This document shows positions 1 to 64,000 of a DNA stretch of 64,000 nucleotides, piece by piece. Below the pieces are notes generated by a model. It made no database searches, had not been told where the DNA came from, and saw nothing but the letters and a program-made list of their open reading frames with translations. A program made the translations under genes and the position numbers. How positions within the stretch are numbered: position 1 is the first letter of the stretch; every line of letters begins with the position of its first letter. The stretch comes from Escherichia phage vB_EcoM_KAW1E185: the sequence record NC_054922.1. One strand, 5' to 3'.

Positions 1-446
1 TGGGTATATTTCTTTTCATCAAAAATCTTTTGTTGTCTGCGTAAACGCCATGGCATTTCAATGAACGTGTACCATATCCCAGATAGTATTGCTGCTGTAA
101 AAATATTAACAAGTATGGTTAAAATAATCCAATCTCCCGTTCTGTCTACTGGACTTTCTCCAAAGAAGCAAAATACAAATGATGTCACAGGAAAACTAAT
201 AATGTACCACAGAATCATAATTTTATCTGTGAACCAATCAGCGTTCGTTAATTTAGCGCGACCATTATGAATACACACGAATTTATCATCTGTTGCAGTA
301 GATGGCTTAGCTGCTTGATATCCCATTCTAAACTCCCTAATCAACAAATTTTTCATATCTTCGGAACAACCATTCCAGTCAACTCTATCAACTGAAATGC
401 CATCATCCCCATCATCTAAATCATACCAGCGAGTTTTTAAAATCAT
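1..446 (-). CDS. hypothetical membrane protein, N-terminal part only (ORF runs off the left edge)
   Basis: Hand translation of the minus strand from ATG 446..444 is open to position 1; hydrophobic stretch present; start overlaps the stop of the upstream ORF in an ATGA junction. Confidence 0.45.
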   Translation of the reverse strand, partial: MILKTRWYDLDDGDDGISVDRVDWNGCSEDMKNLLIREFRMGYQAAKPSTATDDKFVCIHNGRAKLTNADWFTDKIMILWYIISFPVTSFVFCFFGESPVDRTGDWIILTILVNIFTAAILSGIWYTFIEMPWRLRRQQKIFDEKKYT

Positions 447-805
447 TTAATTTTCCTACAATCACTCACAAACTCTTCCATTGATTCTTTTTCAATATAA
501 GACATGTAGCTATTATATTCCTTTAATTGTATTTTGTAATCCTTTTTTCTTTGCCAATTTATTTTAAAATTATCATAATGAAAATATAACATTGTACCAA
601 AGAATGAAAATAATGAAATAATTTTAGTATAGTGAAGTTCACTCCAAACTTCTATTATATTTACTGTGCCGTCAATGTTTAAAATAAGACAGTCAATTAA
701 CAATCCAAAAAGACTACCCGCAAGAGCTGCAGCCAACGCCACAGCAAAAATTAAAAATGACTCAGGAAGCGAATATTTGACTTTATTTAGTTTTGGCTTT
801 TGCAT
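443..805 (-). CDS. small membrane protein, 120 aa
   Basis: ORF track; hydrophobic segment near N-terminus, charged C-terminal tail; ATGA coupling to next gene. Confidence 0.5.
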   Translation of the reverse strand: MQKPKLNKVKYSLPESFLIFAVALAAALAGSLFGLLIDCLILNIDGTVNIIEVWSELHYTKIISLFSFFGTMLYFHYDNFKINWQRKKDYKIQLKEYNSYMSYIEKESMEEFVSDCRKIK

Positions 806-1200
806 CGTGATTCCTTAACAAATTTCATAATTTCATCAAATTCATACGCAGCAAGTTTAAGCTGATGTTCCTTTTTAATCTTTTTACACTGTGCTTTCCA
901 ATCACGTACGCGTTTACGATAATGCCTTCCTTGATACCAGTATCCTACCCAATTTACAGGTATTAATAAAAATGGAACTATCATTGGAAGAATTAATGTT
1001 GACGCAAATATTATATTAGATTCAATATCAGTCATAACATCTATAACTATTCCAACCCCCAGTAGAATTACAAATGATACAGCTATTACAGGACCTATTA
1101 ATACATCAGTAGAAATTATCTGACGCTTTAATTCATACTTCAACGGTTTACTTGGAAGGTATAGTGATGGTTTTGACATATTCTCTACATTCCTTAACAA
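787..1200 (-). CDS. small membrane protein, 137 aa (start may be the internal Met at 1179)
   Basis: ORF track; two hydrophobic segments; C-terminal tail resembles that of the 443..805 product. Confidence 0.45.
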   Translation of the reverse strand: MLRNVENMSKPSLYLPSKPLKYELKRQIISTDVLIGPVIAVSFVILLGVGIVIDVMTDIESNIIFASTLILPMIVPFLLIPVNWVGYWYQGRHYRKRVRDWKAQCKKIKKEHQLKLAAYEFDEIMKFVKESRCKSQN

Positions 1201-1756
1201 ATTTTTCTAATAATAAATCGCTTTCAAAATTGGGATTTTCTACGAATTTATCAAAAAGATCATCAACAATAGTTAAGATATTCTTTTTACTAAGAATACG
1301 TTTATTTTCATGCTTCGTTTCAGAATCAACTATAAGAGTAAAGAAATATTTCTTGCCCTGAAATTTTACAGTAGTATCAATATAGAATAAATTTGACTTT
1401 TGTAAATTACGTTTAAACCATGCATCACTTAAACTATAAACGCCAAGATAATCATAATCGTCGTTTAAATAACATACTGTCCATTCAGGAGAAATGAAAT
1501 CAGTAAATTCAACATCAAAATCGCATGTTAATAAATGAATTGATTCAATACTGTTAATAAGTATTCCAGGACGTATTAAAGACTTTTTACCTCTAGAAAA
1601 TCTTCCAGAAAGGCTTTCATCAGTTTCATATGAAGAACCCCAATAATAATTACGTCCTTCTGCCATACGTTTAAGAGCATTTAATAATTGGTCTGGAACA
1701 TCAACTTGTCTTTGGAATTCTTCAAACATTGAATTGAAATCACTTTGCATTCTCAT
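1148..1756 (-). CDS. hypothetical protein, 202 aa
   Basis: ORF track; no motif recognised. Confidence 0.55.
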   Translation of the reverse strand: MRMQSDFNSMFEEFQRQVDVPDQLLNALKRMAEGRNYYWGSSYETDESLSGRFSRGKKSLIRPGILINSIESIHLLTCDFDVEFTDFISPEWTVCYLNDDYDYLGVYSLSDAWFKRNLQKSNLFYIDTTVKFQGKKYFFTLIVDSETKHENKRILSKKNILTIVDDLFDKFVENPNFESDLLLEKFVKECREYVKTITIPSK

Positions 1757-1797
1757 TCCTATTTACTCCAAGTAATAGGGGTCGAAGCCCCTTATCA

Positions 1798-2391
1798 TTA
1801 TTTCAGAGAATTAATATATTCCTGAACATCGGCAGAGGTGGTTTCAACCCCAGAAATATTACCGTTAAAGGTTTCAACTCGAGCAAGAGTATCTTCAATA
1901 TCAACCTTAGTCAGCGCTGCAATTTCAACTACATCATCGGCAGTACTAATTCCAAGGGCATTCGCTGCACGAGTTTCACGGATATATTCCAATTTAACTG
2001 CAAGTTCTTGGCGAGCATCATCTAACTCAACTACTTTCTTGGCGATTTCAATTCGCATTTCAGCATAACCATCAGCTTTAGTAGTCAACTGCTCAGCTGT
2101 TCGACGATATAGTAAACCAAGTTTAGCATGCATTGTTACATCTTGACCTTCAGAAAGAAGCTTGCGAATTTCACGCTCTTTTGATTCAGCCTGTTTATTC
2201 TTTTCAATAACAAGTTCACGAATACGTTTTTCTTCATTAATAGATTTAACAGAAGCAGTTTTTAGATCTTTAATTTTATCAAGCAATTTTGCTGCTGCGG
2301 CAGTATACTGCTCTTCAACAGATAGATTTTTAGCCATAGCAGAACCAAGTTTAGTGCGAATAAACTCAACAATTTTCTTCAGTGTGTTCAT
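1798..2391 (-). CDS. coiled-coil protein with PspA/IM30-like architecture, 197 aa
   Basis: ORF track; long K/E/R-rich heptad-like helices; architecture only, no sequence search run. Confidence 0.55.
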
Positions 2392-2434
2392 AGTATTTCC
2401 TTAGGTTAATTAAGATTTAAAATCCATGAGAGTA

Positions 2435-2611
2435 TTATACTCCGGATAGTTTGTAAACTATTTCAACATCGCCTTTTGCTGCTTTATAACCTTCAGCCCA
2501 AGATATAACCGAGTTTTTATCTGAAGATTCAAATTCTGGCATTGGGCTTTCGCCAATGTTCACACAATATGTTTCTTCATTTTCGTCAAACCAAATAATT
2601 AAAGTAGTCAT
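2435..2611 (-). CDS. hypothetical small protein, 58 aa
   Basis: Hand translation (MTTLIIWFDENEET...); below the ORF-track length cut-off; fills the gap between flanking minus-strand genes. Confidence 0.3.
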   Translation of the reverse strand: MTTLIIWFDENEETYCVNIGESPMPEFESSDKNSVISWAEGYKAAKGDVEIVYKLSGV

Positions 2612-2679
2612 TTATTTCTCCGTTTCTGTATTTGTTTTGATAAGTCTATAATAACACCGTCCTTGGTGTTTGTACACAA

Positions 2680-2955
2680 TTATTTCATATTATTGAAATA
2701 TTCTTCTGCGATTTCATCGTTATCATGGTAAACTTTAGAAGACAGTTTAACATAACCTTCTGCCGTGAACATATTAATCACAACCTTTACAGTATACCAC
2801 TGACCATCTTCATTACCCATTACTGCGTAAGTTTCAAACATCGGATGATCAGGACCGATAACTTTAATATCATTCACTGTACGACCAAAATCTTCTGAAA
2901 CACATTTCATAAAGAAGTTGAACAGTTCGCCGTAATTATCCATTTCATTCTCCAA
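2680..2955 (-). CDS. hypothetical protein, 91 aa
   Basis: ORF track; early-type promoter GTTTACA-N17-TACTAT lies upstream on the minus strand. Confidence 0.5.
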   Translation of the reverse strand: MENEMDNYGELFNFFMKCVSEDFGRTVNDIKVIGPDHPMFETYAVMGNEDGQWYTVKVVINMFTAEGYVKLSSKVYHDNDEIAEEYFNNMK

Positions 2956-2986
2956 GTTGTTTTCTGTATCAGTAGTTGATAGTTGT

Positions 2987-3016
2987 ATAGTACCATGGAA
3001 GAACGGGGATGTAAAC
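2987..3016 (-). promoter_or_regulatory. early-type promoter (-35 GTTTACA, 17-nt spacer, -10 TACTAT) for 2680..2955
   Basis: Read directly on the minus strand; same architecture as the other early promoters in the window. Confidence 0.5.
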
Positions 3017-3147
3017 CGTTTTGTGAAAAAAATTTTAAAAATTTTTAGGGAATTCTAGGGCGGGGATGGAAAATTAAAAGATAGGATAATATATTATAAA
3101 GGGTAGAAACTAAATGATGCCTAGAGAGGCCCAGAAAGGCCTAGATA

Positions 3148-3178
3148 CCAAAAAGCCCCAACCGAAAGGTTGGGGCTA
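3148..3178 (-). terminator. intrinsic terminator (10-bp GC stem, GAAA loop, U-tract); copy 1 of a duplicated 36-bp element
   Basis: Plus strand reads ataccaaaaagccccaaccgaaaggttggggctaag at 3145..3180; sits just downstream of the stop of the 3185..3658 gene. Confidence 0.6.
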
Positions 3179-3184
3179 AGAATG

Positions 3185-3658
3185 TTATTTGATTTGTTTA
3201 GCAGACCAAATGCGGTCTTTGATAATTTTTTGGATGTCTTCAACATATTCAAGAGAGTGAACATGTGGGTTATCTTTGAAACTATAAGCACGAGCTAGCT
3301 TTTGGCCTTCAGTTTTGATTACTAAAAGCTCTTTAAGGATAGCTTCATATTTGGAGATAATTCCTTTAACGATATTTTTCTCTTGTGTGACTTTAGGATC
3401 TGCTTTAGGAGCAGGTTTACCCGAAGCCTTTGCAAAAGCAGCGCCAGTAGCAACTAAACTTTTCCAGGCCATACTAACTGCATTCCCTGTAAATCCTTCG
3501 GCTTTCATATCACGAGCAAATTGGAATCGTGATTCATCGGAAGCATCTTTATAGGAATATTTACCCGCGGCAATGGCTGCTTTTGCGACAGCTTGAATTT
3601 CGGTGCTAGATGCTTCATTTAACACCGCTTCATTTAAAAATTGAGCATATGATTTCAT
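3185..3658 (-). CDS. internal-protein-like protein with N-terminal capsid-targeting leader (MKSYAQFLNE), 157 aa
   Basis: ORF-track ORF trimmed to the ATG at 3658 (AGGAAA Shine-Dalgarno upstream); leader resembles T4 internal-protein leaders ending in a gp21 L/I-x-E cleavage site; late promoter upstream. Confidence 0.6.
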   Translation of the reverse strand: MKSYAQFLNEAVLNEASSTEIQAVAKAAIAAGKYSYKDASDESRFQFARDMKAEGFTGNAVSMAWKSLVATGAAFAKASGKPAPKADPKVTQEKNIVKGIISKYEAILKELLVIKTEGQKLARAYSFKDNPHVHSLEYVEDIQKIIKDRIWSAKQIK

Positions 3659-3696
3659 CTTATTTCCTGTTTTAATTTGTAGATTTAATATACTAA

Positions 3697-3704
3697 TATT
3701 TATA
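3697..3704 (-). promoter_or_regulatory. late promoter TATAAATA upstream of the 3185..3658 gene
   Basis: Plus strand reads tatttata, i.e. TATAAATA on the minus strand, about 39 nt upstream of the ATG. Confidence 0.5.
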
Positions 3705-3732
3705 CCAAAAAGCCCCAACCTTTCGGTCGGGG
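3705..3732 (-). terminator. intrinsic terminator; copy 2 of the duplicated 36-bp element (loop inverted to TTTC)
   Basis: Plus strand reads ataccaaaaagccccaacctttcggtcggggctaag at 3702..3737; ends the tRNA/stable-RNA transcription unit. Confidence 0.6.
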
Positions 3733-3740
3733 CTAAGCCT

Positions 3741-4043
3741 TGCGGCAACCTTGTCGGGGTTCCACCTGCTAAGGCAAGTGTTTGTACGAAACGCCGGGAT
3801 TCGAACCCGGTTATTAAGTAGTTGACGCTACTCAATATTTTTAAAAGGCCATATCTCGACCATATCCGAACGTTCCGTCAAAAACGCTACTCGGCTTACG
3901 GCAAAGATATTTCCTCGAATCGATAATTCGGTGCGCCGTTTCTGCTGTGATGTAAGAGGGCATCAATAAACGCAAAGATTATTAACGCAATTCCTTACTC
4001 AGGGAACATCAGTCCGACGACTTACCGGTAGCGACCCGGTTTC
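3741..4043 (-). ncRNA. putative stable small RNA(s), comparable to T4 species 1/2 RNAs downstream of tRNA-Arg
   Basis: No ORF; T-arm-like CCGGGTTCGAATCCCGG; an 8-bp long-range pairing (ACGGAACG with CGTTTCGT) could form an acceptor-like stem; boundaries approximate. Confidence 0.35.
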
Positions 4044-4394
4044 TTAATATTCTTTTAAAGCATCAATCTGTTTACGGCGTTCACGCCATAAATCAATTGC
4101 TTCATACGCGGATTCAGCATTTCGAATTAGCCGGCATTTATGTAAAGACTTATGATTTTGATATTGTGTAGATAACGGAATTTTATCTAAAAGGTCTTTA
4201 CGTTCAAAGTATTCGTAACCATCTAAGCCAAATGAACGATTTTTGAGAAATTGCCAATGACCAAATTCGTTTTGAATATAAATATAATCCGCATGTTGAT
4301 AAAGTAAATTAATTTCACGAAATGAGATATGTTTTTCATATTCATTGAAGTAAAATGTTAAATCATGAACTACTAAATAAACATTACCTTTCAT
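4044..4394 (-). CDS. hypothetical protein, 116 aa, between tRNA-Arg and the stable-RNA region
   Basis: ORF track; no motif recognised. Confidence 0.45.
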   Translation of the reverse strand: MKGNVYLVVHDLTFYFNEYEKHISFREINLLYQHADYIYIQNEFGHWQFLKNRSFGLDGYEYFERKDLLDKIPLSTQYQNHKSLHKCRLIRNAESAYEAIDLWRERRKQIDALKEY

Positions 4395-4412
4395 ATTTTC
4401 CTCACTTATAAT

Positions 4413-4488
4413 TGGTCGAGGCAGTAGGGATCGAACCTACGACCTAGGACTTAGAAGGTCCTTGCTCTTCCTTCTGAGCTATGCCCCG
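4413..4488 (-). tRNA. tRNA-Arg (anticodon UCU)
   Basis: Hand-folded cloverleaf: anticodon arm AGGAC-CTTCTAA-GTCCT, T-loop GGTTCGATCC, encoded CCA. Confidence 0.85.
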
Positions 4489-4492
4489 TAAT

Positions 4493-4568
4493 TGGGGTGA
4501 CCGATGGGAGTCGAACCCATGACTACGAGAATCACAATCTCGAGTTCTACCAACTGAACTACGGCCAC
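4493..4568 (-). tRNA. tRNA-His (anticodon GUG)
   Basis: Anticodon arm CGAGA-TTGTGAT-TCTCG, T-arm ATGGG-TTCGACT-CCCAT, discriminator C, encoded CCA. Confidence 0.8.
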
Positions 4569-4682
4569 ATTAATACCTACTCCAACAATCAAGATGTCTT
4601 CACACGAAATTAAGAGAAGAGTGATCAGTTCAACCCCTATAATCGCGTCAAGTAGATATTAATGTGACAGTTGTCACAAATT

Positions 4683-4757
4683 TGGCGGACGTGATAGGAT
4701 TCGAACCTATAACCAATCGCTTAACAGGCGATCGCTCTGCCATTGAGCTACACATCC
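4683..4757 (-). tRNA. tRNA-Asn (anticodon GUU)
   Basis: Anticodon arm ATCGC-CTGTTAA-GCGAT, T-loop GGTTCGAATCC, encoded CCA. Confidence 0.8.
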
Positions 4758-4761
4758 AAAT

Positions 4762-4848
4762 TGGTGGGGAGTGGTGGAGTCGAACCACCCGAGTCGCAAT
4801 GACAATGAATTTACAGTCCACACCGCTACCTCTACGGGATAACTCCCC
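4762..4848 (-). tRNA. type II tRNA, probably tRNA-Tyr (anticodon GUA); D-arm non-canonical
   Basis: 87 nt; acceptor GGGGAGT/ACTCCCC, loop CTGTAAA, long variable arm, T-arm GGTGG-TTCGACT-CCACC, encoded CCA; anticodon stem has two G-U pairs. Confidence 0.6.
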
Positions 4849-4857
4849 AAATTAATT

Positions 4858-4932
4858 TGGTGGCCCTGGGTGGAATTGAACCACCATCTGGCGATTATGA
4901 GTCGCTTGCTTGAACCTTCCAGCTACAGGGCC
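4858..4932 (-). tRNA. tRNA with anticodon CAU (Ile2 or Met), in the position of T4 tRNA-Ile
   Basis: Acceptor GGCCCTG/CAGGGCC, anticodon loop CTCATAA, T-loop GGTTCAATTCC, encoded CCA. Confidence 0.75.
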
Positions 4933-4933
4933 T

Positions 4934-5009
4934 TGGTGCTGATTGACGGAATCGAACCGCCGACCTTCTCATTACAAGTGAGTTGCTCTACCTACTAAGC
5001 TAAATCAGC
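4934..5009 (-). tRNA. tRNA-Thr (anticodon UGU)
   Basis: Acceptor GCTGATT/AATCAGC, anticodon loop CTTGTAA, T-loop GGTTCGATTCC, encoded CCA. Confidence 0.85.
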
Positions 5010-5014
5010 AAAAC

Positions 5015-5104
5015 TGGCGGAGGCGATAGGATTTGAACCTATGAGTCGCCGGAGCGACTGCCGGTTTTCAAGACCGGTGCATTAAACCACTCTGCCACGC
5101 CTCC
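5015..5104 (-). tRNA. tRNA-Ser (anticodon UGA), type II
   Basis: 90 nt; anticodon arm CCGGT-CTTGAAA-ACCGG, long variable arm, T-loop GGTTCAAATCC, encoded CCA. Confidence 0.85.
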
Positions 5105-5110
5105 AAATAT

Positions 5111-5761
5111 TTATATATTGTTAATTTGATTTAGAATTCTTTTTGCTTGAGTATGACTTACGCCAATATGCTTAGCATATTTAGACAATTCGCCACGTTT
5201 AGAAAAATCATATAATTTAGAAATTTCTATTCTTCTTTTTCTTTCATCCGCAGAAACTTTTGCTTCGTTTGCTTTTGCTATTTTACGTTTAGCTTCTTGA
5301 GAATGAGTTTTACCAGCAAAGCCATTCTTCATTAATCCATTTGAAGACCATCCTTTTAATTTTCCGTTAGAATGTGCCTTTTTAACACCCAATGAAATTA
5401 ATTCGCGTTGCTGATCTGTCATAGGATAATTATTTATATGGTCCCATCCACCTTCACCTCCAAGTTTTAAATTATACACATCTGGTCTATTTAAAAACTC
5501 TTCTGTGACAATATTTTTCTCGGCTTCAAGCATAGATTCTTTATCGTCAAAATACTCTAATATTTCTTTAGAAAAATTTTCTATACCATATTTATCTTGG
5601 GCTCTTTTTAATAATTTACCAGAACCCATATATCCATCATCTAAATTTTCGGTAGAATGCACACCAATATAAATTTTATTATTAATTTTATTTGTTATTT
5701 TATAAAGATAAAAATGCATATCAGTCCCTAATAAAGAACTGAGCGTCTCACGACGAGTCAT
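5111..5761 (-). mobile_element. segB: GIY-YIG homing endonuclease (SegB-like) wedged between tRNA-Gly and tRNA-Ser
   Basis: N-terminal GIY-YIG module YLYKITNKINNKIYIGVHS plus basic C-terminal region; lies inside the tRNA array as T4 segB does; true start may be the internal Met at 5719. Confidence 0.8.
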
Positions 5762-5765
5762 AAAT

Positions 5766-5839
<74 letters not shown>

Positions 5840-5844
5840 AAATT

Positions 5845-5931
5845 TGGTGCGAGAAGTGGGACTCGAACCCACAAGGAAATCATTCCGCAGCATTTTAAGT
5901 GCTGTGCCTTTACCAATTTGACCATTCTCGC
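5845..5931 (-). tRNA. tRNA-Leu (anticodon UAA), type II
   Basis: 87 nt; acceptor GCGAGAA/TTCTCGC, anticodon arm CAGCA-CTTAAAA-TGCTG, T-loop GGGTTCGAGTCCC, encoded CCA. Confidence 0.85.
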
Positions 5932-5932
5932 G

Positions 5933-6005
5933 CTGGGAATAAAGGACTCGAACCTTTGCATCTAGCAGTCAAAGTGCTATGCCTTACCAACTTGGCTAAT
6001 TCCCA
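5933..6005 (-). tRNA. tRNA-Gln (anticodon UUG), no encoded CCA, abuts tRNA-Leu
   Basis: Acceptor TGGGAAT/ATTCCCA, anticodon arm TAGCA-CTTTGAC-TGCTA, T-loop AGGTTCGAGTCCT; only 1 nt separates it from tRNA-Leu. Confidence 0.8.
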
Positions 6006-6091
6006 ATTATTAACAAAGGCTCTCAAACAAGAACCCTTGATGATAGAGGGTATTAATCAGTGCGGTATGAGTTAATAATAACAAATAATTC

Positions 6092-6607
6092 TTAAAGCAA
6101 ATTAAACATTTTAACGGTCGGCAAAACAATTTCTTCTTCTATATAAGAGTATTTAACACTCTCAACTACACGCAAAAAATCATAATCATAATACTCAGAA
6201 GCATTACCTAAAATATTAATAAGTCCTTCAAGCACTTTATTACCATTCACAAAGAATAAGTCAAATACGCGTTCTTCGTCTTCTTCGGATTTATTACCAA
6301 GGTCAACTTCTATATCAAAGACCTTTTTAATGAATTCTGGATAAAGTTGTTCTGAGAACAGTCCTTCAACCAAGTATTCATAAATAAAAAGCGATTGCTC
6401 GCTGAACAAGCCATTACCACAATAACGTTCAGCTTTAGTACTAGAATGTCTACTTTTAAACTTCTTTAAAAGATATTGAAATTGTAAGATTTCATGCTCT
6501 TCTACGCCAAACAGTGTTTTAGTTTTATAGTTGTCACCATCATTTTCCCAGGTAGTGGCATCAATTACGTAACCCTGTGGAATTGTAGTACCTAAACAAA
6601 TATTCAT
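6092..6607 (-). CDS. hypothetical protein, 171 aa, with duplicated GLFSEQ motif
   Basis: ORF track; acidic; lies in the variable locus between the tRNA array and ipI. Confidence 0.5.
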   Translation of the reverse strand: MNICLGTTIPQGYVIDATTWENDGDNYKTKTLFGVEEHEILQFQYLLKKFKSRHSSTKAERYCGNGLFSEQSLFIYEYLVEGLFSEQLYPEFIKKVFDIEVDLGNKSEEDEERVFDLFFVNGNKVLEGLINILGNASEYYDYDFLRVVESVKYSYIEEEIVLPTVKMFNLL

Positions 6608-6897
6608 TTGCTCACCATATTAATGTAAGTATATTCAATACATTCAAGACCCAAAGGATTCTTGAAAATATCATATTCAAGAGGACCTTTTTCCGTTTCA
6701 ATAAAGAAATCAAAATTTACTGTATTAAATTTACGGTCTTCCTTCACTAATTTAACCTGAGAAGATGAACGGTCAATGTAAACCTTTTCAACTTCAAAAC
6801 ATGTTAAAATGCCATAATCATCAATCAAGGCTTTAGCTGCTTCTTGATCATATTTATATCCATTTTCAATGGATGATACTTTAGCATAAAGAATCAT
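6604..6897 (-). CDS. hypothetical protein, 97 aa
   Basis: ORF track; start overlaps neighbouring stop. Confidence 0.5.
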   Translation of the reverse strand: MILYAKVSSIENGYKYDQEAAKALIDDYGILTCFEVEKVYIDRSSSQVKLVKEDRKFNTVNFDFFIETEKGPLEYDIFKNPLGLECIEYTYINMVSK

Positions 6898-6899
6898 TA

Positions 6900-7310
6900 T
6901 CAGCCTCTATCAACGATAGCATGAGTATGGGCATTTACGATTTGCCACCAGTCGAAACGATTGGAACCATAATCTGGTTTATTTTCATTTTCTTTAATGA
7001 TATCACGCAGTTTATCTTCTGTTTCAGCATACGCAATTAAATCATCATATCCGCCACAAGGATAATAATTATCACCTGCGAATAAAAGAAAATTTACCTT
7101 AGATGGATTTACGTAATAATGGTCTTTAGGATATTTAGTTCCTCTCCAATCAGTTACTTCAACATAACGGTAAGAAAATCCATTTTTACTTTCAATCCAA
7201 CTCCACGCTTCAAAAGGAGTATTAAAAACTTTATCAGGTATTAAATTACCTTCAAAATGAGAAGGATTTGCATAATCCCCGGCATAAACATAATATTCGT
7301 TAATACTCAT
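6900..7310 (-). CDS. hypothetical protein, 136 aa
   Basis: ORF track; tightly packed with neighbours. Confidence 0.5.
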   Translation of the reverse strand: MSINEYYVYAGDYANPSHFEGNLIPDKVFNTPFEAWSWIESKNGFSYRYVEVTDWRGTKYPKDHYYVNPSKVNFLLFAGDNYYPCGGYDDLIAYAETEDKLRDIIKENENKPDYGSNRFDWWQIVNAHTHAIVDRG

Positions 7311-7496
7311 TTATTCACCTTTAGAAATTTTATCCATAACAATAGCAATTAAACCAATTAAAAATGCTACTACAAGTGAAAACACATTTTCTGCTGTAGT
7401 CAATAATCCACATATAAATCCAACAAACATTGAAAAACTAAAAGCGGAAGCAGAAATTGCAATAGCAACATTTCGAATTAATTCACAACGTTTCAT
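7311..7496 (-). CDS. small hydrophobic membrane peptide, 61 aa
   Basis: ORF track; almost entirely hydrophobic; preceded by an early promoter set in an inverted repeat. Confidence 0.4.
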   Translation of the reverse strand: MKRCELIRNVAIAISASAFSFSMFVGFICGLLTTAENVFSLVVAFLIGLIAIVMDKISKGE

Positions 7497-7524
7497 TTTA
7501 TTCTCCTCAGTAGTAGATAGGGTA

Positions 7525-7555
7525 ATAGTATCACTACCCTATCTAAAAGTAAACT
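7525..7555 (-). promoter_or_regulatory. early-type promoter with -10 TACTAT set inside a perfect 10-bp inverted repeat (agatagggta / taccctatct)
   Basis: Minus strand reads GTTTACT-N17-TACTAT; inverted-repeat arms at 7515..7524 and 7535..7544. Confidence 0.5.
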
Positions 7556-7788
7556 TATTTTTTACGAAAAATTGATTTATATTTATCAGCCCATTTCTCG
7601 ATGACTTTTTCTGGTCCATAGATAACAAAATAATCACCAAACTCTTCACCACCGAGTTGACCGAAATTATCTAATGCATCACGAAGAACTCCATGAGGCA
7701 TTTCGCCCATTTTATCTTTCTTACCAATGTAAATAAACTCAACTTTTACATCAGCAGCTTCAGCAATAAATTCTTGATACGTTTTCAT
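7555..7788 (-). CDS. small internal-protein-like protein with capsid-targeting leader MKTYQEFIAE, 77 aa
   Basis: ORF-track ORF trimmed to ATG 7788 (GGAGA Shine-Dalgarno); leader is the canonical T-even internal-protein leader ending in the gp21 cleavage motif I-A-E. Confidence 0.55.
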   Translation of the reverse strand: MKTYQEFIAEAADVKVEFIYIGKKDKMGEMPHGVLRDALDNFGQLGGEEFGDYFVIYGPEKVIEKWADKYKSIFRKK

Positions 7789-7824
7789 TTTATTCTCCAA
7801 TTTCACATTTGTTTTGATAGGGCA

Positions 7825-7854
7825 ATAGTATCACTACTAAAACCCCGTGTAAAC
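7825..7854 (-). promoter_or_regulatory. early-type promoter (GTTTACA-N17-TACTAT) for the 77-aa leader-bearing gene
   Basis: Shares the repeated core aatagtatcactac and the motif gtaaacaactttgtgaaatt with the ipI promoter. Confidence 0.5.
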
Positions 7855-7873
7855 AACTTTGTGAAATTGTTTA

Positions 7874-8161
7874 TTACAAAAGATTTTTAGCAATAATCTT
7901 GAGATGTGCTGCAGAAATGTGTTTAGCTTTAAACAACGCAGTTTCTTCGGCAGGAGAGATAACGATTGTAGCACCATCCTTTTTAGCAGACCACCCATCA
8001 CCTAGGTAAACAGTACCTTTGATTTCTTCGCCATCAACCAGACTAATCATTGGTTTACCTTCTCGTCCTTTATTTGCTTTAATAACTTCAGAAGTAAGAG
8101 TAGCTTCGGTAATGGTAGAAACCGGGGTAGTTGTAGAAGTAAATTCTTTAAATGTTTTCAT
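7874..8161 (-). CDS. ipI: internal protein I (IPI), injected inhibitor of GmrS/GmrD-type restriction
   Basis: 95 aa; leader MKTFKEFTSTTTPVSTITE followed by ATLTSEVIKANKGREG..., recognised as T4 IPI. Confidence 0.9.
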   Translation of the reverse strand: MKTFKEFTSTTTPVSTITEATLTSEVIKANKGREGKPMISLVDGEEIKGTVYLGDGWSAKKDGATIVISPAEETALFKAKHISAAHLKIIAKNLL

Positions 8162-8191
8162 TTTATTTTCCTAATTAATTTTGATGAGATA

Positions 8192-8221
8192 ATAGTATCA
8201 CTACCTCATCAGTATGTAAAC
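8192..8221 (-). promoter_or_regulatory. early-type promoter for ipI, -10 flanked by inverted repeat tgatgag / ctcatca
   Basis: Minus strand reads GTTTACA-N17-TACTAT; inverted-repeat arms at 8182..8188 and 8205..8211. Confidence 0.5.
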
Positions 8222-8233
8222 AACTTTGTGAAA

Positions 8234-8930
<697 letters not shown>

Positions 8931-8931
<1 letters not shown>

Positions 8932-9656
8932 TATAGTACCTTTAGTGTATTTTTAATTTTAGAAAAAAGTTCTTCAAGAGAACCATCGTTTGTAATTACT
9001 AAATCGCCATCACGAATTGGCAATCCAGCTTCTGTAATATGCGTATCATTGGATTTTTGACCAGGACGAACTACATGAATTACTGTAGCACCCATCGCCC
9101 TAGCCGCATCCATTTCATGATCCTGACGGGTATCAGGAACGATATAATAATCATAACCTGAGTTAAATTTATCAAGATAATCTAAAGCAAATAATTTTAC
9201 CCAGTACATGCGGTCGAAGTTATTAACAATCAAATCCGTACCTAGGGCTTGCATCAGACGACGGACTGACCATTGATCTTCAATATTATTTATAACGTCA
9301 GTAATTTTGTTAAATGCTACGAAATTAACTGATTCTTTTCCTTCGTCATCAAAAACAAACACACCTTTAATTGGGCTTTTACCATTAAGATAGCAAAATG
9401 CTTGTTCCATAATCGTGATTACTTCTAATTTAGTCAGATTTAAATTAGTCTCACGATCATAGTCAATTCCTTCAAACTCTTTACGAGTTAAGCAAGGATA
9501 GTCGGTGTTTGCTGCAAATACTCCCCATGCATAAGCCAATGCATCCTTAATAGGACCAGCAAGTTGGTATTTAACTGCAGAATAATTGCTCATGATAAAA
9601 TCAGCAGTAGTATCTTTTCCACTACGCTTTACACCGCTTAAAAAGATTAGTTTCAT
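8931..9656 (-). CDS. 1: gp1 deoxynucleoside monophosphate kinase
   Basis: 241 aa from ATG 9656; P-loop GVKRSGKDT; T4 gp1 length and position. Confidence 0.9.
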
Positions 9657-9705
9657 GTGTTTCTCCTCAAATTTAATTAAGATTATAACACACAAAACTG
9701 AAGCA

Positions 9706-10236
9706 TTAAACTTCTGCTATAATTTTTCCATCTTTTTCTACTTGAAAATAGGTGTAAGGAATCGTTGCTGTACATACTAAAGCCGGGTCTGAATCTTCCG
9801 TGTAGCTAAATTCTACTTCAGACAGGTCAGAAACCCAAGGCTTATAAAAATTTATTGACATCACGATTTCAGTTTTGCTATTATCTAAGATGTAAAGCGT
9901 AATGTACTCAGGACCTGTTTTTTGTGCAGTATTTTCACCTGTAAGATAGTTGCTAGTTCCTAGCATCCATTCATACATTCCTATCCATGACTTAAGTTCT
10001 TCATCAACTATAAATCTCACGATGAGTGGATCATACTCGAATGTAACACCAGGACGTTGTGCTCGGCCCAGTCCAAACGGCCCAGTCACGGTATCAGTAA
10101 CAGGTATTCTAATTCCTGGAATAGGAACTGACTGAGCATTTAAAGTAAAAGCAGATGTAGTATTACTGTGCGGTATTGATACTACAAAGTTAGTTGTATT
10201 TGCTTGGTTAAAAATTTGTTGCAGAGCTTGCGACAT
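9706..10236 (-). CDS. 3: gp3 tail completion / sheath stabiliser
   Basis: 176 aa from the internal ATG at 10236, matching T4 gp3 length and position. Confidence 0.85.
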   Translation of the reverse strand: MSQALQQIFNQANTTNFVVSIPHSNTTSAFTLNAQSVPIPGIRIPVTDTVTGPFGLGRAQRPGVTFEYDPLIVRFIVDEELKSWIGMYEWMLGTSNYLTGENTAQKTGPEYITLYILDNSKTEIVMSINFYKPWVSDLSEVEFSYTEDSDPALVCTATIPYTYFQVEKDGKIIAEV

Positions 10237-10342
10237 ATATTCCTCATAATGCTTTATAACTGTTGGTGGTATAATGGGTCTAAGTCCCTTCCATTCAATT
10301 CCATTTAGAACAAACAACAGAAAAGAATGGAAGATAATAGAA

Positions 10343-11167
10343 TTAGATATTTGACCAGACTTTGTTTGCAGAGAAACGTTTTCCTTTTGAAACGAACTGC
10401 TGAAGTGGCATCAACACAACGTTCGCCCAGTCTTTCGGGGCGATTTCAACAAGGCTACCCATAATATTACCAGGTATATATGCCTTAATCATTTGGTCTG
10501 CACCCCTAAATCCTTTCACTTGACTCCAATCAATTTTTAATTTCGTTTTATTAGTAATAGTAGGTGTATTTGCATATTGCTTTAAAAGCTCTTCTAGGAA
10601 TTGCTGACGAGCTTTAGGTGGAATATAGTGCAAGTTTAATCCGTACATTAAATTATGCTTACCTAAACCAAGGTAAATTATCAAAGGAAATTTATCCCAG
10701 TAAGGAAGAGTTTCCTTGTGTTTAGCATCATAAGCAAAAGCATATATTCGTCCCGGCTGCGGGCGAACAACTTTATGTCCTTTTACTTGCTTAATAGTTT
10801 CAGCAAACCACTTTCTGGTTTTATTATTAATTGCTGCACCTTCATTACGAATTTTATCACGCAATGTTTGTCTGAATGAATTTATCATAAGCAGTTGTCT
10901 TTCTTGCTTATTGAGTTTATTCATTGGTTTTGATTCAAGCTTTTGAATCTTTTCAGCCGTTTTAATTCCTGAAGCATATTTTGACATTGCTGAAGTAAAC
11001 GTAGAGTATTTGATTCCTCTTTCTTCAGCAAATTGCTTTCCTGTCATTCCTTTTGCTTTGGCCTTTTTATATTCAAGACCTATCTGAATCCATTTCTTTT
11101 CGTTTAATGATTGCTTAACCTTTGGAACTTGGGGAGTGCTTTCATTAATTATTTGAAAAATAGCCAT
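10343..11167 (-). CDS. 2: gp2 DNA end-protector protein
   Basis: 274 aa; T4 gp2 length and position between genes 3 and 4. Confidence 0.85.
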
Positions 11168-11619
11168 TATGCCCCCTTAAAGCCAAGAGCTCGTAATCCA
11201 TCTTCTGTTAGAATTCTAAATTTTATTCCACGCTTTTCAGCTAAAGCTTGCGCTGCTTTCCATTTGTCGGTATTAACGGAATATGTATAAATTTCATTCA
11301 TAAATCTTTTCTTCGCTGCAGTTGTTAGATGTGCTGGTTTAACTGGTGGTTGTGTTTCTTTTTTAGGTTTTATTTCAATAAAAAATTCTTGTCCAGAAGA
11401 ATCTTTCATCCAAATATCCATGAAGTATCTACGTTTTTTCCCTTCTGCATTACAAAAATAAGGAATTACTGCTGTTTCACTACCCCATGCAATAATTTCT
11501 GGATTTTTATCTAACCATTCAAAAAAGAATTTTTCCCAATTTGATCTATACGTAATTTTTTTAGGGTCACCTCTATACTTTGATATATTTTTAGGAACCC
11601 ATTTTCCAGAATATGCCAT
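11167..11619 (-). CDS. 4: gp4 head completion protein
   Basis: 150 aa; T4 gp4 length and position; divergent from gene 53. Confidence 0.85.
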
Positions 11620-11630
11620 TGGATTCTCCT

Positions 11631-11638
11631 TATAAATA
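11631..11638 (+). promoter_or_regulatory. late promoter TATAAATA for gene 53
   Basis: Exact TATAAATA about 29 nt upstream of the gene 53 ATG. Confidence 0.6.
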
Positions 11639-11645
11639 GATAATA

Positions 11646-11653
11646 TATTTATA
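11646..11653 (-). promoter_or_regulatory. late promoter TATAAATA (minus strand) for genes 4-2-3
   Basis: Plus strand tatttata; divergent from the gene 53 promoter. Confidence 0.55.
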
Positions 11654-11666
11654 AACAGGAGGGCCC

Positions 11667-12257
11667 ATGCTCTTTACATTTTTTGATCCGATTGAATATG
11701 CGGCCAAAACGGTGAATAAAAACGCGCCGACTATTCCTATGACAGATATTTTTAGAAACTATAAAGACTATTTTAAACGCGCTCTTGCGGGATACCGCTT
11801 ACGTACTTATTATATCAAAGGTTCACCACGCCCGGAAGAATTAGCAAATACTATATATGGAAATCCACAGTTGTATTGGGTTTTATTGATGTGTAATGAT
11901 AATTATGATCCGTATTATGGATGGATTACTTCACAAGAAGCTGCTTATCAAGCATCTATACAAAAATACAAAAATGTGGGTGGAGACCAGATAGTATATC
12001 ATGTGAATGAGAACGGTGAAAAATTTTATAATTTAATATCATACGATGATAATCCATATGTTTGGTATGACAAAGGTGATAAAGCTAGAAAATATCCTCA
12101 ATATGAAGGAGCACTTGCTGCGGTCGATACGTATGAAGCTGCTGTTCTTGAAAATGAAAAACTTCGTCAAATAAAAATAATAGCAAAATCCGACATTAAT
12201 TCATTTATGAACGACCTTATACGTATAATGGAGAAATCTTATGGAAATGATAAGTAA
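11667..12257 (+). CDS. 53: gp53 baseplate wedge subunit
   Basis: 196 aa; length and position as T4 gp53; AGGAGG Shine-Dalgarno. Confidence 0.9.
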   Translation: MLFTFFDPIEYAAKTVNKNAPTIPMTDIFRNYKDYFKRALAGYRLRTYYIKGSPRPEELANTIYGNPQLYWVLLMCNDNYDPYYGWITSQEAAYQASIQKYKNVGGDQIVYHVNENGEKFYNLISYDDNPYVWYDKGDKARKYPQYEGALAAVDTYEAAVLENEKLRQIKIIAKSDINSFMNDLIRIMEKSYGNDK

Positions 12258-13968
12258 TAACCTTAATTGGTTTGTTGGTGTTGTTGAAGATAGAATGGAC
12301 CCATTAAAATTAGGTCGTGTTCGTGTTCGTGTGGTTGGTTTGCATCCACCCCAAAGAGCACAAGGTGATGTAATGGGTATTCCAACTGAAAAATTACCAT
12401 GGATGTCAGTTATTCAACCTATAACTTCTGCAGCGATGTCAGGAATTGGAGGTTCTGTTACAGGGCCAGTAGAAGGAACTAGAGTTTATGGTCATTTTTT
12501 AGACAAATGGAAAACTAACGGAATTGTCCTTGGCACATATGGTGGAATAGTTCGCGAAAAACCGAATAGACTTGAAGGATTTTCTGACCCAACTGGGCAG
12601 TATCCTAGACGTTTAGGAAATGATACGAACGTATTAAACCAAGGCGGAGAAGTAGGATATGATTCGTCTTCTAACATTATCCAAGATAGTAACTTAGACA
12701 CCGCAATAAATCCCGATGATAGACCACTATCAGAGATTCCAACCGATGATAATCCAAATATGTCAATGGCTGAAATGCTTCGCCGTGATGAAGGATTAAG
12801 ATTAAAAGTTTATTGGGATACCGAAGGATATCCGACAATTGGTATTGGTCATCTTATCATGAAGCAGCCAGTTCGTGATATGGCTCAAATTAATAAAGTT
12901 TTATCAAAACAAGTTGGTCGTGAAATTACTGGAAACCCAGGTTCTATTACAATGGAAGAGGCGACAGCTTTATTTGAGCGTGATTTGGCTGATATGCAAC
13001 GGGACATTAAATCGCATTCTAAAGTTGGCCCAGTTTGGCAGGCAGTTAATCGTTCTCGTCAAATGGCGTTAGAAAATATGGCATTTCAGATGGGTGTTGG
13101 CGGTGTAGCTAAATTTAACACAATGTTAACTGCTATGTTAGCCGGAGATTGGGAAAAAGCATATAAAGCTGGTCGTGATTCATTGTGGTATCAACAAACA
13201 AAAGGCCGTGCATCCCGTGTTACCATGATTATTCTTACGGGAAATTTGGAATCATATGGTGTTGAAGTGAAAACCCCAGCTAGGTCTCTATCAGCAATGG
13301 CTGCTACTGTAGCTAAATCTTCTGACCCTGCTGATCCTCCTATTCCAAATGACTCGAGAATTTTATTCAAAGAACCAGTTTCTTCATATAAAGGTGAATA
13401 TCCTTATGTGCATACAATGGAAACTGAAAGTGGACATATCCAAGAATTTGATGATACCCCTGGGCAAGAACGATACAGATTAGTTCATCCAACTGGAACT
13501 TATGAAGAAGTATCACCGTCAGGAAGAAGAACAAGAAAAACTGTTGATAATTTGTATGATATAACCAACGCTGATGGTAATTTTTTGGTAGCCGGTGATA
13601 AAAAGACTAACGTCGGTGGTTCAGAAATTTATTATAACATGGATAATCGTCTTCACCAAATAGATGGAAGCAATACAATATTTGTACGTGGCGATGAAAC
13701 TAAGACGGTTGAAGGTAATGGAACTATCCTAGTCAAAGGTAATGTTACTATTGTAGTTGAAGGCAATGCTGACATTACAGTTAAAGGAGATGCTACCACT
13801 TTAGTTGAAGGTAATCAAACTAATACAGTAAATGGAAATCTTTCTTGGAAAGTTGCTGGGACAGTTGATTGGGACGTTGGCGGTGATTGGACAGAAAAAA
13901 TGGCATCTATGAGTTCTATTTCATCTGGTCAATACACAATTGATGGATCGAGGATTGACATTGGCTAA
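12241..13968 (+). CDS. 5: gp5 baseplate hub subunit and tail lysozyme (cell-puncturing spike)
   Basis: 575 aa; lysozyme motif DTEGYPTIGIGHL; C-terminal VxGxxxxx beta-helix repeats. Confidence 0.97.
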   Translation: MEMISNNLNWFVGVVEDRMDPLKLGRVRVRVVGLHPPQRAQGDVMGIPTEKLPWMSVIQPITSAAMSGIGGSVTGPVEGTRVYGHFLDKWKTNGIVLGTYGGIVREKPNRLEGFSDPTGQYPRRLGNDTNVLNQGGEVGYDSSSNIIQDSNLDTAINPDDRPLSEIPTDDNPNMSMAEMLRRDEGLRLKVYWDTEGYPTIGIGHLIMKQPVRDMAQINKVLSKQVGREITGNPGSITMEEATALFERDLADMQRDIKSHSKVGPVWQAVNRSRQMALENMAFQMGVGGVAKFNTMLTAMLAGDWEKAYKAGRDSLWYQQTKGRASRVTMIILTGNLESYGVEVKTPARSLSAMAATVAKSSDPADPPIPNDSRILFKEPVSSYKGEYPYVHTMETESGHIQEFDDTPGQERYRLVHPTGTYEEVSPSGRRTRKTVDNLYDITNADGNFLVAGDKKTNVGGSEIYYNMDNRLHQIDGSNTIFVRGDETKTVEGNGTILVKGNVTIVVEGNADITVKGDATTLVEGNQTNTVNGNLSWKVAGTVDWDVGGDWTEKMASMSSISSGQYTIDGSRIDIG

Positions 13969-14497
13969 TATACTTCCAATGAGCGCTGATTTAGGAGAAT
14001 CCATGGAAGGTTCTTCTATCGACGTCACCTTTACCGCTCAATTAGAAACAGGTGAAACGTTAGTATCTATAAATATAACTAGTTACGAAGAAACTCCTGG
14101 AGTTTTAGTAGAAGAAAATCGCTTATATGGAACATATGAATCTGTATTTGGTTTCGGAAATGACGCGTTGAAATATCGTTTAGGCGATGAATTTAAAACT
14201 GCTGCTTCATGGGAAGAACTTCCTACTGATTCTGATACTCAGTTGTATTTGTGGAAAGCTCCTCAAAATCTCCAGAAGACATTCACTTACGAAGTAACAT
14301 TAATATATGACTACCAAGAACAAAGTGAATCTGGAGGTTCTGGCAGTAATTCTAGGTCATCTTCTGATACTACTGAACCGCCAGATCCTCCTGCTCCAGT
14401 AAGAAAAACTCTAGTTAAAAATTACACAAAAACTATAGTTGGAAATTGGAGTCGTTGGGCTAATAAATTGAGAAGCTATGTGTATGAGAGGCCATAA
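13940..14497 (+). CDS. hypothetical protein in the T4 gene 5.1 position, 185 aa (start uncertain)
   Basis: ORF track; overlaps the gp5 stop; S/G/P-rich linker region. Confidence 0.6.
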
Positions 14498-14791
14498 ATG
14501 TCAGGATTAAGTTATGATAAGTGTGTTACTGCTGGCCATGAAGCATGGCCTCCAACAGTTGTGAATGCTACGCAAAGTAAAGTATTCACTGGAGGAATTG
14601 CTGTTCTCGTAGCAGGCGATCCAATTACAGAACATACAGAAATTAAAAAGCCGTATGAAACACATGGTGGAGTGACACAACCCAGAACTTCTAAGGTATA
14701 TGTCACTGGAAAGAAAGCTGTTCAAATGGCTGATCCAATATCATGCGGTGATACTGTGGCTCAGGCATCATCTAAAGTATTCATTAAATAG
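14498..14791 (+). CDS. 5.4: gp5.4 PAAR-repeat spike tip protein
   Basis: 97 aa; recognised as T4 gp5.4. Confidence 0.9.
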
Positions 14792-14799
14792 GATTTAAA

Positions 14800-16782
14800 A
14801 TGGCAAATACCCCTGTAAATTATCAATTAACAAGAACAGCAAATGCTATTCCCGAGATATTCGTCGGGGGTACGTTTGCTGAAATAAAACAAAACCTCAT
14901 TGAATGGCTTAATGGCCAAAATGAATTTTTGGATTATGATTTTGAAGGCTCAAGATTAAACGTTCTGTGTGACCTTTTAGCTTATAATACATTATACATT
15001 CAGCAGTTTGGTAATGCTGCTGTGTATGAAAGCTTTATGCGTACTGCTAACTTACGAAGTTCAGTTGTTCAAGCTGCACAAGATAACGGATATTTACCTA
15101 CTTCAAAATCCGCTGCGCAGACCGAAATTATGTTAACATGCACTGACGCATTGAATAGGAATTACATTACTATTCCTCGCGGAACTCGCTTTTTAGCATA
15201 TGCAAAAGATACTTCTGTTAATCCATATAACTTCGTTTCTACCGAAGACGTTATTGCTATTCGTGATAAAAATAACCAATATTTTCCGCGTTTAAAATTG
15301 GCCCAGGGACGTATAGTAAGAACTGAAATCATTTATGATAAATTAACACCTATTATCATTTATGATAAAAATATTGATAGAAACCAGGTTAAATTATATG
15401 TTGATGGAGCGGAATGGATTAACTGGACGAGAAAGTCAATGGTTCATGCTGGTTCAACATCAACGATTTACTATATGCGTGAAACTATTGATGGAAACAC
15501 TGAATTCTATTTTGGTGAAGGCGAAATTTCTGTTAATGCTTCTGAAGGAGCTTTGACCGCTAATTATATCGGAGGTCTTAAACCTACTCAGAACTCTACG
15601 ATTGTTATTGAGTACATCAGTACTAATGGCGCTGACGCGAACGGAGCAGTCGGATTTTCATACGCAGATACATTAACAAATATAACTGTCATCAATATTA
15701 ATGAAAATCCAAACGACGACCCAGATTTTGTCGGAGCAGATGGCGGTGGTGATCCAGAAGATATTGAACGTATTCGTGAATTGGGTACTATTAAGCGTGA
15801 AACTCAGCAGCGATGCGTAACTGCGACAGATTATGATACATTTGTCTCAGAAAGATTTGGTTCTATTATTCAAGCCGTTCAGACTTTCACTGATTCTACT
15901 AAACCTGGTTATGCATTTATTGCTGCTAAACCTAAATCAGGATTGTATTTAACTACTGTGCAGCGTGAAGATATTAAAAATTATCTCAAAGATTATAATT
16001 TAGCACCTATTACGCCATCAATTATTTCTCCTAATTATCTTTTCATTAAGACTAATTTAAAAGTCACATATGCTTTAAATAAGCTGCAAGAATCTGAACA
16101 GTGGCTTGAAGGTCAAATAATTGATAAAATTGACCGCTATTATACTGAAGATGTAGAAATTTTTAACTCGTCTTTTGCCAAGTCTAAGATGTTGACATAT
16201 GTAGATGATGCAGATCATTCTATCATTGGTTCATCAGCGACTATTCAAATGGTTCGTGAAGTACAAAACTTCTATAAAACGCCTGAAGCGGGTATTAAAT
16301 ACAATAATCAAATAAAAGATCGTTCTATGGAATCTAATACGTTTTCATTTAATTCTGGACGAAAGGTTGTAAATCCTGATACTGGTTTAGAAGAAGATGT
16401 ATTATATGACGTTCGTATAGTATCAACAGACCGAGATTCTAAAGGAATTGGTAAAGTTATTATTGGTCCATTTGCTTCTGGCGATGTTACAGAAAATGAA
16501 AACATTCAGCCGTATACAGGCAACGATTTTAACAAATTAGCAAATTCTGATGGACGCGACAAATATTATGCTATCGGTGAAATAAATTATCCAGCTGACA
16601 TGATTTATTGGAATATCGCTAAAATTAATTTAACATCTGAAAAATTTGAAGTTCAGACTATTGAATTATATTCTGACCCAACCGATGATGTTATCTTTAC
16701 TCGCGATGGTTCACTGATTGTATTTGAAAATGACTTACGTCCACAATACTTAACTATCGATTTGGAGCCTATATCACAATGA
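14800..16782 (+). CDS. 6: gp6 baseplate wedge subunit
   Basis: 660 aa; T4 gp6 length and order. Confidence 0.95.
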   Translation: MANTPVNYQLTRTANAIPEIFVGGTFAEIKQNLIEWLNGQNEFLDYDFEGSRLNVLCDLLAYNTLYIQQFGNAAVYESFMRTANLRSSVVQAAQDNGYLPTSKSAAQTEIMLTCTDALNRNYITIPRGTRFLAYAKDTSVNPYNFVSTEDVIAIRDKNNQYFPRLKLAQGRIVRTEIIYDKLTPIIIYDKNIDRNQVKLYVDGAEWINWTRKSMVHAGSTSTIYYMRETIDGNTEFYFGEGEISVNASEGALTANYIGGLKPTQNSTIVIEYISTNGADANGAVGFSYADTLTNITVININENPNDDPDFVGADGGGDPEDIERIRELGTIKRETQQRCVTATDYDTFVSERFGSIIQAVQTFTDSTKPGYAFIAAKPKSGLYLTTVQREDIKNYLKDYNLAPITPSIISPNYLFIKTNLKVTYALNKLQESEQWLEGQIIDKIDRYYTEDVEIFNSSFAKSKMLTYVDDADHSIIGSSATIQMVREVQNFYKTPEAGIKYNNQIKDRSMESNTFSFNSGRKVVNPDTGLEEDVLYDVRIVSTDRDSKGIGKVIIGPFASGDVTENENIQPYTGNDFNKLANSDGRDKYYAIGEINYPADMIYWNIAKINLTSEKFEVQTIELYSDPTDDVIFTRDGSLIVFENDLRPQYLTIDLEPISQ

Positions 16783-19700
16783 CAGTAAAAGCACCTTCAG
16801 TCACTAGTCTCAGAATTTCCAAGTTATCCGCAAATCAGGTGCAAGTACGCTGGGATGACGTTGGTGCTAATTTCTACTATTTTGTAGAAATCGCTGAGAC
16901 AAAAACAGACTCGGGGGAAAAACTCCCGAGTAATCAATATCGTTGGATTAATTTAGGATATACTGCAAATAACAGCTTCTTTTTTGATGATGCTGATCCA
17001 TTAACAACATACATTATTAGAGTAGCCACAGCTGCGCAAGATTTTGAGCAGTCTGATTGGATTTATACCGAAGAGTTTGAAACTTTTGCTACAAATGCTT
17101 ATACATTTCAAAACATGATTGAAATGCAATTAGCCAATAAATTCATTCAGGAAAAATTTACTCTTAATAATTCTGATTATGTTAATTTTAATAATGACAC
17201 TATAATGGCTGCATTGATGAATGAATCGTTTCAATTCAGCCCATCATATGTTGATGTTTCATCAATAAGTAATTTTATTATTGGTGAAAATGAGTATCAT
17301 GAAATACAAGGTTCTATTCAGCAAGTATGTAAGGATATTAACCGCGTTTATTTGATGGAATCAGAAGGGATTCTATATCTTTTTGAGCGTTATCAACCTA
17401 TAGTTAAAGTATCTAATGATAAAGGACAAACCTGGAAAGCTGTGAAGCTCTTCAATGACCGTGTAGGATATCCTTTATCTAAGACAGTATATTACCAATC
17501 TGCGAACACTACATACGTTCTAGGATACGACAAGATTTTCTATGGCCGCAAATCTACTGATGTTAGATGGTCAGCTGATGATGTCAGATTTAGTTCTCAG
17601 GATATAACATTTGCTAAACTTGGCGACCAATTACATCTAGGATTTGATGTAGAAATTTTTGCCACTTACGCGACTTTGCCAGCGAATGTATACCGCATTG
17701 CAGAAGCTATTACTTGCACCGATGATTACATTTACGTTGTCGCCAGAGACAAAGTTAGATACATAAAAACGAGTAATGCACCTATAGATTCTGATCCATT
17801 ATCTCCAACATATTCGGAAAGACTTTTTGAACCTGATACCATGACTATAACCGGAAATCCTAAAGCAGTATGCTATAAAATGGATTCTATCGGTGATAAA
17901 GTTTTTGCTCTTATTATTGGTGAAGTTGAAACATTAAATGCTAATCCTAGAACATCAAAAATAATTGATTCCGCTGATAAAGGAATATATGTTTTAAATC
18001 ATGACGAAAAAACATGGAAAAGAGTTTTTGGTAATACTGAAGAAGAAAGAAGACGTATTCAACCCGGATATGCGAATATGTCAACTGACGGTAAATTAGT
18101 TTCTCTGTCTTCGAGTAATTTTAAATTTTTAAGTGATAATGTTGTTAATGACCCTGAAACTGTGGTGAAATATCAGTTAATCGGTGCTGTTAAATATGAA
18201 TTTCCTCGTGAATGGTTAGCTGATAAGCATTATCATATGATGGCATTTATAGCGGATGAAAAATCTGATTGGGAAACTTTTACGCCTCAGCCAATGAAAT
18301 ACTACGCAGAACCGTTCTTTAACTGGTCTAAAAAATCTAACACACGTTGTTGGATAAACAACTCTGATAGAGCTGTAGTAGTTTATGCTGATTTAAAATA
18401 CACCAAAGTTATAGAAAATATTCCGGAAACATCACCAGATAGATTAGTTCATGAATACTGGGATGATGGTGATTGCACTATAGTAATGCCAAATGTTAAA
18501 TTCACTGGATTTAAAAAATATGCGTCTGGGATGCTTTTCTATAAAGCCTCCGGCGAAATAATTTCTTACTATGATTTTAACTATCGTGTGAGAGATACAG
18601 TAGAAATTATTTGGAAGCCAACTGAAGTATTTTTAAAAGCATTTTTACAAAACCAAGAGCATGAGACTCCTTGGTCACCAGAAGAAGAGCGTGGATTAGC
18701 TGACCCTGATTTAAGACCATTAATTGGCACAATGATGCCTGATTCTTATTTGTTACAGGATTCGAATTTTGAAGCATTTTGCGAAGCATATATTCAATAT
18801 CTTTCTGATGGATACGGAACTCAGTATAACAATTTACGAAATTTAATTCGTAACCAATATCCACGAGAAGAGCATGCATGGGAATATTTGTGGTCAGAGA
18901 TATATAAAAGAAACATTTATTTAAATGCTGATAAACGTGATGCTGTTGCGAGATTCTTTGAATCGCGTAGCTATGATTTTTATTCTACTAAAGGAATTGA
19001 AGCATCATACAAGTTTCTTTTTAAAGTTCTTTATAATGAAGAAGTTGAAATTGAAATTGAATCTGGGGCTGGTACTGAATATGACATAATCGTTCAATCT
19101 GATTCTTTGACTGAAGATTTAGTAGGACAAACGATTTATACGGCAACAGGAAGATGTAATGTTACTTATATAGAAAGAAGCTATTCTAATGGTAAATTGC
19201 AATGGACCGTAACTATTCATAATCTTTTAGGACGATTAATTGCTGGTCAAGAAGTTAAAGCAGAAAGACTCCCTAGTTTTGAAGGCGAAATTATTCGTGG
19301 GGTTAAAGGAAAGGATTTGCTTCAAAACAATATAGACTATATTAATAGAAGTAGATCATACTATGTAATGAAAATTAAATCCAATTTACCTTCTTCTCGT
19401 TGGAAATCTGACGTTATTCGTTTTGTTCATCCAGTAGGATTTGGATTTATAGCAATTACTCTTTTAACTATGTTTATTAATGTTGGTTTAACTCTTAAAC
19501 ATACAGAGACTATAATTAATAAATACAAAAACTATAAATGGGATTCTGGATTGCCTACTGAATATGCTGATAGAGTAGCTAAATTGACTCCAACTGGTGA
19601 AATTGAGCATGATTCAGTAACAGGCGAAGCAATTTATGAGCCTGGCCCAATGGCTGGTGTAGAATACCCTCTTCCTGATGACTATAATGCTGAAAATAAC

Positions 19701-19877
19701 AATTCAATATTTCAAGGTCAATTGCCGTCTGAACGACGTAAATTAATGAGTCCTCTATTTGACGCATCTGGAACAACATTTGCGCAATTTAGAGATTTAG
19801 TTGATAAACGTCTAAAAGATAATATAGGAAATCCAAGAGACCCTGAAAATCCAACACAGGTTAAAATAGATGAATGA
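16779..19877 (+). CDS. 7: gp7 baseplate wedge initiator
   Basis: 1032 aa; T4 gp7 length and order. Confidence 0.95.
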   Translation: MTVKAPSVTSLRISKLSANQVQVRWDDVGANFYYFVEIAETKTDSGEKLPSNQYRWINLGYTANNSFFFDDADPLTTYIIRVATAAQDFEQSDWIYTEEFETFATNAYTFQNMIEMQLANKFIQEKFTLNNSDYVNFNNDTIMAALMNESFQFSPSYVDVSSISNFIIGENEYHEIQGSIQQVCKDINRVYLMESEGILYLFERYQPIVKVSNDKGQTWKAVKLFNDRVGYPLSKTVYYQSANTTYVLGYDKIFYGRKSTDVRWSADDVRFSSQDITFAKLGDQLHLGFDVEIFATYATLPANVYRIAEAITCTDDYIYVVARDKVRYIKTSNAPIDSDPLSPTYSERLFEPDTMTITGNPKAVCYKMDSIGDKVFALIIGEVETLNANPRTSKIIDSADKGIYVLNHDEKTWKRVFGNTEEERRRIQPGYANMSTDGKLVSLSSSNFKFLSDNVVNDPETVVKYQLIGAVKYEFPREWLADKHYHMMAFIADEKSDWETFTPQPMKYYAEPFFNWSKKSNTRCWINNSDRAVVVYADLKYTKVIENIPETSPDRLVHEYWDDGDCTIVMPNVKFTGFKKYASGMLFYKASGEIISYYDFNYRVRDTVEIIWKPTEVFLKAFLQNQEHETPWSPEEERGLADPDLRPLIGTMMPDSYLLQDSNFEAFCEAYIQYLSDGYGTQYNNLRNLIRNQYPREEHAWEYLWSEIYKRNIYLNADKRDAVARFFESRSYDFYSTKGIEASYKFLFKVLYNEEVEIEIESGAGTEYDIIVQSDSLTEDLVGQTIYTATGRCNVTYIERSYSNGKLQWTVTIHNLLGRLIAGQEVKAERLPSFEGEIIRGVKGKDLLQNNIDYINRSRSYYVMKIKSNLPSSRWKSDVIRFVHPVGFGFIAITLLTMFINVGLTLKHTETIINKYKNYKWDSGLPTEYADRVAKLTPTGEIEHDSVTGEAIYEPGPMAGVEYPLPDDYNAENNNSIFQGQLPSERRKLMSPLFDASGTTFAQFRDLVDKRLKDNIGNPRDPENPTQVKIDE

Positions 19878-20874
19878 TTCAAGTGTTATCTATCGTGCGA
19901 TAGTTACTTCAAAATTTAGAACAGAAAAAATGTTGAATTTTTATAATTCAATTGGAAGTGGTCCGGATAAAAACACTATCTTTATCACATTTGGAAGATC
20001 AGAACCGTGGTCATCAAATGAAAATGAGGTGGGCTTTGCCCCACCTTATCCAACCGATTCTGTATTAGGCGTAACTGACATGTGGACGCATATGATGGGA
20101 ACAGTAAAGGTTCTTCCATCAATGCTTGATGCTGTTATTCCTCGCAGAGATTGGGGAGATACTAGATATCCGGATCCATACACATTTAGAATTAACGATA
20201 TTGTAGTGTGTAACTCAGCTCCTTACAATGCTACTGAATCAGGCGCAGGCTGGTTAGTATATCGTTGTTTAGATGTTCCTGATACTGGAATGTGTTCAAT
20301 AACATCTTTAACTGATAAGGATGAATGCCTCAAATTAGGTGGAAAATGGACTCCTTCTGCTAGGTCAATGACTCCGCCTGAAGGCCGAGGAGATGCTGAA
20401 GGAACAATTGAACCAGGAGACGGGTATGTGTGGGAATATCTATTTGAGATTCCGCCTGATGTATCTATAAATAGATGCACGAATGAATATATCGTGGTTC
20501 CTTGGCCTGAGGAATTAAAAGAAGACCCGACTAGATGGGGATATGAAGACAATCTCACTTGGCAACAAGATGATTTTGGATTAATTTACCGTGTTAAGGC
20601 AAATACTATTCGTTTTAAAGCATATTTAGATTCAGTTTATTTTCCTGAAGCTGCATTGCCAGGAAATAAAGGATTTAGACAAATATCAATAATCACGAAT
20701 CCTCTTGAAGCTAAAGCTCATCCAAATGACCCAAACGTTAAAGCTGAAAAGGATTATTATGATCCGGAAGATTTAATGAGGCATTCGGGCGAAATGATTT
20801 ATATGGAAAATAGGCCACCTATTATTATGGCAATGGATCAAACAGAAGAAATCAATATTCTGTTTACATTTTAA
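19870..20874 (+). CDS. 8: gp8 baseplate wedge subunit
   Basis: 334 aa; T4 gp8 length and order. Confidence 0.95.
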   Translation: MNDSSVIYRAIVTSKFRTEKMLNFYNSIGSGPDKNTIFITFGRSEPWSSNENEVGFAPPYPTDSVLGVTDMWTHMMGTVKVLPSMLDAVIPRRDWGDTRYPDPYTFRINDIVVCNSAPYNATESGAGWLVYRCLDVPDTGMCSITSLTDKDECLKLGGKWTPSARSMTPPEGRGDAEGTIEPGDGYVWEYLFEIPPDVSINRCTNEYIVVPWPEELKEDPTRWGYEDNLTWQQDDFGLIYRVKANTIRFKAYLDSVYFPEAALPGNKGFRQISIITNPLEAKAHPNDPNVKAEKDYYDPEDLMRHSGEMIYMENRPPIIMAMDQTEEINILFTF

Positions 20875-20879
20875 ATTAA

Positions 20880-20903
20880 GGGAGCCCATGGGCTCCCTTT
20901 TTC
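20880..20903 (+). terminator. intrinsic terminator after gene 8
   Basis: Palindrome gggagcccatgggctccc followed by TTTTT. Confidence 0.65.
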
Positions 20904-20905
20904 TT

Positions 20906-20913
20906 TATAAATA
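20906..20913 (+). promoter_or_regulatory. late promoter TATAAATA for gene 9
   Basis: Exact TATAAATA about 25 nt upstream of the gene 9 ATG. Confidence 0.6.
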
Positions 20914-20937
20914 CTATAAACTCATAAGGAAACCGCT

Positions 20938-21804
20938 ATGTTCATTCAAGAACCAAAGAAATTGATTGATACCGGCGAAATTGGTAACGCTTCTACTGGT
21001 GATATCTTATTCGACGGTGGTAATAAAATTAATAGTGATTTTAACGCAATTTATAATGCGTTTGGCGATCAGCGTAAAATGGCAGTAGCAAATGGCACTG
21101 GAGCAGATGGTCAAATTATCCATGCTACTGGATATTATCAAAAACACTCTATTACAGAGTACGCAACTCCAGTGAAAGTTGGCACTAGACATGATATTGA
21201 TACCTCTACTGTAGGTGTTAAAGTTATCATTGAAAGAGGCGAACTCGGCGACTGTGTTGAATTTATTAACTCAAATGGATCAATATCAGTTACTAATCCT
21301 TTAACAATTCAAGCTATTGATTCAATTAAAGGTGTTTCGGGTAATTTAGTAGTAACTAGCCCATATAGTAAAGTTACTTTACGCTGTATTTCATCTGATA
21401 ATTCTACTTCGGTTTGGAATTATTCTATTGAAAGTATGTTTGGACAAAAGGAATCACCAGCTGAAGGTACATGGAATATTTCTACATCTGGATCAGTTGA
21501 CATTCCATTATTTCATCGCACTGAATACAATATGGCTAAATTGCTAGTTACGTGCCAATCGGTAGATGGAAGAAAAATTAAAACAGCAGAAATAAATATT
21601 CTTGTGGATACTGTTAATTCAGAGGTAATTTCTTCTGAATATGCTGTCATGCGAGTTGGGAATGAAACCGAAGAAGACGAAATCGCTAATATTGCATTTA
21701 GTATTAAAGAAAACTATGTAACGGCGACTATAAGTTCTTCAACTGTCGGTATGAGAGCAGCAGTTAAAGTTATCGCTACGCAGAAAATCGGGGTGGCTCA
21801 ATAA
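20938..21804 (+). CDS. 9: gp9 baseplate wedge, long tail fibre socket
   Basis: 288 aa; T4 gp9 length and order. Confidence 0.95.
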   Translation: MFIQEPKKLIDTGEIGNASTGDILFDGGNKINSDFNAIYNAFGDQRKMAVANGTGADGQIIHATGYYQKHSITEYATPVKVGTRHDIDTSTVGVKVIIERGELGDCVEFINSNGSISVTNPLTIQAIDSIKGVSGNLVVTSPYSKVTLRCISSDNSTSVWNYSIESMFGQKESPAEGTWNISTSGSVDIPLFHRTEYNMAKLLVTCQSVDGRKIKTAEINILVDTVNSEVISSEYAVMRVGNETEEDEIANIAFSIKENYVTATISSSTVGMRAAVKVIATQKIGVAQ

Positions 21805-23612
21805 TGAAACAAAATATTAATATCGGTAATGTTGTAGATGATGGTACCGGTGACTACCTGCGTAAAGGTGGTATAAAAATAAATGAAAACTTTGATGAGC
21901 TTTATTATGAACTCGGTGATGGTGATGTTCCATATTCAGCCGGTGCCTGGAAAACTTATAATGCTTCATCAGGACAAACATTAACAGCAGAATGGGGAAA
22001 ATCATACGCTATTAATACATCTTCTGGAAGAGTGACTATAAATCTTCCAAAGGGTACAGTTAATGATTACAACAAGGTAATTAGAGCTAGAGACGTATTT
22101 GCTACATGGAACGTCAACCCAGTTACACTAGTAGCTGCTTCCGGCGATACGATTAAAGGGTCTGCAGTGCCAGTTGAAATTAATGTTCAATTCAGCGATT
22201 TAGAACTAGTGTATTGTGCCCCAGGACGTTGGGAATATGTCAAAAATAAACAAATCGACAAAATTACCAGTTCAGACATTAGTAATGTAGCTCGCAAAGA
22301 ATTTTTAGTTGAAGTTCAAGGACAAACGGACTTTTTAGATGTTTTCCGTGGAACTAGTTATAATGTAAATAACATCAGAGTAAAACATCGCGGTAACGAA
22401 TTGTATTACGGTGATGTGTTTAGCGAAAACAGTGATTTTGGCTCTCCGGGCGAAAATGAAGGAGAACTAGTTCCTCTTGATGGATTTAATATTCGATTAA
22501 GACAGCCTTGTAATATTGGTGACACTGTTCAAATTGAAACATTTATGGATGGTGTATCGCAGTGGAGAAGTTCATATACAAGACGTCAAATTAGATTGTT
22601 AGATTCAAAATTAACGTCAAAAACTTCTTTAGAAGGAAGTATTTACGTTACTGATTTATCAACAATGAAATCAATTCCATTTTCTGCTTTTGGATTAATT
22701 CCAGGAGAACCTATTAATCCTAACTCTCTTGAGGTTCGTTTTAATGGAATTTTACAAGAATTGGCTGGAACAGTTGGAATGCCATTATTTCACTGTGTTG
22801 GTGCCGATTCAGACGATGAAGTAGAATGCTCTGTTTTAGGTGGAACTTGGGAACAATCTCATACCGATTATTCAATTGAAACTGATGAAAACGGCATACC
22901 GGAAATTTTACATTTCGATAGAGTATTTGAGCATGGTGACATTATCAATATCACCTGGTTTAATAATGATTTAGGCACATTATTAACAAAAGACGAGATT
23001 ATTGATGAAACTGATAATCTTTATGTATCTCAAGGACCGGGAGTAGATATTTCTGGTGATGTAAATTTAACAGACTTCGATAAAATTGGTTGGCCAAATG
23101 TAGAAGCAGTTCAATCTTATCAACGCGAATTTAATGCTGTTTCAAATATCTTTGATACGATTTATCCTATTGGAACTATATATGAAAACGCTGTTAATCC
23201 AAACAACCCTGTTACATATATGGGATTCGGCTCATGGAAATTATTTGGGCAAGGAAAAGTTTTAGTTGGATGGAATGAAGATATTTCGGACCCTAACTTT
23301 GCTCTAAATAACAACGATTTAGATTCGGGTGGAAATCCTTCACATACTGCAGGTGGAACAGGTGGTTCTACTTCTGTTACATTGGAAAATGCTAATCTTC
23401 CTGCAACTGAAACAGATGAAGAAGTTCTAATAGTTGATGAAAATGGATCAGTCATTGTTGGTGGGTGTCAATACGATCCAGATGAATCCGGTCCAATTTA
23501 CACTAAATACCGTGAAGCTAAAGCATCTACTAACTCTACTCACACTCCGCCAACATCAATAACTAACATTCAACCATATATTACAGTTTATCGTTGGATA
23601 AGGATTGCATAA
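21804..23612 (+). CDS. 10: gp10 baseplate wedge subunit
   Basis: 602 aa; T4 gp10 length and order. Confidence 0.95.
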
Positions 23613-24271
23613 TGAGTTTACTTAATAATAAAGCGGGAGTTATTTCCCGCTTAGCCGATTTTCTTGGTTTTAGACCTAAAGCTGGTAATATAGATGTAAT
23701 GAATCGTCAATCAGTTGGGTCAGTGACAATTTCTCAATTAGCGAAAGGATTTTATGAACCAAACGTAGAATCAGCTATTAATGATGTTCATAATTTTTCT
23801 ATAAAAGACGTTGGTACAATTATTACTAATAAAACTGGTGTTTCTCCTGAGGGTGTTTCTCAAACCGATTATTGGGCATTTTCTGGAACTGTAACAGACG
23901 ATTCTCTTCCTCCGGGTTCTCCTGTTACGGTATTAGTATTTGGTCTTCCAGTTTCAGCAACTACTGGAATGACGGCAATTGAGTTTGTTGCAAAAGTTCG
24001 TGTTGCCCTTCAAGAAGCTATTGCGTCATTTACTGCTATTAACTCATATAAAGACCATCCAACAGATGGTAGTAAATTAGAAGTTACTTATTTAGATAAT
24101 CAAAAACATGTATTAAGCACATATTCTACATATGGAATAACTATTTCACAGGAAATTATTTCTGAGTCTAAACCTGGCTACGGTACATGGAATTTATTAG
24201 GCGCACAAACTGTAACTTTAGATAATCAGCAGACTCCTACAGTATTTTATCATTTTGAGAGAACAGCATGA
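23612..24271 (+). CDS. 11: gp11 baseplate wedge, short tail fibre attachment
   Basis: 219 aa from ATG 23612 ([19 protein letters not shown]); ORF-track start is an upstream in-frame extension. Confidence 0.93.
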
Positions 24272-25851
24272 GTAATAATACATATCAACACGTTTCTAAT
24301 GAATCTCGTTATGTAAAATTTGATCCTACAGATACGAATTTTCCACCAGAGATTACTGATGTTCAGGCTGCTATAGCAGCCATTTCTCCTGCTGGCGTAA
24401 ATGGAGTTCCTGATGCATCGTCAACAACAAAGGGAATTTTATTTCTTGCCACTGAACAGGAAGTTATAGATGGAACTAATAATACCAAAGCAGTTACACC
24501 AGCAACGTTGGCAACAAGATTATCATATCCAAACGCAACTGAAACTGTTTACGGATTAACAAGATATTCAACCAATGATGAAGCCATTGCCGGAGTTAAT
24601 AATGAATCTTCTATAACTCCAGCTAAATTTACTGTTGCTCTTAATAATGCGTTTGAAACACGAGTTTCAACTGAATCCTCGAATGGTGTTATTAAAATTT
24701 CATCTCTACCGCAAGCATTAGCTGGTGCAGATGATACTACTGCAATGACTCCATTAAAAACACAGCAGTTAGCTATTAAATTAATTGCGCAAATTGCTCC
24801 TTCTGAAACCACAGCTACTGAATCGGACCAAGGTGTTGTTCAATTAGCAACAGTAGCGCAGGTTCGTCAGGGAACTTTGAGAGAAGGCTATGCAATTTCT
24901 CCTTATACGTTTATGAATTCATCTGCTACTGAAGAATATAAAGGCGTAATTAAATTAGGAACACAATCAGAAGTTAACTCGAATAATGCTTCTGTTGCGG
25001 TTACTGGCGCAACTCTTAATGGTCGTGGTTCTACAACGTCAATGAGAGGCGTAGTTAGATTAACAACAACGGCCGGTTCACAGAGTGGAGGAGATGCTTC
25101 ATCAGCCTTAGCTTGGAATGCTGACGTTATCCACCAAAGAGGCGGTCAAACTATCAATGGAACACTTCGCATTAATAACACGCTTACAATAGCTTCAGGT
25201 GGAGCAAATATTACCGGAACAGTTAACATGACCGGTGGTTATATTCAAGGTAAGCGTGTCGTAACACAAAATGAAATTGATAGAACTATTCCTGTCGGAG
25301 CTATTATGATGTGGGCCGCTGATAGTCTTCCTAGTGATGCTTGGCGTTTTTGCCACGGTGGAACTGTTTCAGCGTCAGATTGTCCATTATATGCTTCTAG
25401 AATTGGAACAAGATATGGCGGAAGCTCATCAAATCCTGGATTGCCTGACATGCGTGGTCTTTTTGTTCGTGGCTCTGGTCGTGGCTCTCACTTAACAAAT
25501 CCAAATGTTAATGGTAATGACCAATTTGGTAAACCTAGATTAGGTGTAGGTTGTACTGGTGGATATGTTGGTGAAGTACAGAAACAGCAGATGTCCTATC
25601 ATAAACATGCTGGTGGATTTGGTGAGCATGATGATTCTGGGGCATTCGGTAATACCCGTAGATCAAATTTTGTTGGTACACGTAAAGGACTTGACTGGGA
25701 TAACCGTTCATACTTCACCAATGATGGATATGAAATTGACCCGGCATCGCAGCGAAATTCCAAATATACGTTAAATCGCCCTGAATTAATTGGAAATGAA
25801 ACACGTCCATGGAACATTTCTTTAAACTACATAATTAAGGTAAAAGAATGA
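24268..25851 (+). CDS. 12: gp12 short tail fibre
   Basis: 527 aa; T4 gp12 length and order. Confidence 0.95.
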
Positions 25852-27311
25852 CAGATATTGTACTGAATGACTTACCATTCGTTGACGGCCCTCCTGCAGA
25901 GGGCCAGAGCCGCATTTCCTGGATTAAAAACGGCGAAGAAATATTAGGAGCTGACACACAGTATGGAAGCGAAGGTTCAATGAATAGACCTACAGTTTCT
26001 GTACTAAGAAATGTTGAAGTTCTTGATAAAAACATTGGAATACTTAAAACATCTTTAGAAACCGCAAATAGTGATATTAAAACAATTCAGGGCATCTTAG
26101 ATGTATCTGGTGATATTGAAGCTTTGGCCCAAATAAGTATCAATAAAAATGATATTTCTGACCTTAAAACGCTAACCAGTGAACATACAGAAATATTAAA
26201 TGGGACTAATAGTACAGTTGACAGCATTCTTGCTGATATTGGTCCATTTAACTCCGAGGCCAACTCTGTATACAGAACGATCAGAAATGATTTACTATGG
26301 ATAAAGCGTGAACTTGGACAATACACAGGTCAAGATATTAATGGTCTTCCTGTTGTAGGAAATCCTAGTAGTGGAATGAAGCATCGCATTATTAATAATA
26401 CTGATGTCATTACTTCACAGGGAATACGTTTAAGCGAATTAGAAACAAAATTTATTGAATCTGATGTAGGTTCTTTGACTATTGAAGTTGGTAATCTTCG
26501 CGAAGAGCTTGGACCAAAACCACCGTCATTTTCACAGAACGTTTACAGTCGTTTAAATGAAATTGACACTAAACAGACAACAGTTGAGTCTGACATTAGT
26601 GCTATTAAGACCTCAATAGGATATCCAGGAAATAATTCGATTATCACGAGTGTTAATACAAACACTGATAATATTGCATCTATTAATTTAGAGCTAAATC
26701 AAAGTGGAGGTATTAAACAGCGTTTAACCGTTATTGAAACTTCTATTGGATCAGACGATATTCCTTCAAGTATTAAAGGCCAAATCAAAGATAATACAAC
26801 TTCAATCGAATCTCTAAATGGAATCGTCGGTGAAAACACTTCATCTGGTTTAAGAGCGAATGTTTCATGGTTAAACCAAATTGTTGGAACTGATTCTAGC
26901 GGTGGACAACCTTCTCCTCCTGGGTCTCTTTTAAACCGAGTTTCTACAATTGAAACTTCTGTTTCAGGCTTGAATAACGATGTTCAAAACCTACAAGTAG
27001 AGATTGGTAATAACAGCACAGGAATTAAAGGACAAGTTGTAGCGTTAAATACTTTAGTAAATGGAACTAATCCAAACGGTTCAACTGTTGAAGAACGCGG
27101 ATTAACCAATTCAATAAAAGCTAACGAAACTAACATTGCATCAGTTACACAAGAAGTGAATACAGCTAAAGGCAATATATCTTCTTTACAAGACGATGTT
27201 CAAGCTCTCCAAGAAGCCAGTTATATTCCTGAAGCGCCAAGAGATGGGCAAGCTTACGTTCGTAAAGACGGCGAATGGGTATTGCTTTCTACCTTTTTAT
27301 CACCAGCATAA
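25848..27311 (+). CDS. wac: fibritin (whisker antigen control, wac)
   Basis: 487 aa; long coiled-coil heptads; C-terminal foldon [27 protein letters not shown]. Confidence 0.97.
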
Positions 27312-27314
27312 CAT

Positions 27315-27338
27315 GGGGCCGCAAGGCCCCAAAGGATT
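27315..27338 (+). terminator. hairpin GGGGCC-GCAA-GGCCCC after wac, weak U-tract
   Basis: Read directly; possibly an RNA stabiliser rather than a strong terminator. Confidence 0.4.
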
Positions 27339-27342
27339 TTAA

Positions 27343-29044
<1,702 letters not shown>

Positions 29045-29085
29045 TAAATATTATAAACTAATTAAAGCCCAGATTAGGAGAAATC

Positions 29086-32226
<3,141 letters not shown>

Positions 32227-32254
32227 TATTAAAGCATATTAAAGAGGATTAAAA

Positions 32255-34234
32255 ATGACTTTATTATCTCCGGGCATTGAGCTCAAAGAAACTACGGTTC
32301 AAAGCACCGTGGTTAATAACTCTACTGGTACAGCAGCTTTGGCCGGTAAATTCCAGTGGGGTCCTGCTTTTCAGATTAAACAGGTTACAAATGAAGTAGA
32401 TTTAGTTAATACTTTTGGTCAACCAACCGCTGAAACTGCTGACTATTTTATGTCTGCGATGAATTTCTTACAGTACGGAAATGACTTACGAGTAGTTCGT
32501 GCTGTTGATAGAGATACCGCTAAAAACTCATCTCCGATTGCTGGTAATATTGAATACACAATTTCTACCCCAGGTAGTAACTACGCGGTTGGAGATAAAA
32601 TAACTGTCAAATATGTTTCAGATGATATTGAAACTGAAGGTAAAATTACCGAAGTAGACGCAGATGGAAAAATTAAGAAAATTAATATTCCTACTGCAAA
32701 AATTATCGCTAAAGCGAAAGAAGTCGGTGAATATCCAGCACTAGGTTCTAACTGGACTGCAGAAATTTCTTCGTCTTCCTCTGGTTTAGCTGCAGTAATA
32801 ACTCTTGGAAAAATTATTACTGATTCTGGTATTTTATTAGCTGAAATTGAAAATGCTGAAGCTGCTATGACAGCTGTTGACTTTCAAGCAAGTCTCGAAA
32901 AATATGGAATTCCAGGAGTAGTAGCTCTTTATCCAGGCGAATTAGGCGATAAAATTGAAATTGAAATCGTATCTAAAGCTGACTACGCAAAAGGAGCTTC
33001 TGCATTACTCCCAATTTATCCGGGCGGTGGTACTCGTGCATCTACTGCTAAAGCAGTGTTTGGATATGGACCGCAAACTGATTCACAGTACGCTATTATA
33101 GTTCGTCGTAATGATGCTATTGTTCAAAGCGTTGTTCTTTCAACTAAGCGTGGTGAAAAAGATATTTACGATAGTAACATCTATATCGATGACTTTTTCG
33201 CAAAAGGCGGCTCAGAATATATTTTTGCAACTGCACAAAACTGGCCAGAAGGATTCTCTGGAATTTTAACTCTGTCTGGTGGATTATCATCAAATGCTGA
33301 AGTAACAGCAGGAGATTTGATGGAAGCTTGGGACTTCTTTGCTGACCGTGAATCTGTTGACGTTCAGCTGTTTATTGCGGGTTCTTGTGCCGGTGAATCT
33401 TTAGAAACAGCATCTACTGTCCAAAAACACGTCGTTTCAATTGGGGATGCTCGCCAAGATTGCTTAGTATTGTGCTCTCCTCCGCGTGAAACTGTAGTTG
33501 GAATTCCTGTAACTCGTGCTGTTGATAACTTAGTCAATTGGAGAACTGCAGCAGGTTCATACACTGATAATAACTTTAATATCAGTTCAACCTACGCAGC
33601 AATTGATGGCAACTACAAGTATCAGTATGACAAATATAATGATGTGAATCGTTGGGTTCCATTAGCAGCTGATATTGCTGGTTTATGCGCGAGAACTGAT
33701 AACGTTTCTCAGACTTGGATGTCTCCGGCTGGTTATAATCGTGGTCAGATTTTGAACGTTATTAAACTTGCTATTGAAACTCGCCAGGCGCAGCGCGACC
33801 GTTTATACCAAGAAGCTATCAACCCGGTAACCGGTACAGGTGGTGATGGTTACGTATTGTATGGTGATAAAACAGCTACTTCTGTTCCTTCTCCATTTGA
33901 TCGTATTAACGTTCGTCGTCTGTTTAATATGTTGAAAACGAATATCGGACGTAGTTCAAAATATCGTTTGTTCGAATTAAACAACGCGTTTACTCGTTCA
34001 TCGTTCCGCACAGAAACTTCCCAGTACTTGCAGGGAATTAAAGCTCTCGGTGGAATTTATGAATATCGTGTAGTTTGCGATACAACAAATAACACTCCGT
34101 CAGTAATTGATAGAAATGAGTTTGTTGCAACATTCTACATTCAACCGGCTAGAAGCATTAACTACATTACCTTAAACTTCGTAGCAACTGCTACTGGTGC
34201 AGATTTCGATGAGTTAACTGGTCTTGCGGGTTAA
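32255..34234 (+). CDS. 18: gp18 contractile tail sheath
   Basis: 659 aa; T4 gp18 length and order. Confidence 0.97.
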   Translation: MTLLSPGIELKETTVQSTVVNNSTGTAALAGKFQWGPAFQIKQVTNEVDLVNTFGQPTAETADYFMSAMNFLQYGNDLRVVRAVDRDTAKNSSPIAGNIEYTISTPGSNYAVGDKITVKYVSDDIETEGKITEVDADGKIKKINIPTAKIIAKAKEVGEYPALGSNWTAEISSSSSGLAAVITLGKIITDSGILLAEIENAEAAMTAVDFQASLEKYGIPGVVALYPGELGDKIEIEIVSKADYAKGASALLPIYPGGGTRASTAKAVFGYGPQTDSQYAIIVRRNDAIVQSVVLSTKRGEKDIYDSNIYIDDFFAKGGSEYIFATAQNWPEGFSGILTLSGGLSSNAEVTAGDLMEAWDFFADRESVDVQLFIAGSCAGESLETASTVQKHVVSIGDARQDCLVLCSPPRETVVGIPVTRAVDNLVNWRTAAGSYTDNNFNISSTYAAIDGNYKYQYDKYNDVNRWVPLAADIAGLCARTDNVSQTWMSPAGYNRGQILNVIKLAIETRQAQRDRLYQEAINPVTGTGGDGYVLYGDKTATSVPSPFDRINVRRLFNMLKTNIGRSSKYRLFELNNAFTRSSFRTETSQYLQGIKALGGIYEYRVVCDTTNNTPSVIDRNEFVATFYIQPARSINYITLNFVATATGADFDELTGLAG

Positions 34235-34328
34235 TACGGTGCATTCTAAAGGCCTGTTTCGGCAGGCCATATAAATACACTATATCCTTAATTCTTTAAT
34301 TCTATATGCCCTAGGTTAAACATAGGGA

Positions 34329-34336
34329 TATAAATA
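34329..34336 (+). promoter_or_regulatory. late promoter TATAAATA for gene 19 (second copy at 34270..34277)
   Basis: Two exact TATAAATA motifs in the 18-19 intergenic region, separated by hairpins. Confidence 0.6.
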
Positions 34337-34350
34337 CTACAGAGGCTAAT

Positions 34351-34842
34351 ATGTTTGTAGATGATGTAACACGAGCGTTTGAATCTGGTGATTTTGCTCG
34401 ACCTAACTTATTCCAAGTAGAAATTTCTTATCTTGGACAAAATTTTACGTTCCAATGTAAAGCTACTGCTCTACCAGCTGGTATTGTAGAAAAAATTCCA
34501 GTCGGATTTATGAACCGTAAAATTAACGTAGCAGGTGATCGTACATTCGATGACTGGACTGTTACAGTAATGAACGATGAGGCACATGATGCTCGCCAGA
34601 AGTTCGTTGATTGGCAAAGCATTGCTGCGGGGCAAGGAAACGAAATTACTGGTGGAAAACCTGCAGAGTATAAAAAGAGCGCTATCGTTCGTCAATATGC
34701 TCGTGACGCTAAAACAGTAACAAAAGAAATTGAAATTAAAGGTCTATGGCCTACTAACGTGGGTGAACTTCAATTAGATTGGGATTCAAACAATGAAATC
34801 CAAACCTTTGAAGTAACTCTTGCTCTCGATTATTGGGAATAA
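34351..34842 (+). CDS. 19: gp19 tail tube
   Basis: 163 aa; T4 gp19 length and order. Confidence 0.97.
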   Translation: MFVDDVTRAFESGDFARPNLFQVEISYLGQNFTFQCKATALPAGIVEKIPVGFMNRKINVAGDRTFDDWTVTVMNDEAHDARQKFVDWQSIAAGQGNEITGGKPAEYKKSAIVRQYARDAKTVTKEIEIKGLWPTNVGELQLDWDSNNEIQTFEVTLALDYWE

Positions 34843-34874
34843 AATGAATGGGGAGAAATCCCCATCCTGCTTAA

Positions 34875-36499
<1,625 letters not shown>

Positions 36500-36500
<1 letters not shown>

Positions 36501-36748
36501 TGGAAGGTTTAATTGAAGCTATTAAATCAAACGACCTCGTAGCCGCTCGTAAATTCTTTGCTGAAGCCATGGCTGCAAGAACGATTGATTTAATTAAAGA
36601 AGAAAAAATCGCTATCGCTCGTAATTTCTTAATCGAAGGTGAAGAACCCGATGATGAGGATGACGAAGACGAGGATGATGACGAAGATAGTGATGATAAA
36701 GACGACAAAAAAGACAAAGACTCTGACGAAGACGAGGATGATGAATAA
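36500..36748 (+). CDS. 67: gp67 prohead core protein with acidic D/E-rich tail
   Basis: 82 aa; position between 20 and 68; poly-D/E C-terminus. Confidence 0.9.
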
Positions 36749-37173
36749 TGCTTCTGATCCCTGAAACTCATGAATTAGTTCTCGAGAATGTCGAAGCACT
36801 TATTCCTGAAGCACAGGGTCGCTTTGACGAATTGTCTTCTGCTTTAAATAAAGACGATATAAATACAATTATCGAGAATATGCTTGATGATGAAACTGAT
36901 TTAGCAATTGCATTAGCTTCTATTAATGAAGATATGCCGCTAAATGAATTCATCGTTAAACATGTTTCTGCTCGTGGTGAAATTACACGTACTAAAGACC
37001 GCAAGACGCGTGAACGTAATGCATTTCAAACCACCGGGCTGTCTAAAGCAAAACGTAGACAAATTGCTCGCAAAGCTACCAAAACGAAGATTGCCAATCC
37101 AGCAGGTCAATCTCGTGCTCAGCGTAAGCGTAAAAAAGCTCTTAAACGCCGTAAAGCATTAGGATTAAGCTAA
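36748..37173 (+). CDS. 68: gp68 prohead core protein
   Basis: 141 aa; T4 gp68 length and order. Confidence 0.9.
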
Positions 37174-37811
37174 TGAATGAACCCCAATTACTAATTGAAA
37201 CTTGGGGTCAACCTGGCGAAATTATTGATGGTGTGCCAATGCTTGAATCCCACGATGGAAAAGACTTAGGTTTAAAACCTGGTTTATACATCGAAGGAAT
37301 ATTCATGCAAGCGGAAGTCGTCAATAGAAATAAACGTCTTTATCCAAAACGCATATTAGAAAAAGCGGTAAAAGACTATATCAATGAGCAAGTTTTAACT
37401 AAACAAGCTCTCGGAGAATTAAATCATCCTCCACGCGCTAATGTTGACCCGATGCAAGCCGCTATCATTATAGAAGATATGTGGTGGAAAGGAAATGACG
37501 TATACGGACGAGCTCGTGTTATTGAAGGTGACCATGGTCCTGGAGATAAATTAGCAGCTAATATTCGTGCCGGATGGATTCCAGGAGTTTCTTCTCGTGG
37601 ATTAGGTTCATTGACTGACACAAATAAAGGTTATCGTATCGTAAACGAAGGATTCAAATTAACTGTAGGTGTTGATGCAGTATGGGGTCCAAGTGCTCCA
37701 GATGCATGGGTAACTCCTAAGGAAATTACCGAATCACAGACGGCGGAAGCCGATACAAGTGCCGATGACGCCTATATGGCTCTCGCAGAGGCCATGAAAA
37801 AAGCGTTATAA
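37173..37811 (+). CDS. 21: gp21 prohead core scaffold protease
   Basis: 212 aa; T4 gp21 length and order. Confidence 0.95.
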   Translation: MNEPQLLIETWGQPGEIIDGVPMLESHDGKDLGLKPGLYIEGIFMQAEVVNRNKRLYPKRILEKAVKDYINEQVLTKQALGELNHPPRANVDPMQAAIIIEDMWWKGNDVYGRARVIEGDHGPGDKLAANIRAGWIPGVSSRGLGSLTDTNKGYRIVNEGFKLTVGVDAVWGPSAPDAWVTPKEITESQTAEADTSADDAYMALAEAMKKAL

Positions 37812-37814
37812 ATA
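37807..37814 (+). promoter_or_regulatory. late promoter TATAAATA for gene 22
   Basis: Exact TATAAATA overlapping the gene 21 stop. Confidence 0.6.
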
Positions 37815-37841
37815 TTATTATCTAAACAACAGGACTACAAA

Positions 37842-38651
37842 ATGCTTAAAGAACAACTGATTGCTGAAGCGCAAAAAATTGATGCTTCCGTTGCTCTTGA
37901 TAGTATTTTCGAATCAGTTAATATTTCTCCGGAAGCAAAAGAAACTTTCGGCACTGTATTCGAAGCTACCGTCAAGCAGCACGCCGTTAAATTAGCTGAA
38001 TCTCATATCGCTAAAATTGCTGAAAAAGCAGAAGAAGAAGTAGAAAAAAATAAAGAAGAAGCCGAAGAAAAAGCTGAGAAGAAAATCGCTGAGCAAGCTT
38101 CTAAATTCATCGACCATCTTGCGAAAGAATGGCTCGCTGAAAATAAATTAGCAGTTGATAAAGGCATCAAAGCCGAACTGTTTGAATCCATGCTTGGTGG
38201 ATTAAAAGAGCTCTTTGTTGAACACAACGTTGTTGTTCCAGAAGAATCAGTTGATGTTGTAGCTGAAATGGAAGAAGAGCTGCAAGAACATAAAGAAGAA
38301 TCAGCTCGTCTGTTCGAAGAACTCAATAAGCGTGACGCATATATCAATTATGTGCAGCGTGAAGTGGCATTGAGCGAAAGTACTAAAGATCTGACTGAGT
38401 CTCAAAAAGAAAAAGTCTCTGCTCTGGTCGAAGGTATGGATTATTCAGATGAATTCTCAAGTAAATTGAGTGCCATCGTAGAAATGGTGAAGAAGTCTAA
38501 TAAAGATGAAAGCACTATTACTGAGGGTATAAATACTCCTGATACTGAAGCAGCCGGACTGAATTTCGTCACTGAAGCTGTAGAAGATAAAGCTGCACCT
38601 GGTGCAGAAGATATTGTAAGTGTATATGCGAAAGTCGCATCTCGTTTCTAA
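37842..38651 (+). CDS. 22: gp22 prohead scaffold protein
   Basis: 269 aa; E/K-rich coiled coil; T4 gp22 length. Confidence 0.95.
   Translation: MLKEQLIAEAQKIDASVALDSIFESVNISPEAKETFGTVFEATVKQHAVKLAESHIAKIAEKAEEEVEKNKEEAEEKAEKKIAEQASKFIDHLAKEWLAENKLAVDKGIKAELFESMLGGLKELFVEHNVVVPEESVDVVAEMEEELQEHKEESARLFEELNKRDAYINYVQREVALSESTKDLTESQKEKVSALVEGMDYSDEFSSKLSAIVEMVKKSNKDESTITEGINTPDTEAAGLNFVTEAVEDKAAPGAEDIVSVYAKVASRF
38528..38535 (+). promoter_or_regulatory. late promoter TATAAATA for gene 23, inside the 3' end of gene 22
   Basis: Exact TATAAATA about 135 nt upstream of the gene 23 ATG. Confidence 0.65.
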
Positions 38652-38669
38652 TTTTAAAGGTTAACACAA

Positions 38670-40235
38670 ATGACTATCAAAACTAAAGCTGAACTTTTGA
38701 ACAAATGGAAACCATTACTGGAAGGTGAAGGTTTACCGGAAATTGCTAATAGCAAACAAGCGATTATCGCTAAAATCTTTGAAAACCAGGAAAAAGATTT
38801 CCAGACAGCTCCAGAGTACAAAGACGAAAAAATCGCTCAGGCGTTCGGTTCTTTCTTAACAGAAGCTGAAATCGGTGGTGACCACGGTTACAACGCTACT
38901 AACATCGCTGCTGGTCAGACTTCTGGCGCAGTAACTCAGATTGGCCCAGCTGTTATGGGTATGGTACGTCGTGCTATTCCTAACCTGATTGCTTTCGATA
39001 TTTGCGGTGTTCAGCCGATGAACAGCCCGACTGGCCAGGTATTCGCACTGCGCGCAGTATATGGTAAAGACCCAATCGCTGCCGGTGCTAAAGAAGCATT
39101 CCACCCAATGTATGGTCCAGATGCAATGTTCTCTGGTCAGGGTGCTGCTAAGAAATTCACAGCTCTGGCTGCTAGCACACAAACCACAGTAGGTGATATC
39201 TATACTCACTTCTTCCAGGACACTGGTACTGTGTATCTGCAGGCTTCTGCTCAAGTAACAATTAGTTCTACTGCAGATGATGCAGCTAAATTAGATGCTG
39301 AAATTAAGAAACAAATGGAAGCTGGTGCACTGGTAGAAATCGCTGAAGGTATGGCTACTTCTATCGCTGAACTTCAGGAAAGTTTCAACGGTTCTACCGA
39401 TAACCCATGGAATGAAATGGGCTTCCGTATCGATAAACAAGTTATCGAAGCTAAATCTCGTCAGCTGAAAGCTGCTTACTCTATCGAATTAGCACAAGAC
39501 CTCCGCGCTGTTCACGGTATGGATGCTGATGCTGAACTGTCTGGTATTCTGGCTACCGAAATCATGCTGGAAATCAACCGCGAAGTTGTTGATTGGATTA
39601 ACTACTCAGCTCAGGTTGGTAAATCTGGTATGACCCTGACTCCGGGTTCTAAAGCTGGTGTATTTGACTTCCAGGATCCGATTGATATTCGTGGTGCTCG
39701 CTGGGCGGGTGAATCCTTTAAAGCTCTGTTGTTCCAGATTGACAAAGAAGCAGTTGAAATTGCTCGTCAGACCGGTCGCGGTGAAGGTAACTTCATTATC
39801 GCTTCCCGTAACGTAGTTAACGTTCTGGCTTCAGTTGATACTGGCATTTCTTATGCTGCACAGGGTCTGGCTACCGGCTTTAACACTGATACTACCAAGT
39901 CAGTATTTGCTGGTGTTCTGGGTGGTAAATACCGTGTATATATCGACCAGTATGCTAAACAGGATTATTTCACTGTAGGTTATAAAGGTCCGAACGAAAT
40001 GGATGCTGGTATTTACTATGCTCCATATGTAGCTCTGACTCCGCTGCGTGGTTCCGATCCGAAGAACTTCCAACCAGTAATGGGATTCAAAACTCGTTAC
40101 GGTATCGGTATCAACCCATTTGCAGAATCCGCTGCTCAGGCTCCGGCTTCTCGCATCCAGAGCGGTATGCCTTCTATTCTGAATAGCCTTGGTAAAAACG
40201 CTTACTTCCGCCGTGTATATGTTAAAGGTATCTAA
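38670..40235 (+). CDS. 23: gp23 major capsid protein
   Basis: 521 aa; near-identical on sight to remembered T4 gp23 (MTIKTKAELLNKWKPLLEGEG...). Confidence 0.98.
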   Translation: MTIKTKAELLNKWKPLLEGEGLPEIANSKQAIIAKIFENQEKDFQTAPEYKDEKIAQAFGSFLTEAEIGGDHGYNATNIAAGQTSGAVTQIGPAVMGMVRRAIPNLIAFDICGVQPMNSPTGQVFALRAVYGKDPIAAGAKEAFHPMYGPDAMFSGQGAAKKFTALAASTQTTVGDIYTHFFQDTGTVYLQASAQVTISSTADDAAKLDAEIKKQMEAGALVEIAEGMATSIAELQESFNGSTDNPWNEMGFRIDKQVIEAKSRQLKAAYSIELAQDLRAVHGMDADAELSGILATEIMLEINREVVDWINYSAQVGKSGMTLTPGSKAGVFDFQDPIDIRGARWAGESFKALLFQIDKEAVEIARQTGRGEGNFIIASRNVVNVLASVDTGISYAAQGLATGFNTDTTKSVFAGVLGGKYRVYIDQYAKQDYFTVGYKGPNEMDAGIYYAPYVALTPLRGSDPKNFQPVMGFKTRYGIGINPFAESAAQAPASRIQSGMPSILNSLGKNAYFRRVYVKGI

Positions 40236-40250
40236 TCTTTGACGATTTAA

Positions 40251-40280
40251 GGGACCTTCGGGTCCCTTTAGTTGTTTTTA
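40251..40280 (+). terminator. intrinsic terminator after gene 23
   Basis: Hairpin GGGACC-TTCG-GGTCCC followed by a T-rich run. Confidence 0.7.
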
Positions 40281-40283
40281 TGG

Positions 40284-40291
40284 TATAAATA
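40284..40291 (+). promoter_or_regulatory. late promoter TATAAATA for gene 24
   Basis: Exact TATAAATA about 28 nt upstream of the gene 24 ATG. Confidence 0.6.
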
Positions 40292-40318
40292 AATCATATA
40301 AACCAAAAGGAAAGCGCA

Positions 40319-41602
40319 ATGGCTAAAATCAACGAACTTCTGCGCGAATCAACCACAACGAATAGCAACTCAATCGGTCGCCCAAATCTCGTTGCTTTGA
40401 CTCGCGCTACCACTAAATTAATATATTCTGACATTGTAGCAACGCAAAGAACTAATCAACCTGTTGCTGCTTTTTATGGTATCAAATACCTTAATCCAGA
40501 TAACGAATTTACATTTAAAACTGGTGCTACTTACGCTGGCGAAGCTGGATACGTAGACCGAGAACAAATCACAGAATTAACAGAAGAGTCTAAATTAACT
40601 CTCAATAAAGGCGATTTATTCAAATATAATAATATCGTTTATAAAGTATTAGAAGATACACCATTTGCTGATATTGAAGAAAGCGATTTAGAATTAGCTC
40701 TTCAGATTGCAATTGTTCTTTTAAAGGTTCGTTTATTTTCTGATGCTGCAGTAACAAGCAAATTTGAAAGCTCTGATAGTGAAATTGCGGATGCTAGATT
40801 CCAGATTAATAAATGGCAAACCGCAGTTAAATCTCGTAAACTTAAAACTGGCATTACGGTTGAATTAGCACAAGATTTAGAAGCAAATGGATTCGATGCT
40901 CCTAATTTCTTGGAAGATTTGCTTGCAACTGAAATGGCAGATGAAATCAATAAAGATATTCTGCAATCTTTGATTACAGTATCAAAACGCTATAAAGTTA
41001 CAGGAATTACTGATACTGGATTCATTGATTTGAGTTATGCATCTGCACCTGAAGCTGGTCGTTCATTATACCGAATGGTATGTGAAATGGTTTCGCATAT
41101 CCAAAAAGAATCAACTTATACTGCAACGTTCTGTGTTGCTTCAGCTCGTGCCGCTGCGATTCTTGCTGCATCAGGTTGGTTAAAACATAAACCAGAAGAT
41201 GACAAATATCTTTCACAAAATGCCTATGGGTTCTTAGCTAATGGTTTACCGCTTTATTGCGATACTAACAGCCCATTAGATTATGTAATCGTTGGCGTAG
41301 TAGAAAATATTGGCGAAAAAGAAATTGTTGGATCAATTTTCTATGCTCCGTATACAGAAGGTCTTGACTTAGATGACCCTGAACATGTAGGTGCATTTAA
41401 AGTTGTAGTTGATCCAGAAAGTTTGCAGCCATCTATCGGTTTATTGGTTAGATATGCTTTATCTGCAAATCCTTACACTGTAGCAAAAGATGAAAAAGAA
41501 GCAAGAATAATTGATGGTGGAGACATGGATAAAATGGCGGGTCGTTCAGATTTGTCTGTTTTATTAGGTGTTAAATTACCAAAAATTATCGTTGATGAAT
41601 AA
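40319..41602 (+). CDS. 24: gp24 capsid vertex protein
   Basis: 427 aa; paralogue of gp23; T4 gp24 length. Confidence 0.95.
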   Translation: MAKINELLRESTTTNSNSIGRPNLVALTRATTKLIYSDIVATQRTNQPVAAFYGIKYLNPDNEFTFKTGATYAGEAGYVDREQITELTEESKLTLNKGDLFKYNNIVYKVLEDTPFADIEESDLELALQIAIVLLKVRLFSDAAVTSKFESSDSEIADARFQINKWQTAVKSRKLKTGITVELAQDLEANGFDAPNFLEDLLATEMADEINKDILQSLITVSKRYKVTGITDTGFIDLSYASAPEAGRSLYRMVCEMVSHIQKESTYTATFCVASARAAAILAASGWLKHKPEDDKYLSQNAYGFLANGLPLYCDTNSPLDYVIVGVVENIGEKEIVGSIFYAPYTEGLDLDDPEHVGAFKVVVDPESLQPSIGLLVRYALSANPYTVAKDEKEARIIDGGDMDKMAGRSDLSVLLGVKLPKIIVDE

Positions 41603-41608
41603 AACAAA

Positions 41609-41633
41609 GGGACCGAAAGGTCCCTTTTTATTT
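41609..41633. terminator. bidirectional intrinsic terminator between convergent gene 24 and rnlB
   Basis: Hairpin GGGACC-GAAA-GGTCCC with A-tract before and T-tract after. Confidence 0.65.
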
Positions 41634-42636
41634 AACTTACCAGTTCAATCCAAGCCGGACGAAGTACATCTTGTACCATTTTAACTAATTCCTTTTTAAT
41701 CAAAGAAGGATTATCCGCTTGAGTTAAAGTAATACCTTCACGAGAAGTTTCTTCCAAAATATCTTGAACAGTTAGTCCCATCACCTTTCCAAAATCCTTT
41801 GGACCAATTTCGCCAATTTTAGAAATAACGTTATTTACTCGGTTCAGTGTAACGTAACAAGCTAAAATTCCAACCAATTTGTTATCAGCTTCTGACAGTT
41901 CAACTTTAGCTTTAATAGGCTTATCAGACTTTTTCTTTTCACTAAATTTAGAGTTCTTGCATTTGATGGCTACGCGATTGCCATTAGGCATCCAAGAAGG
42001 ATAACAAGGTTTCAATACATATCCTTCAGCAGTAAATACTTCGCCTTTTGCTTCAGCATTCCAAACGCATTTATTTGCATCGACTAATCCAGCATGGTCT
42101 ACTGTAAAATTATAATCTTGGACGACAGAATCTAAATCATTTGGCAATTTAATAAGCTCTTCAAATTTACCGCGACCTAAAAGTGGAGCCATTTTAAATT
42201 TAAATGTATTGCAGAATGATTCCATCATATAATCGTCGACATAAGTCACATCGCCACTTTCTGTAGTGACAATAATGTCAAATACATAAAAATCTTTATC
42301 ACCATAATCGACATTCTTCTGAATGCCAGGTCCAGCGAATTCGCCAAAGACTTGATAAGATACAACCGCTGAGGTTTCCATAATATCTTGTACTGCTTTA
42401 ATGGAATCAGCGTAATTCTTTAGAATAATTTCATACCCAAAGAAATCTTCAGCAGGAAGAATCGGTCCAGTACGTTTAGCGCAAGTTACTTTATCACGCT
42501 CAATAATCAATGAGAAATTTGTGCCGTGAATCTTTTCACGAGCTACCCATTCGCCGCCAGTCAATCCCAAGCTATAAAGTTTTTCAATAAATTTAGAGTT
42601 GTAATGATTTTCAAGACTGCTATACTTTTTAAACAT
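41632..42636 (-). CDS. rnlB: RNA ligase 2 (RnlB)
   Basis: 334 aa; adenylylation motif KIHGTN. Confidence 0.93.
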
Positions 42637-42645
42637 AATTAATCC

Positions 42646-42924
42646 TCAAAATGTAATTTCTAACCAATCACCATCACGCTGATCACTATTAACTTTAAAG
42701 CTGAATCCTTCTTTTCTCAGCCAATCACCAATTTCTTCAGTAATCAATTTATCACGAGCAATACAATAATAATTAAAATGTGTTTTACCCTGTTCAGCTG
42801 CTTTATTAGCAAGTTCCGAAAAATCTTTAATAAAACACTCTAGCTTAAACTGTTTACTTTTGAATGCTTTTTCGCGTAATTGATTAGCAAAAGATTCATT
42901 TTCATAAAGATCATACTGTTCCAT
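42646..42924 (-). CDS. hypothetical protein, 92 aa (position of T4 24.2)
   Basis: ORF track; conserved position. Confidence 0.6.
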   Translation of the reverse strand: MEQYDLYENESFANQLREKAFKSKQFKLECFIKDFSELANKAAEQGKTHFNYYCIARDKLITEEIGDWLRKEGFSFKVNSDQRDGDWLEITF

Positions 42925-43126
42925 TTTTCACCTTTTTATTGATATGTCTTTTTCTATAGACAACTTTTTCTCGAGTTTCAAATTTATTCTTAGCAGTCAT
43001 AGCTCGAGCCCATAATACAGCCACTTCTTTTGCCTGTAAGTTTAATTCACGAGCAATTTCAATGAATGACTTTCCAGACTCATGAAGAGTAAACACCACA
43101 ACCTCAGTTCTCATAATCAATCTCAT
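42911..43126 (-). CDS. small helix-turn-helix DNA-binding protein, 71 aa (position of T4 24.3)
   Basis: HTH-like segment SGKSFIEIARELNLQAKEVAVLW; basic C-terminus. Confidence 0.6.
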   Translation of the reverse strand: MRLIMRTEVVVFTLHESGKSFIEIARELNLQAKEVAVLWARAMTAKNKFETREKVVYRKRHINKKVKNGTV

Positions 43127-43195
43127 GTTATCGAGTTGGTGCCATTATATACATCATTTTCTGATTGTGTTTTGTGTGCTTTCAAAATGAAGAAA

Positions 43196-43209
43196 GGGGC
43201 CGAAGCCCC
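43196..43209 (-). terminator. intrinsic terminator after hoc (minus strand)
   Basis: Hairpin GGGGC-CGAA-GCCCC followed on the minus strand by a T-rich run. Confidence 0.55.
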
Positions 43210-43215
43210 TTATGA

Positions 43216-44346
43216 TTATGGATAGGTATAGATGATACCAGTTTCTAAAGCAGTTTTATGAATGATGTATCCATTACGCGATTCTTGGACATCAACTTCT
43301 GGATAGTCTTTCATCATCTTCTGAAGAGTGTAACGATGCAGGTAGTATTTACTATCTGGATCTTCAGTTTTCCAATCTTTACCTTCTTCAGTCATTTTTT
43401 GGATTTCATCCATAACCCACCAACCGCACCAGATGTAAGCTGAGCTACGGTGTGGAAGAGGATGAACATAAGGTAATTCACCTTCTGGTTCTGGAGCAAC
43501 TTTATCAGTTACCTGAACTTGACCTTCCGCCGTAATAGTTTTGCTATCATAATCAGCAGCAGTAACAGTTGCAGTAACTTCAATAGTTTGACTTCCAATA
43601 GATGAGGTATCAACTGTATATACATTAGTTGATCCTTCTACAGGAGAAGAATCTTTCTTCCATGAATACGCAATTTGCGCTTCTTCTGGAGCATCAGTGA
43701 CATTAGCAGTAAATGTAGCCGAAGCATCTTGTTGAACGTTAATAGAAGGAGGAGTCAATGTAACCTGTGGATTCATTGTCTTCTTATTAACTGTTAATGA
43801 TACTTCATTCGAAGTAACTTCCTTTTCATTGTAATTTTCAGCAGTTACTTGAGCTACGCATTTAATTCTTTTTACTCCACTTGTAGTTGGAGTATAGTTA
43901 AATGTAGAGTTAGTTTCTCCACCAACTTGTGAATCATCTACATACCACTGATACGTAGCAGATGCTCCATCAGGTTGAGAAGCTAAGGCAGCGGTAAATT
44001 CAACAGCTGTTCCAATCACTCCAGCAGCAGGACTATCAGGAGTTACTGCCAAGGTAGTTGTCTGTGTCTTATTTTGAACTGTGATAGTTGTTGTCGCTTC
44101 AGCCGTTTCCGGGCCTCCTTCAGAAAGTGTATTTGTTGCAACTACTTTAATAGTCTTTTGACCGGCAGGTCCTTTTAGTACATAACTAAAAGTTGCTTCA
44201 GCTCCATCTTGTGGAGCATCATCTACAGTCCAAGCATAGGTAATAGTTCCGCCTCCAGTTTCACCACTGGGTGTAGCAGTAAACTGCTGAGTCTGATCTA
44301 TAACTCCAGTAGGTGTTTTAGGAGTTATATCAACTGTAAAAGCCAT
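43216..44346 (-). CDS. hoc: Hoc, highly immunogenic outer capsid protein (Ig-like domains)
   Basis: 376 aa; repeated T/V/S-rich beta-sandwich domains; recognised as T4 Hoc. Confidence 0.93.
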   Translation of the reverse strand: MAFTVDITPKTPTGVIDQTQQFTATPSGETGGGTITYAWTVDDAPQDGAEATFSYVLKGPAGQKTIKVVATNTLSEGGPETAEATTTITVQNKTQTTTLAVTPDSPAAGVIGTAVEFTAALASQPDGASATYQWYVDDSQVGGETNSTFNYTPTTSGVKRIKCVAQVTAENYNEKEVTSNEVSLTVNKKTMNPQVTLTPPSINVQQDASATFTANVTDAPEEAQIAYSWKKDSSPVEGSTNVYTVDTSSIGSQTIEVTATVTAADYDSKTITAEGQVQVTDKVAPEPEGELPYVHPLPHRSSAYIWCGWWVMDEIQKMTEEGKDWKTEDPDSKYYLHRYTLQKMMKDYPEVDVQESRNGYIIHKTALETGIIYTYP

Positions 44347-44355
44347 AAGTTATCC

Positions 44356-45036
44356 TTATTTTAATGTTACGAAAGAAGAATTGCGTGTTTCACGAATTAG
44401 AACTGATCCGTCGCGATTAATGTAATAAATTAAGCTAAATAAAGTTTGGTGTGCCGACGCATGTTCAAAACTAGTTGGGTGAGATTTCCAATCCGGAGTT
44501 TCAGCAATCCACTGATAAATCCACCAAGGAACAGTACAGAATCCTGGATTTTTTCCAATCAGCTGAAGATTCGGACTAAAGTTTTCCGGAAGAGTAAATA
44601 CAGACGGCTTTTCAGATTCAATAATCTCAGCTACAGCTTGCTCGAATTTTTCTTCAACAAAAGGAGTATCTTCAATCAAAACATCGGTATTTTCGGGAAT
44701 TTTATCCGTTTCGACTACTTCAATTTTAATGTCAGATTTAACCGGAGAATCAATCAGAAGTGCTGCCTCTGGATTGACTTCTTCATCGTCATATTTTAAT
44801 CCGTCTGCGGCATCAGCAGCATCAATTAAGTCTTTAATAGATAACCCATCAGTCTCTGGCATAGGTTCACTAGCGAGCTTCTGGAGGGCTTCTTCAATAT
44901 CATTAACGATATTATCAAAAGATTTATTCTTTTTGACCTTTATACCAAACTGTTCAGCATATTCAGCTAATTTAGCTTTAGCTTCTTTATTATCATCAAG
45001 AGCCTTCAGCTCTGCAATATAATCTTTATCTATCAT
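44356..45036 (-). CDS. inh: Inh, inhibitor of prohead protease gp21
   Basis: 226 aa; position between hoc and uvsW; acidic N-terminal half. Confidence 0.85.
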   Translation of the reverse strand: MIDKDYIAELKALDDNKEAKAKLAEYAEQFGIKVKKNKSFDNIVNDIEEALQKLASEPMPETDGLSIKDLIDAADAADGLKYDDEEVNPEAALLIDSPVKSDIKIEVVETDKIPENTDVLIEDTPFVEEKFEQAVAEIIESEKPSVFTLPENFSPNLQLIGKNPGFCTVPWWIYQWIAETPDWKSHPTSFEHASAHQTLFSLIYYINRDGSVLIRETRNSSFVTLK

Positions 45037-45049
45037 AATATTTCCTCAG

Positions 45050-45057
45050 TATAAATA
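45050..45057 (+). promoter_or_regulatory. late promoter TATAAATA for uvsW
   Basis: Exact TATAAATA about 30 nt upstream of the uvsW ATG. Confidence 0.5.
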
Positions 45058-45086
45058 TAGATATATTTATTACATGGTATTTAGAC

Positions 45087-46598
45087 ATGACTGACATTAA
45101 AGTACATTTTTATGATTTTAGTCACGTGAGAATTGATTGTGAAGAAAGTACATTTCATGAACTCCGTGATTTCTTTAGCTTTGAAGCTGATGGGTATCGT
45201 TTTAATCCGAAGTACAAATATGGCCACTGGGATGGACGAATCCGTCTTTTAGATTATAATCGTCTTCTTCCATTCGGCTTAGTCGGGCAAATTAAAAAGT
45301 TCTGTGATAACTTTGGCTATAAAGCCTGGATTGACCCACAAATTAACGAAAAAGAAGAATTATCAAGAAAAGATTTTGATGAATGGCTTTCTAAATTAGA
45401 AATCTATTCAGGAAATAAAAGAATTGAACCACACTGGTATCAAAAAGATGCAGTGTTCGAAGGATTAGTTAATCGTCGTAGAATTCTTAATCTTCCAACA
45501 TCTGCAGGTAAATCTTTAATTCAAGCTTTGCTTGCGCGATATTATTTGGAAAATTATGAAGGTAAAATTCTTATCATTGTTCCAACAACTGCTCTGACAA
45601 CTCAGATGGCTGATGACTTCGTCGACTATCGTTTATTCAGTCATGCAATGATAAAGAAAATTGGCGGCGGAGCATCAAAAGATGATAAATATAAAAATGA
45701 TGCACCAGTCGTTGTTGGTACATGGCAAACTGTAGTTAAACAACCGAAAGAATGGTTCTCACAGTTTGGAATGATGATGAATGATGAATGTCATCTTGCT
45801 ACAGGAAAAAGTATTTCATCTATCATATCAGGTTTAAATAACTGCATGTTCAAATTCGGTTTGTCTGGTTCATTACGTGATGGCAAAGCCAATATCATGC
45901 AGTATGTTGGAATGTTTGGTGAAATATTTAAGCCAGTAACGACTTCTAAATTAATGGAAGATGGACAAGTAACTGAGCTAAAAATTAATAGTATTTTTCT
46001 TCGCTATCCCGATGAGTTCACTACTAAATTAAAGGGAAAAACTTATCAAGAAGAAATAAAAATTATTACTGGGCTTAGTAAAAGAAATAAATGGATTGCT
46101 AAATTAGCTATTAAGCTTGCGCAAAAAGATGAAAACACTTTTGTCATGTTTAAACATGTATCACATGGTAAAGCTATTTTCGATTTAATTAAAAATGAAT
46201 ACGATAAAGTTTATTACGTATCAGGGGAAGTTGATACCGAAACACGCAACGTAATGAAAACCTTAGCTGAAAACGGTAAAGGAATAATTATAGTAGCTAG
46301 TTATGGTGTATTTTCTACTGGTATTTCAGTTAAAAATCTGCATCACGTTGTTTTAGCGCACGGTGTTAAATCAAAAATCATTGTATTACAAACAATAGGT
46401 CGCGTATTACGTAAGCATGGTTCTAAAACAATCGCAACGGTCTGGGACCTCATTGATGATTGTGGTGTTAAGCCAAAATCTGCTAATACGAAAAAGAAAT
46501 ACGTTCATTTGAACTATCTTTTAAAACATGGCATTGATCGTATTCAGCGCTACGCAGATGAAAAATTTAATTACGTAATGAAAACAGTTAATTTATAA
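45087..46598 (+). CDS. uvsW: UvsW RNA-DNA/DNA-DNA helicase
   Basis: 503 aa; Walker A PTSAGKS and DECH box. Confidence 0.95.
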   Translation: MTDIKVHFYDFSHVRIDCEESTFHELRDFFSFEADGYRFNPKYKYGHWDGRIRLLDYNRLLPFGLVGQIKKFCDNFGYKAWIDPQINEKEELSRKDFDEWLSKLEIYSGNKRIEPHWYQKDAVFEGLVNRRRILNLPTSAGKSLIQALLARYYLENYEGKILIIVPTTALTTQMADDFVDYRLFSHAMIKKIGGGASKDDKYKNDAPVVVGTWQTVVKQPKEWFSQFGMMMNDECHLATGKSISSIISGLNNCMFKFGLSGSLRDGKANIMQYVGMFGEIFKPVTTSKLMEDGQVTELKINSIFLRYPDEFTTKLKGKTYQEEIKIITGLSKRNKWIAKLAIKLAQKDENTFVMFKHVSHGKAIFDLIKNEYDKVYYVSGEVDTETRNVMKTLAENGKGIIIVASYGVFSTGISVKNLHHVVLAHGVKSKIIVLQTIGRVLRKHGSKTIATVWDLIDDCGVKPKSANTKKKYVHLNYLLKHGIDRIQRYADEKFNYVMKTVNL

Positions 46599-46611
46599 GG
46601 GCTTCGGCCCT

Positions 46612-46854
46612 TTGGAGAAAAAGATGTTACTAGAATTTAAACAATTTCTTTATGAAGCTTCTATTGATGAATTTATGGGTAAAATTGCCTCTTGTCAAAC
46701 ATTAGAAGGTCTAGAAGAACTTGAAGCTTATTATAAGAAAAGAGTTAAAGAAACTGAATTAAAAGATACTGATGACATCTCTGTGAGAGATGCTTTGGCA
46801 GGAAAAAGAGCTGAATTAGAAGATTCAGACGATGAAGTAGAAGAAAGCTTTTAA
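46612..46854 (+). CDS. small acidic protein in the UvsW.1 position, 80 aa
   Basis: ORF track; immediately downstream of uvsW. Confidence 0.75.
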   Translation: MEKKMLLEFKQFLYEASIDEFMGKIASCQTLEGLEELEAYYKKRVKETELKDTDDISVRDALAGKRAELEDSDDEVEESF

Positions 46855-46909
46855 ATTAAAAAAGGCCCAACCAAAAAGGAAGGGCCAAAACTATAGACTA
46901 AAGGTCACA

Positions 46910-47077
46910 CTATAGCAAAAGTTGTGTTTCATTTAATTGTTCTTCCGAACTTTCTGAAACTGGTAGTTCTTTAATGTAATTATAACAAGGCCCAGGATGT
47001 ACAGGACCTTTGTCTGTTTCAACAACCAATGCAGAATCGATTGGAGTTTTACAGACAACACAAATCTTATCTGACAT
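46910..47077 (-). CDS. small Cys-containing protein, 55 aa (position of T4 uvsY.-2)
   Basis: Hand translation MSDKICVVCKTPIDSALVVETDKGPVHPGPCYNY...; below the ORF-track cut-off. Confidence 0.5.
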   Translation of the reverse strand: MSDKICVVCKTPIDSALVVETDKGPVHPGPCYNYIKELPVSESSEEQLNETQLLL

Positions 47078-47105
47078 GATTGTCTCCTCTAAATTATATA
47101 TCTAT

Positions 47106-47330
47106 TTATATAACTCTCATATGCATATCAATGCCCATATCTTTAGAATAAAAATATTCATCAAGATATCCGGCAAATTTTCCTTTAATATAAAGTACAT
47201 CTTCACCGCATGGGTGGTCGGCCAGGATACGAATATCCTGACGCTTGAGATTATACTTTTTCATTAAGAATTGAATTTCCGTTTCAAATTCTTCTTCATA
47301 ATTAAAAGCATCATCAATGCTATATCTCAT
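47106..47330 (-). CDS. hypothetical protein, 74 aa (position of T4 uvsY.-1)
   Basis: ORF track; start overlaps the uvsY stop. Confidence 0.7.
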   Translation of the reverse strand: MRYSIDDAFNYEEEFETEIQFLMKKYNLKRQDIRILADHPCGEDVLYIKGKFAGYLDEYFYSKDMGIDMHMRVI

Positions 47331-47743
47331 TATTTTCCAGCCTCAAATGCTCGCATGTCTTGAATATGCTTAATAGCAAATCCGCGTGATTTGATAGCAT
47401 CAAGAGCTCCGCTACAGAAATCTAATAAAATCCCCCAATACTGTAACGAGGTATCAACCTTTAAAACATCCTTATCAGCTGATAGAACTGTCTTCATTTC
47501 TGATTTCTCGTAACGATCCATACTAAATTCATCACCATCTCCTCGTCCCGAGTAGTAGTCTAATTTAGCTTTAAGAGCAACTTTTTTCTGCGCGTCAATT
47601 CTAAGCATTTCCTTTTTAATACTTGAATGCTTATTGAGCCATTTACTATATAACATCACATTATTAGCTGCTTCATACTGCAATTTAGTCGAATCTATAA
47701 ACACATCTTTCTTCAATTCTTCTTGAAGATCTTCTAATTTCAT
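47330..47743 (-). CDS. uvsY: UvsY recombination mediator
   Basis: 137 aa; recognised as T4 UvsY. Confidence 0.95.
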   Translation of the reverse strand: MKLEDLQEELKKDVFIDSTKLQYEAANNVMLYSKWLNKHSSIKKEMLRIDAQKKVALKAKLDYYSGRGDGDEFSMDRYEKSEMKTVLSADKDVLKVDTSLQYWGILLDFCSGALDAIKSRGFAIKHIQDMRAFEAGK

Positions 47744-47809
47744 ATTGTTCTCTATTCAATTGTTATTGGATGGACTTAGATTCATTATACCACGTTTATA
47801 CGTGAAGCA

Positions 47810-48208
47810 TTATACTCTGTTACTGGAAGCCAGTTGTAGTTTTATCTGCTCAATATCATCAGGGTTATCGATGACCGAAAAGCGTATTTCTACTATCAGA
47901 GTATAATCATCATAAACTGGTATTACATTAACTGCTAATTTATCAATACGTGGCTCGTAGTTTCTTACTGCGCTTTCAATGTTACGCTCAACAGTATCAG
48001 CAGTAAGAGGAGTCATATTCTCAAAAAGCTGATCAGATAAATCGCATCCAAATTCTGGGTCAAATGGCCTTGACCCTTTCCTGGTTGTAATAATTCCCAA
48101 AAGGCTATTTTTAATTGACCTTAATCCAAGAGATCTGGAAACGTCTTTGTCCCAATCCATTTTCATTTCTGGGTCAATGTCAGAATAAAGCTTATTAATA
48201 TTTGCCAT
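47810..48208 (-). CDS. 25: gp25 baseplate wedge subunit
   Basis: 132 aa; recognised as T4 gp25. Confidence 0.95.
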   Translation of the reverse strand: MANINKLYSDIDPEMKMDWDKDVSRSLGLRSIKNSLLGIITTRKGSRPFDPEFGCDLSDQLFENMTPLTADTVERNIESAVRNYEPRIDKLAVNVIPVYDDYTLIVEIRFSVIDNPDDIEQIKLQLASSNRV

Positions 48209-48834
48209 TACAATAGCTCAAAGAATTCTTTGAGTCCTCTTATTACATGAGCGTGAGATTTTCCACACTCTGGACACTTAATTGGAACAGCCAAATAAAC
48301 AGTAGGCTTTAAAAGCATATCTTTTATAGCTACAATATCTGACTCTGTGATGATAGAATATAAATCTTCCAACTCTTTTTCATTTAAGTCTTCAATTGGA
48401 ATGCTTTCACCGTTAGCATGAATCGTTTCTATACATGATACTATCATGTGGGCTATATTTTTATCATCAAAAATTTTAGGGTAATGGAACTTAATTTTAA
48501 TGTCACCCAGTGTATACCAGAGGTCTTCTGGTGCATCTATTTGTGTATGTAATAGATTTATATGGGTTGGTATTTCAGTTCCGCAGGTGCACTTCCAGGA
48601 GTTTTCGTGATTAACTTCTCCAAGAGAATGTGCCCATAAATGAATCAATAGTAGTTCTGATTCTTGGCGGTTTAAATCTTTTGCATTTGTGCATTCTTTG
48701 ATTAGCTTTTTAACGATCTCTTCTACTGAACCGTTCTTTTTAGCAGTAATAAGTTCTAGATATTCTTTAAGAGTAAATGCGCGACAGTTGATTATTTTAG
48801 AACCAACTCTCACATCAAATTTGTATTCATACAT
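48208..48834 (-). CDS. 26: gp26 baseplate hub subunit
   Basis: 208 aa; T4 gp26 length and position. Confidence 0.9.
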
Positions 48835-48855
48835 ATTTAGCTCCTTTATTTATCA

Positions 48856-48867
48856 TATTTATAAATA
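48856..48867. promoter_or_regulatory. overlapping divergent late promoters (minus-strand TATAAATA for 26-25, plus-strand TATAAATA for 51)
   Basis: Plus strand tatttataaata; minus-strand element 48856..48863, plus-strand element 48860..48867. Confidence 0.55.
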
Positions 48868-48884
48868 GAATAAAAGGAGCATCT

Positions 48885-49634
48885 ATGGCAAACATTATTC
48901 GTTGTAAATTACCAGATGGTGTTCATCGTTTTAAACCATTTACGGTAGAAGATTATCGAGATTTTTTGTTAGTTCGAAACGATATAGAACATCGGTCACC
49001 ACAAGAACAAAAAGAAATAATTGCTGATTTAATTGCCGATTATTTTGGAGACTATCCGAAGACTTGGCAACCATTTATATTTTTGCAGGTATTTGTAGGG
49101 TCAATAGGTAAAACTAAAGTACCGGTCACATTTGTATGTCCAAAATGTAAAAAAGAAAAGACAGTTCCATTTGAAATATATCAAAAAGAATTAAAGGAAC
49201 CTGTTTTTGATGTAGCTAATGTTAAAATTAAATTAAAGTTTCCTTCTGAGTTTTATGAAAATAAAGCAAAGATGATTACTGAAAATATTCATTCCGTTCA
49301 AGTAGATGAAATGTGGTATGATTGGAATGAAATTAGCGAATCAAGTCAAATAGAACTTGTTGATGCCATCGAGATAGAAACATTAGAAAAAATTCTCGAT
49401 GCAATGAATCCTATTAATTTAACATTGCATATGTCATGTTGTAATAAGTATGTAAAAAAATACACTGATATAGTAGATGTGTTTAAGCTATTAGTTAACC
49501 CAGATGAAATATTTACTTTTTATCAAATCAATCACACGCTCGTAAAAAGTAATTATAGCTTAAATTCAATAATGAAAATGATTCCTGCTGAGCGCGGATT
49601 CGTATTAAAACTGATTGAGAAGGATAAACAATAA
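48885..49634 (+). CDS. 51: gp51 baseplate hub assembly catalyst
   Basis: 249 aa; T4 gp51 length and position. Confidence 0.9.
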
Positions 49635-50809
49635 TGAGTATGTTGCAACGCCCAGGATATCCAAATCTCAGCGTTAAATTATTTGATAGCTACGACGCTT
49701 GGAGTAATAATAGATTTGTTGAATTAGCTGCTACTATTACCACATTAACTATGCGGGATTCTCTTTATGGCCGAAATGAAGGAATGCTGCAGTTTTATGA
49801 TTCTAAAAATATCCATACAAAAATGGATGGAAATGAAATAATTCAGATTTCTGTAGCTAATGCAAACGATATTAATAATGTTAAAACACGAATTTATGGA
49901 TGTAAGCATTTTTCCGTGTCAGTAGATTCAAAGGGTGATAACATCATTGCTATTGAATTGGGAACTATTCATTCTATAGAAAATCTTAAATTTGGCAGAC
50001 CGTTTTTCTCTGATGCAGGTGAATCTATAAAGGAAATGCTTGGTGTCATTTATCAGGATCGCACGTTATTAACTCCATCAATAAATGCTATAAATGCTTA
50101 TGTTCCTGATATTCCGTGGACTAGTACATTTGAAAACTATTTGTCATATGTTAGAGAAGTTGCTCTAGCTGTAGGAAGTGACAAATTTGTATTTGTGTGG
50201 CAAGACATCATGGGAGTTAACATGATGGACTATGATATGATGATAAATCAAGAACCATATCCAATGATTGTCGGTGAGCCATCTTTAATAGGTCAATTTG
50301 TCCAAGAATTAAAATACCCATTAGCATATGATTTTGTTTGGTTGACTAAATCGAATCCTCACAAACGTGACCCAATGAAAAATGCTACTATCTATGCTCA
50401 TTCATTTTTAGATTCTTCACTGCCAATGATTACTACAGGAAAGGGTGAAAACTCTATTGTAGTGTCAAGGTCAGGTGCTTATTCTGAAATGACTTATAGG
50501 AATGGATATGAAGAAGCTATTCGTCTTCAAACTATGGCACAATATGACGGCTATGCTAAATGTTCTACTGTCGGTAATTTTAACTTGACTCCTGGTGTTA
50601 AAATTATTTTTAATGATAGTAAAAACCAATTTAAAACAGAATTTTACGTTGATGAAGTTATCCATGAATTATCCAATAATAATTCAATAACTCATCTATA
50701 TATGTTCACTAATGCAACGAAACTGGAAACAATAGACCCAGTTAAGGTTAAAAATGAATTTAAATCTGATACTACCACTGAAGAAAGTAGTTCTTCCAAT
50801 AAGCAATAA
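49634..50809 (+). CDS. 27: gp27 baseplate hub subunit
   Basis: 391 aa; T4 gp27 length and position. Confidence 0.95.
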
Positions 50810-51287
50810 AGAAGTTTCTATTCCTAAAATGGGTCTTAAACATTATAACATTTTAAAAGATGTTAAAGGTCCTGATGAAAATTTAAAACTTCTTATTGAT
50901 TCTATTTGTCCGAATTTATCACCGGCAGAAGTTGATTTCGTTTCTATTCATTTATTGGAATTTAATGGAAAGATTAAATCTCGTAAAGAAATAGATGGCT
51001 ATACTTATGACATTAATGATGTTTATGTATGCCAAAGATTAGAATTTCAATACCAAGGAAATACATTTTATTTTAGACCTCCTGGAAAATTTGAACAATT
51101 TTTAACGGTGAGCGATATGTTATCTAAATGCTTGCTTAAGGTCAACGATGAAGTTAAAGAAATTAATTTTCTTGAGATGCCAGCATTCGTTTTAAAATGG
51201 GCAAATGATATTTTTACAACTTTAGCAATTCCTGGCCCTAATGGTCCAATAACTGGAATTGGCAATATTATTGGATTATTTGAATGA
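50754..51287 (+). CDS. 28: gp28 baseplate hub distal subunit
   Basis: 177 aa; overlaps the gp27 3' end. Confidence 0.9.
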
Positions 51288-53056
51288 AAAAGCCACAAGA
51301 AATGCAAACGATGCGTAGAAAAGTTATTTCAGATAATAAACCAACACAGGAAGCGGCTAAATCCGCTTCCAACACTTTATCTGGACTTAATGACATATCT
51401 ACGAAATTGGATGATGCTCAAGCTGCTTCTGAATTAATTGCTCAAACTGTCGAAGAAAAATCGAATGAAATAATTGGAGCAATTGACAATGTAGAAAGCG
51501 CAGTGAGTGATACTACTGCCGGTTCTGAGTTAATTGCTGAAACTGTCGAAATTGGCAACAATATTAATAAAGAAATCGGTGAATCGCTCGGAAGCAAATT
51601 AGATAAATTAACAAGTTTACTAGAGCAAAAAATCCAGACAGCCGGAATTCAACAAACAGGAACTAGTTTAGCTACGGTTGAAAGCGCTATTCCTGTTAAA
51701 GTTGTTGAGGACGATACAGCTGAATCTGTGGGTCCTTTATTACCGGCTCCTGAAGCAGTTAATAATGATCCTGATGCTGATTTTTTCCCTACCCCTCAGC
51801 CAGTTGAACCTAAACAAGAATCGCCAGAAGAAAAACAGAAAAAAGACGCATTTAACTTAAAATTATCTCAAGCTTTAGATAAATTAACAAAGACTGTTGA
51901 TTTCGGATTTAAGAAATCTATTTCAATTACTGATAAAATATCAAGCATGCTATTTAAGTATACCGTCAGTGCTGCTATTGAAGCTGCTAAAATGACTGCA
52001 ATGATATTGGCTGTTGTTGTTGGAATAGATCTGCTGATGGTTCATTTCAAATATTGGTCAGATAAATTTTCACAGGCTTGGGATTTGTTTAGTTCAAACT
52101 TTACTAAATTCTCTAGCGAAACCGGAACATGGGGTCCTTTATTACAGAGCATCTTTAGTTCTATTGATGAAATTAAAAAATTCTGGGAAGAGGGAGATTG
52201 GGGCGGTTTGACGGTAGCTATTGTAGAAGGGCTTGGAAAGGTTCTTTATAATTTAGGAGAACTTATTCAGCTTGGAATGGCTAAATTATCTGCTGCAATT
52301 CTTCGAGTCATTCCTGGCATGAAGGATACCGCTGATGAAGTAGAAGGAAGAGCACTAGAAAATTTCCAAAATTCTACTGGAGCATCTCTCAATAAAGAAG
52401 ACCAGGAAAAAGTTGCAAATTATCAAGATAAACGAATGAACGGAGACCTTGGTCCGATAGCAAAAGGATTAGATAAAATTGCTAATTGGAAAACTCGTGC
52501 ATCTAACTGGATTCGTGGCGTTGATAATAAAGAAGCACTAACTACCGACGAAGAACGTGCAGCAGAAGAAGAAAAATTAAAGCAACTTTCACCAGAAGAA
52601 AGAAAAAATGCTTTAATGAAGGCTAATGAAGCCCGTGCCGCGATGATTCGTTTTGAAAAATACGCTGATTCGGCTGATATGAGTAAAGACTCAACGGTTA
52701 AATCAGTTGAAGCTGCCTATGAAGACCTTAAAAAACGGATGGATGACCCGGATTTAAATAATTCACCGGCAGTTAAAAAAGAACTTGCTGCTAGATTTTC
52801 TAAAATTGATGCTACTTATCAAGAGCTCAAGAAAAATCAGCCTAATGCCAAACCTGAAACTTCTGCTAAATCGCCAGAAGCAAAACAAGTCCAGGTAATA
52901 GAAAAGAACAAAGCACAGCAAGCTCCTGTTCAACAAGCATCTCCTTCAATCAATAATACTAATAATGTTATTAAGAAAAATACTGTCGTTCATAATATGA
53001 CACCCGTAACGAGCACGACTGCTCCTGGTGTATTTGATGCGACCGGAGTTAATTAA
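51284..53056 (+). CDS. 29: gp29 baseplate hub / tail length tape measure
   Basis: 590 aa; T4 gp29 length and position. Confidence 0.95.
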   Translation: MKKPQEMQTMRRKVISDNKPTQEAAKSASNTLSGLNDISTKLDDAQAASELIAQTVEEKSNEIIGAIDNVESAVSDTTAGSELIAETVEIGNNINKEIGESLGSKLDKLTSLLEQKIQTAGIQQTGTSLATVESAIPVKVVEDDTAESVGPLLPAPEAVNNDPDADFFPTPQPVEPKQESPEEKQKKDAFNLKLSQALDKLTKTVDFGFKKSISITDKISSMLFKYTVSAAIEAAKMTAMILAVVVGIDLLMVHFKYWSDKFSQAWDLFSSNFTKFSSETGTWGPLLQSIFSSIDEIKKFWEEGDWGGLTVAIVEGLGKVLYNLGELIQLGMAKLSAAILRVIPGMKDTADEVEGRALENFQNSTGASLNKEDQEKVANYQDKRMNGDLGPIAKGLDKIANWKTRASNWIRGVDNKEALTTDEERAAEEEKLKQLSPEERKNALMKANEARAAMIRFEKYADSADMSKDSTVKSVEAAYEDLKKRMDDPDLNNSPAVKKELAARFSKIDATYQELKKNQPNAKPETSAKSPEAKQVQVIEKNKAQQAPVQQASPSINNTNNVIKKNTVVHNMTPVTSTTAPGVFDATGVN

Positions 53057-53064
53057 GGAATAAT

Positions 53065-54159
53065 ATGGCAATTGTTAAAGAAATAACTGCTGATTTAATT
53101 AAAAAGTCCGGTGAGAAAATTTCAGCCGGACAGAGTACTAAATCAGAAGTAGCAACTAAAACATACACTGCCCAGTTTCCAACTGGGCGTGCTAGTGGTA
53201 ATGACACTACAGGGGACTTCCAGGTAACAGATCTATATAAGAATGGATTATTATTTACTGCATACAATATGTCATCTAGGGATTCTGGAAGTCTTAGATC
53301 GATGAGATCTAACTACTCTTCTTCATCTTCGAGTATTTTAAGTACAGCTAGAAACACTATTAGTAGTACAGTATCAAAACTATCAAATGGATTAATATCA
53401 AACAATAATTCAGGAACAATAAGTAAAGCTCCTGTCGCAAACATTCTTTTACCGAGATCTAAATCTGACGTTGATACGTCATCACACAGATTTAATGATG
53501 TTCAAGAAAGTCTTATCAGCAGAGGCGGAGGTACTGCTACTGGCGTGTTAAGTAATATTGCTTCAACTGCAGTATTTGGGGCACTGGAAAGTATAACACA
53601 AGGTATAATGGCTGATAATAATGAACAGATTTATACGACAGCCAGAAGTATGTATGGCGGTGCTGAGAATAGAACTAAAGTGTTTACATGGGATTTGACA
53701 CCACGTTCAACAGAAGATTTGATGGCTATTATTAATATCTATCAGTATTTTAACTATTTTTCTTATGGTGAAACGGGCAAATCTCAATATGCTGCTGAAA
53801 TAAAGGGGTATTTAGATGATTGGTATCGTTCTACATTAATTGAACCTTTATCTCCGGAAGACGCGGCTAAAAATAAAACACTATTTGAGAAAATGACATC
53901 GAGTTTAACTAACGTTCTAGTAGTTTCAAACCCGACAATTTGGATGGTGAAAAACTTTGGCGCAACATCTAAGTTTGATGGAAAAACGGAAATATTTGGC
54001 CCATGCCAAATACAGAGCATCAGATTTGATAAAACACCTAATGGTAACTTTAACGGATTAGCTATTGCTCCAAACCTCCCTAGTACATTTACTCTTGAGA
54101 TTACTATGAGAGAAATTATCACGTTAAACCGTGCTTCTTTATATGCGGGGACTTTTTAA
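53065..54159 (+). CDS. 48: gp48 baseplate-tail tube junction protein
   Basis: 364 aa; T4 gp48 length and position. Confidence 0.93.
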   Translation: MAIVKEITADLIKKSGEKISAGQSTKSEVATKTYTAQFPTGRASGNDTTGDFQVTDLYKNGLLFTAYNMSSRDSGSLRSMRSNYSSSSSSILSTARNTISSTVSKLSNGLISNNNSGTISKAPVANILLPRSKSDVDTSSHRFNDVQESLISRGGGTATGVLSNIASTAVFGALESITQGIMADNNEQIYTTARSMYGGAENRTKVFTWDLTPRSTEDLMAIINIYQYFNYFSYGETGKSQYAAEIKGYLDDWYRSTLIEPLSPEDAAKNKTLFEKMTSSLTNVLVVSNPTIWMVKNFGATSKFDGKTEIFGPCQIQSIRFDKTPNGNFNGLAIAPNLPSTFTLEITMREIITLNRASLYAGTF

Positions 54160-55124
54160 TGTATTCTTTAGAGGAATTTAATAATCAAGCAATAAACGCA
54201 GATTTTCAACGTAATAATATGTTTAGCTGCGTTTTTGCGACAACTCCATCAACTAAAAGCTCTTCGTTGATAAGTTCAATTAGTAACTTTTCTTATAATA
54301 ACTTGGGTCTAAATTCAGATTGGTTAGGATTGACTCAAGGCGATATTAATCAGGGAATTACCACGCTAATTACTGCTGGCACACAAAAACTGATAAGAAA
54401 ATCAGGGGTTAGTAAATATCTTATTGGTGCCATGAGTCAACGTACAGTTCAAAGTTTATTGGGCTCATTTACAGTTGGTACATATTTAATTGACTTCTTT
54501 AACATGGCATATAACTCATCTGGATTGATGATATATTCTGTAAAAATGCCAGAGAATAGATTATCCTATGAAACTGACTGGAACTATAATTCTCCTAATA
54601 TTCGTATAACTGGGAGAGAATTAGACCCTTTGGTTATTTCATTTAGGATGGATTCAGAAGCTTGTAACTATCGTGCGATGCAAGACTGGGTTAACGCTGT
54701 TCAAGACCCAGTAACTGGATTGCGTGCTTTGCCACAAGATGTCGAGGCAGATATTCAGGTTAATCTTCATGCTCGTAATGGATTACCTCATACTGCGGTG
54801 ATGTTCACTGGATGCATTCCAGTGTCAGTGAGCGCTCCTGAGTTATCATATGATGGAGATAACCAAATAACTACATTTGATGTTACTTTTGCGTATAGAG
54901 TCATGCAGGCTGGGTCGGTTGATAGACAAGCTGCGCTTGAGTGGCTTGAATCTGCTGCTATAAATGGCATTCAAAGCGTTCTCGGAAATAGTGGAGGTGT
55001 TACTGGATTATCTAATTCGCTTTCACGACTTAGTAGATTAGGGGGAACTGCTGGAAGCATTTCAAACATTAATACTATGACAGGAATTGTCAATTCGCAA
55101 AGTAAAATATTAGGAGCAATATAA
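54159..55124 (+). CDS. 54: gp54 tail tube initiator
   Basis: 321 aa; T4 gp54 position. Confidence 0.93.
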   Translation: MYSLEEFNNQAINADFQRNNMFSCVFATTPSTKSSSLISSISNFSYNNLGLNSDWLGLTQGDINQGITTLITAGTQKLIRKSGVSKYLIGAMSQRTVQSLLGSFTVGTYLIDFFNMAYNSSGLMIYSVKMPENRLSYETDWNYNSPNIRITGRELDPLVISFRMDSEACNYRAMQDWVNAVQDPVTGLRALPQDVEADIQVNLHARNGLPHTAVMFTGCIPVSVSAPELSYDGDNQITTFDVTFAYRVMQAGSVDRQAALEWLESAAINGIQSVLGNSGGVTGLSNSLSRLSRLGGTAGSISNINTMTGIVNSQSKILGAI

Positions 55125-55128
55125 CAAT

Positions 55129-55158
55129 GGGGACCGAAAGGTCCCCATATTTTTATTT
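55129..55158 (+). terminator. intrinsic terminator after gene 54
   Basis: Hairpin GGGGACC-GAAA-GGTCCCC followed by a T-rich run. Confidence 0.7.
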
Positions 55159-55443
55159 ACGGAATGAAATAAAAGCAGCAACTGAAGCAACTAAACTGTC
55201 TTCAATATAAACTTCAATTTTTACCGGAGCTTCTGACTCAAATTTACCTGTTACTACACCTTGGAAAATGCTTTCAGTCTGCTCTGGCTTTGAAAAATTT
55301 TCAGAAGGAAAAATTCCGAACTTTTTATCTGTTCCAAAAATTTTGATAAATTCATCATAAACTGCTTCATTAAAAGCATTATCAGCAGGAATAACGCCTT
55401 CAACTACAAGTTCTTGACCTAAAAAGCGCAAAGAAGATTTCAT
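55153..55443 (-). CDS. hypothetical protein, 96 aa, downstream of alt
   Basis: ORF track. Confidence 0.6.
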   Translation of the reverse strand: MKSSLRFLGQELVVEGVIPADNAFNEAVYDEFIKIFGTDKKFGIFPSENFSKPEQTESIFQGVVTGKFESEAPVKIEVYIEDSLVASVAAFISFRK

Positions 55444-55503
55444 TTTGTGTTCCTCATGTTATGTAAGTAAAATTATTATAACACAACACGAGGGACTTGT
55501 AAA

Positions 55504-57564
55504 CTACATCTTAAACTTTTTAGACATTCCGTCGATGTTAACCAAAGAAGCTAAGATTTGAGAAACTTCGTTTTCCTCTTCTTTTGATTCTTCTACAAGG
55601 AATTGATTAAATCCAGTCATTGGACGAACTTCACCAGTTTCCATCAGATGGTCGCCATCATATACCGATTCTTCTAATTGTTCAGAAGGAGGAACGATTG
55701 TGCCTTCGATTAAATACTTGTTATAAGCAGTTTCTTTCATCATGTACGTGCTCACTTTATTAATCTTCAGCAAAATTCCACGCGGTAGAATAACTTCAGC
55801 TTCTGTTGCTATTCCGAGACTTCCTGGATATACAACATTAACTTTATGAGCTCCATCAATTGCCCATCCTATTTGAACTTTAACGTATTCAGGATTTTCT
55901 TTATACGCTCTTATTTCGTTTGGATTAATAGTTATTCCTTCTTCATTTTTATCAACCGTTAATTCGTTACGAGCTTCTGGTTCTAAAAGACCAATACCAG
56001 CATGTGTAATTCCAAAACGCCCAAAAATGATAGGAGTTAAAGAAGTAGATACAAAATTTCTGAAATAGAACACTTTATTTTTAACTAGCGCTTCGTATAT
56101 AGGAGCAGTCATACTTTGAGCACGATAAACTGTAATGCCTTCCGGTATGCGGTCACCATTTTCAAAAGCTGAATCTAAATTATTTATAGCAGATTCAATT
56201 TCTTTTTCACTCATTACATCATATCGTTCTGGATTGTAACGACCTAAAAGAAGATTATTGATGTCAGTATATCCTGAACCACAATACTCTCTAATGCCGC
56301 GCTTTTGTGATGGAGTATATTTAGAACCATCACGGGCAATAGTAATATCAATCATTGGACCTGCACCAATTCCAGAAAAACTATAAATCATTCTTTTGAG
56401 GAATTTAGTTTTTGCTGCGTTCCAGGAATTTTTAGTCATTTCTTCCCAGACTTCATCTGGCTGCCCTTTACGAGTTTTATTATGTTTATCAAGCCAATTA
56501 TCTTTATATTCTTCAAAGAGTTGATTAACAGCTGCTGCGTATTTCTCTAAACATTTTATTGAAGTAGTTGGTTCATTTTTAATCGCATTAAGAATTACAT
56601 CTTTAATTTTTTCAGAAACTTCATTAACCTCACTTTTTGAAAAGAATTTATAGTCATAATGAAGTTCATTCGCAGTTCCTTCGGCAATAATTTTTGCTGC
56701 CTTAGTTTTAGAAGCTAATGAATTAATTCCAAGCTTCATTTCTTCTGCTTCGGGAATTAAAGGAGCGGTAGCAGGTTTATTGAAATTAGCTGCGGTAGAT
56801 TCATACTTCTGGAATAATTCACTTTCAAATCTAGAAGATTCCAATGATTGACTTTGCGCAATTGCTCTACGGGAAATTTTAACTTTAACGATTACAGCTT
56901 GGTCAGAACGTTTATCATTTTCTTGTGCAATAGATGCTGCAATTGCCTCATTTTTAGTTACTTGAGCTCCAGTATCTTTATTGATATAAACATCGCCGAC
57001 TTTCGATTCAACTTTAGTAAAGAGCTCGGTACTAATTTCCGGAACTCCTGGAATGTCTTCTAGTGATACATTTTTGCGATGTATAAGAATATATGCATAC
57101 TTTTTATCATAATCCCAGAGTTCCTTAAGAAGGACGTATCTGCCACCTGAACGACTACGGATAAGTCTATCAGCAATAACTTGAATTTGTCGAGCTTGAC
57201 CAGCGGTTTTAGACTTAAGAATACGAAGCATACAAGCATCAATTTTATACTGACGCATTGTTTGCATTGCAACAGTAAAAACTGAATTGATATAATTAAT
57301 TGGGCTTGGACCGAGACCTTTTAATTTAGCAATTGAACCTTTGGCAGTTAATGTAAAAGGAACAATATGCATCATTTTATCGCCCATCTTTAAATCGCGA
57401 TTAGTATCACCTCCAGATGTATAGGTGCATAAACGAAAGCCTGGTTGTTCAATTGCATCATCAACACGAACTGAAAAAATTTGTGGTATTTTCTTCTTTG
57501 GATTTAAGTTTGTAATCGGAAGAGTAGTATCTTCGTCAAATAATTCTGTAATGAGTTCCATCAT
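55504..57564 (-). CDS. alt: Alt, packaged ADP-ribosyltransferase that modifies host RNA polymerase
   Basis: 686 aa; position between gene 54 and DNA ligase; length close to T4 Alt. Confidence 0.9.
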   Translation of the reverse strand: MMELITELFDEDTTLPITNLNPKKKIPQIFSVRVDDAIEQPGFRLCTYTSGGDTNRDLKMGDKMMHIVPFTLTAKGSIAKLKGLGPSPINYINSVFTVAMQTMRQYKIDACMLRILKSKTAGQARQIQVIADRLIRSRSGGRYVLLKELWDYDKKYAYILIHRKNVSLEDIPGVPEISTELFTKVESKVGDVYINKDTGAQVTKNEAIAASIAQENDKRSDQAVIVKVKISRRAIAQSQSLESSRFESELFQKYESTAANFNKPATAPLIPEAEEMKLGINSLASKTKAAKIIAEGTANELHYDYKFFSKSEVNEVSEKIKDVILNAIKNEPTTSIKCLEKYAAAVNQLFEEYKDNWLDKHNKTRKGQPDEVWEEMTKNSWNAAKTKFLKRMIYSFSGIGAGPMIDITIARDGSKYTPSQKRGIREYCGSGYTDINNLLLGRYNPERYDVMSEKEIESAINNLDSAFENGDRIPEGITVYRAQSMTAPIYEALVKNKVFYFRNFVSTSLTPIIFGRFGITHAGIGLLEPEARNELTVDKNEEGITINPNEIRAYKENPEYVKVQIGWAIDGAHKVNVVYPGSLGIATEAEVILPRGILLKINKVSTYMMKETAYNKYLIEGTIVPPSEQLEESVYDGDHLMETGEVRPMTGFNQFLVEESKEEENEVSQILASLVNIDGMSKKFKM

Positions 57565-57585
57565 ATCCTCTCTAGTGTTTATTCT

Positions 57586-57593
57586 ATTTATAA
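57586..57593 (-). promoter_or_regulatory. late promoter TATAAATA (minus strand) upstream of alt
   Basis: Plus strand tatttata about 22 nt upstream of the alt ATG, next to hairpin AAAGGCC-CGAA-GGCCTTT. Confidence 0.45.
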
Positions 57594-57613
57594 AATTAAA
57601 GGCCCGAAGGCCT

Positions 57614-57802
57614 TTAATAATCTATTGGTAAGAGAGTACGATATATTTCAAACTTTGGACCTTTTTCATAGGCATCAAATGTTTCTGTGAATTTATTATA
57701 AGCATATGCATCTATAAATTCAATCATAATTTGTGATACAGAAGTAGAAACATCTCCACCTTCTTTTTGAGCAACGACAATTGTTTCTAAGTAAGCTTTC
57801 AT
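57614..57802 (-). CDS. hypothetical small protein, 62 aa
   Basis: ORF track; start overlaps the ligase stop. Confidence 0.55.
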   Translation of the reverse strand: MKAYLETIVVAQKEGGDVSTSVSQIMIEFIDAYAYNKFTETFDAYEKGPKFEIYRTLLPIDY

Positions 57803-59262
57803 AGACCAGTTACCTCATGAAAATCACCAAATACATCCTCGAATGTATTAGCTTTAGTTTTATCTTCACGTAAACGAATCGCAATCGGAAGAAATAATTT
57901 AACGTAATCAGTGCGGCCATCAGATTTTAGCCAACCGTTGCATTCGCACTCTAGAATTTTTCCAATATAATAATTTTGGTTTTCCATAATGCGAGTACGG
58001 TCAAGTTCATGTGATTTTACACCGGCTTTATCTTTTAAGCCTGAACCAGCATTTACTTTAATTTTTCCACACTCTGATTCAAGAATAAATCCACCTGCTT
58101 TAGTAGGGTCTTTACGGTGAGGATAAATTCCTACAATTTTTAAATCAACATCAATTACTTCTTTAAATTTATAGAGATTTTTTGAACGAGCATTTTCCCA
58201 CAATCCATCGGTATTTTTGAGAATAATACCTTCAAGACCTTGGTCAATATACTTTTTATAAATTACCTTAGCTTCATCTAGGTTATTTACTACCTGGTTT
58301 TCAATTAAAATTACTTTATCATATCCTGATGTCATTTGTTCTAGTTTAGAAAAACGTACATCATATTTTAAACGAAACGCCGGAAGACCGTATATTTCTA
58401 CCAACGGAACATAATCCCAGACCTGAAACTTCATGCATTGAGCTTCTTTTTCTGAAATAGTTCCCTTTAAAGATTTATTAGCGATTCCATTAGAAGCAGT
58501 ACGAGATTCCGCTACTTCGGCGAATTCTTTAGCTTTACTAATTTCAGGATAATCATCAAAAAGAAAATCTAGGCCTTCTGGTTCCTTTTTAACTTGCTCA
58601 TGGTATACCAATTCGCCATCAATTAACACACCTTCTGGATGAATCTGGCGGGCTTCAGCAGTCATTTTGATTAATTCTTCCTTAAGAAGATCTAATCCTA
58701 GATATTCATTACCAGCTCGTGATAAAAGACGAACATCATCTAATTCATCGCCTCGGACTTCAGCAAAACACCTGGCTCCATCTGCTTTTAACTGTGCAAA
58801 GGCTGGAAATTTGATATTCTTACTAATGCCCTTTTCATCATAAGAACTTGCCAGCATTTGAGGTTGTTCAGGAATTAAACCTGGCCAAACTTTGTTTGCA
58901 ATAGATACTGAAGCACCGCATTCAAGGTCTCGCATCATCACTCGACGCAAAACTTCAACATCATCCTTTTTACCATCGGTGATATATCCAGTCAATTCCT
59001 CAATTGCAGCATTTCCGGTCAATTTCCGAGTAGCTAACGTGAATTCAATGAAGTCAAGCATATCGGTAATGGTCAGCATTCCAAAACTCTGGGTAGCAAT
59101 ACCAGGTTTAGGCCATTTCTTGATATAATACTGTAACCCACGAGAATAAGTTAGACGATATACTCGTTTAAGCAATTCATTATCTTTATTCTTTTCAAGA
59201 ATTGCTTGCTTCTGCTTAGTTGATCCAATAGATGCTATTTCATTCAGAATTTTAAGAATCAT
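57799..59262 (-). CDS. 30: gp30 ATP-dependent DNA ligase
   Basis: 487 aa; adenylylation motif KADGAR; N-terminus recognised as T4 DNA ligase. Confidence 0.97.
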   Translation of the reverse strand: MILKILNEIASIGSTKQKQAILEKNKDNELLKRVYRLTYSRGLQYYIKKWPKPGIATQSFGMLTITDMLDFIEFTLATRKLTGNAAIEELTGYITDGKKDDVEVLRRVMMRDLECGASVSIANKVWPGLIPEQPQMLASSYDEKGISKNIKFPAFAQLKADGARCFAEVRGDELDDVRLLSRAGNEYLGLDLLKEELIKMTAEARQIHPEGVLIDGELVYHEQVKKEPEGLDFLFDDYPEISKAKEFAEVAESRTASNGIANKSLKGTISEKEAQCMKFQVWDYVPLVEIYGLPAFRLKYDVRFSKLEQMTSGYDKVILIENQVVNNLDEAKVIYKKYIDQGLEGIILKNTDGLWENARSKNLYKFKEVIDVDLKIVGIYPHRKDPTKAGGFILESECGKIKVNAGSGLKDKAGVKSHELDRTRIMENQNYYIGKILECECNGWLKSDGRTDYVKLFLPIAIRLREDKTKANTFEDVFGDFHEVTGL

Positions 59263-59528
59263 TGTTCATCCTTCAGAGTTTGATTTACAGCTCTATTATA
59301 AATCAATTCATCATTAAGCTCAGTCAAAGACCTATGATATGTAGTTCTAACTTTATTTCCTTGCATCCAGTGCTTGACGTAAATGAAACCTTGCTCTACA
59401 CATTTTTTAAAAATTCGTTCGTCTTTTTGAGCTCGGAATTCTGGATTGCATCTAAAAAATTGATTTACGTGACCGTAATCACGTGTAGTATTACCTTCAT
59501 TTTCATAAATAGTGTGAACGACAAACAT
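59259..59528 (-). CDS. hypothetical protein, 89 aa (position of T4 30.1)
   Basis: ORF track. Confidence 0.6.
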   Translation of the reverse strand: MFVVHTIYENEGNTTRDYGHVNQFFRCNPEFRAQKDERIFKKCVEQGFIYVKHWMQGNKVRTTYHRSLTELNDELIYNRAVNQTLKDEQ

Positions 59529-60367
59529 TAGAATGCTCCTTGGAAAATATTATCACCACTAGTAGGTCTATTATACAAATACTCTATGCCACCAGGTTTA
59601 ATATAGTTCCATGTCTGAAACGGATGTGTCTGATATGGATGATATAGATGATTATAAGGATTAAATCCAGGAGTTCTCCAGGTAGTATTCCAACGAAAAG
59701 AATCGTTTTTAATCATCTTTTCAATTGCATCTTTTATAGCTTTTTCACTATCAAAACTTTCTTTATTTTCCTTCGGTGAAAAAAGCTTATTTTCTACATC
59801 ATTCCATGTATAAACTCGCTGTGCAGTTTTTGGAATACTGTCACGCTCTCCTCGAGCCATCCAATAAACAGGAACATTTAATATTTCACTCGCGTGATCG
59901 CAGTGGTGAGCGAGATCGTCAATATAACAAATTACGTTATATTTTTCTTTTGCCTTTTTGAACAGCTCTTCTTTTGAAGAATCATGACCACACATCATTA
60001 CTTCTGAGAAGGCACCAGGAAAAAGAGCATTCAAATTAAATTGACGATTCAGCAGAGCGTCAATAGAATCACCCAATGCTGTAACAGCTACAAAATTATA
60101 ATCTTCTTTTAATTTGTTAATTACACACAGAGCATCTTTATATGGAGACAAGTAACGAATAAAATCTGAACGATTGTATTTTTCAATTAACTTGACACCA
60201 AGTTCTTCATCACAATTAAAGAGTTTACCTGGAGAAATAAATTTCTCATCCTGGATCATTTTTAAAATATGTTCTAACGGAAGATTATATTTCTGAGCAA
60301 AATAAGGAAGGCCTGATTGCCAGCTTAAACATACTCCATCAATATCAGTTAAAATAGTAGGCTTCAT
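59528..60367 (-). CDS. HAD-superfamily hydrolase-like protein, 279 aa (position of T4 30.2)
   Basis: N-terminal motif ILTDIDGV (HAD motif I, DxDG) and later YIDD. Confidence 0.65.
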   Translation of the reverse strand: MKPTILTDIDGVCLSWQSGLPYFAQKYNLPLEHILKMIQDEKFISPGKLFNCDEELGVKLIEKYNRSDFIRYLSPYKDALCVINKLKEDYNFVAVTALGDSIDALLNRQFNLNALFPGAFSEVMMCGHDSSKEELFKKAKEKYNVICYIDDLAHHCDHASEILNVPVYWMARGERDSIPKTAQRVYTWNDVENKLFSPKENKESFDSEKAIKDAIEKMIKNDSFRWNTTWRTPGFNPYNHLYHPYQTHPFQTWNYIKPGGIEYLYNRPTSGDNIFQGAF

Positions 60368-60828
60368 AGAGAGTCTCTTAATAGGTTTAACACATCAATA
60401 AATTCAGCTTCGGTTAGTATTGTATCATCTTTTGTTAGACCACTAGCCATGCTGTGCTTCAAAACTTTTCCTTTCGAGGCTTGTAATGCATCGCGAAAGC
60501 CCTTGTTTTGGATCGCTGCTTCAAAATATGCATTTGTGTATAATTCTTTCCACGCTGGAGAGTATCTTGAAAACGGAACTCCAAGCCAGAAGAGGGTCCC
60601 ACGGTCCTGAGCTCTAGCATAAGCTCGTCCAGCTTGTTGGGCGGCAAGCCCGGATAACCCAAATATACGTCTTTGATGTTCAACATTTTTCACCTTACAC
60701 CCTTGGAGGAATCCTTCGAGACCTCCAAATTGGATACCATCCATAACAAAAGGCCATTGGGCGAAATTACTTAATGCGCATGATGGCCATCTAAAATTGC
60801 TTCTTATCTCTAGCTCAGACATTTTCAA
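60364..60828 (-). CDS. NADAR (YbiA-like) domain protein, 154 aa (position of T4 30.3)
   Basis: LSNFAQWPFVMDG...LEGFLQGCKV aligns by eye with E. coli YbiA DFSNFAAWPIKVDG...SEHYFQAQKF; the C-terminal half is also collinear. Confidence 0.65.
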   Translation of the reverse strand: MKMSELEIRSNFRWPSCALSNFAQWPFVMDGIQFGGLEGFLQGCKVKNVEHQRRIFGLSGLAAQQAGRAYARAQDRGTLFWLGVPFSRYSPAWKELYTNAYFEAAIQNKGFRDALQASKGKVLKHSMASGLTKDDTILTEAEFIDVLNLLRDSL

Positions 60829-61021
60829 TACTTATAATTTCAACATCAGCCCAATGACCATAGCAAGGAAGACGAAATTCAACTGGCCAGTTAGGGTCCT
60901 TTTCTAATATAATAGACTCAACTTGTGGTTCTTCGTGTTCATCAGTATATGGATTTTTATCTGTTACTTTATATGTGACCTTAATGTACTGAATTCCAAA
61001 AATCTTATTAATTATATTCAT
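60815..61021 (-). CDS. hypothetical protein, 68 aa
   Basis: ORF track; overlapping operon. Confidence 0.5.
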   Translation of the reverse strand: MNIINKIFGIQYIKVTYKVTDKNPYTDEHEEPQVESIILEKDPNWPVEFRLPCYGHWADVEIISIENV

Positions 61022-61215
61022 ACTAATTCCTTTAATCCGTAAATAGGAGATAATTCATCGCCCATACGAAGGTCTTCATTTCCATCTACCCAGGAAACAA
61101 TATAAGCCTCTTTTATTTGAATACCACTCCATTTAAATGGAGGTAGAACCTTAGAAATTAATCCAGGTATACCAACTCCCTTTAATTCAACAGTTTGACC
61201 TAAAAAGAATTTCAT
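61018..61215 (-). CDS. hypothetical protein, 65 aa
   Basis: ORF track; overlapping operon. Confidence 0.5.
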   Translation of the reverse strand: MKFFLGQTVELKGVGIPGLISKVLPPFKWSGIQIKEAYIVSWVDGNEDLRMGDELSPIYGLKELV

Positions 61216-61526
61216 TAGAACCTCATCTGAAAGCCATGCGATTTAACATTACCGCCGCCAATATCAGAAATATTAATTTCACGCGCAATTGAAGGGTCAA
61301 TGTCAATTTCACGATTGAGTTTAGTGATAGCTAAAGTATCGCGCCCATTTACAGTACGGAACTTTAAAGGACATACTACATTAACGTAGTTTTTAATCGA
61401 TTCACTAGTAGGTTGCAAATGAGCAGGAAGGTCTTTAGGCGCCTTAGAGAAAACTACTTCGCAGAAGTTTTTACGAGTATCAAAATAAGTAGTCATAAAC
61501 ATAGTATTTTCCTCAGTAAGGGCCAA
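61215..61526 (-). CDS. hypothetical protein, 103 aa
   Basis: ORF track; overlapping operon. Confidence 0.55.
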   Translation of the reverse strand: MALTEENTMFMTTYFDTRKNFCEVVFSKAPKDLPAHLQPTSESIKNYVNVVCPLKFRTVNGRDTLAITKLNREIDIDPSIAREINISDIGGGNVKSHGFQMRF

Positions 61527-61542
61527 AGCCCCTCATTTTATT

Positions 61543-61908
61543 TTAAATATCAAATTCGTTAAGAACTACATCAAAGATTGCTTCAAGATGCTCAGGTTTA
61601 GCTCTGTTACTCAGAATATGACGAATCCAAGTTTTAACAAGAAGCTTACGATTAACGCCATTCCAGCAAGGATGAGTCCCTAAATCGCGTTGACGAAAAT
61701 CATCATCCAAAGCGATTTTGAAGTTGGAACCTTCCATTGTAATTGAAACCGTGATGCCATTTTCAAATCGCATATAAACGTAGTTAGGAGTCATATACTG
61801 TTCAATTTCGCATACTGATCCATTTTGATGTTTCCAAAGGCAAATAGTATCAATAGAACCTGCAATACCATTAGAAACATATTTACGTTCAAAGTTGATG
61901 TAGTTCAT
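61543..61908 (-). CDS. hypothetical protein, 121 aa
   Basis: ORF track; preceded by a promoter set in an inverted repeat. Confidence 0.55.
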   Translation of the reverse strand: MNYINFERKYVSNGIAGSIDTICLWKHQNGSVCEIEQYMTPNYVYMRFENGITVSITMEGSNFKIALDDDFRQRDLGTHPCWNGVNRKLLVKTWIRHILSNRAKPEHLEAIFDVVLNEFDI

Positions 61909-61932
61909 TTTTATTCTCCGAGATGTTTAATT

Positions 61933-61964
61933 GCGGTACAGGTATATAATATCATATCCTGTAC
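61933..61964 (-). promoter_or_regulatory. early-type promoter with -10 region inside 8-bp inverted repeat ggtacagg / cctgtacc
   Basis: Minus strand GTTTACT-N17-ATTATA; inverted-repeat arms at 61925..61932 and 61948..61955. Confidence 0.45.
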
Positions 61965-61984
61965 CAAAGTAAACAATTATTTTA

Positions 61985-62308
61985 CTACTTTCCAGTGCTG
62001 CATGTCAAGTTTACCAACTTTTTCATCTTCTCAATTAAGCGTTCGGCACGTTGGCGAGCTGTAACATAATACCATTCACCTAATTCATTTTGTTCAATTT
62101 TTCCAACGATTACTGTATTCAATTCATAAATCCAACCAGTAAAGAAATTATGAACTTGAATTGTAAAGGTGAAATCTGTTCCCATACCTTCTGTTGTTTC
62201 TACTTCAATAATATCACCTTCAACTGCCATTAAGAACCACATAGTTTCATCATATTTACCATTGAAGCATTTAGTTTTAACTGCAGCGTTCAGATTAATC
62301 GTTTTCAT
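61985..62308 (-). CDS. hypothetical protein, 107 aa
   Basis: ORF track. Confidence 0.55.
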   Translation of the reverse strand: MKTINLNAAVKTKCFNGKYDETMWFLMAVEGDIIEVETTEGMGTDFTFTIQVHNFFTGWIYELNTVIVGKIEQNELGEWYYVTARQRAERLIEKMKKLVNLTCSTGK

Positions 62309-62335
62309 TTTATTCTCCTTTGTTTGTGTAAGATA

Positions 62336-62365
62336 ATACTATCACAAAGGAACTATACTGTAAAC
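62336..62365 (-). promoter_or_regulatory. early-type promoter (GTTTACA-N17-TAGTAT) with flanking inverted repeat tttgtg / cacaaa
   Basis: Shares the motif gtaaacaactttgtg with the promoters at 7825..7854 and 8192..8221. Confidence 0.5.
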
Positions 62366-62395
62366 AACTTTGTGCAATCTTTGGAAAATAAAAAA

Positions 62396-62413
62396 GGACT
62401 CCCGAAGGAGTCC
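62396..62413 (-). terminator. intrinsic terminator (minus strand) after the small basic protein gene
   Basis: Hairpin GGACTCC-CGAA-GGAGTCC followed on the minus strand by TTTTTT. Confidence 0.6.
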
Positions 62414-62418
62414 TCAAC

Positions 62419-62595
62419 TTATGCTTTCTGCTTACCAAAACGAGAAGCATCATCTCGAAGAACCGCGCGTGCTCGGCGCATGATCTTCTCAACAGTTTGA
62501 TTGATACGAGAGTTCGACCCACGCTTGTAGCCAGCGCGTTTAGAATCACCAACTTTCTTTTCAACTGCTTTCTTTGCTTTAGCTTGTTTTGCCAT
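62419..62595 (-). CDS. small highly basic protein, 58 aa (the longer ORF to 62727 is an alternative)
   Basis: Internal ATG at 62595 has an AAGAGA Shine-Dalgarno; product MAKQAKAKKAVEKK... is K/R-rich. Confidence 0.5.
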   Translation of the reverse strand: MAKQAKAKKAVEKKVGDSKRAGYKRGSNSRINQTVEKIMRRARAVLRDDASRFGKQKA

Positions 62596-62832
62596 TATAA
62601 ATTCTCTTTTAAATGAAAATGCAGGACTTATTGGCATTGCCGCGAAAGCCCTCAAGGGGTACTTAGGTTTTGAATATTTACCGACAGGATAACCATAAAC
62701 CTCGTCAACATTCAAGAGGTACACCATAAAACTGCCGGGGTCTTAAAACTATAATGATTCGCAAATCATTAATCAGACAGTTCGATGGCTCCTCGATTTT
62801 AGCTCACACTAAGGCAGTGAATCTCCAATAAA

Positions 62833-63081
62833 TTACTTCAGTGTTACCACAAAGTGACGAACTGCTTTTCGTGCAGCAGAAGCCAGAGGCTTAGCATACT
62901 TAAGTTCATCTTTTTCCTGAAGCTCAGCAGCTAATGCAGTTTGAGCAGGATTCAGATGTTTGAAATAACGCAGGATTTCAAGAGCTTCGGCTTCAACATC
63001 AATAGATGCGCCATAGTTTTCGTGACCATTATTCCATGCGTTTCGTTGCAGTTCAAGAGCGTGTTGTAATTGTTTAATCAT
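62833..63081 (-). CDS. rIII: rIII lysis-inhibition accessory protein
   Basis: 82 aa; recognised as T4 RIII. Confidence 0.93.
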   Translation of the reverse strand: MIKQLQHALELQRNAWNNGHENYGASIDVEAEALEILRYFKHLNPAQTALAAELQEKDELKYAKPLASAARKAVRHFVVTLK

Positions 63082-63228
63082 TTAAAAATTCTCGTTAGAG
63101 ATTAAAACTCGGTAGTCACGTTCTTCTGAATTTCATCTTCTTTCGACAGATCTCTCAGTTGTAGACTACCACATAGAATTGTTCGGTTAACTTATTATTC
63201 CGACACCCAATTCATATTATTATTTATA

Positions 63229-63564
63229 TCACTTATAAAGACACGGAATAGCTTTATAGTGACAGGTAACGAATTTTTGTTTAATTTCTTTTGGCTGCTT
63301 AAGACCCAGAGCTACAAAAGGATGCGGAACGTTTCGAATTTGACCAACTGGAAGAGAAGTCAAATCACCAACTTCGCAGAAACCTTCAGGAACATCAGGA
63401 CCAACAGAGTGAATTACACACAGTTCAGGAACTTCACCTTGAACACGTTTACCGATAATGAGTCCTGATTCTGTGACTTCTTCATCACCGGCTTGTGCAG
63501 GTTCAGAAACTAAAATAACATATTCACCGACAGCACGAATTGGTAGCTGTTGTACTTCAGACAT
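63229..63564 (-). CDS. 31: gp31 co-chaperonin (GroES analogue)
   Basis: 111 aa; recognised as T4 gp31. Confidence 0.95.
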
Positions 63565-63620
63565 CGTTTTTCCTTTTTGTTAACAGATGAATTAATAATA
63601 ACAAATAATTCTTAAAGCAT

Positions 63621-63929
63621 TTATTTACCAATAAATTGAAGCAAATGCTCAACTTTCATACCATTAACGGAAATCAATTTGTCAATAGAAAAACCTCGCC
63701 ACTCGCCAAGCTCAACATCAAATACTGGAATCATATCAGTAGATTCTTTCCGAGCAGATTCAGTCAATTTACCAGTTTGCATGGTTGGCATAAAGTCAGC
63801 ATCGCGAGTACCTTTCATAGTACGAATAGTACCATCAGACTTTTCAAAAACTACGTTTGAAATACCCATGGACAATTTAGTTTTCAAAATTTCACGAATT
63901 GCTACTTTCTGTTCAGTTGTCAGTTTCAT
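63621..63929 (-). CDS. hypothetical protein, 102 aa (position of T4 31.1)
   Basis: ORF track. Confidence 0.6.
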   Translation of the reverse strand: MKLTTEQKVAIREILKTKLSMGISNVVFEKSDGTIRTMKGTRDADFMPTMQTGKLTESARKESTDMIPVFDVELGEWRGFSIDKLISVNGMKVEHLLQFIGK

Positions 63930-64000
63930 TTATTTACCTATTACAGTTTTAATATGAGTTGTTCCACGTTCTTTAAGGGTGGAAAGTAATTTTTGGCATT

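Follow-up and report, generated by a model that had tools for sequence, protein, structure and literature searches.

The e.2, e.3 and e.4 genes of a T4-like phage encode predicted membrane hairpins and appear to share a C-terminal tail with the soluble e.5 protein

We analysed a stretch of 64,000 nucleotides from Escherichia phage vB_EcoM_KAW1E185 (NC_054922.1; hereafter the window, meaning the whole stretch), which begins with three overlapping open reading frames (ORFs) on the minus strand. The window is that of a Tequatrovirus (T4-like) phage, with about 97% identity to RB3 and RB14, and its first 3 kb share 96-97% identity with Tequatrovirus genomes such as AV122, RB3 and RB14. The three ORFs are orthologues of phage T4 e.2, e.3 and e.4. 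Their proteins are 84-100% identical to those of T4, as direct orthologues, and fall within PHROG 2203 (at 1e-78), 2330 (at 2e-60) and 2604 (at 1e-69), respectively. Database members matching at 96-100% identity carry the precomputed Pfam assignments PF26896 and PF26873. The ORFs lie between e.5 and nudE/e and on the same strand, as in RB3, RB14 and T4, and the gene order e.6-e.5-e.4-e.3-e.2-nudE-e, together with the overlaps, is common to T4 and the window. All genes of this region are on the minus strand, where the annotated relatives have, in order, e.8, an unnamed ORF, e.6, e.5, e.4, e.3, e.2, nudE and e. The unnamed ORF between e.8 and e.6 occupies the slot of e.7 in T4 itself, nudE is e.1, e is the lysozyme gene, and the phage tRNA cluster lies upstream of the whole run from e.8 to e. 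The features considered here are the following, with positions in the window.

1..446, minus strand: e.2 orthologue with 148 of its 162 codons inside the window; 96% identity to P0144; PHROG 2203.
159-221 and 57-131, minus strand: putative transmembrane (TM) segments of e.2 by hydropathy, which follow a predicted cytoplasmic N-domain (aa 1-75).
443..805, minus strand: e.3 orthologue, 120 aa; 96% identity to T4-group e.3; PHROG 2330.
677-757 and 578-625, minus strand: putative TM1 and TM2 of e.3 by hydropathy and charge, set between an N-tail and a basic tail and separated by an acidic loop.
455-472, minus strand: C-terminal motif FVSDCR of e.3, followed by KIK and the stop.
443..460, minus strand: e.3/e.2 junction TGTAGGAAAATTAAATGA, which encodes C-R-K-I-K-stop and holds an AGGA Shine-Dalgarno sequence and the ATG of e.2.
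787..1179, minus strand: e.4 orthologue, 130 aa; 100% identity to P0046; Pfam PF26873 (Phage_T4_Y06O); PHROG 2604.
1045-1101 and 952-1014, minus strand: putative TM1 and TM2 of e.4 by hydropathy and charge, set between an N-tail (+3) and a W/R/K-rich tail (+9) and separated by an acidic loop.
805-822, minus strand: motif FVKESR near the C-terminus of e.4.
810..825, minus strand: copy 1 of the junction repeat AAATTTGTTAAGGAAT, which encodes KFVKE of e.4 and holds the AAGGA Shine-Dalgarno sequence of e.3.
1148..1756, minus strand: e.5, a soluble protein of 202 aa in the same string of overlapping genes.
1184-1201, minus strand: motif FVKECR of e.5, whose last 11 codons overlap the start of e.4.
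1189..1204, minus strand: copy 2 of the junction repeat, the same 16-mer AAATTTGTTAAGGAAT, which lies upstream of the e.4 start and codes for KFVKE in e.5.

The sequence-only reading had placed an array of three ORFs at 1..446 (partial), 443..805 and 787..1200. All three exist on the minus strand, with the last start amended from 1200 to the ATG at 1179 (MSKPSLYLPSKP). The TTG at 1200 is mechanically the first in-frame TTG; the ATG at 1179 is the start annotated in the relatives and is conserved across genera, and the N-terminus MSKPSLYLPSKP can still be made out in RB69, VR25 and a Klebsiella T4-like phage. The overlapping starts and stops of the array are equally real: e.3 and e.2 have an ATGA in common (4 nt, 443-446), and e.4 and e.3 overlap by 19 nt (787-805). 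Just upstream, e.5 and e.4 overlap by 32 nt (1148-1179). The gene at the window edge is annotated as e.2 in RB3, RB14 and T4. Its full length in RB3 is 162 aa, with the last 14 codons lying beyond the edge and the tail motif FITECRKLK falling just outside the window. In T4 the e.2 protein has 102 aa and ends after TM1, whereas the lineage of the window has the full 162-aa form, as do RB3 and RB14. T4 records already label e.2, e.3 and e.4 as "conserved hypothetical, predicted membrane protein", and the same 'predicted membrane protein' annotation applies to the window. The three are therefore long-known, annotated and uncharacterised T4 early genes, and the finding of the array is real and mostly ordinary. 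What we add, an apparently common tail and a turnover based on the gene junctions, is modest and not a discovery.

Kyte-Doolittle windows returned two hydrophobic segments in each of the three proteins (aa 76-96 and 106-130 in e.2, aa 17-43 and 61-76 in e.3, aa 27-45 and 56-76 in e.4) and no hydrophobic segment in e.5 and e.6, which served as controls. The second segment of e.3 is the weakest in the window, and it is hydrophobic also in the RB69 and VR25 orthologues. The proteins are named 'Transmembrane region domain-containing protein' in UniRef; their description as small membrane proteins is borne out by these names and by the hydropathy. The net charges are +3 in the N-tail of e.3 and e.4, -3 in the loop and +2 to +9 in the C-tail, which, with two helices of TM length, fits an N-in/C-in arrangement. 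Each protein would accordingly span the inner membrane as a hairpin of two helices, with both ends cytoplasmic and a short acidic periplasmic loop, a topology read solely from hydropathy and charge. The acidic loops are 8-17 residues long and are the least conserved part of each protein, and a W/R/K-rich stretch adjoins the membrane in all three. AF2 returned a pLDDT of 51 for e.2 (18-sequence alignment), with low-confidence helices at 69-95 and 103-161, and of 41 for e.5 (single sequence); both models are too poor for a fold search.

The C-terminal ends of e.2, e.3, e.4 and e.5 follow the pattern F-[IV]-x-[ED]-[CS]-R, which lies within the last 3-11 residues (FVKECREY... in e.5, FVKESRCKSQN in e.4, FVSDCRKIK in e.3 and FITECRKLK in e.2). 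A basic/aromatic tail and an 'EFV...R-K' segment had been noticed before in the array; both are real, and they extend more widely than noted, to e.2, e.3, e.4 and e.5. We scanned the six frames of the window and of the rest of the RB3 genome (about 2,430 stop-to-stop segments, nearly the whole genome), and e.2-e.5 were the sole genes with the motif near the C-terminus. The motif is conserved in RB69 (Mosigvirus), VR25 (Gaprivervirus) and Klebsiella phage Roth04. Its carriers are e.5, e.4, e.3, e.2 and an extra two-TM protein, ORF133c (NLENFIKECRGK), in RB69; gp145, gp144, gp143 and gp132 in VR25; and, in Roth04, five genes of the cluster, one of them soluble and lying between nudE and the lysozyme gene. 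The proteins that occupy the e.5 slot in VR25 and Roth04 are similar to T4 e.5 in the 15-residue tail only. Sequence comparison thus indicates that the tail is a homologous module common to e.2, e.3, e.4 and the soluble e.5, and that it is also found in further cluster genes of Mosigvirus, Gaprivervirus and the Klebsiella T4-like phages. In the e.4 lineages, V, I or S takes the place of the Cys. We also considered the tail as an amphipathic helix and rejected this, as the hydrophobic moment is no higher than that of shuffles in six of the seven tails.

Beyond the tail, the relationship between the three membrane proteins is more difficult to trace. Pairwise BLASTP gave weak matches (E 0.001-0.45), hhalign with profiles of close relatives returned probabilities of 1-7%, and PHROGs and Pfam keep the three proteins as separate families. 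The profiles of close relatives are nearly uninformative because no database homologue falls below 66% identity (Neff about 1.3), and the pieces that they align are only the N-terminus of e.3 and e.4 and the last 13 residues of e.3 and e.2. We rebuilt the profiles by adding the orthologues from RB69 (Mosigvirus), VR25 (Gaprivervirus) and Klebsiella phage Roth04. These cross-genus profiles, in which the outlying members RB69ORF133c and Roth04 x1 and x2 were assigned to groups by eye and hence arbitrarily, gave collinear alignments, at a probability of 80-86% in global and 77-90% in local mode, versus 0.3-6% for reversed-sequence controls. The local alignments cover the cytoplasmic tail over 44 columns between e.4 and e.3, 26 between e.4 and e.2, and 16 between e.3 and e.2. 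In addition, e.3 and e.4 have the N-terminal pattern M-x-K-P-x-L...KY in common, and the profile alignments detected no sequence similarity between the TM helices across e.2, e.3 and e.4. Whole-gene paralogy of the three is likely from these alignments, and the array most likely grew by tandem duplication. The tandemly duplicated family proposed in the sequence-only reading stands in part. In its favour are the C-terminal tail, the common N-terminus of e.3 and e.4 and a 16-nt junction sequence described below; against it are the weak BLASTP, the dissimilar TM helices and the lack of global homology with shallow profiles. The cross-genus profiles support the tail alone.

The different parts of the proteins evolve at different rates. 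We applied the Nei-Gojobori method to 11-17 Tequatrovirus loci, and all four genes have a dS of about 0.15-0.2 over their whole length. In the cytoplasmic tails dN/dS is 0.08-0.17, which indicates purifying selection. Across TM1, loop and TM2 it reaches 0.82 in e.4, 0.38 in e.3 and 0.46 in e.2, and dN about equals dS in the windows of aa 31-60 in e.4 and aa 91-100 in e.2. The alignments show the same pattern of near-invariant ends and variable hairpins, with a 4-residue indel in the loop of e.3 and a TM1/loop block that is wholly replaced in P0132-type alleles of e.4. The fast evolution of the hairpin is compatible with a passive anchor and also with diversifying selection on an interaction in the membrane or the periplasm. 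For most of their length the tails show a normal synonymous divergence. Among 16 phages no synonymous change occurred (dS 0) in the last 20 codons of e.4, which points to an added nucleotide-level constraint where these codons overlap the initiation region of e.3. Part of the conservation of the tails thus appears to act at the nucleotide level.

The exact 16-nt repeat AAATTTGTTAAGGAAT occurs at the e.5/e.4 and e.4/e.3 junctions, 379 bp apart. Since the 64-kb window contains 13 pairs of exact 16-mers, the repeat is unremarkable by itself; what is notable is that the two copies agree in position and reading frame at neighbouring junctions. The 16-mer presumably resembles the RegA binding consensus, a likeness on which we base no claim. 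The e.2/nudE junction of the relatives has the same design as the e.3/e.2 junction TGTAGGAAAATTAAATGA. More generally, the Shine-Dalgarno sequence of each following gene (AAGGA, GAGGA or AGGAA) lies within the codons of the motif, and most junctions end with AAATGA, which joins the stop to the next start. Folding energies at the junctions are no better than those of shuffled sequences (z -1.0 to +1.0), and hence we detected no RNA hairpin there. The genes e.5-e.4-e.3-e.2-nudE would form an early, translationally coupled operon. We infer this from the promoters annotated upstream, from T4 expression data and from the Shine-Dalgarno sequences in the last codons of the upstream genes; in L13089 the annotated promoters are confined to sites upstream of e.8, e.7 and e.6.

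Close relatives differ in the make-up of the array. In Manna, VEc74 and Pu-Krd-SF7, e.2 is entirely missing and e.3 ends with an e.2-type junction (TGCAGGAAATTAAAATGA) that leads straight into nudE, so that the join between e.3 and nudE falls exactly at the e.3/e.2 junction. The e.4 of Manna is frameshifted. In UFV05-type genomes (five contigs), an in-frame chimera of e.4 (residues 1-31) and e.2 (residues 87-162) replaces e.4, e.3 and e.2, and in one e.4 variant from the databases the hairpin was lost in frame. We infer that the array still gains and loses units via recombination at the repeated tail/initiation junction. It resembles in this the PeSL-type mobile cassettes that Arbiol, Comeau and Krisch reportedly described in 2010 in the hyperplastic regions of T4-type phages, as both have short repeated boundaries around small accessory ORFs, which coincide with gain, loss and fusion. 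The boundary of the array is however coding, being composed of peptide tail, Shine-Dalgarno sequence and start, whereas PeSL cassettes are bounded by a promoter and its stem-loop; the junctions of the array gave no significant hairpin.

At the level of distribution, the family is narrow. At a sequence identity of at least 60%, e.4 and e.3 are each found in 497 phage records and e.2 in 446. Searches with tblastn reached Mosigvirus, Gaprivervirus and the Klebsiella T4-like phages, and scans of IMG/VR returned five loci only. A family profile compared with 1.84 billion representative proteins gave eight matches, all of them Tequatrovirus e.2, e.3 or e.4, fragments or chimeras.

The available data on T4 describe when these genes are expressed and whether they are needed. 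The RNAs of e.2-e.5 are early and all four proteins are detected; those of e.4 and e.5 belong to the early class, that of e.2 to the middle class and that of e.3 to the late class (PMC9697503, supplements 4 and 6). In a CRISPRi-ART screen of T4, e.2-e.6 were scored 'Not Fit', that is, their knock-down had no fitness effect in laboratory E. coli (PMC11879866, supplement 15). Our search of the literature found no work on the function of e.2-e.6, which are mentioned only in these expression tables (PMC9697503) and CRISPRi-ART scores (PMC11879866). The main text of HIDEN-SEQ, a transposon sequencing study of T4, makes no mention of e.2-e.6 and, in two sections of its results, names T4 genes other than e.2-e.4 as conditionally essential against the defences tested (bioRxiv 10.1101/2025.11.20.689424).

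Homology searches gave no lead to a function either. Scans of Pfam, NCBIfam and PADLOC returned nothing above the cut-off with a functional lead for these proteins, and a PDB sequence search with e.2 and e.5 returned no meaningful match. Two weak matches, of e.4 to the Bfi1 immunity protein (NCBIfam, 18 bits versus a cut-off of 100) and of e.2 to SA1362, did not recur when divergent e.3/e.4-type orthologues were scanned, and we therefore treated them as noise due to TM composition. The Imm, Sp, rI, rIII and Ac proteins and the spanins of the same genome show no similarity to e.2, e.3 or e.4, and the best BLASTP matches to Imm and Sp of RB3 have E values of 1.6-4. The roles that had been suggested from the sequence, namely superinfection exclusion, lysis timing or the blocking of host defences, are thus unsupported by similarity to these proteins or by any holin or PADLOC match.

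Each of these roles can nonetheless be weighed against what the locus shows. Proteins acting through the membrane or the periplasm, either to exclude superinfecting phages or to block a membrane-acting defence or competitor, would use the variable hairpin and loop as their working surface. The high dN/dS and the indels across TM1, loop and TM2, as well as the replaced block in P0132-type e.4, fit an arms race of this kind. The genes are moreover accessory and variable in copy number, and they are expressed early, like imm and sp. Imm, Sp and e.2-e.4 are alike in being small, early, non-essential T4 proteins, with Imm in the membrane and Sp in the periplasm; they are however encoded at different loci, with best E values above 1. 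The site of action of Imm and Sp is the membrane or beyond it, whereas the conserved parts of e.2-e.4 are the predicted cytoplasmic tails. The loops have at most 17 residues, the mere maintenance of hydrophobicity also yields a high dN/dS in TM segments, and no PADLOC, Pfam or PHROG family with a known function is matched. T4 does offer a precedent in the membrane-associated RIIA and RIIB, which counter RexAB, but the genes named as conditionally essential in two results sections of the same source are others (bioRxiv 10.1101/2025.11.20.689424). We consider a role in exclusion or counter-defence rather unlikely.

A second possibility is that the proteins are class II-like holins or antiholins, which modulate lysis in connection with the nearby endolysin gene e. 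For lysis, T4 already possesses holin t as well as the rI/rIII lysis-inhibition system; rI and rIII are also annotated elsewhere in RB3. The size of e.2-e.4, their predicted two-TM N-in/C-in topology and their charged C-tail match the outline of class II holins, and the genes lie two genes upstream of e. Unlike such holins, however, they are transcribed early and are dispensable, and T4-type phages use holin t; there is no match to a holin family in Pfam or PHROGs, and e.2 has been lost from many phages. The e.3 protein is 'late' in the T4 omics tables, like lysozyme, but the transcripts and the e.4 protein are early (PMC9697503), and knock-down has no effect on fitness (PMC11879866). A contribution to lysis is highly unlikely. 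It could also be that the three small membrane proteins are unrelated, and that their ends are convergent by-products of coupling or mark a boundary for recombination or regulation at the nucleic-acid level. The K-E, E-E or R-K codons of the motif serve as the next Shine-Dalgarno sequence in 16 of the 18 junctions listed, the 3' end of e.4 has a dS of 0, the identical 16-mer AAATTTGTTAAGGAAT stands at two junctions, deletions and fusions end at these junctions, and close-relative profiles show no global homology. Against this, a Shine-Dalgarno sequence does not require F, I/V, C and R, and yet these residues are kept through synonymous and cross-family codon changes (R is encoded by AGA, AGG, CGA or CGT). 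Among the 36 ATGA-coupled junctions genome-wide, only two carry the motif (e.3/e.2 and e.2/nudE) and 34 do not, and the motif is hence not a by-product of coupling. Upstream of the junction, the similarity also continues for 16-44 columns into the stretch adjoining the membrane, and the junctions show no significant RNA structure. Because the residues outlast codon changes, the motif is confined to two of the 36 junctions and dS is normal over most of the tails, the Shine-Dalgarno sequence is not the whole explanation of the motif, and we regard unrelated origins as quite unlikely.

The explanation that we find best overall is that e.2, e.3 and e.4 are T4 orthologues, that they encode hairpins with a homologous tail module, and that their role is accessory and based on the tail; we give this combination about an even chance. 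The hairpin would then be mainly a membrane anchor and the conserved cytoplasmic tails would carry the activity, both suggested with low confidence. Early in infection, the tails may attach to one shared partner at the inner face of the membrane, or may associate there among themselves and with e.5. The role would be an accessory one in the interaction with the host, dispensable on laboratory E. coli and possibly host-specific.

A further reading joins the two sides of the tail into one portable F-I-K-E-C-R module with two jobs, acting jointly as a peptide dock and as an initiation region and recombination joint in the DNA. As a peptide, it would dock the hairpins of e.2, e.3 and e.4 and a set of soluble proteins onto one partner at the inner membrane, the soluble clients being e.5, its non-homologous slot-mates in VR25 and Roth04, and Roth04 x5. 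As DNA, it would provide the initiation region of the next gene, where cassettes could be added, removed or fused in frame. If this were true, every new cassette would be automatically coupled and tagged. We hold the combination of both jobs to be improbable.

Whatever their role, e.2-e.5 are part of the conserved early-gene 'dark matter' of T4, and their proteins are made in every infection. The locus offers experimental handles in four adjacent genes with one tail motif, in a fast-evolving hairpin and in an array that changes at a repeated coding junction.

The proteins have been recorded under several names. Some copies of e.3 and e.4 are called 'sulfurtransferase' at NCBI, a name that is backed by no NCBIfam or Pfam model. 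The precomputed Pfam families are Phage_T4_Y06M for e.2, Y06O for e.4 and Y06P for e.5. In UniProt, e.2, e.3 and e.4 are Y06M, Y06N and Y06O, and an earlier T4 entry lists them as msp7, msp6 and msp5, respectively.

Among 16 Tequatrovirus genomes, the last 20 codons of the small membrane-protein gene e.4 (window 787-846, minus strand) show no synonymous differences, whereas the synonymous divergence (dS) in the remainder of the gene is approximately 0.2. Because of this difference, the sequence comparison suggests that the 3' end of e.4 is under nucleotide-level constraint, which would extend approximately 40 nt upstream of the start of e.3. No significant RNA fold was detectable at these 20 codons.

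The cytoplasmic N-domain of e.2 (window 222-446, minus strand) carries an acidic motif, W-x-[DN]-[LM]-D-[DG]-G-D-[DE]-G-I...V-D-W-x-G-C, that is kept in three genera, including the RB69 and VR25 orthologues. As a residue pattern, the motif resembles a DxDxDG-type calcium-binding loop; AlphaFold2 returned no usable model of this domain. In RB69 and VR25, additional genes are placed between e.3 and e.2:

L008 2857-3652: run of small acidic soluble ORFs in RB69
L009 3191-4441: run of small acidic soluble ORFs in VR25

All ORFs in both runs share the C-terminus ...GxWVSSS(x)xC, and they appear to form a second tandem family, one that bears a C-terminal signature of its own.

The following database names concern proteins of relatives:

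P0002, P0005, P0048, P0064 and other database proteins, and locus L019: e.3 and e.4 copies named 'sulfurtransferase'
L013 1518-1610: 30-aa ORF of Klebsiella phage Roth04 labelled 'anti-CBASS protein acb1', adjoining tRNA genes

The first name is used for e.3 and e.4 copies at NCBI and in some phage records. Since neither NCBIfam nor Pfam contains a model supporting it, it looks like a propagated mis-annotation. The upstream gene e.6 is likewise labelled 'host specificity protein' in several records. The Roth04 label is probably an annotation artefact, as 30 aa is far below the length of Acb1.

The tRNA cluster and a nearby repeat comprise the following features:

5111-5761, minus strand: ORF of 216 aa whose N-terminus, YLYKITNKINNKIYIGVHS, is GIY-YIG-like
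4493-4568, minus strand: tRNA-His (GTG), flanked by tRNA-Arg on one side and tRNA-Asn on the other
3154-3177 and 3711-3734, minus strand: pair of near-identical, G+C-rich terminator-like hairpins

The 216-aa ORF, flanked by tRNA-Ser and tRNA-Gly, resembles Seg-type homing endonucleases in its predicted product. Its site is occupied by tRNA-Pro in RB3 and RB14, and a search for tRNA-Pro across the 64-kb window found none. The tRNA-His is unannotated at the matching position in the RB3 and RB14 clusters. The hairpins have the form AGCCCCAACC...GGTTGGGGCT with a run of T residues after it, lie approximately 557 bp apart and have a 19-mer in common. They enclose most of ORF 3185-3835. The pair looks like repeated cassette boundaries.

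Follow-up and report, generated by a model that had tools for sequence, protein, structure and literature searches.

The e.6 gene of phage T4 and its relatives encodes a highly diverged and compact member of the PspA/IM30 (Vipp1) family; we put the probability of this assignment at roughly 0.9. Since e.6 belongs to the PspA/IM30 family, it also belongs to the ESCRT-III superfamily. The homology spans residues ~1-147, which correspond to alpha0 and the alpha1-alpha2/3 hairpin of PspA. Because the T4-type sequence lies under the Pfam threshold, the assignment rests on two other kinds of evidence: transitive links through more divergent relatives, and comparisons between profiles. In a limited literature search, we found nothing about T4 e.6 or about phage-encoded PspA or ESCRT-III proteins (an earlier mention is possible), and two recent surveys of the PspA family make no mention of homologs encoded by phages.

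The e.6 gene and its surroundings

We analyzed a window of 64,000 nucleotides from Escherichia phage vB_EcoM_KAW1E185 (NC_054922.1). The window is a T4-type segment from the genus Tequatrovirus: over its first 6 kb, it shares 94-98% identity with phages such as AV122, AR1, and teqdroes, and its gene order agrees with the e-tRNA region of T4. To our knowledge, many T4 genes, including the whole e.2-e.8 block, have no known function. Because T4 can do without its e-tRNA region in laboratory hosts, e.6 would be of benefit only under certain conditions.

The open reading frame that we studied (Table 1) is a genuine gene, the ortholog of T4 e.6, and not a chance ORF. Its product is identical to T4 e.6 at 195 of 197 positions (BLASTP), it belongs to phrog_1203 ("unknown function"; E = 1e-87), and it has homologs in 1,098 of 50,697 phage records. 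The e.6 clade is conserved in both the Straboviridae (T4-like phages) and the Ackermannviridae (ViI-like phages). In GenBank, the homologs are labeled as hypothetical or, in many records, as "host specificity protein." We found no backing for the latter label in the sequence, the fold, or the timing of expression.

In a published time course of omics data, T4 e.6 is classified as early RNA and middle protein (PMC9697503 supplement). Since this is a protein-level class, the T4 e.6 protein is actually made, and its expression is pre-late. This timing disfavors the idea that e.6 is a late component of the virion or of a scaffold. A stem-loop lies between e.6 and e.5. Because the coding strand has no T-run after the stem-loop, it is probably an RNA structure rather than a terminator.

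Table 1. Features of the e.6 locus, with positions in the window. Residue numbers refer to the e.6 protein.
Feature	Position	Strand	Basis or remarks
e.6 ortholog, coding sequence (197 aa + stop)	1798..2391	-	ORF listing; ATG start (2391->1798)
TAAGGAAA, Shine-Dalgarno-like; its AAGGA core stops 6 nt short of the ATG	2396..2403	-	Direct sequence reading
Predicted alpha0 equivalent, cationic amphipathic helix, residues 1-22	2326..2391	-	Model, hydrophobic moment, hhalign
Predicted hairpin arm 1, residues 25-80, PspA alpha1 equivalent	2152..2319	-	Model (pLDDT 79-98); in-register hhalign
Predicted hairpin arm 2, residues 86-145, PspA alpha2/alpha3 equivalent	1957..2136	-	Model (pLDDT 85-95)
Predicted C-terminal region, residues 146-197, three small helices, family-specific	1801..1956	-	Model
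Stem-loop, GC-rich, AGGGG-CTTCGA-CCCCT	1775..1795	-	Directly past the e.6 stop codon
e.5, next gene after e.6	1148..1756		No predicted transmembrane segment

The initial annotation, which gave no strand, placed e.6 immediately upstream of an array of membrane proteins. This is approximately right, as e.4 and e.3, which come after e.5, encode transmembrane (TM) proteins. The word "immediately" does not hold, since e.5 lies between them and e.6 and has no TM segment.

The gene neighborhood of e.6 is fluid, not conserved. The e.6 homolog of RB43 is flanked by nrdD and nrdG, that of Aeromonas phage 65 adjoins gene 31, and the e.6-like gene of Vi01 is between the primase-helicase and ligase genes. 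In neither RB43 nor Aeromonas phage 65 does e.6 have homologs of e.5, e.4, or e.3 next to it. We considered a conserved e.6-e.5-e.4-e.3 module, comprising a PspA and its membrane anchors in one operon, and rejected it at the sequence level because these genes are not adjacent in those two phages. In Vi01 and two metagenomic contigs, small, unrelated TM proteins are encoded close to the e.6-like gene, which is insufficient to call an association.

None of the genes neighboring e.6 matched a Pfam family at E ≤ 0.001. We also searched for genes that might encode partners of a PspA-like protein. There were no pspB/C/F-like or liaI-like genes near e.6, and those parts of the window that we examined showed no Vps4/CdvC-like ATPase.

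Homology of e.6 to PspA

Direct searches do not link the T4-type protein to PspA. In a Pfam scan, the window protein did not match PF04012 (whose gathering score is 33.9 bits) even at E ≤ 10. Similarly, a scan of NCBIfam gave nothing useful for the T4-type protein, and phmmer against all PDB sequences gave nothing significant. We also built a profile, A1, from 31 close homologs of e.6; these are from the T4 clade and have low diversity. Members of A1 matched 82 Pfam families, but PF04012 was not among the 25 that matched the largest number of members, and the matches were scattered, sub-threshold, and of the coiled-coil type. When the A1 profile was compared to PDB sequences, three of the five weak matches were to Vipp1 (E = 1.3-3), and these were co-linear, extending from residues 4-7 to residues 142-144. 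Against 1.84 billion representative proteins, A1 identified a small closed family with 45 representatives, whose full-length members have ~195-209 amino acids. At E ≤ 1e-3, this search did not recover any canonical PspA, and a repeat search with the extended e.6 alignment (word-indexed) found no further members.

The transitive link is provided by divergent relatives of e.6, full-length family members that were found by the A1 search with E values of ~3e-21 to 7e-20. Two of these proteins exceed the gathering score of PF04012: P0068, with 39.0 bits (E = 8.9e-10), and P0066, with 35.1 bits (E = 1.4e-8). Three other relatives match PF04012 with scores under the gathering score: Vi01_046c from Salmonella phage Vi01 (30.0 bits, E = 4.9e-7), P0069 (22.3 bits, E = 1.1e-4), and P0067 (22.1 bits, E = 1.3e-4). 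In P0068 and P0066, residues 6-146 align to positions 2-143 of the PF04012 profile, and the next-best Pfam families have E ≥ 0.03. Both proteins are full-length members of the e.6 family, as judged by the A1 profile (E = 2.9e-21 and 2.9e-20, respectively) and by full-length BLASTP alignments to the window protein (E = 7e-16 and 1.3e-12). P0068 is 77-85% identical to proteins from phages of the Ackermannviridae. We consider that these bridging proteins are the decisive result for the link to PspA.

Domain chaining can be ruled out as the source of this transitive link. If the T4-clade profile is cut to residues 1-147, it matches residues 5-151 of P0068 and P0066, with 55-57 bits. Therefore, the link between e.6 and PF04012 runs via the same region of the protein.

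Profile-profile comparisons also relate e.6 to PspA. For e.6, we used an extended family alignment with 42 sequences, down to 18% identity (A3). For PspA, we used an alignment (A4) of E. coli-type PspA, Vipp1 from Synechocystis, plasmid PspA from Clostridium and Arthrobacter, and two metagenomic PspA. (The PspA from genome contigs were only from Enterobacterales, with at least 78% identity; the diversity of A4 comes from Vipp1 and from the plasmid-borne and metagenomic PspA.) hhalign aligned A3 to A4 with a probability of 94.5% (E = 7.6e-8) across 145 co-linear columns, which map residues 1-147 of e.6 onto residues 1-155 of PspA. An independent comparison of e.6 and PspA profiles gave a probability of 93%. 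As controls, we reversed the e.6 alignment, which reduced the probability to 1.3%, or shuffled it by columns (20 times) or by heptad blocks (20 times), which gave 1.2% or less. Since the controls reached at most 1.3%, versus 93% for the real profile, the signal does not reflect composition or heptad periodicity.

The similarity extends across both alpha0 and the hairpin of PspA. With hhalign, the alpha0 segment alone aligns in register with residues 1-22 of PspA (92% probability, P = 5e-7), and the e.6 hairpin alone aligns in register with the PspA hairpin (P = 2.3e-4). The T4 clade by itself (A1) aligns to PspA across 169 co-linear columns, with a probability of 55.6% (P = 1.2e-4). Every method aligned e.6 with PspA in register from residue 1. 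One alignment, of the T4 clade with PspA, also pairs RVETF in e.6 with RFESF in PspA, which is suggestive only. The C-terminal 50 residues of e.6 have no significant similarity to alpha4/alpha5 of PspA (0.6% probability by hhalign).

We also ran the comparison in the reverse direction. Among the 77 ORFs in the window with at least 80 amino acids, e.6 was the sole match to an HMM for PspA (E = 1.1e-4; the next-best ORF had E = 0.16). When hhalign was used to compare the window's ORFs to PspA, e.6 had a probability of 52%, over 174 columns, and every other ORF was at 1.9% or below. The identity of e.6 to the host's PspA is ~11-19%.

The initial annotation had described the protein as PspA/Vipp1-like, and it named the lack of a PspA/ESCRT-III-like profile match as the finding that would speak against this. 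Such matches do exist, in the hhalign comparison (94.5%) and among the relatives that score above the PF04012 gathering score. Together with the reverse search and the structural comparison below, in which Vipp1 takes ranks 1-10, they bear out the description.

Predicted structure and comparison with related families

The initial annotation also described e.6 as almost entirely charged helix with an amphipathic segment at the N terminus, and both descriptions agree with what we found. Of the 197 residues, 34% are charged (33 K+R and 34 D+E), and AlphaFold2 models of e.6 are ~85% helical. Residues 2-19 are predicted to form a cationic amphipathic helix with a hydrophobic moment of 0.45 and a net charge of +4. 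The moment is comparable to those of alpha0 from E. coli PspA (0.42) and from Synechocystis Vipp1 (0.57). In PspA and Vipp1, alpha0 is the membrane-binding helix.

We used the A3 alignment to model the e.6 monomer with AlphaFold2 (mean pLDDT 83, pTM 0.67). The helices in the model comprise residues 2-22, 25-80, 86-145, 151-160, 166-174, and 186-196. The predicted layout is PspA-like: alpha0 is followed by a long hairpin, with arms of ~56 and 60 residues, and then by short C-terminal helices. Residues 81-85 (EGQDV) are the tip of the hairpin. Within the C-terminal region, T174, F175, Y192, and the C-terminal S-L-K are conserved.

When we compared the model to 350,542 PDB chains with Foldseek, ranks 1-10 were all Vipp1 (E = 4.4e-4 to 2e-2, probability 1.00). 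For instance, the TM score for 6zvs_A was 0.69, normalized to the target. Filaments of the archaeal CdvB2 came right after Vipp1, at ranks 11-13. A first, poorer model of e.6 gave the same ordering, with Vipp1 and then CdvB2.

The members of PF04012, such as PspA, Vipp1, and LiaH, have alpha0 and then the long alpha1-alpha2/3 hairpin, at the same positions as in e.6, and are similar in size (~220 amino acids versus 197). There are also several differences. The AEDP linker between alpha0 and alpha1 of PspA is absent from e.6, which instead has K21-N-L-S-V-E-E27 (KN(L/T)S(V/I)E(E/D) across the family); the two linkers have in common only a lysine and an acidic character. The C-terminal part of e.6 is shorter than that of PspA, besides lacking significant similarity to alpha4/alpha5, and e.6 has no C-terminal extension of the Vipp1 type. 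In PspA, alpha4/alpha5, with the conserved F-E-x-x-E motif, serve in polymer contacts. Psp and Lia operons carry PspB/PspC/PspF or LiaI partners, unlike the neighborhood of e.6, and the known PspA family is encoded by cells, while e.6 is encoded by virulent phages. Finally, PspA and Vipp1 oligomerize and bind membranes, whereas e.6 is known here from its sequence and from models of the monomer.

Other families of membrane-remodeling proteins are less similar to e.6. Taken alone, the matches of e.6 to archaeal or eukaryotic ESCRT-III proteins (CdvB/CdvB2 or Snf7/CHMP) do not reach significance (E ~0.08-0.09), and ESCRT-III proper does not share the PspA-type alpha0 register that e.6 has. We also considered BAR-domain proteins (I-BAR, F-BAR, and FAM92A1). 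These are 5-11% identical to e.6, and Foldseek listed a single F-BAR entry, with ranks 34 and 45 (E = 0.5-0.6). BAR domains are three-helix dimers without the alpha0-hairpin layout of e.6. Given the lack of sequence or profile support, we rejected the idea that e.6 is a BAR-domain protein.

Canonical PspA is nearly absent from deposited phage genomes: among the 50,697 phage records, we found it in just two unverified fecal contigs. A motif-limited scan of IMG/VR identified eight contigs that are classed as viral (L094, L100, and six others) and that contain PspA_IM30 genes. These genes encode full-length, canonical proteins that score 118-127 bits against PF04012 and are ~24-33% identical to E. 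coli PspA. Some of the contigs are 260-360 kb, and the genes neighboring pspA are of the ORFan type, with a large lysin-like protein in one case. Going by the classification of these contigs, phages can carry members of the PspA family. The lineage of these canonical PspA is unrelated to the e.6 clade, which is a compact, partner-less, virus-borne PspA-like variant that is distinct from the canonical PspA on viral contigs.

Proposed function and its alternatives

PspA, Vipp1, and ESCRT-III proteins are described as remodeling membranes (PMC8281802, PMC11746142). In PspA and Vipp1, binding to the inner membrane is the task of alpha0, and the hairpin forms a protective or remodeling polymer (PMC8281802, PMC11746142, PMC12358876). 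By analogy, we propose that after infection, e.6 would attach to the inner membrane from its cytoplasmic side via the cationic amphipathic alpha0. The hairpin would self-assemble into a coat or polymer, as in PspA and Vipp1, and this polymer would seal or stabilize the stressed membrane and sustain the proton-motive force. The stress could arise from DNA injection, from superinfection, from the accumulation of holin or other phage membrane proteins, or from host defenses that attack the membrane, such as abortive-infection effectors. Throughout, the infected cell has to remain sealed and energized.

T4 blocks the transcription of host genes and degrades the host's DNA. Because host transcription is shut off, the sigma54/PspF-dependent Psp response of the host is not inducible during T4 infection, which is why a phage copy of PspA makes sense. 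This analogy suggests that T4-like and ViI-like phages may bring their own factor for maintaining the inner membrane. We tentatively prefer the reading that e.6 stabilizes or repairs the inner membrane once the host has been shut off, at slightly less than even odds. The combined statement, that e.6 is a diverged homolog of PspA and has a role in stabilizing the inner membrane, seems reasonably probable to us.

The same homology to PspA, Vipp1, and ESCRT-III would also fit an ESCRT-III-like remodeler that serves the phage's own program and not repair, such as in lysis inhibition or the timing of holin-mediated lysis, at the inner-membrane sites of prohead assembly, or in vesiculation. In T4-type genomes, the block of genes that contains e.6 has the lysozyme gene e at its end, and there are small membrane proteins near the e.6-like genes of T4, Vi01, and the two metagenomic contigs. 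However, in RB43 and Aeromonas phage 65, e.6 does not keep its position relative to e or to any membrane protein, and e.6 is expressed early to middle rather than late. Also, we know of no phenotype in lysis timing or head assembly that maps to e.6. We consider this kind of role unlikely. The idea that e.6 is a generic coiled coil or helical hairpin, whose likeness to PspA is convergent and whose role might be as an adaptor or scaffold for early proteins, is largely excluded, and we give it the lowest probability of all. It would explain why the T4-type sequence has no direct match to PF04012 and many weak matches to coiled-coil families. But it does not explain why controls that preserve composition and periodicity stay at or below 1.3% (versus 93% for the real profile), why every method is in register from residue 1, why alpha0 suffices to give P = 5e-7, why the bridging relatives exceed the PF04012 cut-off with no competing family, or why Vipp1 accounts for the top ten hits from Foldseek.

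A role against host defenses, with e.6 as a mimic or decoy that co-assembles with the host's PspA or competes with it or its partners, strikes us as doubtful, and a little less likely than a role in the phage's own remodeling. In type II CBASS, Cap2 conjugates the cyclase to the host's PspA, which restrains the cyclase, and activation is slower if PspA is present (PMC11153139). As an extra sink or as a disturber of the PspA platform, e.6 might blunt the activation of type II CBASS. Consistent with this, the likeness of e.6 is confined to residues 1-~150 of PspA, which mediate protein and membrane contacts, the C terminus of e.6 is unlike that of PspA, and e.6 is expressed early to middle. Also, 57B/Acb1 and vs.4, which we take to be anti-CBASS genes of T4, are located within a few kb of e.6, on either side. 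On the other hand, an identity of ~11-19% to the host's PspA is low for co-polymerization, and altering PspF regulation would be pointless after host transcription is shut off. The sites of conjugation are C-terminal lysines of Bacillus PspA, in a region that e.6 does not have in common with PspA, and in E. coli, PspA was not observed among the conjugation partners (PMC11153139). A specific form of this proposal is quite improbable. In it, polymers of the host's PspA, which reorganizes upon infection, are the platform for tethering the cyclase via Cap2; e.6 would have no part in repair and, as a PspA mimic, would be a decoy or sink or would scramble this platform, leaving the cyclase silent on its tether. 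If it were true, e.6 would be a third and mechanistically new anti-CBASS or anti-"membrane-alarm" factor in the accessory region of T4. More broadly, a decoy would be a new route by which phages interfere with PspA-linked defense.

T4 is the reference virulent phage, and its e.6 protein can now be placed in the PspA/Vipp1/ESCRT-III superfamily. More than 1,000 phages of the T4-like and ViI-like types that have been sequenced, many of them used in therapy, have this gene, which thereby gains a concrete and testable role. For the ESCRT-III field, e.6 is a minimal, partner-less member with 197 residues and a different C terminus, which makes it possible to address which parts of these proteins are needed for membrane binding and for polymerization. 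If e.6 does stabilize the inner membrane, as we tentatively prefer, then this would bear on old observations about the way that T4-infected cells, after injection, superinfection, or lysis inhibition, reseal and stay energized. Large virulent phages that silence transcription in their hosts may bring their own effector of the "phage shock" response to membrane stress, which the host can no longer induce.

Annotation of e.6 and its orthologues

In the RB43 reference record (NC_007023), the gene named e.6 is annotated as encoding only 97 amino acids. When we compared the e.6 protein to this genome with tblastn, the similarity spanned residues 52-197 of the query, which extends beyond the annotated 97 amino acids, and in a second RB43 record the match to e.6 was almost full length. 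The short e.6 in NC_007023 is probably due to a frameshift, a sequencing error, or a mis-called start in the reference record. Many of the e.6 orthologues in GenBank carry the label "host specificity protein" (for example, those in phage records H16, H20, H21, and H26). We rejected this description of e.6, as it is without support from sequence, fold, or expression class.

Gene content around e.6

At the position of T4's e.7, which encodes 111 amino acids, the window has a 58-amino-acid ORF that looks unrelated to it. We take this as the local replacement of one gene by another, just upstream of e.6. A GC-rich stem-loop (1775-1795) directly follows the stop codon of e.6, and the coding strand has no T-run there. 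In the interval between e.6 and the next gene, e.5, this structure may serve in the processing or the stability of the RNA.

Two terminator-like hairpins with almost the same sequence (AGCCCC[A/G]ACC...GGTTGGGGCT, then TTTTGG) lie on both sides of an ORF whose N-terminus, MKSYAQFLNEA, is similar to the sequence that targets the internal proteins of T4 to the capsid. Judging by these features, the locus looks like a cassette-type internal-protein locus. Two further small ORFs have N-termini like those of internal proteins, which fits with the Ip region, hypervariable in T4-like phages.

The window phage has ten tRNA genes, while T4 has eight, and the sets are different. The cluster is interrupted by an ORF whose counterpart in phage AR1 is annotated as segD.

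Features near e.6 in the window and near related genes in other loci
Feature	Locus	Position	Strand	Details
58-aa ORF	window	2435-2611	minus	phrog_5461; at T4 e.7 position
Terminator-like hairpins (pair)	window	3154-3177, 3711-3734	minus	flank ORF 3185-3658
ORF between hairpins	window	3185-3658		MKSYAQFLNEA
tRNA gene cluster	window	4413-6005		10 genes, 7+3
216-aa ORF within tRNA cluster	window	5111-5761	minus	homing endonuclease by annotation in related phage records
Small ORF	window	7555-7806	minus	MKTYQEFIAEA; from ORF listing
Small ORF	window	7874-8161	minus	MKTFKEFTSTT; from ORF listing
e.6 locus	L086 (RB43)	5001-5447		annotated as 97 aa
Membrane protein (predicted)	L093 (Salmonella phage Vi01)	4631-5382		adjoins e.6-like gene
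Membrane protein (predicted)	L090 (metagenomic contig)	5097-5933		adjoins e.6-like gene
Membrane protein (predicted)	L091 (metagenomic contig)	6928-7296		adjoins e.6-like gene
Canonical PspA_IM30	L094 (IMG/VR, 67 kb, classified viral)	4001-4678		127 bits
Canonical PspA_IM30	L100 (IMG/VR, 361 kb, classified viral)	3989-4708		118 bits

PspA-like genes in other phages and contigs

In ViI-like phages, as in two metagenomic contigs, genes similar to e.6 lie directly beside genes for unrelated predicted membrane proteins. In RB43, no predicted membrane protein directly adjoins the e.6-like gene. It is possible that the pairing of a PspA-like protein with a membrane protein recurs across lineages.

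The most divergent e.6-like protein (P0084) is labeled by NCBI as a Proteus mirabilis hypothetical protein. Its gene is on L090, which is the 15.4 kb Logan contig ERR13427392_104. The surrounding ORFs are all on the same strand and had no matches in Pfam; this block resembles part of a phage or prophage that has gone unrecognised.

Besides L094 and L100, canonical PspA_IM30 genes are present on the IMG/VR contigs L095-L099 and L101, which are also classified as viral. The neighbours of these genes are ORFans, and the neighbourhood on L100 includes a lysin-like protein of 1,022 amino acids (GH25+LGFP+NlpC/P60). Given these contigs, which are viral by classification, some uncultivated and possibly jumbo phages may therefore carry an ordinary PspA.

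Follow-up and report, generated by a model that had tools for sequence, protein, structure and literature searches.

The interval between rnaC and the e.8 homologue in this phage is best read, from its sequence, as a third polymorphic locus of the internal protein (IP) type, bounded by terminators and occupied here by an accessory gene, gene A. The gene encodes a small basic protein that begins with a capsid targeting sequence (CTS) of the T4 form, is preceded by a private late promoter and lies between two copies of one hairpin element; at every sequence-level criterion that can be tested it agrees with the definition of an IP gene. We consider it probable that the protein is packaged and processed by way of its leader and that the unit behaves as a cassette at the repeats. 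A role as an injected inhibitor of host defence, proposed by analogy with the characterised IPs, is put forward more tentatively.

Repoila et al. 1994 are credited, in the citing passages of PMC12373910 and PMC2839356, with describing polymorphic IP genes that carry leader tags and lie between repeated promoter/stem-loop sequences, and the cassette idea was generalised by Arbiol, Comeau & Krisch 2010 (PMC2839356). In the latter work, IP genes are said to be confined to two loci, ipI and ipII/ipIII, and to be absent elsewhere. Recent work (PMC12373910) shows that Ip1, Ip2 and Ip3 inhibit GmrSD type IV restriction enzymes, each a different one. The principle of leader-tagged IP genes shuffled between repeats was already described in 1994, and gene A is a concrete and widespread candidate for it.

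The window, meaning the whole stretch of 64,000 nucleotides that was analysed, is a Tequatrovirus (T4-like) segment that extends from e.3 to past the head genes. Around gene A, the order on the minus strand is ipI, an Ip6 homologue, the trna.x ORFs, the tRNAs with segB, rnaD, rnaC, gene A, e.8 and then e.6 to e.3 (Table 1). Because Rfam has no model for either rnaC or rnaD, the coordinates of both were transferred from T4. In addition to gp21 and gp22, the window encodes gp67 and gp68. The 701 bases around gene A are 97.6% identical to many coliphage records, and its protein is 100% identical to the vB_EcoM-UFV13 counterpart.

Table 1. Features of the rnaC-e.8 locus and of related genes in the window
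Feature	Position	Strand	Remarks
ipI	7874-8161	-	IPI*, PF11634
Ip6 homologue	7555-7788	-	
Ten tRNA genes with segB	4413-6005	-	
rnaD	3930-4047	-	Coordinates carried over from T4 annotation
rnaC (species 1 RNA)	3785..3923	-	Upstream context; T4 annotation transferred via alignment; about 98% identical to T4
rnaC-proximal repeat copy	3702..3737	-	Hairpin 3711-3734; GAAA loop, one G-U pair, U5; terminator of tRNA/rnaD/rnaC unit
T4-type late promoter box TATAAATA	3697..3704	-	38 nt before ATG; directly after the U-run of the upstream terminator
Ribosome-binding site AGGAAA	3663..3668	-	4 nt before ATG; conserved in related loci
Gene A	3185..3658	-	157 aa, 17.3 kDa, pI 9.5, basic; N-terminus MKSYAQFLNEAVLNEASS (MKSYAQFLNE...)
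Gene A start codon ATG	3658..3656	-	
Predicted propeptide (CTS), codons 1-10	3629..3658	-	MKSYAQFLNE; Y4 and F7 targeting; L8-N9-E10 gp21 L/I-x-E site; then Ala11
e.8-proximal (distal) repeat copy	3145..3180	-	Hairpin 3154-3177; perfect 10-bp stem, UUUC loop on sense RNA, U5; terminator of gene A
Early-type promoter match	3015..2987	-	Beside e.8 homologue
e.8 homologue	2680..2955	-	Downstream limit of polymorphic locus
gp21 prohead protease	37173..37811	+	Peptidase_S77, E 1.5e-111; predicted leader-removing enzyme
gp22 scaffold	37842-38651		T4_CASP, E 3.8e-90

An earlier, sequence-only reading of this DNA had placed a late promoter on the minus strand about 39 nt upstream of gene A. The box is indeed present, read at 3704..3697 with a measured spacing of 38 nt; with 11 minus-strand TATAAATA sites in the whole 64 kb, the chance of finding one in a given 60-nt leader is ~1%. 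The description of a gene between repeats with its own promoter also holds, with one correction, as the promoter overlaps the end of the rnaC-proximal repeat: the TAT with which it opens also closes that copy. At the distal copy, TAT runs on as TATCTAGG, which is not a promoter. The box or a one-mismatch variant is found at the same place in 16 related loci. The layout of terminator, TATAAATA and gene is kept in Tequatrovirus, Mosigvirus, Jiaodavirus (with another stem sequence), Yersinia phage fHe-Yen9-01 and OQ361773, and across loci from four genera the late promoter directly adjoins the terminator, as it does here. This private late promoter is atypical of known IP genes, because the ~100 nt upstream of T4 ipII and of T4 ipIII contain no TATAAATA.

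The two copies of the 36-nt direct repeat flank the gene as first described and are identical at 31 of 36 bases; the mismatches comprise four bases of the loop and one of the stem. Exactly two occurrences of the hairpin core were counted in the window, where 100 shuffles give an expectation of 0.00. Read on the sense (minus) strand, each copy is a canonical intrinsic terminator, in which a 10-bp stem with a loop of 4 nt is followed by U5; the folding energies are -19.7 kcal/mol (z -5.1) for the distal copy and -21.5 kcal/mol for the rnaC-proximal copy, whose hairpin is identical to the single copy of T4. Identity between the copies continues beyond the stem into the unpaired flanks (ATACCAAAAA... 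and ...CTAAG). The distal hairpin presents a GAAA loop on the plus strand and was considered as a plus-strand or bidirectional terminator; this was rejected, since no T-run follows it on that strand.

The copies had been said to differ by an inverted tetraloop and one stem base. These bases do differ, but the inversion in fact involves the entire distal hairpin relative to the rnaC-proximal copy. The distal hairpin of nine other loci has the loop GAAA or AAAA, as the proximal copy does, whereas the window has UUUC and a perfect stem. Phage a48 carries, at the same place, the exact reverse complement of a GAAA-loop variant, and this allele indicates that the loop and stem difference is an inversion of the whole hairpin, common to a minor clade, and that in the window a later base change restored pairing. 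Template switching within a quasi-palindrome would yield such a hairpin inversion.

Comparison across T4-like genomes reveals that the locus is polymorphic, and all four of its possible states, namely empty, A, B and A+B, were found. T4 has one hairpin copy and no gene between e.8 and rnaC, with the e.8-side flank on one side of the hairpin and the rnaC-side flank on the other. Relative to T4, the window contains a clean 557-bp block bounded by the repeat, and T6 is the same as T4. RB14 has only gene B, a second leader-bearing gene that is absent from the window, and lacks gene A precisely between two hairpin copies. Both genes are present in Mosigvirus PhAPEC2 and in several Tequatroviruses (UFV13, ZN18 and others), where B comes after A. 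Gene A is also absent from RB3 and PST, and it is frameshifted in several isolates, with such alleles recurring. The rnaC-side flank was found in 588 phage records, gene A in 510 (466 at a coverage of at least 80%) and gene B in 165. When 60 of the 588 records were sampled at even spacing, 9 (about 15%) had the uninterrupted T4-type junction.

More distant loci vary in both the hairpin and the gene content. KpV477 (Jiaodavirus) has a hairpin of other sequence, then TATAAATA, then an A-type gene, whereas in fHe-Yen9-01 a single TATAAATA precedes two genes, the first of B type and the second of A type. In OQ361773, TATAAATA is followed by a 72-aa leader-bearing ORF that overlaps an A-type gene.

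These junctions bear on whether the hairpins are more than two ordinary look-alike terminators, with the gene having been moved by illegitimate events or by exchange of flanks. The stem of gene B's terminator is different and has only about 9 nt (GGGCTTTTT) in common with the other hairpins, as this alternative would have it, and alleles would spread, too, where phages in a mixed infection exchanged DNA through the conserved flanks rnaC and e.8. However, the copies around gene A share 36 nt including the unpaired flanks, the empty site of T4 and T6 and the A-deletion of RB14 end exactly inside the repeat, and only short homology is needed for T4 recombination (Arbiol et al., PMC2839356). We therefore regard two unrelated terminators as very unlikely. 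The hairpins are terminators, but ones at which the locus is polymorphic, in line with the cassette that the sequence-only reading had anticipated.

The arrangement also resembles PeSL elements. As in these, a single accessory ORF lies between stem-loop direct repeats with insulated transcription, the empty site of relatives is a single chimeric element, and a circle joined at the repeat would be a complete expression unit. Unlike PeSL, the repeat at gene A spans only 36 bp and forms an intrinsic terminator that is rich in G+C and has a U-run, and the promoter is late (gp55-type) rather than early and sigma-70-like, with three bases alone lying in the repeat.

The leader relates gene A to the IPs. 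According to PMC9026906, which summarises the work of Mullaney and Black, the N-terminal 10 residues of IPIII are enough for packaging; positions 4 and 7 are important for targeting and 8 and 10 for processing, and gp21 cleaves after L/I-x-E. The leader of T4 IPII and IPIII is MKTYQEFIAE followed by A, and that of gene A is MKSYAQFLNE followed by A, so that all four critical positions are kept. The assignment of this N terminus to the T-even capsid-targeting form thus stands at every experimentally important position (Y4, F7, L8 and E10). The predicted mature N terminus, AVLNEASS..., was only partly sustained: the site is present, but a second L13-N14-E15 followed by Ala 16 would also allow ASSTEIQ.... 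A further internal L-K-E lies at residues 108-110, and the protein could be fragmented there and not kept whole.

Of the ORFs in the 64-kb window that start with ATG and have 40 aa or more, only gene A and the Ip6 homologue satisfy a strict leader pattern. A loose pattern adds ipI and one false positive, a 420-aa ORF (57802-59061) that was rejected as an internal ATG of the DNA ligase gp30.

Leaders are retained in relatives at 25-60% identity (MLKFNEFLAE, MINFSDFLNE, MKSFSSFLNE, MLEYSEFLKE and MKFKEFLAE), and every full-length representative from a profile search has one at its N terminus, e.g. MISFNEFV..LITE, while the remainder has diverged to 25-40% identity. The same positions are found in unrelated neighbouring ORFs of the locus, namely gene B and a 72-aa ORF. 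Using typical residue frequencies, we estimate the joint chance of [YF]4, F7, [LIV]8 and E10 at roughly 5e-5 per ORF. That the leader persists amid such divergence argues more strongly than anything else for its being functional.

Particle data are available for a close relative. Gp140 of Yersinia phage fD1, 98% identical to the gene A protein, is listed as a PPAP by published mass spectrometry. That list takes in 113-137 of the 277 fD1 proteins (41-49%), including dNMP kinase, NudE, DenV and gp57A. The fD1 data show that a gene A-type protein is made and co-purifies with particles; as support for packaging they are weak, because so many soluble enzymes scored alike. A search for T4-like virion proteomes of higher specificity that include gene A found none. 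The breadth of the fD1 list would also suit a late cytoplasmic protein that is never packaged, its leader-like helix being inherited or convergent and its mass spectrometric signal a contamination. We give this explanation little credence, since the four critical positions persist at the N terminus down to about 25% identity and recur, against the odds estimated above, in gene B and the 72-aa ORF. Packaging by way of the leader remains the reading that we prefer.

Beyond the leader, the protein resembles the IPs in composition but not in sequence. It has a pI of 9.5 (9.3 for IPII and 9.5 for IPIII), 25 Lys and Arg against 18 Asp and Glu, 16% Ala, 13% Lys and no Cys, a composition that matches theirs. 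Its family is PHROG 2280, "unknown function". Pfam gave sub-threshold noise only, with no match to IPI_T4 (PF11634). An AF2 model, a structure prediction having been among the checks first proposed, has an overall pLDDT of 76, with a disordered leader (pLDDT 47), a helical N-domain (residues 18-75, pLDDT 84-92), a Pro/Lys linker (76-87) and a helical-hairpin C-domain (88-155). A PDB fold search returned no match at E below 2, and a BFVD search returned members of its own family and one weak match from Serratia phage PS2. The original statement that the mature protein has no recognisable motif is thus borne out by the Pfam, PHROG and PDB searches.

The two domains differ in their conservation. 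The N-domain is 60-72% identical in all relatives, whereas the C-domain is 83-94% identical within Tequatrovirus and Mosigvirus and is replaced by an unrelated substitute in Klebsiella and Yersinia phages. The family is narrow, as a scan of IMG/VR yielded only 10 loci and an exhaustive profile search of 1.84 billion proteins yielded 13 cluster representatives. A full-text literature search with peptide strings and the names RB32ORF132c and RB69ORF149c, whose reach stopped short of Repoila 1994 and Comeau 2007, returned no mention. Of the proteins Ip4-Ip13 named by Repoila, the two that were compared, the annotated Ip5 and Ip6 of T6, are not gene A.

Gene B (RB69ORF149c / RB14ncORF136c) encodes 187 aa beginning MKTYAEFLTE, followed at the predicted cut by AAKLPSE, and is equipped with a hairpin of its own and with a late box close to the consensus, AATAAATA or GATAAATA. 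BLASTP finds the leader alone in common between A and B. However, gene B belongs to PHROG 2280 over its full length, its N-domain, Pro/Lys linker and helical C-domain are arranged as in A, and the C-domains of A and B match by hhalign (80% probability, E 1.4e-5). The two are probably old paralogues.

A packaged protein of this kind need not act on the host. It could be a part of the prohead core or a DNA-condensing protein, brought in by its leader like IPIII or gp67/gp68 and then degraded by gp21 at several sites or kept solely for neutralising the charge of the DNA, with no anti-defence target. The basic, Lys/Ala-rich, all-helical character of the protein would fit such a role, as would the extra L-K-E at 108-110 and an N-domain whose identity across genera does not obviously resemble the outcome of an arms race. 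We nevertheless consider a structural role unlikely. Gene A is dispensable, as its absences and frameshifts indicate, and its C-domain is swapped between genera, a mosaic pattern that better suits accessory genes for host interaction; moreover, all three characterised T4 IPs are specific nuclease inhibitors.

Anti-defence would instead be the likeliest function, because gene A is dispensable, patchy and modular and Ip1-3 block GmrSD. Like T4 IPII and IPIII and proteins of the Ip5/Ip6 type, gene A has a 10-residue leader ending in L/I-x-E before A and encodes a small, basic, Ala/Lys-rich, Cys-free product. Like IP genes in general, it is non-essential and polymorphic, in a locus bounded by repeated regulatory elements. 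Unlike IPII and IPIII, with which it was compared by reading the sequences, it has no likeness in sequence or fold past the leader; it is situated at rnaC-e.8, outside both described IP loci, and combines a private late promoter and an intrinsic terminator with a two-domain build and an exchangeable C-domain. For the gene A product, packaging and processing are predicted. IPI*, the GmrSD inhibitor encoded in the same window, is injected and leader-processed and provides a functional model for gene A. It is not homologous, being a 76-aa alpha/beta protein with a 19-residue propeptide, whereas gene A is all-helical and twice the size. Since there is no likeness to IPI* or to any solved fold, nothing points to a particular target.

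These observations can be combined into a putative sequence of events. The upstream hairpin would stop transcription from the tRNA/rnaC unit, the abutting TATAAATA would start a late monocistronic mRNA and the second hairpin copy would end it. The 10-residue leader would then dock the gene A protein on the gp22 prohead core through Y4 and F7, and gp21 would cut after L-N-E (at E10 and possibly also at E15), freeing a basic protein of ~15.5-16 kDa. The mature protein would stay in the head with the DNA and enter the cell with it, where, by analogy with Ip1-3, it may block a host nuclease or another early defence. At the DNA level, the two hairpin copies would supply the homology for deleting the 557-bp unit or for re-inserting it as a circle, whose junction would rebuild the hairpin, TATAAATA and gene intact.

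In its fullest form, which we offer as a possibility short of an even chance, this explanation makes rnaC-e.8 a third IP locus, with late promoters, in which the PHROG 2280 proteins are two-domain injected inhibitors of defences beyond those met by Ip1-3, the C-domain sets the target and the hairpins serve as recombination joints. That both T4 and T6 show the empty state would explain why such a locus escaped notice.

Roughly three in four sequenced T4-like coliphages carry gene A, among them candidates for phage therapy and members of the BASEL collection. Its annotation there is no more than 'hypothetical protein', and neither of the model phages T4 and T6 has it. If the product is injected, it is an obvious candidate determinant of host range on wild strains. 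The leader and late-promoter unit may also provide a natural, compact payload-delivery module for engineered T4 capsids. Many other leader-tagged T-even proteins remain beside Ip1-3 as candidates. If the interpretation is true, IP genes are not limited to two loci, and plain terminators can act as the joints of cassettes.

Gene A, the candidate internal protein gene between rnaC and e.8 with the leader MKSYAQFLNE, is repeatedly found as alleles frameshifted at one homopolymer, which fall into separate protein clusters (P0006, P0008 and P0009), and such alleles are also present in several GenBank records (fPS-65, PYps55T and 235Ecol030PP). The truncated products are 93-111 aa long, and these alleles may be sequencing errors, real slippage or pseudogenes. 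The distal terminator, the e.8-proximal copy of the repeat flanking gene A, carries an inverted hairpin in both the window and phage a48. In a48 this hairpin exactly matches the reverse complement of a GAAA-loop variant known from other loci, which suggests that the whole hairpin was inverted in a minor clade; template switching within the quasi-palindrome is one way in which this could happen.

A scan for the leader of T4 internal proteins in its loose form also matched window positions 57802-59061 (minus strand; N-terminus MLDFIEFTL). The ATG concerned lies inside the DNA ligase gene (gp30; PF01068); this false positive makes the strict pattern necessary.

Elsewhere in the window, ipI is accompanied by a 77-aa ORF that is absent from T4, matches the 'internal virion protein' family PHROG 8111 and is identical at 62 of 77 residues to a T6 protein annotated 'Ip6'. 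Both genes are flanked by copies of a repeated element that combines an early promoter with a stem-loop (tttcacaaagttgtttaca...gtgatactatt), and the pair with its bracketing repeats is the classical hyperplastic ipI locus.

The tRNA cluster of the window comprises ten genes (Arg, His, Asn, Tyr, Met, Thr, Ser, Gly, Leu and Gln) and differs from the T4 set of eight (Arg, Ile, Thr, Ser, Pro, Gly, Leu and Gln). T4 also lacks the 116-aa ORF beside rnaD. This ORF shares a few bases at its 3' end with the 5' end of rnaD, and its PhAPEC2 counterpart is annotated RB69ORF150c-like. The 58-aa ORF at the e.7 position is RB14ORF134 / RB69ORF145c-like, based on the Kha5h and fD1 annotations.

Features of the window and of related loci
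Feature	Sequence	Position	Strand	Remarks
58-aa ORF	window	2435-2611	-	in place of T4 e.7, unrelated to it
Distal hairpin	window	3154-3177		inverted
Distal hairpin	a48 (L019)	about 735-760		inverted
Gene A homopolymer	window	3375-3379		+ strand T-run; sense-strand A-run after ...AQEK
116-aa ORF (MKGNVYLVVHDL...)	window	4044-4394	-	between rnaD and tRNA-Arg
tRNA cluster	window	4413-6005		
segB	window	5111-5761		GIY-YIG endonuclease, between tRNA-Ser and tRNA-Gly
Ip6 homologue ORF	window	7555-7788	-	77 aa, starting MKTYQEFIAEA; directly after ipI
ipI	window	7874-8161	-	neighbour of Ip6 homologue ORF
Tandem genes	L022 (OQ361773.1)	2286-3010		72-aa ORF (MKSFTEFLTE), then A-type gene, overlapping at ATGA
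Tandem genes	L014 (fHe-Yen9-01)	2422-3537		B-type gene, then A-type gene

In other genera, two tandem leader-bearing genes are driven by the same terminator-TATAAATA unit as gene A, TATAAATA being the T4-type late promoter box; in L014 one of them is of the type of gene B, the second leader-bearing gene of this locus in related phages. The terminator-TATAAATA-leader-gene type of locus predates the genus Tequatrovirus.

Follow-up and report, generated by a model that had tools for sequence, protein, structure and literature searches.

The window analysed here is a stretch of 64,000 nucleotides from Escherichia phage vB_EcoM_KAW1E185 (NC_054922.1), in which ten tRNA genes (4413–6005, all on the minus strand; ARAGORN and Rfam) are accompanied by a stable-RNA interval whose described elements lie on the same strand (Table 1). 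In the 5′ to 3′ direction of that strand, a 116-aa ORF ends with its stop codon, after which come about 340 nt without a credible ORF and then an intrinsic terminator. Aligned with phage T4, this interval encodes the orthologues of the two stable RNAs of that phage – rnaD, also called species 2 RNA, and rnaC, or species 1 RNA – followed by a conserved trailer and the terminator. An earlier sequence-only reading of this DNA had equated the region with the two T4 RNAs, and in this it was right, as both occur here at near-identity and in the T4 order; a reader scanning letters alone can evidently spot real non-coding RNA genes. It had also seen no credible ORF in the region, and indeed the open frames there are just 24–44 aa long and mostly TTG-started; the downstream gene's apparent 5′ extension is spurious.

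Both RNAs have been known in T4 for about fifty years and annotated there for decades. The pair is therefore an already known feature, rediscovered here, and what is new is the detail that a comparative fold of rnaC from 29 homologues adds to known RNAs. In the T4 RefSeq record (NC_000866), rnaC (139 nt) and rnaD (119 nt) appear as the misc_RNA features T4s001/T4s002, directly downstream of tRNA-Arg, and the mature ends given in this work were taken from that annotation. A 2010 review remarks that their "biological roles are unknown" (PMC3014915), and a 2022 omics paper – which counts both among the late RNAs and shows them on northern blots of T4, rnaC as a discrete stable species of about 140 nt – likewise gives their function as unknown (PMC9697503). 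Papers as late as 2025 describe it no differently. They are among the few T4 genes without an assigned function.

The resemblance between the window and T4 extends to the strand, the trailer, the terminator and the tRNA gene region, with a common gene order of rnaD, rnaC, trailer and terminator. The differences are two. The window has ten tRNA genes, including those for His, Asn, Tyr and Met, compared with eight in T4; and while rnaD in T4 starts 1–2 nt after tRNA-Arg, the 116-aa ORF stands between the two here, so that, contrary to what had first been supposed, tRNA-Arg and the region are not adjacent. An ORF in this position occurs in many relatives; it is a matter of context that varies, and does not define the family. 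In Pfam, neither of the two flanking ORFs found a match.

A 901-nt query around the locus matched 769 phage records at identities of up to 98.7%; nearly all are T4-like phages that infect Escherichia, Shigella and their relatives, and because of these matches we assign the window to Tequatrovirus. The covariance model built from the 29 rnaC homologues (R1) finds a sole copy in the window, at 3782–3924 (163 bits, E 1.5e-35).

Table 1. Features of the stable-RNA interval and its surroundings, in the direction of transcription (coordinates are those of the window)
Feature	Position	Strand	Remarks
Candidate promoter, T4 late-promoter-type motif TATAAATA	5108–5115	−	Pattern scan; nearest upstream on the RNA strand
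tRNA-Arg(UCU)	4413–4488	−	Last tRNA upstream, same transcription direction; ARAGORN, Rfam
116-aa ORF (phrog_3355)	4044–4394	−	Function unassigned; between tRNA-Arg and rnaD; its stop codon adjoins the 5′ end of rnaD
rnaD (T4 species 2 RNA) orthologue, about 118 nt	3930–4047	−	116/119 identical to T4 rnaD
rnaD 5′ hairpin ACCGG/CCGGU	4024–4040	−	Covaries to GCCGG/CCGGC
rnaD long-range helix, GUCGUCG with CGGCGCAC	4015–4021 with 3931–3938	−	Consensus GUCGUCG with CGGCG(C)AC
AU-rich spacer GAAUUA (6 nt), rnaD/rnaC boundary	3924–3929	−	Presumed endonucleolytic processing site; position relative to the T4 annotation
rnaC (T4 species 1 RNA) orthologue, 139 nt	3785–3923	−	138/139 identical to T4 rnaC; tRNA-like four-way junction
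rnaC acceptor-like stem, 5′ strand CGAUUCG	3916–3922	−	Pairs with CGUUUCG, 3787–3793
rnaC long rod arm, about 70 nt (about 27 bp)	3846–3915	−	AGG/CCU start where a D stem would be; helices 3–5 all with compensatory changes
rnaC rod apical loop UUGACG (6 nt)	3876–3881	−	
rnaC A-rich single-stranded linker UUUAAAAA (8 nt)	3838–3845	−	AAAAU block conserved in alignment A5; unpaired in all folds
rnaC 10-bp hairpin, variable-arm position	3812–3837	−	1 nt before the T stem; 6-nt loop CGUCAA at 3822–3827
rnaC T arm CCGGG-UUCGAAU-CCCGG	3794–3810	−	Canonical T-loop sequence; stacked directly on the acceptor-like stem
rnaC acceptor 3′ strand CGUUUCG (3787–3793) and UA tail (3785–3786)	3785–3793	−	Genome then reads CAAAC
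Conserved 3′ trailer with small hairpins	3735–3784	−	Presumably removed in maturation; near-identical in T4
Intrinsic terminator AGCCCCGACCGAAAGGUUGGGGCU + UUUUU	3706–3734	−	Stem-loop 3711–3734, U run to 3706; 10 pairs, 7 of them G–C

Transcription and processing

Upstream of the interval, a pattern scan of the RNA strand found no late-promoter-type motif between rnaD and the candidate listed in Table 1, and the first terminator downstream of rnaC is the one that closes the interval. There, a G+C-rich hairpin followed by a U run stands on the transcribed strand, in agreement with the strong terminator that had been placed at the end of the region; trailer and terminator taken together (3700–3784) have a folding z of −4.10. 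The consensus of T4 late promoters is known, and it is on this basis that the candidate motif may be read as a promoter. A single transcript would then run from tRNA-Ser to tRNA-Arg and on through the ORF, rnaD and rnaC, most likely starting from this motif and possibly from others further upstream.

Both RNAs are probably cut from this tRNA operon transcript. Their excision would fall to host enzymes of tRNA maturation, together with RNase E-type cuts in AU-rich spacers, since rnaC has a tRNA-like top half, shows tRNA-like spacing elsewhere and is surrounded by AU-rich spacers (AAAYWAU before it and ACAAAU after it). In this phage, the 5′ end of rnaD would have to be cut from an mRNA-like segment, because the 116-aa ORF is inserted after tRNA-Arg. 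Studies from the 1970s and 80s reportedly found species 2 and species 1 RNA joined in a dimeric precursor, and also a cleavage of species 1 by RNase III in vitro. Once released, the two RNAs would owe their stability to their compact structure, and the loops of rnaC, discussed below, would kiss within or between molecules and lock its fold. Taken jointly, the identity, the fold and the biogenesis proposed here for rnaC and rnaD strike us as highly probable.

The comparative fold of rnaC

The alignment from which the fold derives (A5) comprises 29 distinct rnaC homologues from eight phage genera; the loci were collected by patterns and BLAST queries that placed no constraint on the loops, and RNAalifold was run on 16 and on all 29 sequences. 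The consensus of the 29 is a four-way junction. Folded alone, the window sequence adopts the same structure (MFE −50.2 kcal/mol, z −4.56), and six of eight distant homologues folded singly – those of Kc304, PS49, NM4.3, Kos305, Melville and Marfa – return the same architecture. Across the 29 homologues, standard pairs fill 94.1% of the cells of the proposed structure, as against 83.9% when the partners are shuffled and 35–48% when they are slid by 1–3 columns. Twenty-two base pairs have changed on both sides in a compensatory manner, a figure that none of 500 shuffles reached. Covariance folding, which the sequence-only reading had named as a check of its proposal, thus shows rnaC to be structured.

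Such covariation, together with the pattern of indels, is poorly compatible with two explanations of the locus. One is that it encodes small proteins, for instance through a 44-aa ORF at 3841–3975(−). Short ORFs are present, and many GenBank records do annotate an overlapping 'hypothetical protein' (e.g. CPT_Marfa_145). However, no frame is open throughout the family, and the frame that is open differs between clades; the homologues (142–146 nt) differ by indels of 1–2 nt, and their substitutions preserve base pairs rather than codons. The 44-aa ORF itself has a TTG start, and no CDS is annotated at this place in the curated record of T4; we find a coding role scarcely credible. The other explanation – that the RNAs are functionless, decaying remnants of tRNA genes – draws on the tRNA-like T arm and acceptor strand of rnaC, on occasional calls by tRNA finders and on a patchy distribution, yet it fits badly with 22 pairs kept by compensatory change, with columns invariant across eight genera and with the presence of rnaC in about 800 phage records, and we consider it very improbable.

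The individual parts of the fold differ in how they vary. The acceptor-like stem consists of seven pairs, five Watson–Crick and two invariant U·U, with one covarying pair; the third pair is A–U in 14 sequences and G–C in 15. The T arm, which the sequence-only reading had already pointed out as T-arm-like, lies on the minus strand, and the middle pair of its stem occurs as G–C in 14 sequences, as U–A in 13 and as A–U and U–G in one each. The T loop itself is apparently not an absolute requirement, because the rnaC of Kc304 carries a degenerate version of it (UGCAUUC). In the 10-bp hairpin, compensatory changes are found at eight of the nine stem pairs counted. The tail reads UACAA in 25 sequences and UCCAA – thus with an encoded CCA – in the four of Marfavirus type, which is why the family looks as if it derived from a CCA-ending tRNA-like RNA, with most of its members having no encoded CCA. 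In this fold, rnaC retains no more of a tRNA than its 'top half', with the rod and the 10-bp hairpin in place of the D and anticodon arms.

One further element proposed at the outset fared less well, namely an 8-bp long-range pairing thought capable of forming the acceptor-like stem. The pairing is present in the window, between ACGGAACG (3871–3878) and CGUUUCGU (3786–3793) with one G·U, and it is perfect in some phages, but it is not the acceptor stem: it shows no compensatory change, scores below the shuffles, is broken in 13, 9 and 5 of the 29 homologues at three of its positions and is broken in class II homologues, and as acceptor it was rejected in favour of the pairing with the 5′-terminal strand. 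It is better described as a lineage-specific alternative. This internal pairing is also what leads tRNA finders to call, occasionally, a 94–95-nt 'tRNA-Met/Lys' in the 3′ part of rnaC; in the rnaC of Enterobacter phage id4496, ARAGORN calls a 95-nt tRNA-Met by way of this non-conserved pairing.

The two apical loops of rnaC, UUGACG on the rod and CGUCAA on the 10-bp hairpin, are exact complements of each other. Both are 6 nt long, each is closed by covarying pairs, and their complementarity is 100% in 29/29 sequences: the loops are invariant in 25 sequences from seven genera and read UUGGCG and CGCCAA in the four of Marfavirus type, a joint change of A–U to G–C. This supports a kissing interaction between the predicted hairpins, the covariation representing one evolutionary event in one clade of four sequences. 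A kiss within one molecule and one in a dimer are, on these sequences, equally possible; by rough reasoning, the intramolecular form needs a bent rod and an 8-nt linker stretched across the gap. As isolated duplexes, the loop pairs have about −5.5 and −7.6 kcal/mol. Loop–loop complexes of the kissing type, their 6–7-nt loops fully paired, are known from HIV TAR–TAR* and ColE1 RNA I/RNA II, where they form between two RNAs. As these complexes are generally described, rnaC resembles them in possessing two hairpins with perfectly complementary 6-nt loops whose closing pairs vary, and differs from them in carrying both loops within one 139-nt RNA.

Three other roles considered for the loop sequences were rejected. 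An extended duplex of 15 nt between the two rnaC hairpins is found in phage VPA32 only and is not general. An alternative pairing of loop 2 with UGACGG or UUGGCC, situated close to the junction beside the invariant GGCC, fits some clades only. Lastly, TTGACG in rnaC was considered as a −35 promoter hexamer; inspection by eye found no acceptable −10 element at 16–18 nt, and no promoter-like site was called inside rnaC.

rnaD and the distribution of the two RNAs

The rnaD consensus was obtained with RNAalifold from 15 distinct sequences, in which 97.1% of the cells are paired and six pairs are compensatory; the window sequence by itself folds only marginally better than its shuffles (z −1.64). 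Besides the two helices listed in Table 1, the consensus contains a 4-bp helix of (U/A)GUU with AGC(A/U), which displays a clean U–A to A–U swap, and an inner helix GUAAG/CUUAC that changes to AUAAG/CUUAU. The 4-bp helix replaced an earlier candidate, UGAUG/CAUCA, whose changes are not compensatory. For the apical hairpin, no fewer than four unrelated sequences are found across phages. In this model, rnaD is an irregular stem-loop with a tip that is exchanged between phages, unrelated to rnaC. It has no T arm and is not tRNA-like; the idea that it resembles a tRNA ending in ACCA was rejected, as the 3′ ACC varies (ACC, ACA, AAA) and sits in a helix.

By sensitive BLAST, the locus is present in 811 phage records. 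rnaC occurs in eight genera – Tequatrovirus, Mosigvirus, Karamvirus, Winklervirus, Kanagawavirus, Moonvirus, Gelderlandvirus and Marfavirus – across which its sequences are about 70% identical or less, with many columns invariant. Pattern scans that left the interior free added 16 loci in IMG/VR and 11 metagenome loci; a pattern scan of 185,579 bacterial and archaeal genomes gave no rnaC match, and further BLAST searches and pattern scans gave no rnaC subfamilies beyond those in the eight genera. In about 800 phage genomes the locus is unannotated or wrongly annotated, often mis-called as a tRNA of 94–95 nt or as a small CDS.

For the T4-type rnaD, the searches gave three genera only, namely Tequatro-, Mosig- and Dhakavirus. 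Dhakavirus keeps rnaD, trailer and terminator and precisely lacks rnaC (its junction reading ...CACCGAA/CACUUGCC...), and five other genera have rnaC without rnaD, so that the two RNAs are, judging by this distribution, independent modules. In Karam-, Gelderland-, Winkler- and Moonvirus, rnaC resides inside the tRNA cluster, with spacers of 3–9 nt to both of its neighbouring tRNAs; the upstream one is typically tRNA-Trp, the downstream one tRNA-Gly.

These arrangements bear on the idea that rnaD and rnaC are cis-acting processing or stability elements, which protect the upstream tRNAs from 3′ exonucleases or organise the cleavage of the precursor and whose fragments are mere by-products. Their location between the last tRNA and the terminator, in this phage as in T4, is what such elements would be expected to show, and release by the same processing as the tRNAs would also agree with it. 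Yet rnaC lies between two tRNAs in the four genera just named and is thus not a 3′ cap there; Dhakavirus has the same trailer and terminator without any rnaC; and loops and linker that are invariant through eight genera exceed the needs of a generic protective hairpin. A role of this kind therefore seems to us unlikely.

Relation to known RNAs and possible function

Several traits link rnaC to canonical tRNAs (RF00005): an acceptor-type stem of 7 bp contiguous with a T stem of 5 bp, a UUCGAAU T loop, one unpaired nucleotide after the acceptor stem, and a location in tRNA clusters with tRNA-like spacing. Its hairpin 1 nt before the T stem, moreover, recalls the variable arm of class II tRNAs. 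What sets it apart is the lack of a D arm and of an anticodon arm with a 7-nt loop, its length of 139 nt, the two U·U pairs in the acceptor stem and, in most genera, ACA instead of CCA. In the window, rnaC gave neither an RF00005 match nor an ARAGORN call, and its best match in the clan is to tRNA-Sec, at 17 bits against a gathering threshold of 47; this is also the sole exception to the finding that, in Rfam 15, which has no family for rnaC or rnaD, nothing matches at gathering or E-value thresholds. The weak matches of the rnaC covariance model are true tRNAs.

There are non-decoding RNAs that keep the acceptor/T-arm half of a tRNA and have other helices in place of the anticodon half, namely the tRNA-like domain of tmRNA and YrlA, a bacterial relative of Y RNAs in form. 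From what is generally known of these families, rnaC follows the same principle without any sequence relation to them. Neither ARAGORN nor Rfam calls a tmRNA here, and rnaC has no tag ORF and no pseudoknot ring; for YrlA (RF02553), the sole match is a weak one (17.7 bits against 69) and falls on tRNA-Arg/His (4463–4525), outside rnaC and rnaD.

Decoding or routine aminoacylation by rnaC seems unlikely, in view of the lack of an anticodon loop and of a 3′ end that in most genera reads ACA and not CCA. Tentatively, rnaC might mimic a tRNA without decoding, and so bind, titrate or recruit a protein that has the acceptor/T-arm elbow as its recognition site; it would be dispensable, with a benefit depending on the host – a possible reading, in our estimate, though one short of probable. 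Its targets could, speculatively, be a tRNA-processing or tRNA-modifying enzyme, or a host defence factor directed against tRNAs; it cannot be a decoy for anticodon nucleases, since it has no anticodon loop. A guess of this kind fits the patchy, modular distribution of the RNAs, their restriction to phages and the observation that rnaD was the site of the sole convergent SNP in a 2025 evolution experiment, in which a T4-like phage was adapted to the host ECOR34 (PMC12685909).

The same SNP (PMC12685909) is compatible with another explanation, in which the RNAs are trans-acting regulators whose rnaC loops, A-rich linker and rnaD tip base-pair with host or phage mRNAs and so alter their translation or decay. 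For regulators of this type, one would expect what is seen in rnaC, where loops and linker are invariant while the stems vary, and in rnaD, whose tip of at least four sequence types would suit a changeable targeting module. On the other hand, the two invariant loops are each other's complement and co-vary, and a self-contained structure is the simpler account of this; seeds of 6 nt are too short for specificity; moreover, according to the 2010 review, T4 has no characterised trans-acting sRNA (PMC3014915). We think regulation by base pairing improbable.

Extending the mimic reading to the whole family leads to a broader conjecture, which we regard as doubtful: rnaC would be a phage-specific family of 'top-half' tRNA mimics, present in eight or more genera among the T4-like phages that infect Enterobacterales, locked by a 6-bp kiss between the invariant, co-varying loops and with the role of decoy or adaptor towards an elbow-recognising host protein, while rnaD would be a second RNA, one that modulates host range through a swappable tip. 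If this were true, the fifty-year question of what T4 species 1 and species 2 RNAs do would become testable through mutants in the loops and the acceptor stem. The experimental handles gained here on these abundant phage RNAs are the covariation-backed fold of rnaC, the modularity of rnaC and rnaD, and the variable tip of rnaD. The locus is an ordinary one for a T4-like phage, and its co-varying complementary loops point to specific mutants.

The structured element 5' of tRNA-His

Besides rnaC and rnaD – the orthologues of the T4 species 1 and species 2 RNAs – the window carries a third structured non-coding element, which fills the 114-nt gap between tRNA-Asn and tRNA-His, has a folding z of -4.36 and is conserved in 354 phage records. 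Its counterparts in Karamvirus, Gelderlandvirus and Klebsiella phage Roth67 always lie immediately 5' of tRNA-His, the 96-nt Gln–His gap of Roth67 being exactly taken up by such an element. The consensus consists of two inner hairpins enclosed by a 14-bp closing helix, with four to five compensatory pairs among six sequences. It has no match in Rfam and is absent from T4. The element may represent a leader of tRNA-His or a further stable RNA.

Features in the window and in related phage loci
Feature	Location	Strand	Remarks
158-aa gene, phrog_2280	window 3185-3661	minus	function unknown; flanked by two terminator hairpins
Near-identical terminator hairpins (n=2)	window 3154-3177 and 3711-3734	minus	bracket the 158-aa gene
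116-aa ORF, phrog_3355	window 4044-4394	minus	function unknown; between tRNA-Arg and rnaD
Third structured non-coding element	window 4569-4682	minus	between tRNA-Asn and tRNA-His
216-aa ORF	window 5111-5761	minus	inside tRNA cluster, between tRNA-Gly and tRNA-Ser
Divergent tRNA, unannotated	L002 (Kosakonia phage Kc304) 1431-1502		directly upstream of rnaC
Mis-annotated rnaC, examples	L004 (related phage locus) 1554-1648; OQ599310, NC_054919, PQ824230, OR352944, MN044033, others		

Protein-coding genes in and around the cluster

Downstream of rnaC, the 158-aa gene has its own TATAAATA at 3697-3704 and is bracketed by hairpins with an identical stem and an inverted loop, whereas T4 has one terminator at the corresponding position and lacks the gene; gene and hairpins together look like an inserted cassette whose terminator was duplicated on insertion. 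The 116-aa ORF, for which Pfam returned no match, is an insertion relative to T4 that separates tRNA-Arg from rnaD, its TAA stop adjoining the rnaD 5' end. The 216-aa ORF, with a GIY-YIG-like N-terminus (YLYKITNKINNKIYIGVH), is probably a SegB-type homing endonuclease, located elsewhere than T4 segB.

The terminator scan also returned a plus-strand terminator-like site at 4024-4040. Here the rnaD 5' hairpin is simply being read on the opposite strand, where a T-rich stretch comes after it, and the site is probably non-functional.

The rnaC locus and neighbouring elements in related phages

In databases, the rnaC locus is frequently mis-annotated: some records show a 94–95-nt tRNA (tRNA-Met, tRNA-Lys or tRNA-Asn) there, others a CDS for a 'hypothetical protein' (e.g. 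CPT_Marfa_145); rnaC or rnaD is labelled in only a few records (T4, RB5 and GiZh).

The divergent tRNA of Kosakonia phage Kc304 scores 36 bits against Rfam RF00005 (threshold 29) and is not called by ARAGORN; its acceptor stem is GGGAGUU/AGCUCCC and its 3' end ACCA. The adjacent rnaC (L002 1510-1652) has a degenerate T loop, with GGUGCAUUCCC in place of GGUUCGAAUCC; the T-loop consensus is retained in a close relative of this copy (locus L010).

Between tRNA-Arg and rnaD, two Dhakavirus loci (L021, at about 640-700, and L022) and locus L012 contain a stretch of about 60 nt (…GCCGUCGUAUGAAGGACUGAU…CACCGGCGCAAC) resembling a truncated copy of rnaD. Between tRNA-Met and rnaC, Klebsiella phage Marfa (L044, at about 1140-1195) and loci L026 and L027 carry a 56-nt element – possibly another mini tRNA-like RNA – in which GGGGUGG forms an acceptor-like closing stem with either CCACUCC or CCACCCC, the next nucleotide being A.

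Follow-up and report, generated by a model that had tools for sequence, protein, structure and literature searches.

A SegB-family homing endonuclease gene of chimeric structure in the tRNA-Pro slot of the tRNA cluster of Escherichia phage vB_EcoM_KAW1E185

The DNA analysed here (the window) is a 64,000-nt stretch of the vB_EcoM_KAW1E185 genome (NC_054922.1). It matches Tequatrovirus genomes at 97-99%, and the source genome is a Tequatrovirus (T4-like). The ORF listing gives, at 5111..5761 on the minus strand, a frame of 216 aa with an ATG start, which is far beyond chance expectation and lies within a tRNA cluster. The flanking genes, found by ARAGORN with Rfam agreeing on both, are tRNA-Ser(UGA) (5015-5104, minus) and tRNA-Gly(UCC) (5766-5839, minus). 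Between the stop codon (5111-5113) and the 5' end of tRNA-Ser there is a gap of 6 nt (5105-5110), and the four nucleotides ATTT (5762-5765) stand between the ATG (5759-5761) and the CCA end of tRNA-Gly (5766). A previous reading of the same DNA, made from the sequence only, had given the same coordinates and spacings, with the stop 6 nt from tRNA-Ser and the ATG 5 positions from tRNA-Gly. The 3' end of tRNA-Gly is CCA followed by A, and the cassette carrying the homing endonuclease gene (HEG) starts directly 3' of this CCAA. When the region 3800-6300 was scanned with Rfam, tRNAs alone were above threshold; sX4, YrlA and Plastid-ycf2 were sub-threshold matches over tRNA genes. The features, all on the minus strand, are as follows.

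6075..6099, minus: T4 middle-promoter-like motif about 70 nt upstream of tRNA-Gln, made up of a MotA box TGCTTTA, a 12-nt spacer and TATTAT
5766..6005, minus: upstream tRNA genes Gln(UUG) 5932-6005, Leu(UAA) 5845-5931 and Gly(UCC) 5766-5839 (ARAGORN, Rfam tRNA matches, sequence)
5720..5765, minus: 46-nt 5' leader of the mobile cassette, containing a 9-bp hairpin (5721-5742), a weak Shine-Dalgarno sequence and, in frame, a spurious ATG (5759-5761)
5111..5719, minus: HEG coding sequence, 202 aa plus stop (5111-5113); homologues begin at the equivalent Met
5435..5719, minus: GIY-YIG catalytic domain, aa 1-95, of T4/T6 SegB type, with Y6, Y17, G19, E67 and N83 (SegB identity, predicted fold)
5426..5441, minus: recombination junction between a T6-like 5' part and a Klebsiella-phage-like 3' part (sliding identity and alignment)
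5114..5434, minus: predicted C-terminal DNA-binding half, aa 96-202, 'beta' type (linker, NUMOD3-like helix and three-helix HTH-like bundle)
5276..5320, minus: NUMOD3-like helix, aa 134-148 (NUMOD3 20.1 bits against a cut-off of 20.4)
5117..5251, minus: three-helix HTH-like bundle, aa 157-201 (predicted helices, pLDDT about 90)
5105..5115, minus: 3' junction, where TATAAATA (5108-5115, the T4 late-promoter consensus and a putative promoter) overlaps the HEG stop, with TTT after it and then tRNA-Ser from its first base
5015..5104, minus: tRNA-Ser(UGA), directly downstream of the HEG (ARAGORN), located 2 nt after tRNA-Pro in HEG-less genomes

Fourteen nucleotides, ATATATAAATATTT, for which no origin was identified, sit at the 3' junction of the HEG.

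The protein had been read as a free-standing GIY-YIG homing endonuclease, and its assignment to the SegB family was borne out by a Pfam GIY-YIG match (PF01541, 26.8 bits against a cut-off of 22.6), by a match to PHROG 314 'homing endonuclease' (E = 1.5e-55) and by N-terminal identity to SegB. As a class it is an ordinary, already annotated kind of phage homing endonuclease gene, and GenBank labels it as homing endonuclease, 'SegB-like' or 'segD'. The alignment with T4 SegB that had been suggested as a check shows an N-terminal domain 83% identical over 117 aa. Over aa 1-95 identity to T4 SegB is about 95%, whereas T6 SegB differs at a single amino acid (about 99%) and its DNA is 98-100% identical. 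The residues Y4-L5-Y6 and Y17-I18-G19 align with Y6 and Y17-V18-G19 of I-TevI, the endonuclease of the T4 td intron; N83 aligns with I-TevI N90, and E67 is within one residue of I-TevI E75. A sequence search of the PDB with the HEG protein gave no match at E <= 1. The AF2 model has pLDDT values of 87-97 over aa 1-90, and in Foldseek the top three PDB matches were the I-TevI catalytic domain (1MK0, 1LN0; probability 1.00, TM 0.64-0.65 normalised to the target), thus the predicted N-terminal fold is the GIY-YIG alpha/beta fold of I-TevI type. The two proteins share a two-domain layout in which a linker joins the catalytic domain to DNA-binding elements, in the HEG product putatively NUMOD3 plus HTH as in I-TevI, but they are only about 25% identical, and I-TevI is encoded in an intron and contains a zinc finger. 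The conserved Arg of I-TevI, R27, cannot be aligned in the HEG because the SegB subfamily lacks the 9-residue segment that carries it, the active T4 and T6 enzymes included, and there is no invariant Arg in the family alignment (25 homologues).

The real start of the HEG is almost certainly the internal Met at residue 15 of the annotated ORF (5717-5719), which gives a product of 202 aa. T4 SegB, T6 SegB and the Klebsiella-phage homologues, Mineola and L017 included, begin at the equivalent of M15, as do all other characterised or annotated homologues. The numbering of the T6 SegB mutants Y17A/G19A (PMC13096335) agrees with a start at 5719, and the 609-nt CDS is used in two GenBank annotations (Ge15, CM8). 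The sequence-only reading had pointed to this Met, had counted the GIY-YIG motif from it at residues 4-20 and had seen no room for a ribosome-binding site at the annotated start. On all three points it was right, since the motif falls at Y4-L5-Y6 ... Y17-I18-G19 and since there is no purine-rich sequence 5' of the ATG at 5761, because the acceptor end of tRNA-Gly is 4 nt away. That the phage nevertheless makes the 216-aa protein, with translation beginning directly after tRNA-Gly and no Shine-Dalgarno sequence to guide it, is hardly credible. The ATG at 5761 is in frame, open and kept in T6, and it is the start used by several GenBank annotations (e.g. RB18, QOTSP). However, no homologue of the 14-residue extension is known, and Mineola and L017 have GTG at the corresponding codon and one additional T, by which the upstream frame runs into a stop. 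On these grounds, together with the M15 alignment and the lack of a purine-rich upstream sequence, this start was rejected.

The leader preceding Met 5719 contains a weak Shine-Dalgarno sequence, AGGGA (5725-5729), within the 3' arm of its hairpin. Of its 46 positions a single one differs from the T6 segB leader, and identity to the leaders of Klebsiella type is about 87%. As the same leader precedes T6 segB, where it follows tRNA-Tyr, and the Klebsiella HEGs, it belongs to the cassette. An RNA structure that sequesters the ribosome-binding site is the usual control in the I-TevI-type family. The leader folds at -14.1 kcal/mol with a modest excess of stability (z = -1.95; 10 of 200 shuffles fold as well), and the hairpin was also flagged in a scan for sigma-70 promoters and terminators, whose counts were no better than in shuffled sequence. 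Three stem positions vary among the three distinct sequences, all of them by one-sided purine transitions opposite U, which lends weak support to the structure; with so few sequences and only one-sided changes a covariation test would be uninformative.

The C-terminal half has a different relationship. Its match to HTH_10 has E = 0.055, HTH proteins were matched in Foldseek only at E above 1, and the motif SKRG...GVSHTQ.RR is kept across the HEG homologues. Past aa 117 no similarity to T4 or T6 SegB was detectable, and the DNA of this half is about 45% identical to theirs, versus 87-90% identity to the Klebsiella-type homologue L017. Sliding DNA identity switches at about position 335 of the cassette, with 98-100% identity to T6 on the 5' side and 87-90% identity to L017 on the 3' side. 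The junction lies within the short sequence ATCATATAAAT, which is common to both parental types and includes TATAAATA at 5431-5438. By these comparisons the HEG is shown to be a natural chimera, in which a leader and catalytic module of the T6 SegB type are joined to a different, putatively NUMOD3 plus helix-turn-helix module, otherwise found in HEGs of Klebsiella (Jiaodavirus-type) phages.

In Sf21, T2L and T4 the tRNA genes Gly, Pro and Ser are contiguous, and this HEG-less arrangement is present in about 447 related records. Alignment places the 661-nt cassette where the spacer and tRNA-Pro(UGG) stand in the HEG-less relatives, with near-identical flanks, and shows that it occupies exactly the Gly/Ser slot that holds tRNA-Pro(UGG) there. 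The description of the gene as inserted precisely between two tRNA genes was therefore inaccurate: in this lineage the cassette replaces a tRNA gene. No tRNA-Pro was found by ARAGORN anywhere in the window, and no remnant of it in the cassette by local match against shuffles. By eye, the leader, taken as a 42-nt 'N-terminal extension', resembles a decayed 5' half of tRNA-Pro (GCTCAGTT, TTAGGGA); this origin was rejected, the only local match being an 8-mer, whose score was equalled or exceeded in 233 of 500 shuffles when the entire cassette was taken and in 64 of 1000 when the leader was taken. The loss of tRNA-Pro may have occurred during homing or by later deletion, and tRNA-Gly is kept intact in all HEG-carrying genomes. 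About 54 GenBank phage records contain a protein at least 99% identical to that of the HEG; set against the 447 Gly-Pro-Ser records, they define a presence/absence polymorphism at one site in collinear Tequatrovirus genomes.

Precise insertion was seen only in the Klebsiella-phage relatives. There, Gly and Pro are contiguous and HEG-less in 121 records, whereas HEG-carrying records number an estimated 17-20, judged by identity bands. The Jiaodavirus-type HEGs (Mineola YP_010096117; metagenomic P0002/L017) have the same leader type, the same putative NUMOD3 plus HTH module and the same place, directly after tRNA-Gly(UCC), as the KAW1E185 gene. They differ from it in a diverged catalytic domain (about 70% DNA identity) and in being inserted into the 5-nt Gly-Pro spacer with tRNA-Pro retained, the end of the ORF overlapping tRNA-Pro by 10 nt.

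Among the genomes compared, chromosomal position tracks the predicted DNA-binding module. Genes with the T4/T6 ('alpha') module are found 5 nt upstream of tRNA-Arg in T4, T6 and L032, whatever their left neighbour (Ile in T4, Tyr in T6, Met in L032), and the KAW1E185 HEG is instead 6 nt upstream of tRNA-Ser. Genes with the 'beta' module are found at the Gly/Pro spacer in Mineola and L017-19, and directly after tRNA-Pro(UGG) in L020/21, L022, FBB1 and L031; two of the eight sampled beta-type homologues (L023, L030) do not adjoin tRNA-Pro. In a protein scan of IMG/VR only eight distant loci were obtained, and in the two that were scanned for tRNAs none was found. A GenBank note on RB18 ('location conserved in T4') implies positional orthology with T4 segB. 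This was rejected, as T4 segB lies between tRNA-Ile and tRNA-Arg; neither by its place nor by its DNA-binding half is the KAW1E185 gene orthologous to T4 segB.

The closest characterised relative is T6 SegB (AP018814 EcT6_00127; PMC13096335), in which mutation of Y17 and G19, both present in the HEG, abolishes activity. The two genes lie within tRNA clusters, co-oriented and directly after a tRNA CCA end plus ATTT, but T6 segB is located between tRNA-Tyr and tRNA-Arg, and its product has an unrelated C-terminal half and a length of 221 aa. T4 SegB (NP_049745; PMC2330249) is likewise a free-standing GIY-YIG enzyme encoded in a tRNA cluster, with presumed expression from the tRNA primary transcript and a hairpin over the ribosome-binding site. 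Its gene differs in the leader, in a much stronger hairpin (-19.4 kcal/mol, z = -7.6), in the C-terminal domain and in the Ile/Arg position. The T4 carrier genome lacks tRNA-Asn, which bears the preferred site in recipients, and this parallels the loss of tRNA-Pro in KAW1E185.

No promoter motif was found in the 46-nt leader. The pattern TGCTTYA-N11-13-TANNNT has 11 matches in the window versus 2.3 expected, and the one at 6075-6099 is likely to be the promoter of the whole tRNA/HEG transcript. T4 segB is part of the tRNA primary transcript (PMC2330249), and T4 offers precedents both for the middle promoter and for the hairpin over the Shine-Dalgarno sequence (PMC2330249, PMC2988022). With this precedent, the MotA-type motif upstream of tRNA-Gln and a leader free of promoter motifs, co-transcription with the tRNA precursor, as proposed by the sequence-only reading, is likely.

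SegB proper (T4/T6) cleaves 3' of CCAR at the 3' ends of tRNA genes, leaving a 2-nt 3' overhang, and its C-terminal domain determines recognition of the TpsiC motif. In T4 this motif is GGTTCRANTCC, the cut is made 3' of CCAR, and the site lies wholly within tRNA-Asn (PMC2330249). We consider it probable that this SegB-family gene of KAW1E185, a T6/Klebsiella chimera in the tRNA-Pro slot, works as a free-standing GIY-YIG HEG, expressed from the tRNA-precursor transcript and homing at the Gly/Pro junction. Its transcription, as part of the tRNA precursor, would start from the middle promoter that precedes tRNA-Gln, and its translation would be held low because the leader hairpin sequesters the weak Shine-Dalgarno sequence. 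When HEG-carrying and HEG-less phages infect the same cell, the enzyme would cleave the HEG-less DNA where the tRNA-Gly 3' end meets tRNA-Pro or close by, a target predicted from the position of the gene, and repair from the HEG-carrying genome would copy the cassette in and erase tRNA-Pro. The carrier genome would escape cutting, having lost the tRNA-Pro side of the site; if recognition were wholly within tRNA-Gly, deletion of tRNA-Pro would give no immunity. Cutting of the HEG-less allele and biased inheritance in co-infection have been demonstrated experimentally for T4 SegB only (PMC2330249), and the KAW1E185 variant may likewise drive preferential inheritance of the tRNA region in mixed infections, as the sequence-only reading proposed.

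An unlikely alternative is that the enzyme is a co-opted anti-defence tool, which under tRNA-cleaving host defences makes breaks in the tRNA array and so induces recombination-dependent segmental amplification or reshuffling of tRNA and other anti-defence genes; this would be its main benefit to the phage, with homing secondary. T6 SegB, from whose gene the leader and the catalytic domain differ at very few positions, is needed if tRNA-Tyr is to be amplified when Septu exerts pressure (PMC13096335). Also in line with this role, related phages have gained or lost whole tRNA genes beside the HEGs of their clusters: Pro and Ser are missing from T6, Tyr, Asn and His from T4, and Gln from CM8, which has an HNH gene in its place. 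However, the relaxed TpsiC-motif specificity of T6 SegB, the basis of amplification, cannot be assumed for the KAW1E185 protein because its DNA-binding half is different, and homing classically shows itself as what is seen here, a single site at which the gene is cleanly present or absent, in two phage genera. The two roles are compatible and not mutually exclusive.

Much less probable is a decaying or inactive gene, a non-cutting remnant that is neutral or serves as mere spacer or processing context in the tRNA precursor. HEGs often degenerate once fixed, relatives in RB68 and vB_SsoM_113 are labelled 'truncated SegB-like protein', trna.1 of T2L is a remnant with the DNA-binding domain only, and the NUMOD3 match is slightly under the Pfam threshold. 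In KAW1E185, however, the 202-codon frame is intact, the element has a frequency of about 11% and so is not fixed, and the catalytic domain is one amino acid away from that of an enzyme with demonstrated activity (PMC13096335); both T4 and T6 SegB are active in vitro (PMC2330249, PMC13096335). The check for disrupted GIY-YIG residues proposed with the sequence-only reading found Y6, Y17, G19, E67 and N83 in place and invariant in 25 homologues, and with its catalytic motif intact the gene is no pseudogene. Relative to L017, dN/dS is 0.12 for aa 1-95 and 0.22 for aa 96-202, and relative to T6 it is 0.035 for aa 1-95, values indicating that the coding sequence is under purifying selection and is no relic.

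The annotation calls for correction: the start should be moved from 5761 to 5719, and the public labels 'segB, location conserved in T4' and 'segD' are misleading. No paper describing a SegB variant of the KAW1E185 type was found. The locus amounts to a natural specificity experiment: nature has combined one catalytic module with DNA-binding modules of two unrelated kinds, and it is with the latter that chromosomal position goes; the tRNA-Gly/tRNA-Pro junction is therefore a testable prediction of the new target. It is possible, though we hold this only tentatively, that through the domain swap the SegB catalytic module, once directed to the tRNA-Asn/Arg junction, came to act at tRNA-Gly/Pro, and that the variant spreads by overwriting tRNA-Pro(UGG). 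Homing would here have a cost to the carrier, as it removes tRNA-Pro(UGG). This loss, together with the cases of CM8, T4 and T6, suggests that nuclease genes shape the tRNA repertoires of phages, which is relevant as phage tRNAs are now recognised as countermeasures to tRNA-cleaving host defences. If retargeting by domain swap is generally true, each DNA-binding module would 'own' a particular tRNA junction, and the tRNA content of T-even phages would depend less on the demands of codon usage than on the movement of modular SegB-type nucleases. Natural chimeras would then map the reprogramming of GIY-YIG specificity by C-terminal swap at the conserved ...GGWDHI(N) junction.

The open reading frame lies where the sequence-only reading had placed it, on the minus strand between tRNA-Gly and tRNA-Ser (ORF listing, ARAGORN and Rfam):

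5111..5761, minus strand, ORF of 216 codons counted from ATG (ORF listing)
5015-5104, minus strand, tRNA-Ser(UGA) (ARAGORN)
5766-5839, minus strand, tRNA-Gly(UCC) (ARAGORN)

The array comprises ten tRNA genes in the order Gln-Leu-Gly-[ORF]-Ser-Thr-Met(CAU)-Tyr-Asn-His-Arg (ARAGORN; tRNAs confirmed by Rfam). In the window sequence, the gap between the stop codon and tRNA-Ser is 6 nt, and that between the ATG at 5761 and the CCA end of tRNA-Gly is 4 nt (ATTT). The proposed identity as a GIY-YIG homing endonuclease was confirmed by matches to Pfam GIY-YIG (26.8 bits, above the threshold of 22.6) and to PHROG 314 'homing endonuclease' (E = 1.5e-55). The 2.4-kb region is 97-99% identical to Tequatrovirus (T4-like coliphage) genomes, the nearest being QOTSP, AndreasVesalius, KIT03, RB18 and AR1. 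Since about 54 annotated records of the phage collection encode a protein that is at least 99% identical, under labels as varied as 'homing endonuclease', 'SegB-like protein', 'segB' and 'segD', the gene is already present in public annotation.

Close relatives without the homing endonuclease gene (HEG), e.g. Sf21, T2L and T4, have tRNA-Gly, a 10-nt spacer, tRNA-Pro(UGG), 2 nt and tRNA-Ser; a 121-nt probe spanning this Gly-Pro-Ser arrangement was fully covered by 447 phage records. When HEG+ and HEG-less alleles were aligned, the flanks were identical on the left up to CCAATTTA and on the right from the first base of tRNA-Ser, and between them stood either the spacer and tRNA-Pro (about 81-86 nt) or a 661-nt cassette. 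No trace of a tRNA-Pro remnant was found within the cassette, and ARAGORN detected no tRNA-Pro gene elsewhere in the 64-kb window. The Pro-less arrangement is also present in RB18, Ge15, QOTSP and CM8. As judged from these alignments, the cassette replaces tRNA-Pro in this lineage. Thus, 'inserted precisely between two tRNA genes' describes the present anatomy correctly but not the event, because HEG-less alleles carry tRNA-Pro where the cassette stands.

Met15 of the ORF aligns with the first residue of T4 SegB, of T6 SegB and of the Klebsiella phage Mineola homologue, and in the alignment 24 more distant homologues likewise begin at its equivalent, plus or minus a few residues. The upstream frame is closed by an additional T in Mineola and the metagenomic relative L017, both of which have GTG in place of the upstream ATG. 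The catalytic-dead mutant of T6 SegB is numbered Y17A/G19A (PMC13096335), which matches Y17 and G19 of the window protein if residues are counted from the Met at 5719. The AUG at 5719 is preceded, at a distance of 5-6 nt, by a weak Shine-Dalgarno sequence, AGGGA (5725-5729); none of comparable kind is possible ahead of 5761. Since homologue starts, closed upstream frames, T6 numbering and the Shine-Dalgarno sequence agree, the product is almost certainly a 202-aa protein encoded by 5111-5719, as the suggestion of an internal start had implied.

The GIY-YIG catalytic motif, whose disruption would have pointed to a pseudogene, is intact. By the homologue alignment, the window protein has all family-invariant residues, including Y6, Y17, G19, E67 and N83. 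In the alignment with I-TevI, Y6, Y17 and G19 pair directly, N83 pairs with N90, and the offset between E67 and E75 is at most one residue. I-TevI R27 falls in a 9-residue segment missing from the whole SegB subfamily; its absence need not indicate decay, because the T4 and T6 enzymes, whose activity is known from biochemistry, also lack the segment. Relative to L017, dN/dS was 0.12 in the catalytic and 0.22 in the DNA-binding half. The gene is no pseudogene. The best PDB matches of the AlphaFold2 model (mean pLDDT 83; >90 over the N-terminal domain) are to the I-TevI catalytic domain. In the C-terminal half the model predicts a long helix and then a flexible stretch, followed by a NUMOD3-like helix (aa 134-148) and, at aa 157-201, a three-helix bundle modelled with confidence, the NUMOD3 and HTH assignments having marginal library support.

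Likeness to T4 SegB holds for residues 1-95 (about 95% identical; one difference, about 99% identity, with T6 SegB), but the protein beyond residue 95 is unrelated to T4/T6 SegB, and the position differs: T4 segB lies between tRNA-Ile and tRNA-Arg, T6 segB between tRNA-Tyr and tRNA-Arg. The leader and the first ~290 coding nt match T6 at 98-100% DNA identity. Starting at cassette position ~336, identity to T4/T6 drops to about 45%, and the same stretch has 87-90% DNA identity to the Klebsiella-phage-type gene (L017, protein P0002). The switch point is within a short sequence common to both parental types (ATCATATAAAT, window 5426-5441), at the end of the catalytic domain (...GGWDHI/NNYP...). 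From these comparisons three interchangeable modules can be distinguished.

Module composition (alpha, T4/T6-type; beta, type of the window and of Klebsiella, Jiaodavirus-type, phage HEGs)
Window: leader A, catalytic domain I, DNA-binding domain beta
T6: leader A, catalytic domain I, DNA-binding domain alpha
T4: leader B, catalytic domain I, DNA-binding domain alpha
L017: leader A, catalytic domain II, DNA-binding domain beta
Mineola: leader A, catalytic domain II, DNA-binding domain beta'

A 133-aa ORF of T2/T2L, trna.1 (L025 584-985), located between tRNA-Ser and tRNA-Met, has 41.5% identity over ~65 aa to the NUMOD3 and HTH half of the window protein and lacks a GIY-YIG domain; it probably derives from a Seg-type endonuclease, either as a remnant or as a stand-alone version.

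The distance from the alpha-type gene to the tRNA-Arg(UCU) downstream of it is 5 nt in T4, T6 and the unrelated metagenomic T4-like contig L032, with varying left neighbours (Ile, Tyr and Met, respectively). Beta-type genes of Mineola and L017-L019 are between tRNA-Gly(UCC) and tRNA-Pro(UGG), as precise insertions into a 5-nt spacer with the ORF end overlapping tRNA-Pro by 10 nt; the uninterrupted Gly-Pro allele was found in 121 Klebsiella-phage records. In the window the beta-type gene occupies the vacated tRNA-Pro slot, and in the more distant L020/21, L022, Erwinia phage FBB1 and L031 it is directly downstream of tRNA-Pro(UGG), L031 having a second tRNA-Pro on the other side. Two further relatives (L023 and L030) do not adjoin tRNA-Pro. 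In this small and phylogenetically non-independent sample the pattern fits a position that follows the DNA-binding module, in keeping with the I-TevI paradigm, where target choice rests with the C-terminal domain (PMC2330249, discussion). Between the two genera, conservation around the insertion point is highest in the 5' half of tRNA-Pro, CTCCGTRTAGCTCAGTYTGGTAGAGCG (25/27 positions identical, counted from the alignment); tRNA-Gly is conserved too, in its TpsiC arm and CCA.

No promoter motif was found in the 46-nt leader. The following element lies further upstream:

6075-6099, minus strand, T4 middle-promoter-like motif (MotA box and -10 element), upstream of tRNA-Gln

This pattern is enriched in the window (11 matches vs 2.3 expected). 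A 33-nt near-identical repeat (32/33), at 6067-6099 (-) and 63587-63619 (-), contains the MotA-box/-10 motif TGCTTTAAGAATTATTTGTTATTAT at both loci, and thus the tRNA cluster shares its upstream promoter module with a second locus ~57 kb away. The motif overlaps the 3' end of a 171-aa ORF (6092-6607, minus strand) between the tRNA cluster and trna.2, which is present in Sf21, RB18 and CM8, absent from T4, T6 and Ge15, and constitutes a second presence/absence polymorphism bordering the array.

T4 segB is part of a 1.75-kb tRNA primary transcript (PMC2330249), and occlusion of its ribosome-binding site by a hairpin has been proposed (PMC2330249; PMC2988022). In the window gene the Shine-Dalgarno sequence lies within a 9-bp hairpin (5721-5742). 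The hairpin is kept in T6, L017 and Mineola, where three changes, each on one side of the stem only, leave the pairing intact, but it is much weaker than that of T4 segB (z = -1.95 vs -7.6); a similar occlusion is plausible but weakly supported. Two distant homologues may restrain translation in other ways. In L020 (1449-1500) the late-promoter consensus TATAAATA is directly followed by a hairpin pairing ATATCCT with the Shine-Dalgarno sequence GAGGATAT, and in L022 (1496-1503) the start codon is a TTG, separated by 2 nt from the CCA of the preceding tRNA-Pro, whose acceptor-stem GGAGA serves as its Shine-Dalgarno sequence. Inside the cassette there are two exact copies of the T4 late-promoter octamer TATAAATA: one at 5108-5115 (-), overlapping the stop codon at a distance of 3 nt from tRNA-Ser, the other at 5431-5438 (-), exactly at the junction of the catalytic and DNA-binding modules and followed by the in-frame Met100. 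Since the window has more matches to the octamer than expected (26 vs about 10), either copy could be a real late promoter, for the downstream tRNAs or a product consisting of the DNA-binding domain only, or could be there by chance.

Elsewhere in the otherwise tightly packed array, a 114-nt gap between tRNA-His and tRNA-Asn (4569-4682), also present in Sf21, RB18 and Ge15, holds the palindrome TGTGACA-GT-TGTCACA. Neither a tRNA (ARAGORN) nor an Rfam family at E <= 0.1 was found in the gap, which may represent either a tRNA that has decayed or an element involved in processing. The CAU-anticodon tRNA at 4858-4932 (-), called Met by ARAGORN, is annotated in RB18 and Ge15 as tRNA-Ile (Ile2, lysidine-modified CAU); T4 has tRNA-Ile at this position. 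Shigella phage CM8, which carries the same SegB-like gene, has an HNH endonuclease gene (L028 1574-2182) at the expected place of tRNA-Gln and also lacks tRNA-Tyr, tRNA-Asn and tRNA-His; this is another nuclease gene displacing tRNA genes in the cluster.

The kind of element is already known, because there is ample documentation of SegB-type HEGs in phage tRNA clusters (1,832 homologues, significantly associated with tRNA genes; PMC13096335); our literature search found no paper on this variant, its mosaic origin or the tRNA-Pro loss. The anatomy, mosaic structure, polymorphism and intact catalytic module are established here. The catalytic module is common to T4/T6 SegB, and the mode of action is presumed alike, whereas the two defining features of SegB proper, DNA-binding domain and position, differ. 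The most fitting description of the element is that of a SegB-family chimera whose DNA-binding module is of the Jiaodavirus type. By analogy with T4 SegB (PMC2330249) and T6 SegB (PMC13096335), in a mixed infection the enzyme would make a double-strand break in the HEG-less allele, and recombinational repair would then copy the cassette and nearby markers. T4 SegB cuts preferentially just 3' of CCAR (PMC2330249); the cassette starts right after the CCAA of tRNA-Gly. Judging from this position, the predicted site would span the junction of the tRNA-Gly 3' end and tRNA-Pro. The carrier genome would lack the tRNA-Pro side of this site, as T4 lacks tRNA-Asn, the preferred target of T4 SegB, which is found in T2L.
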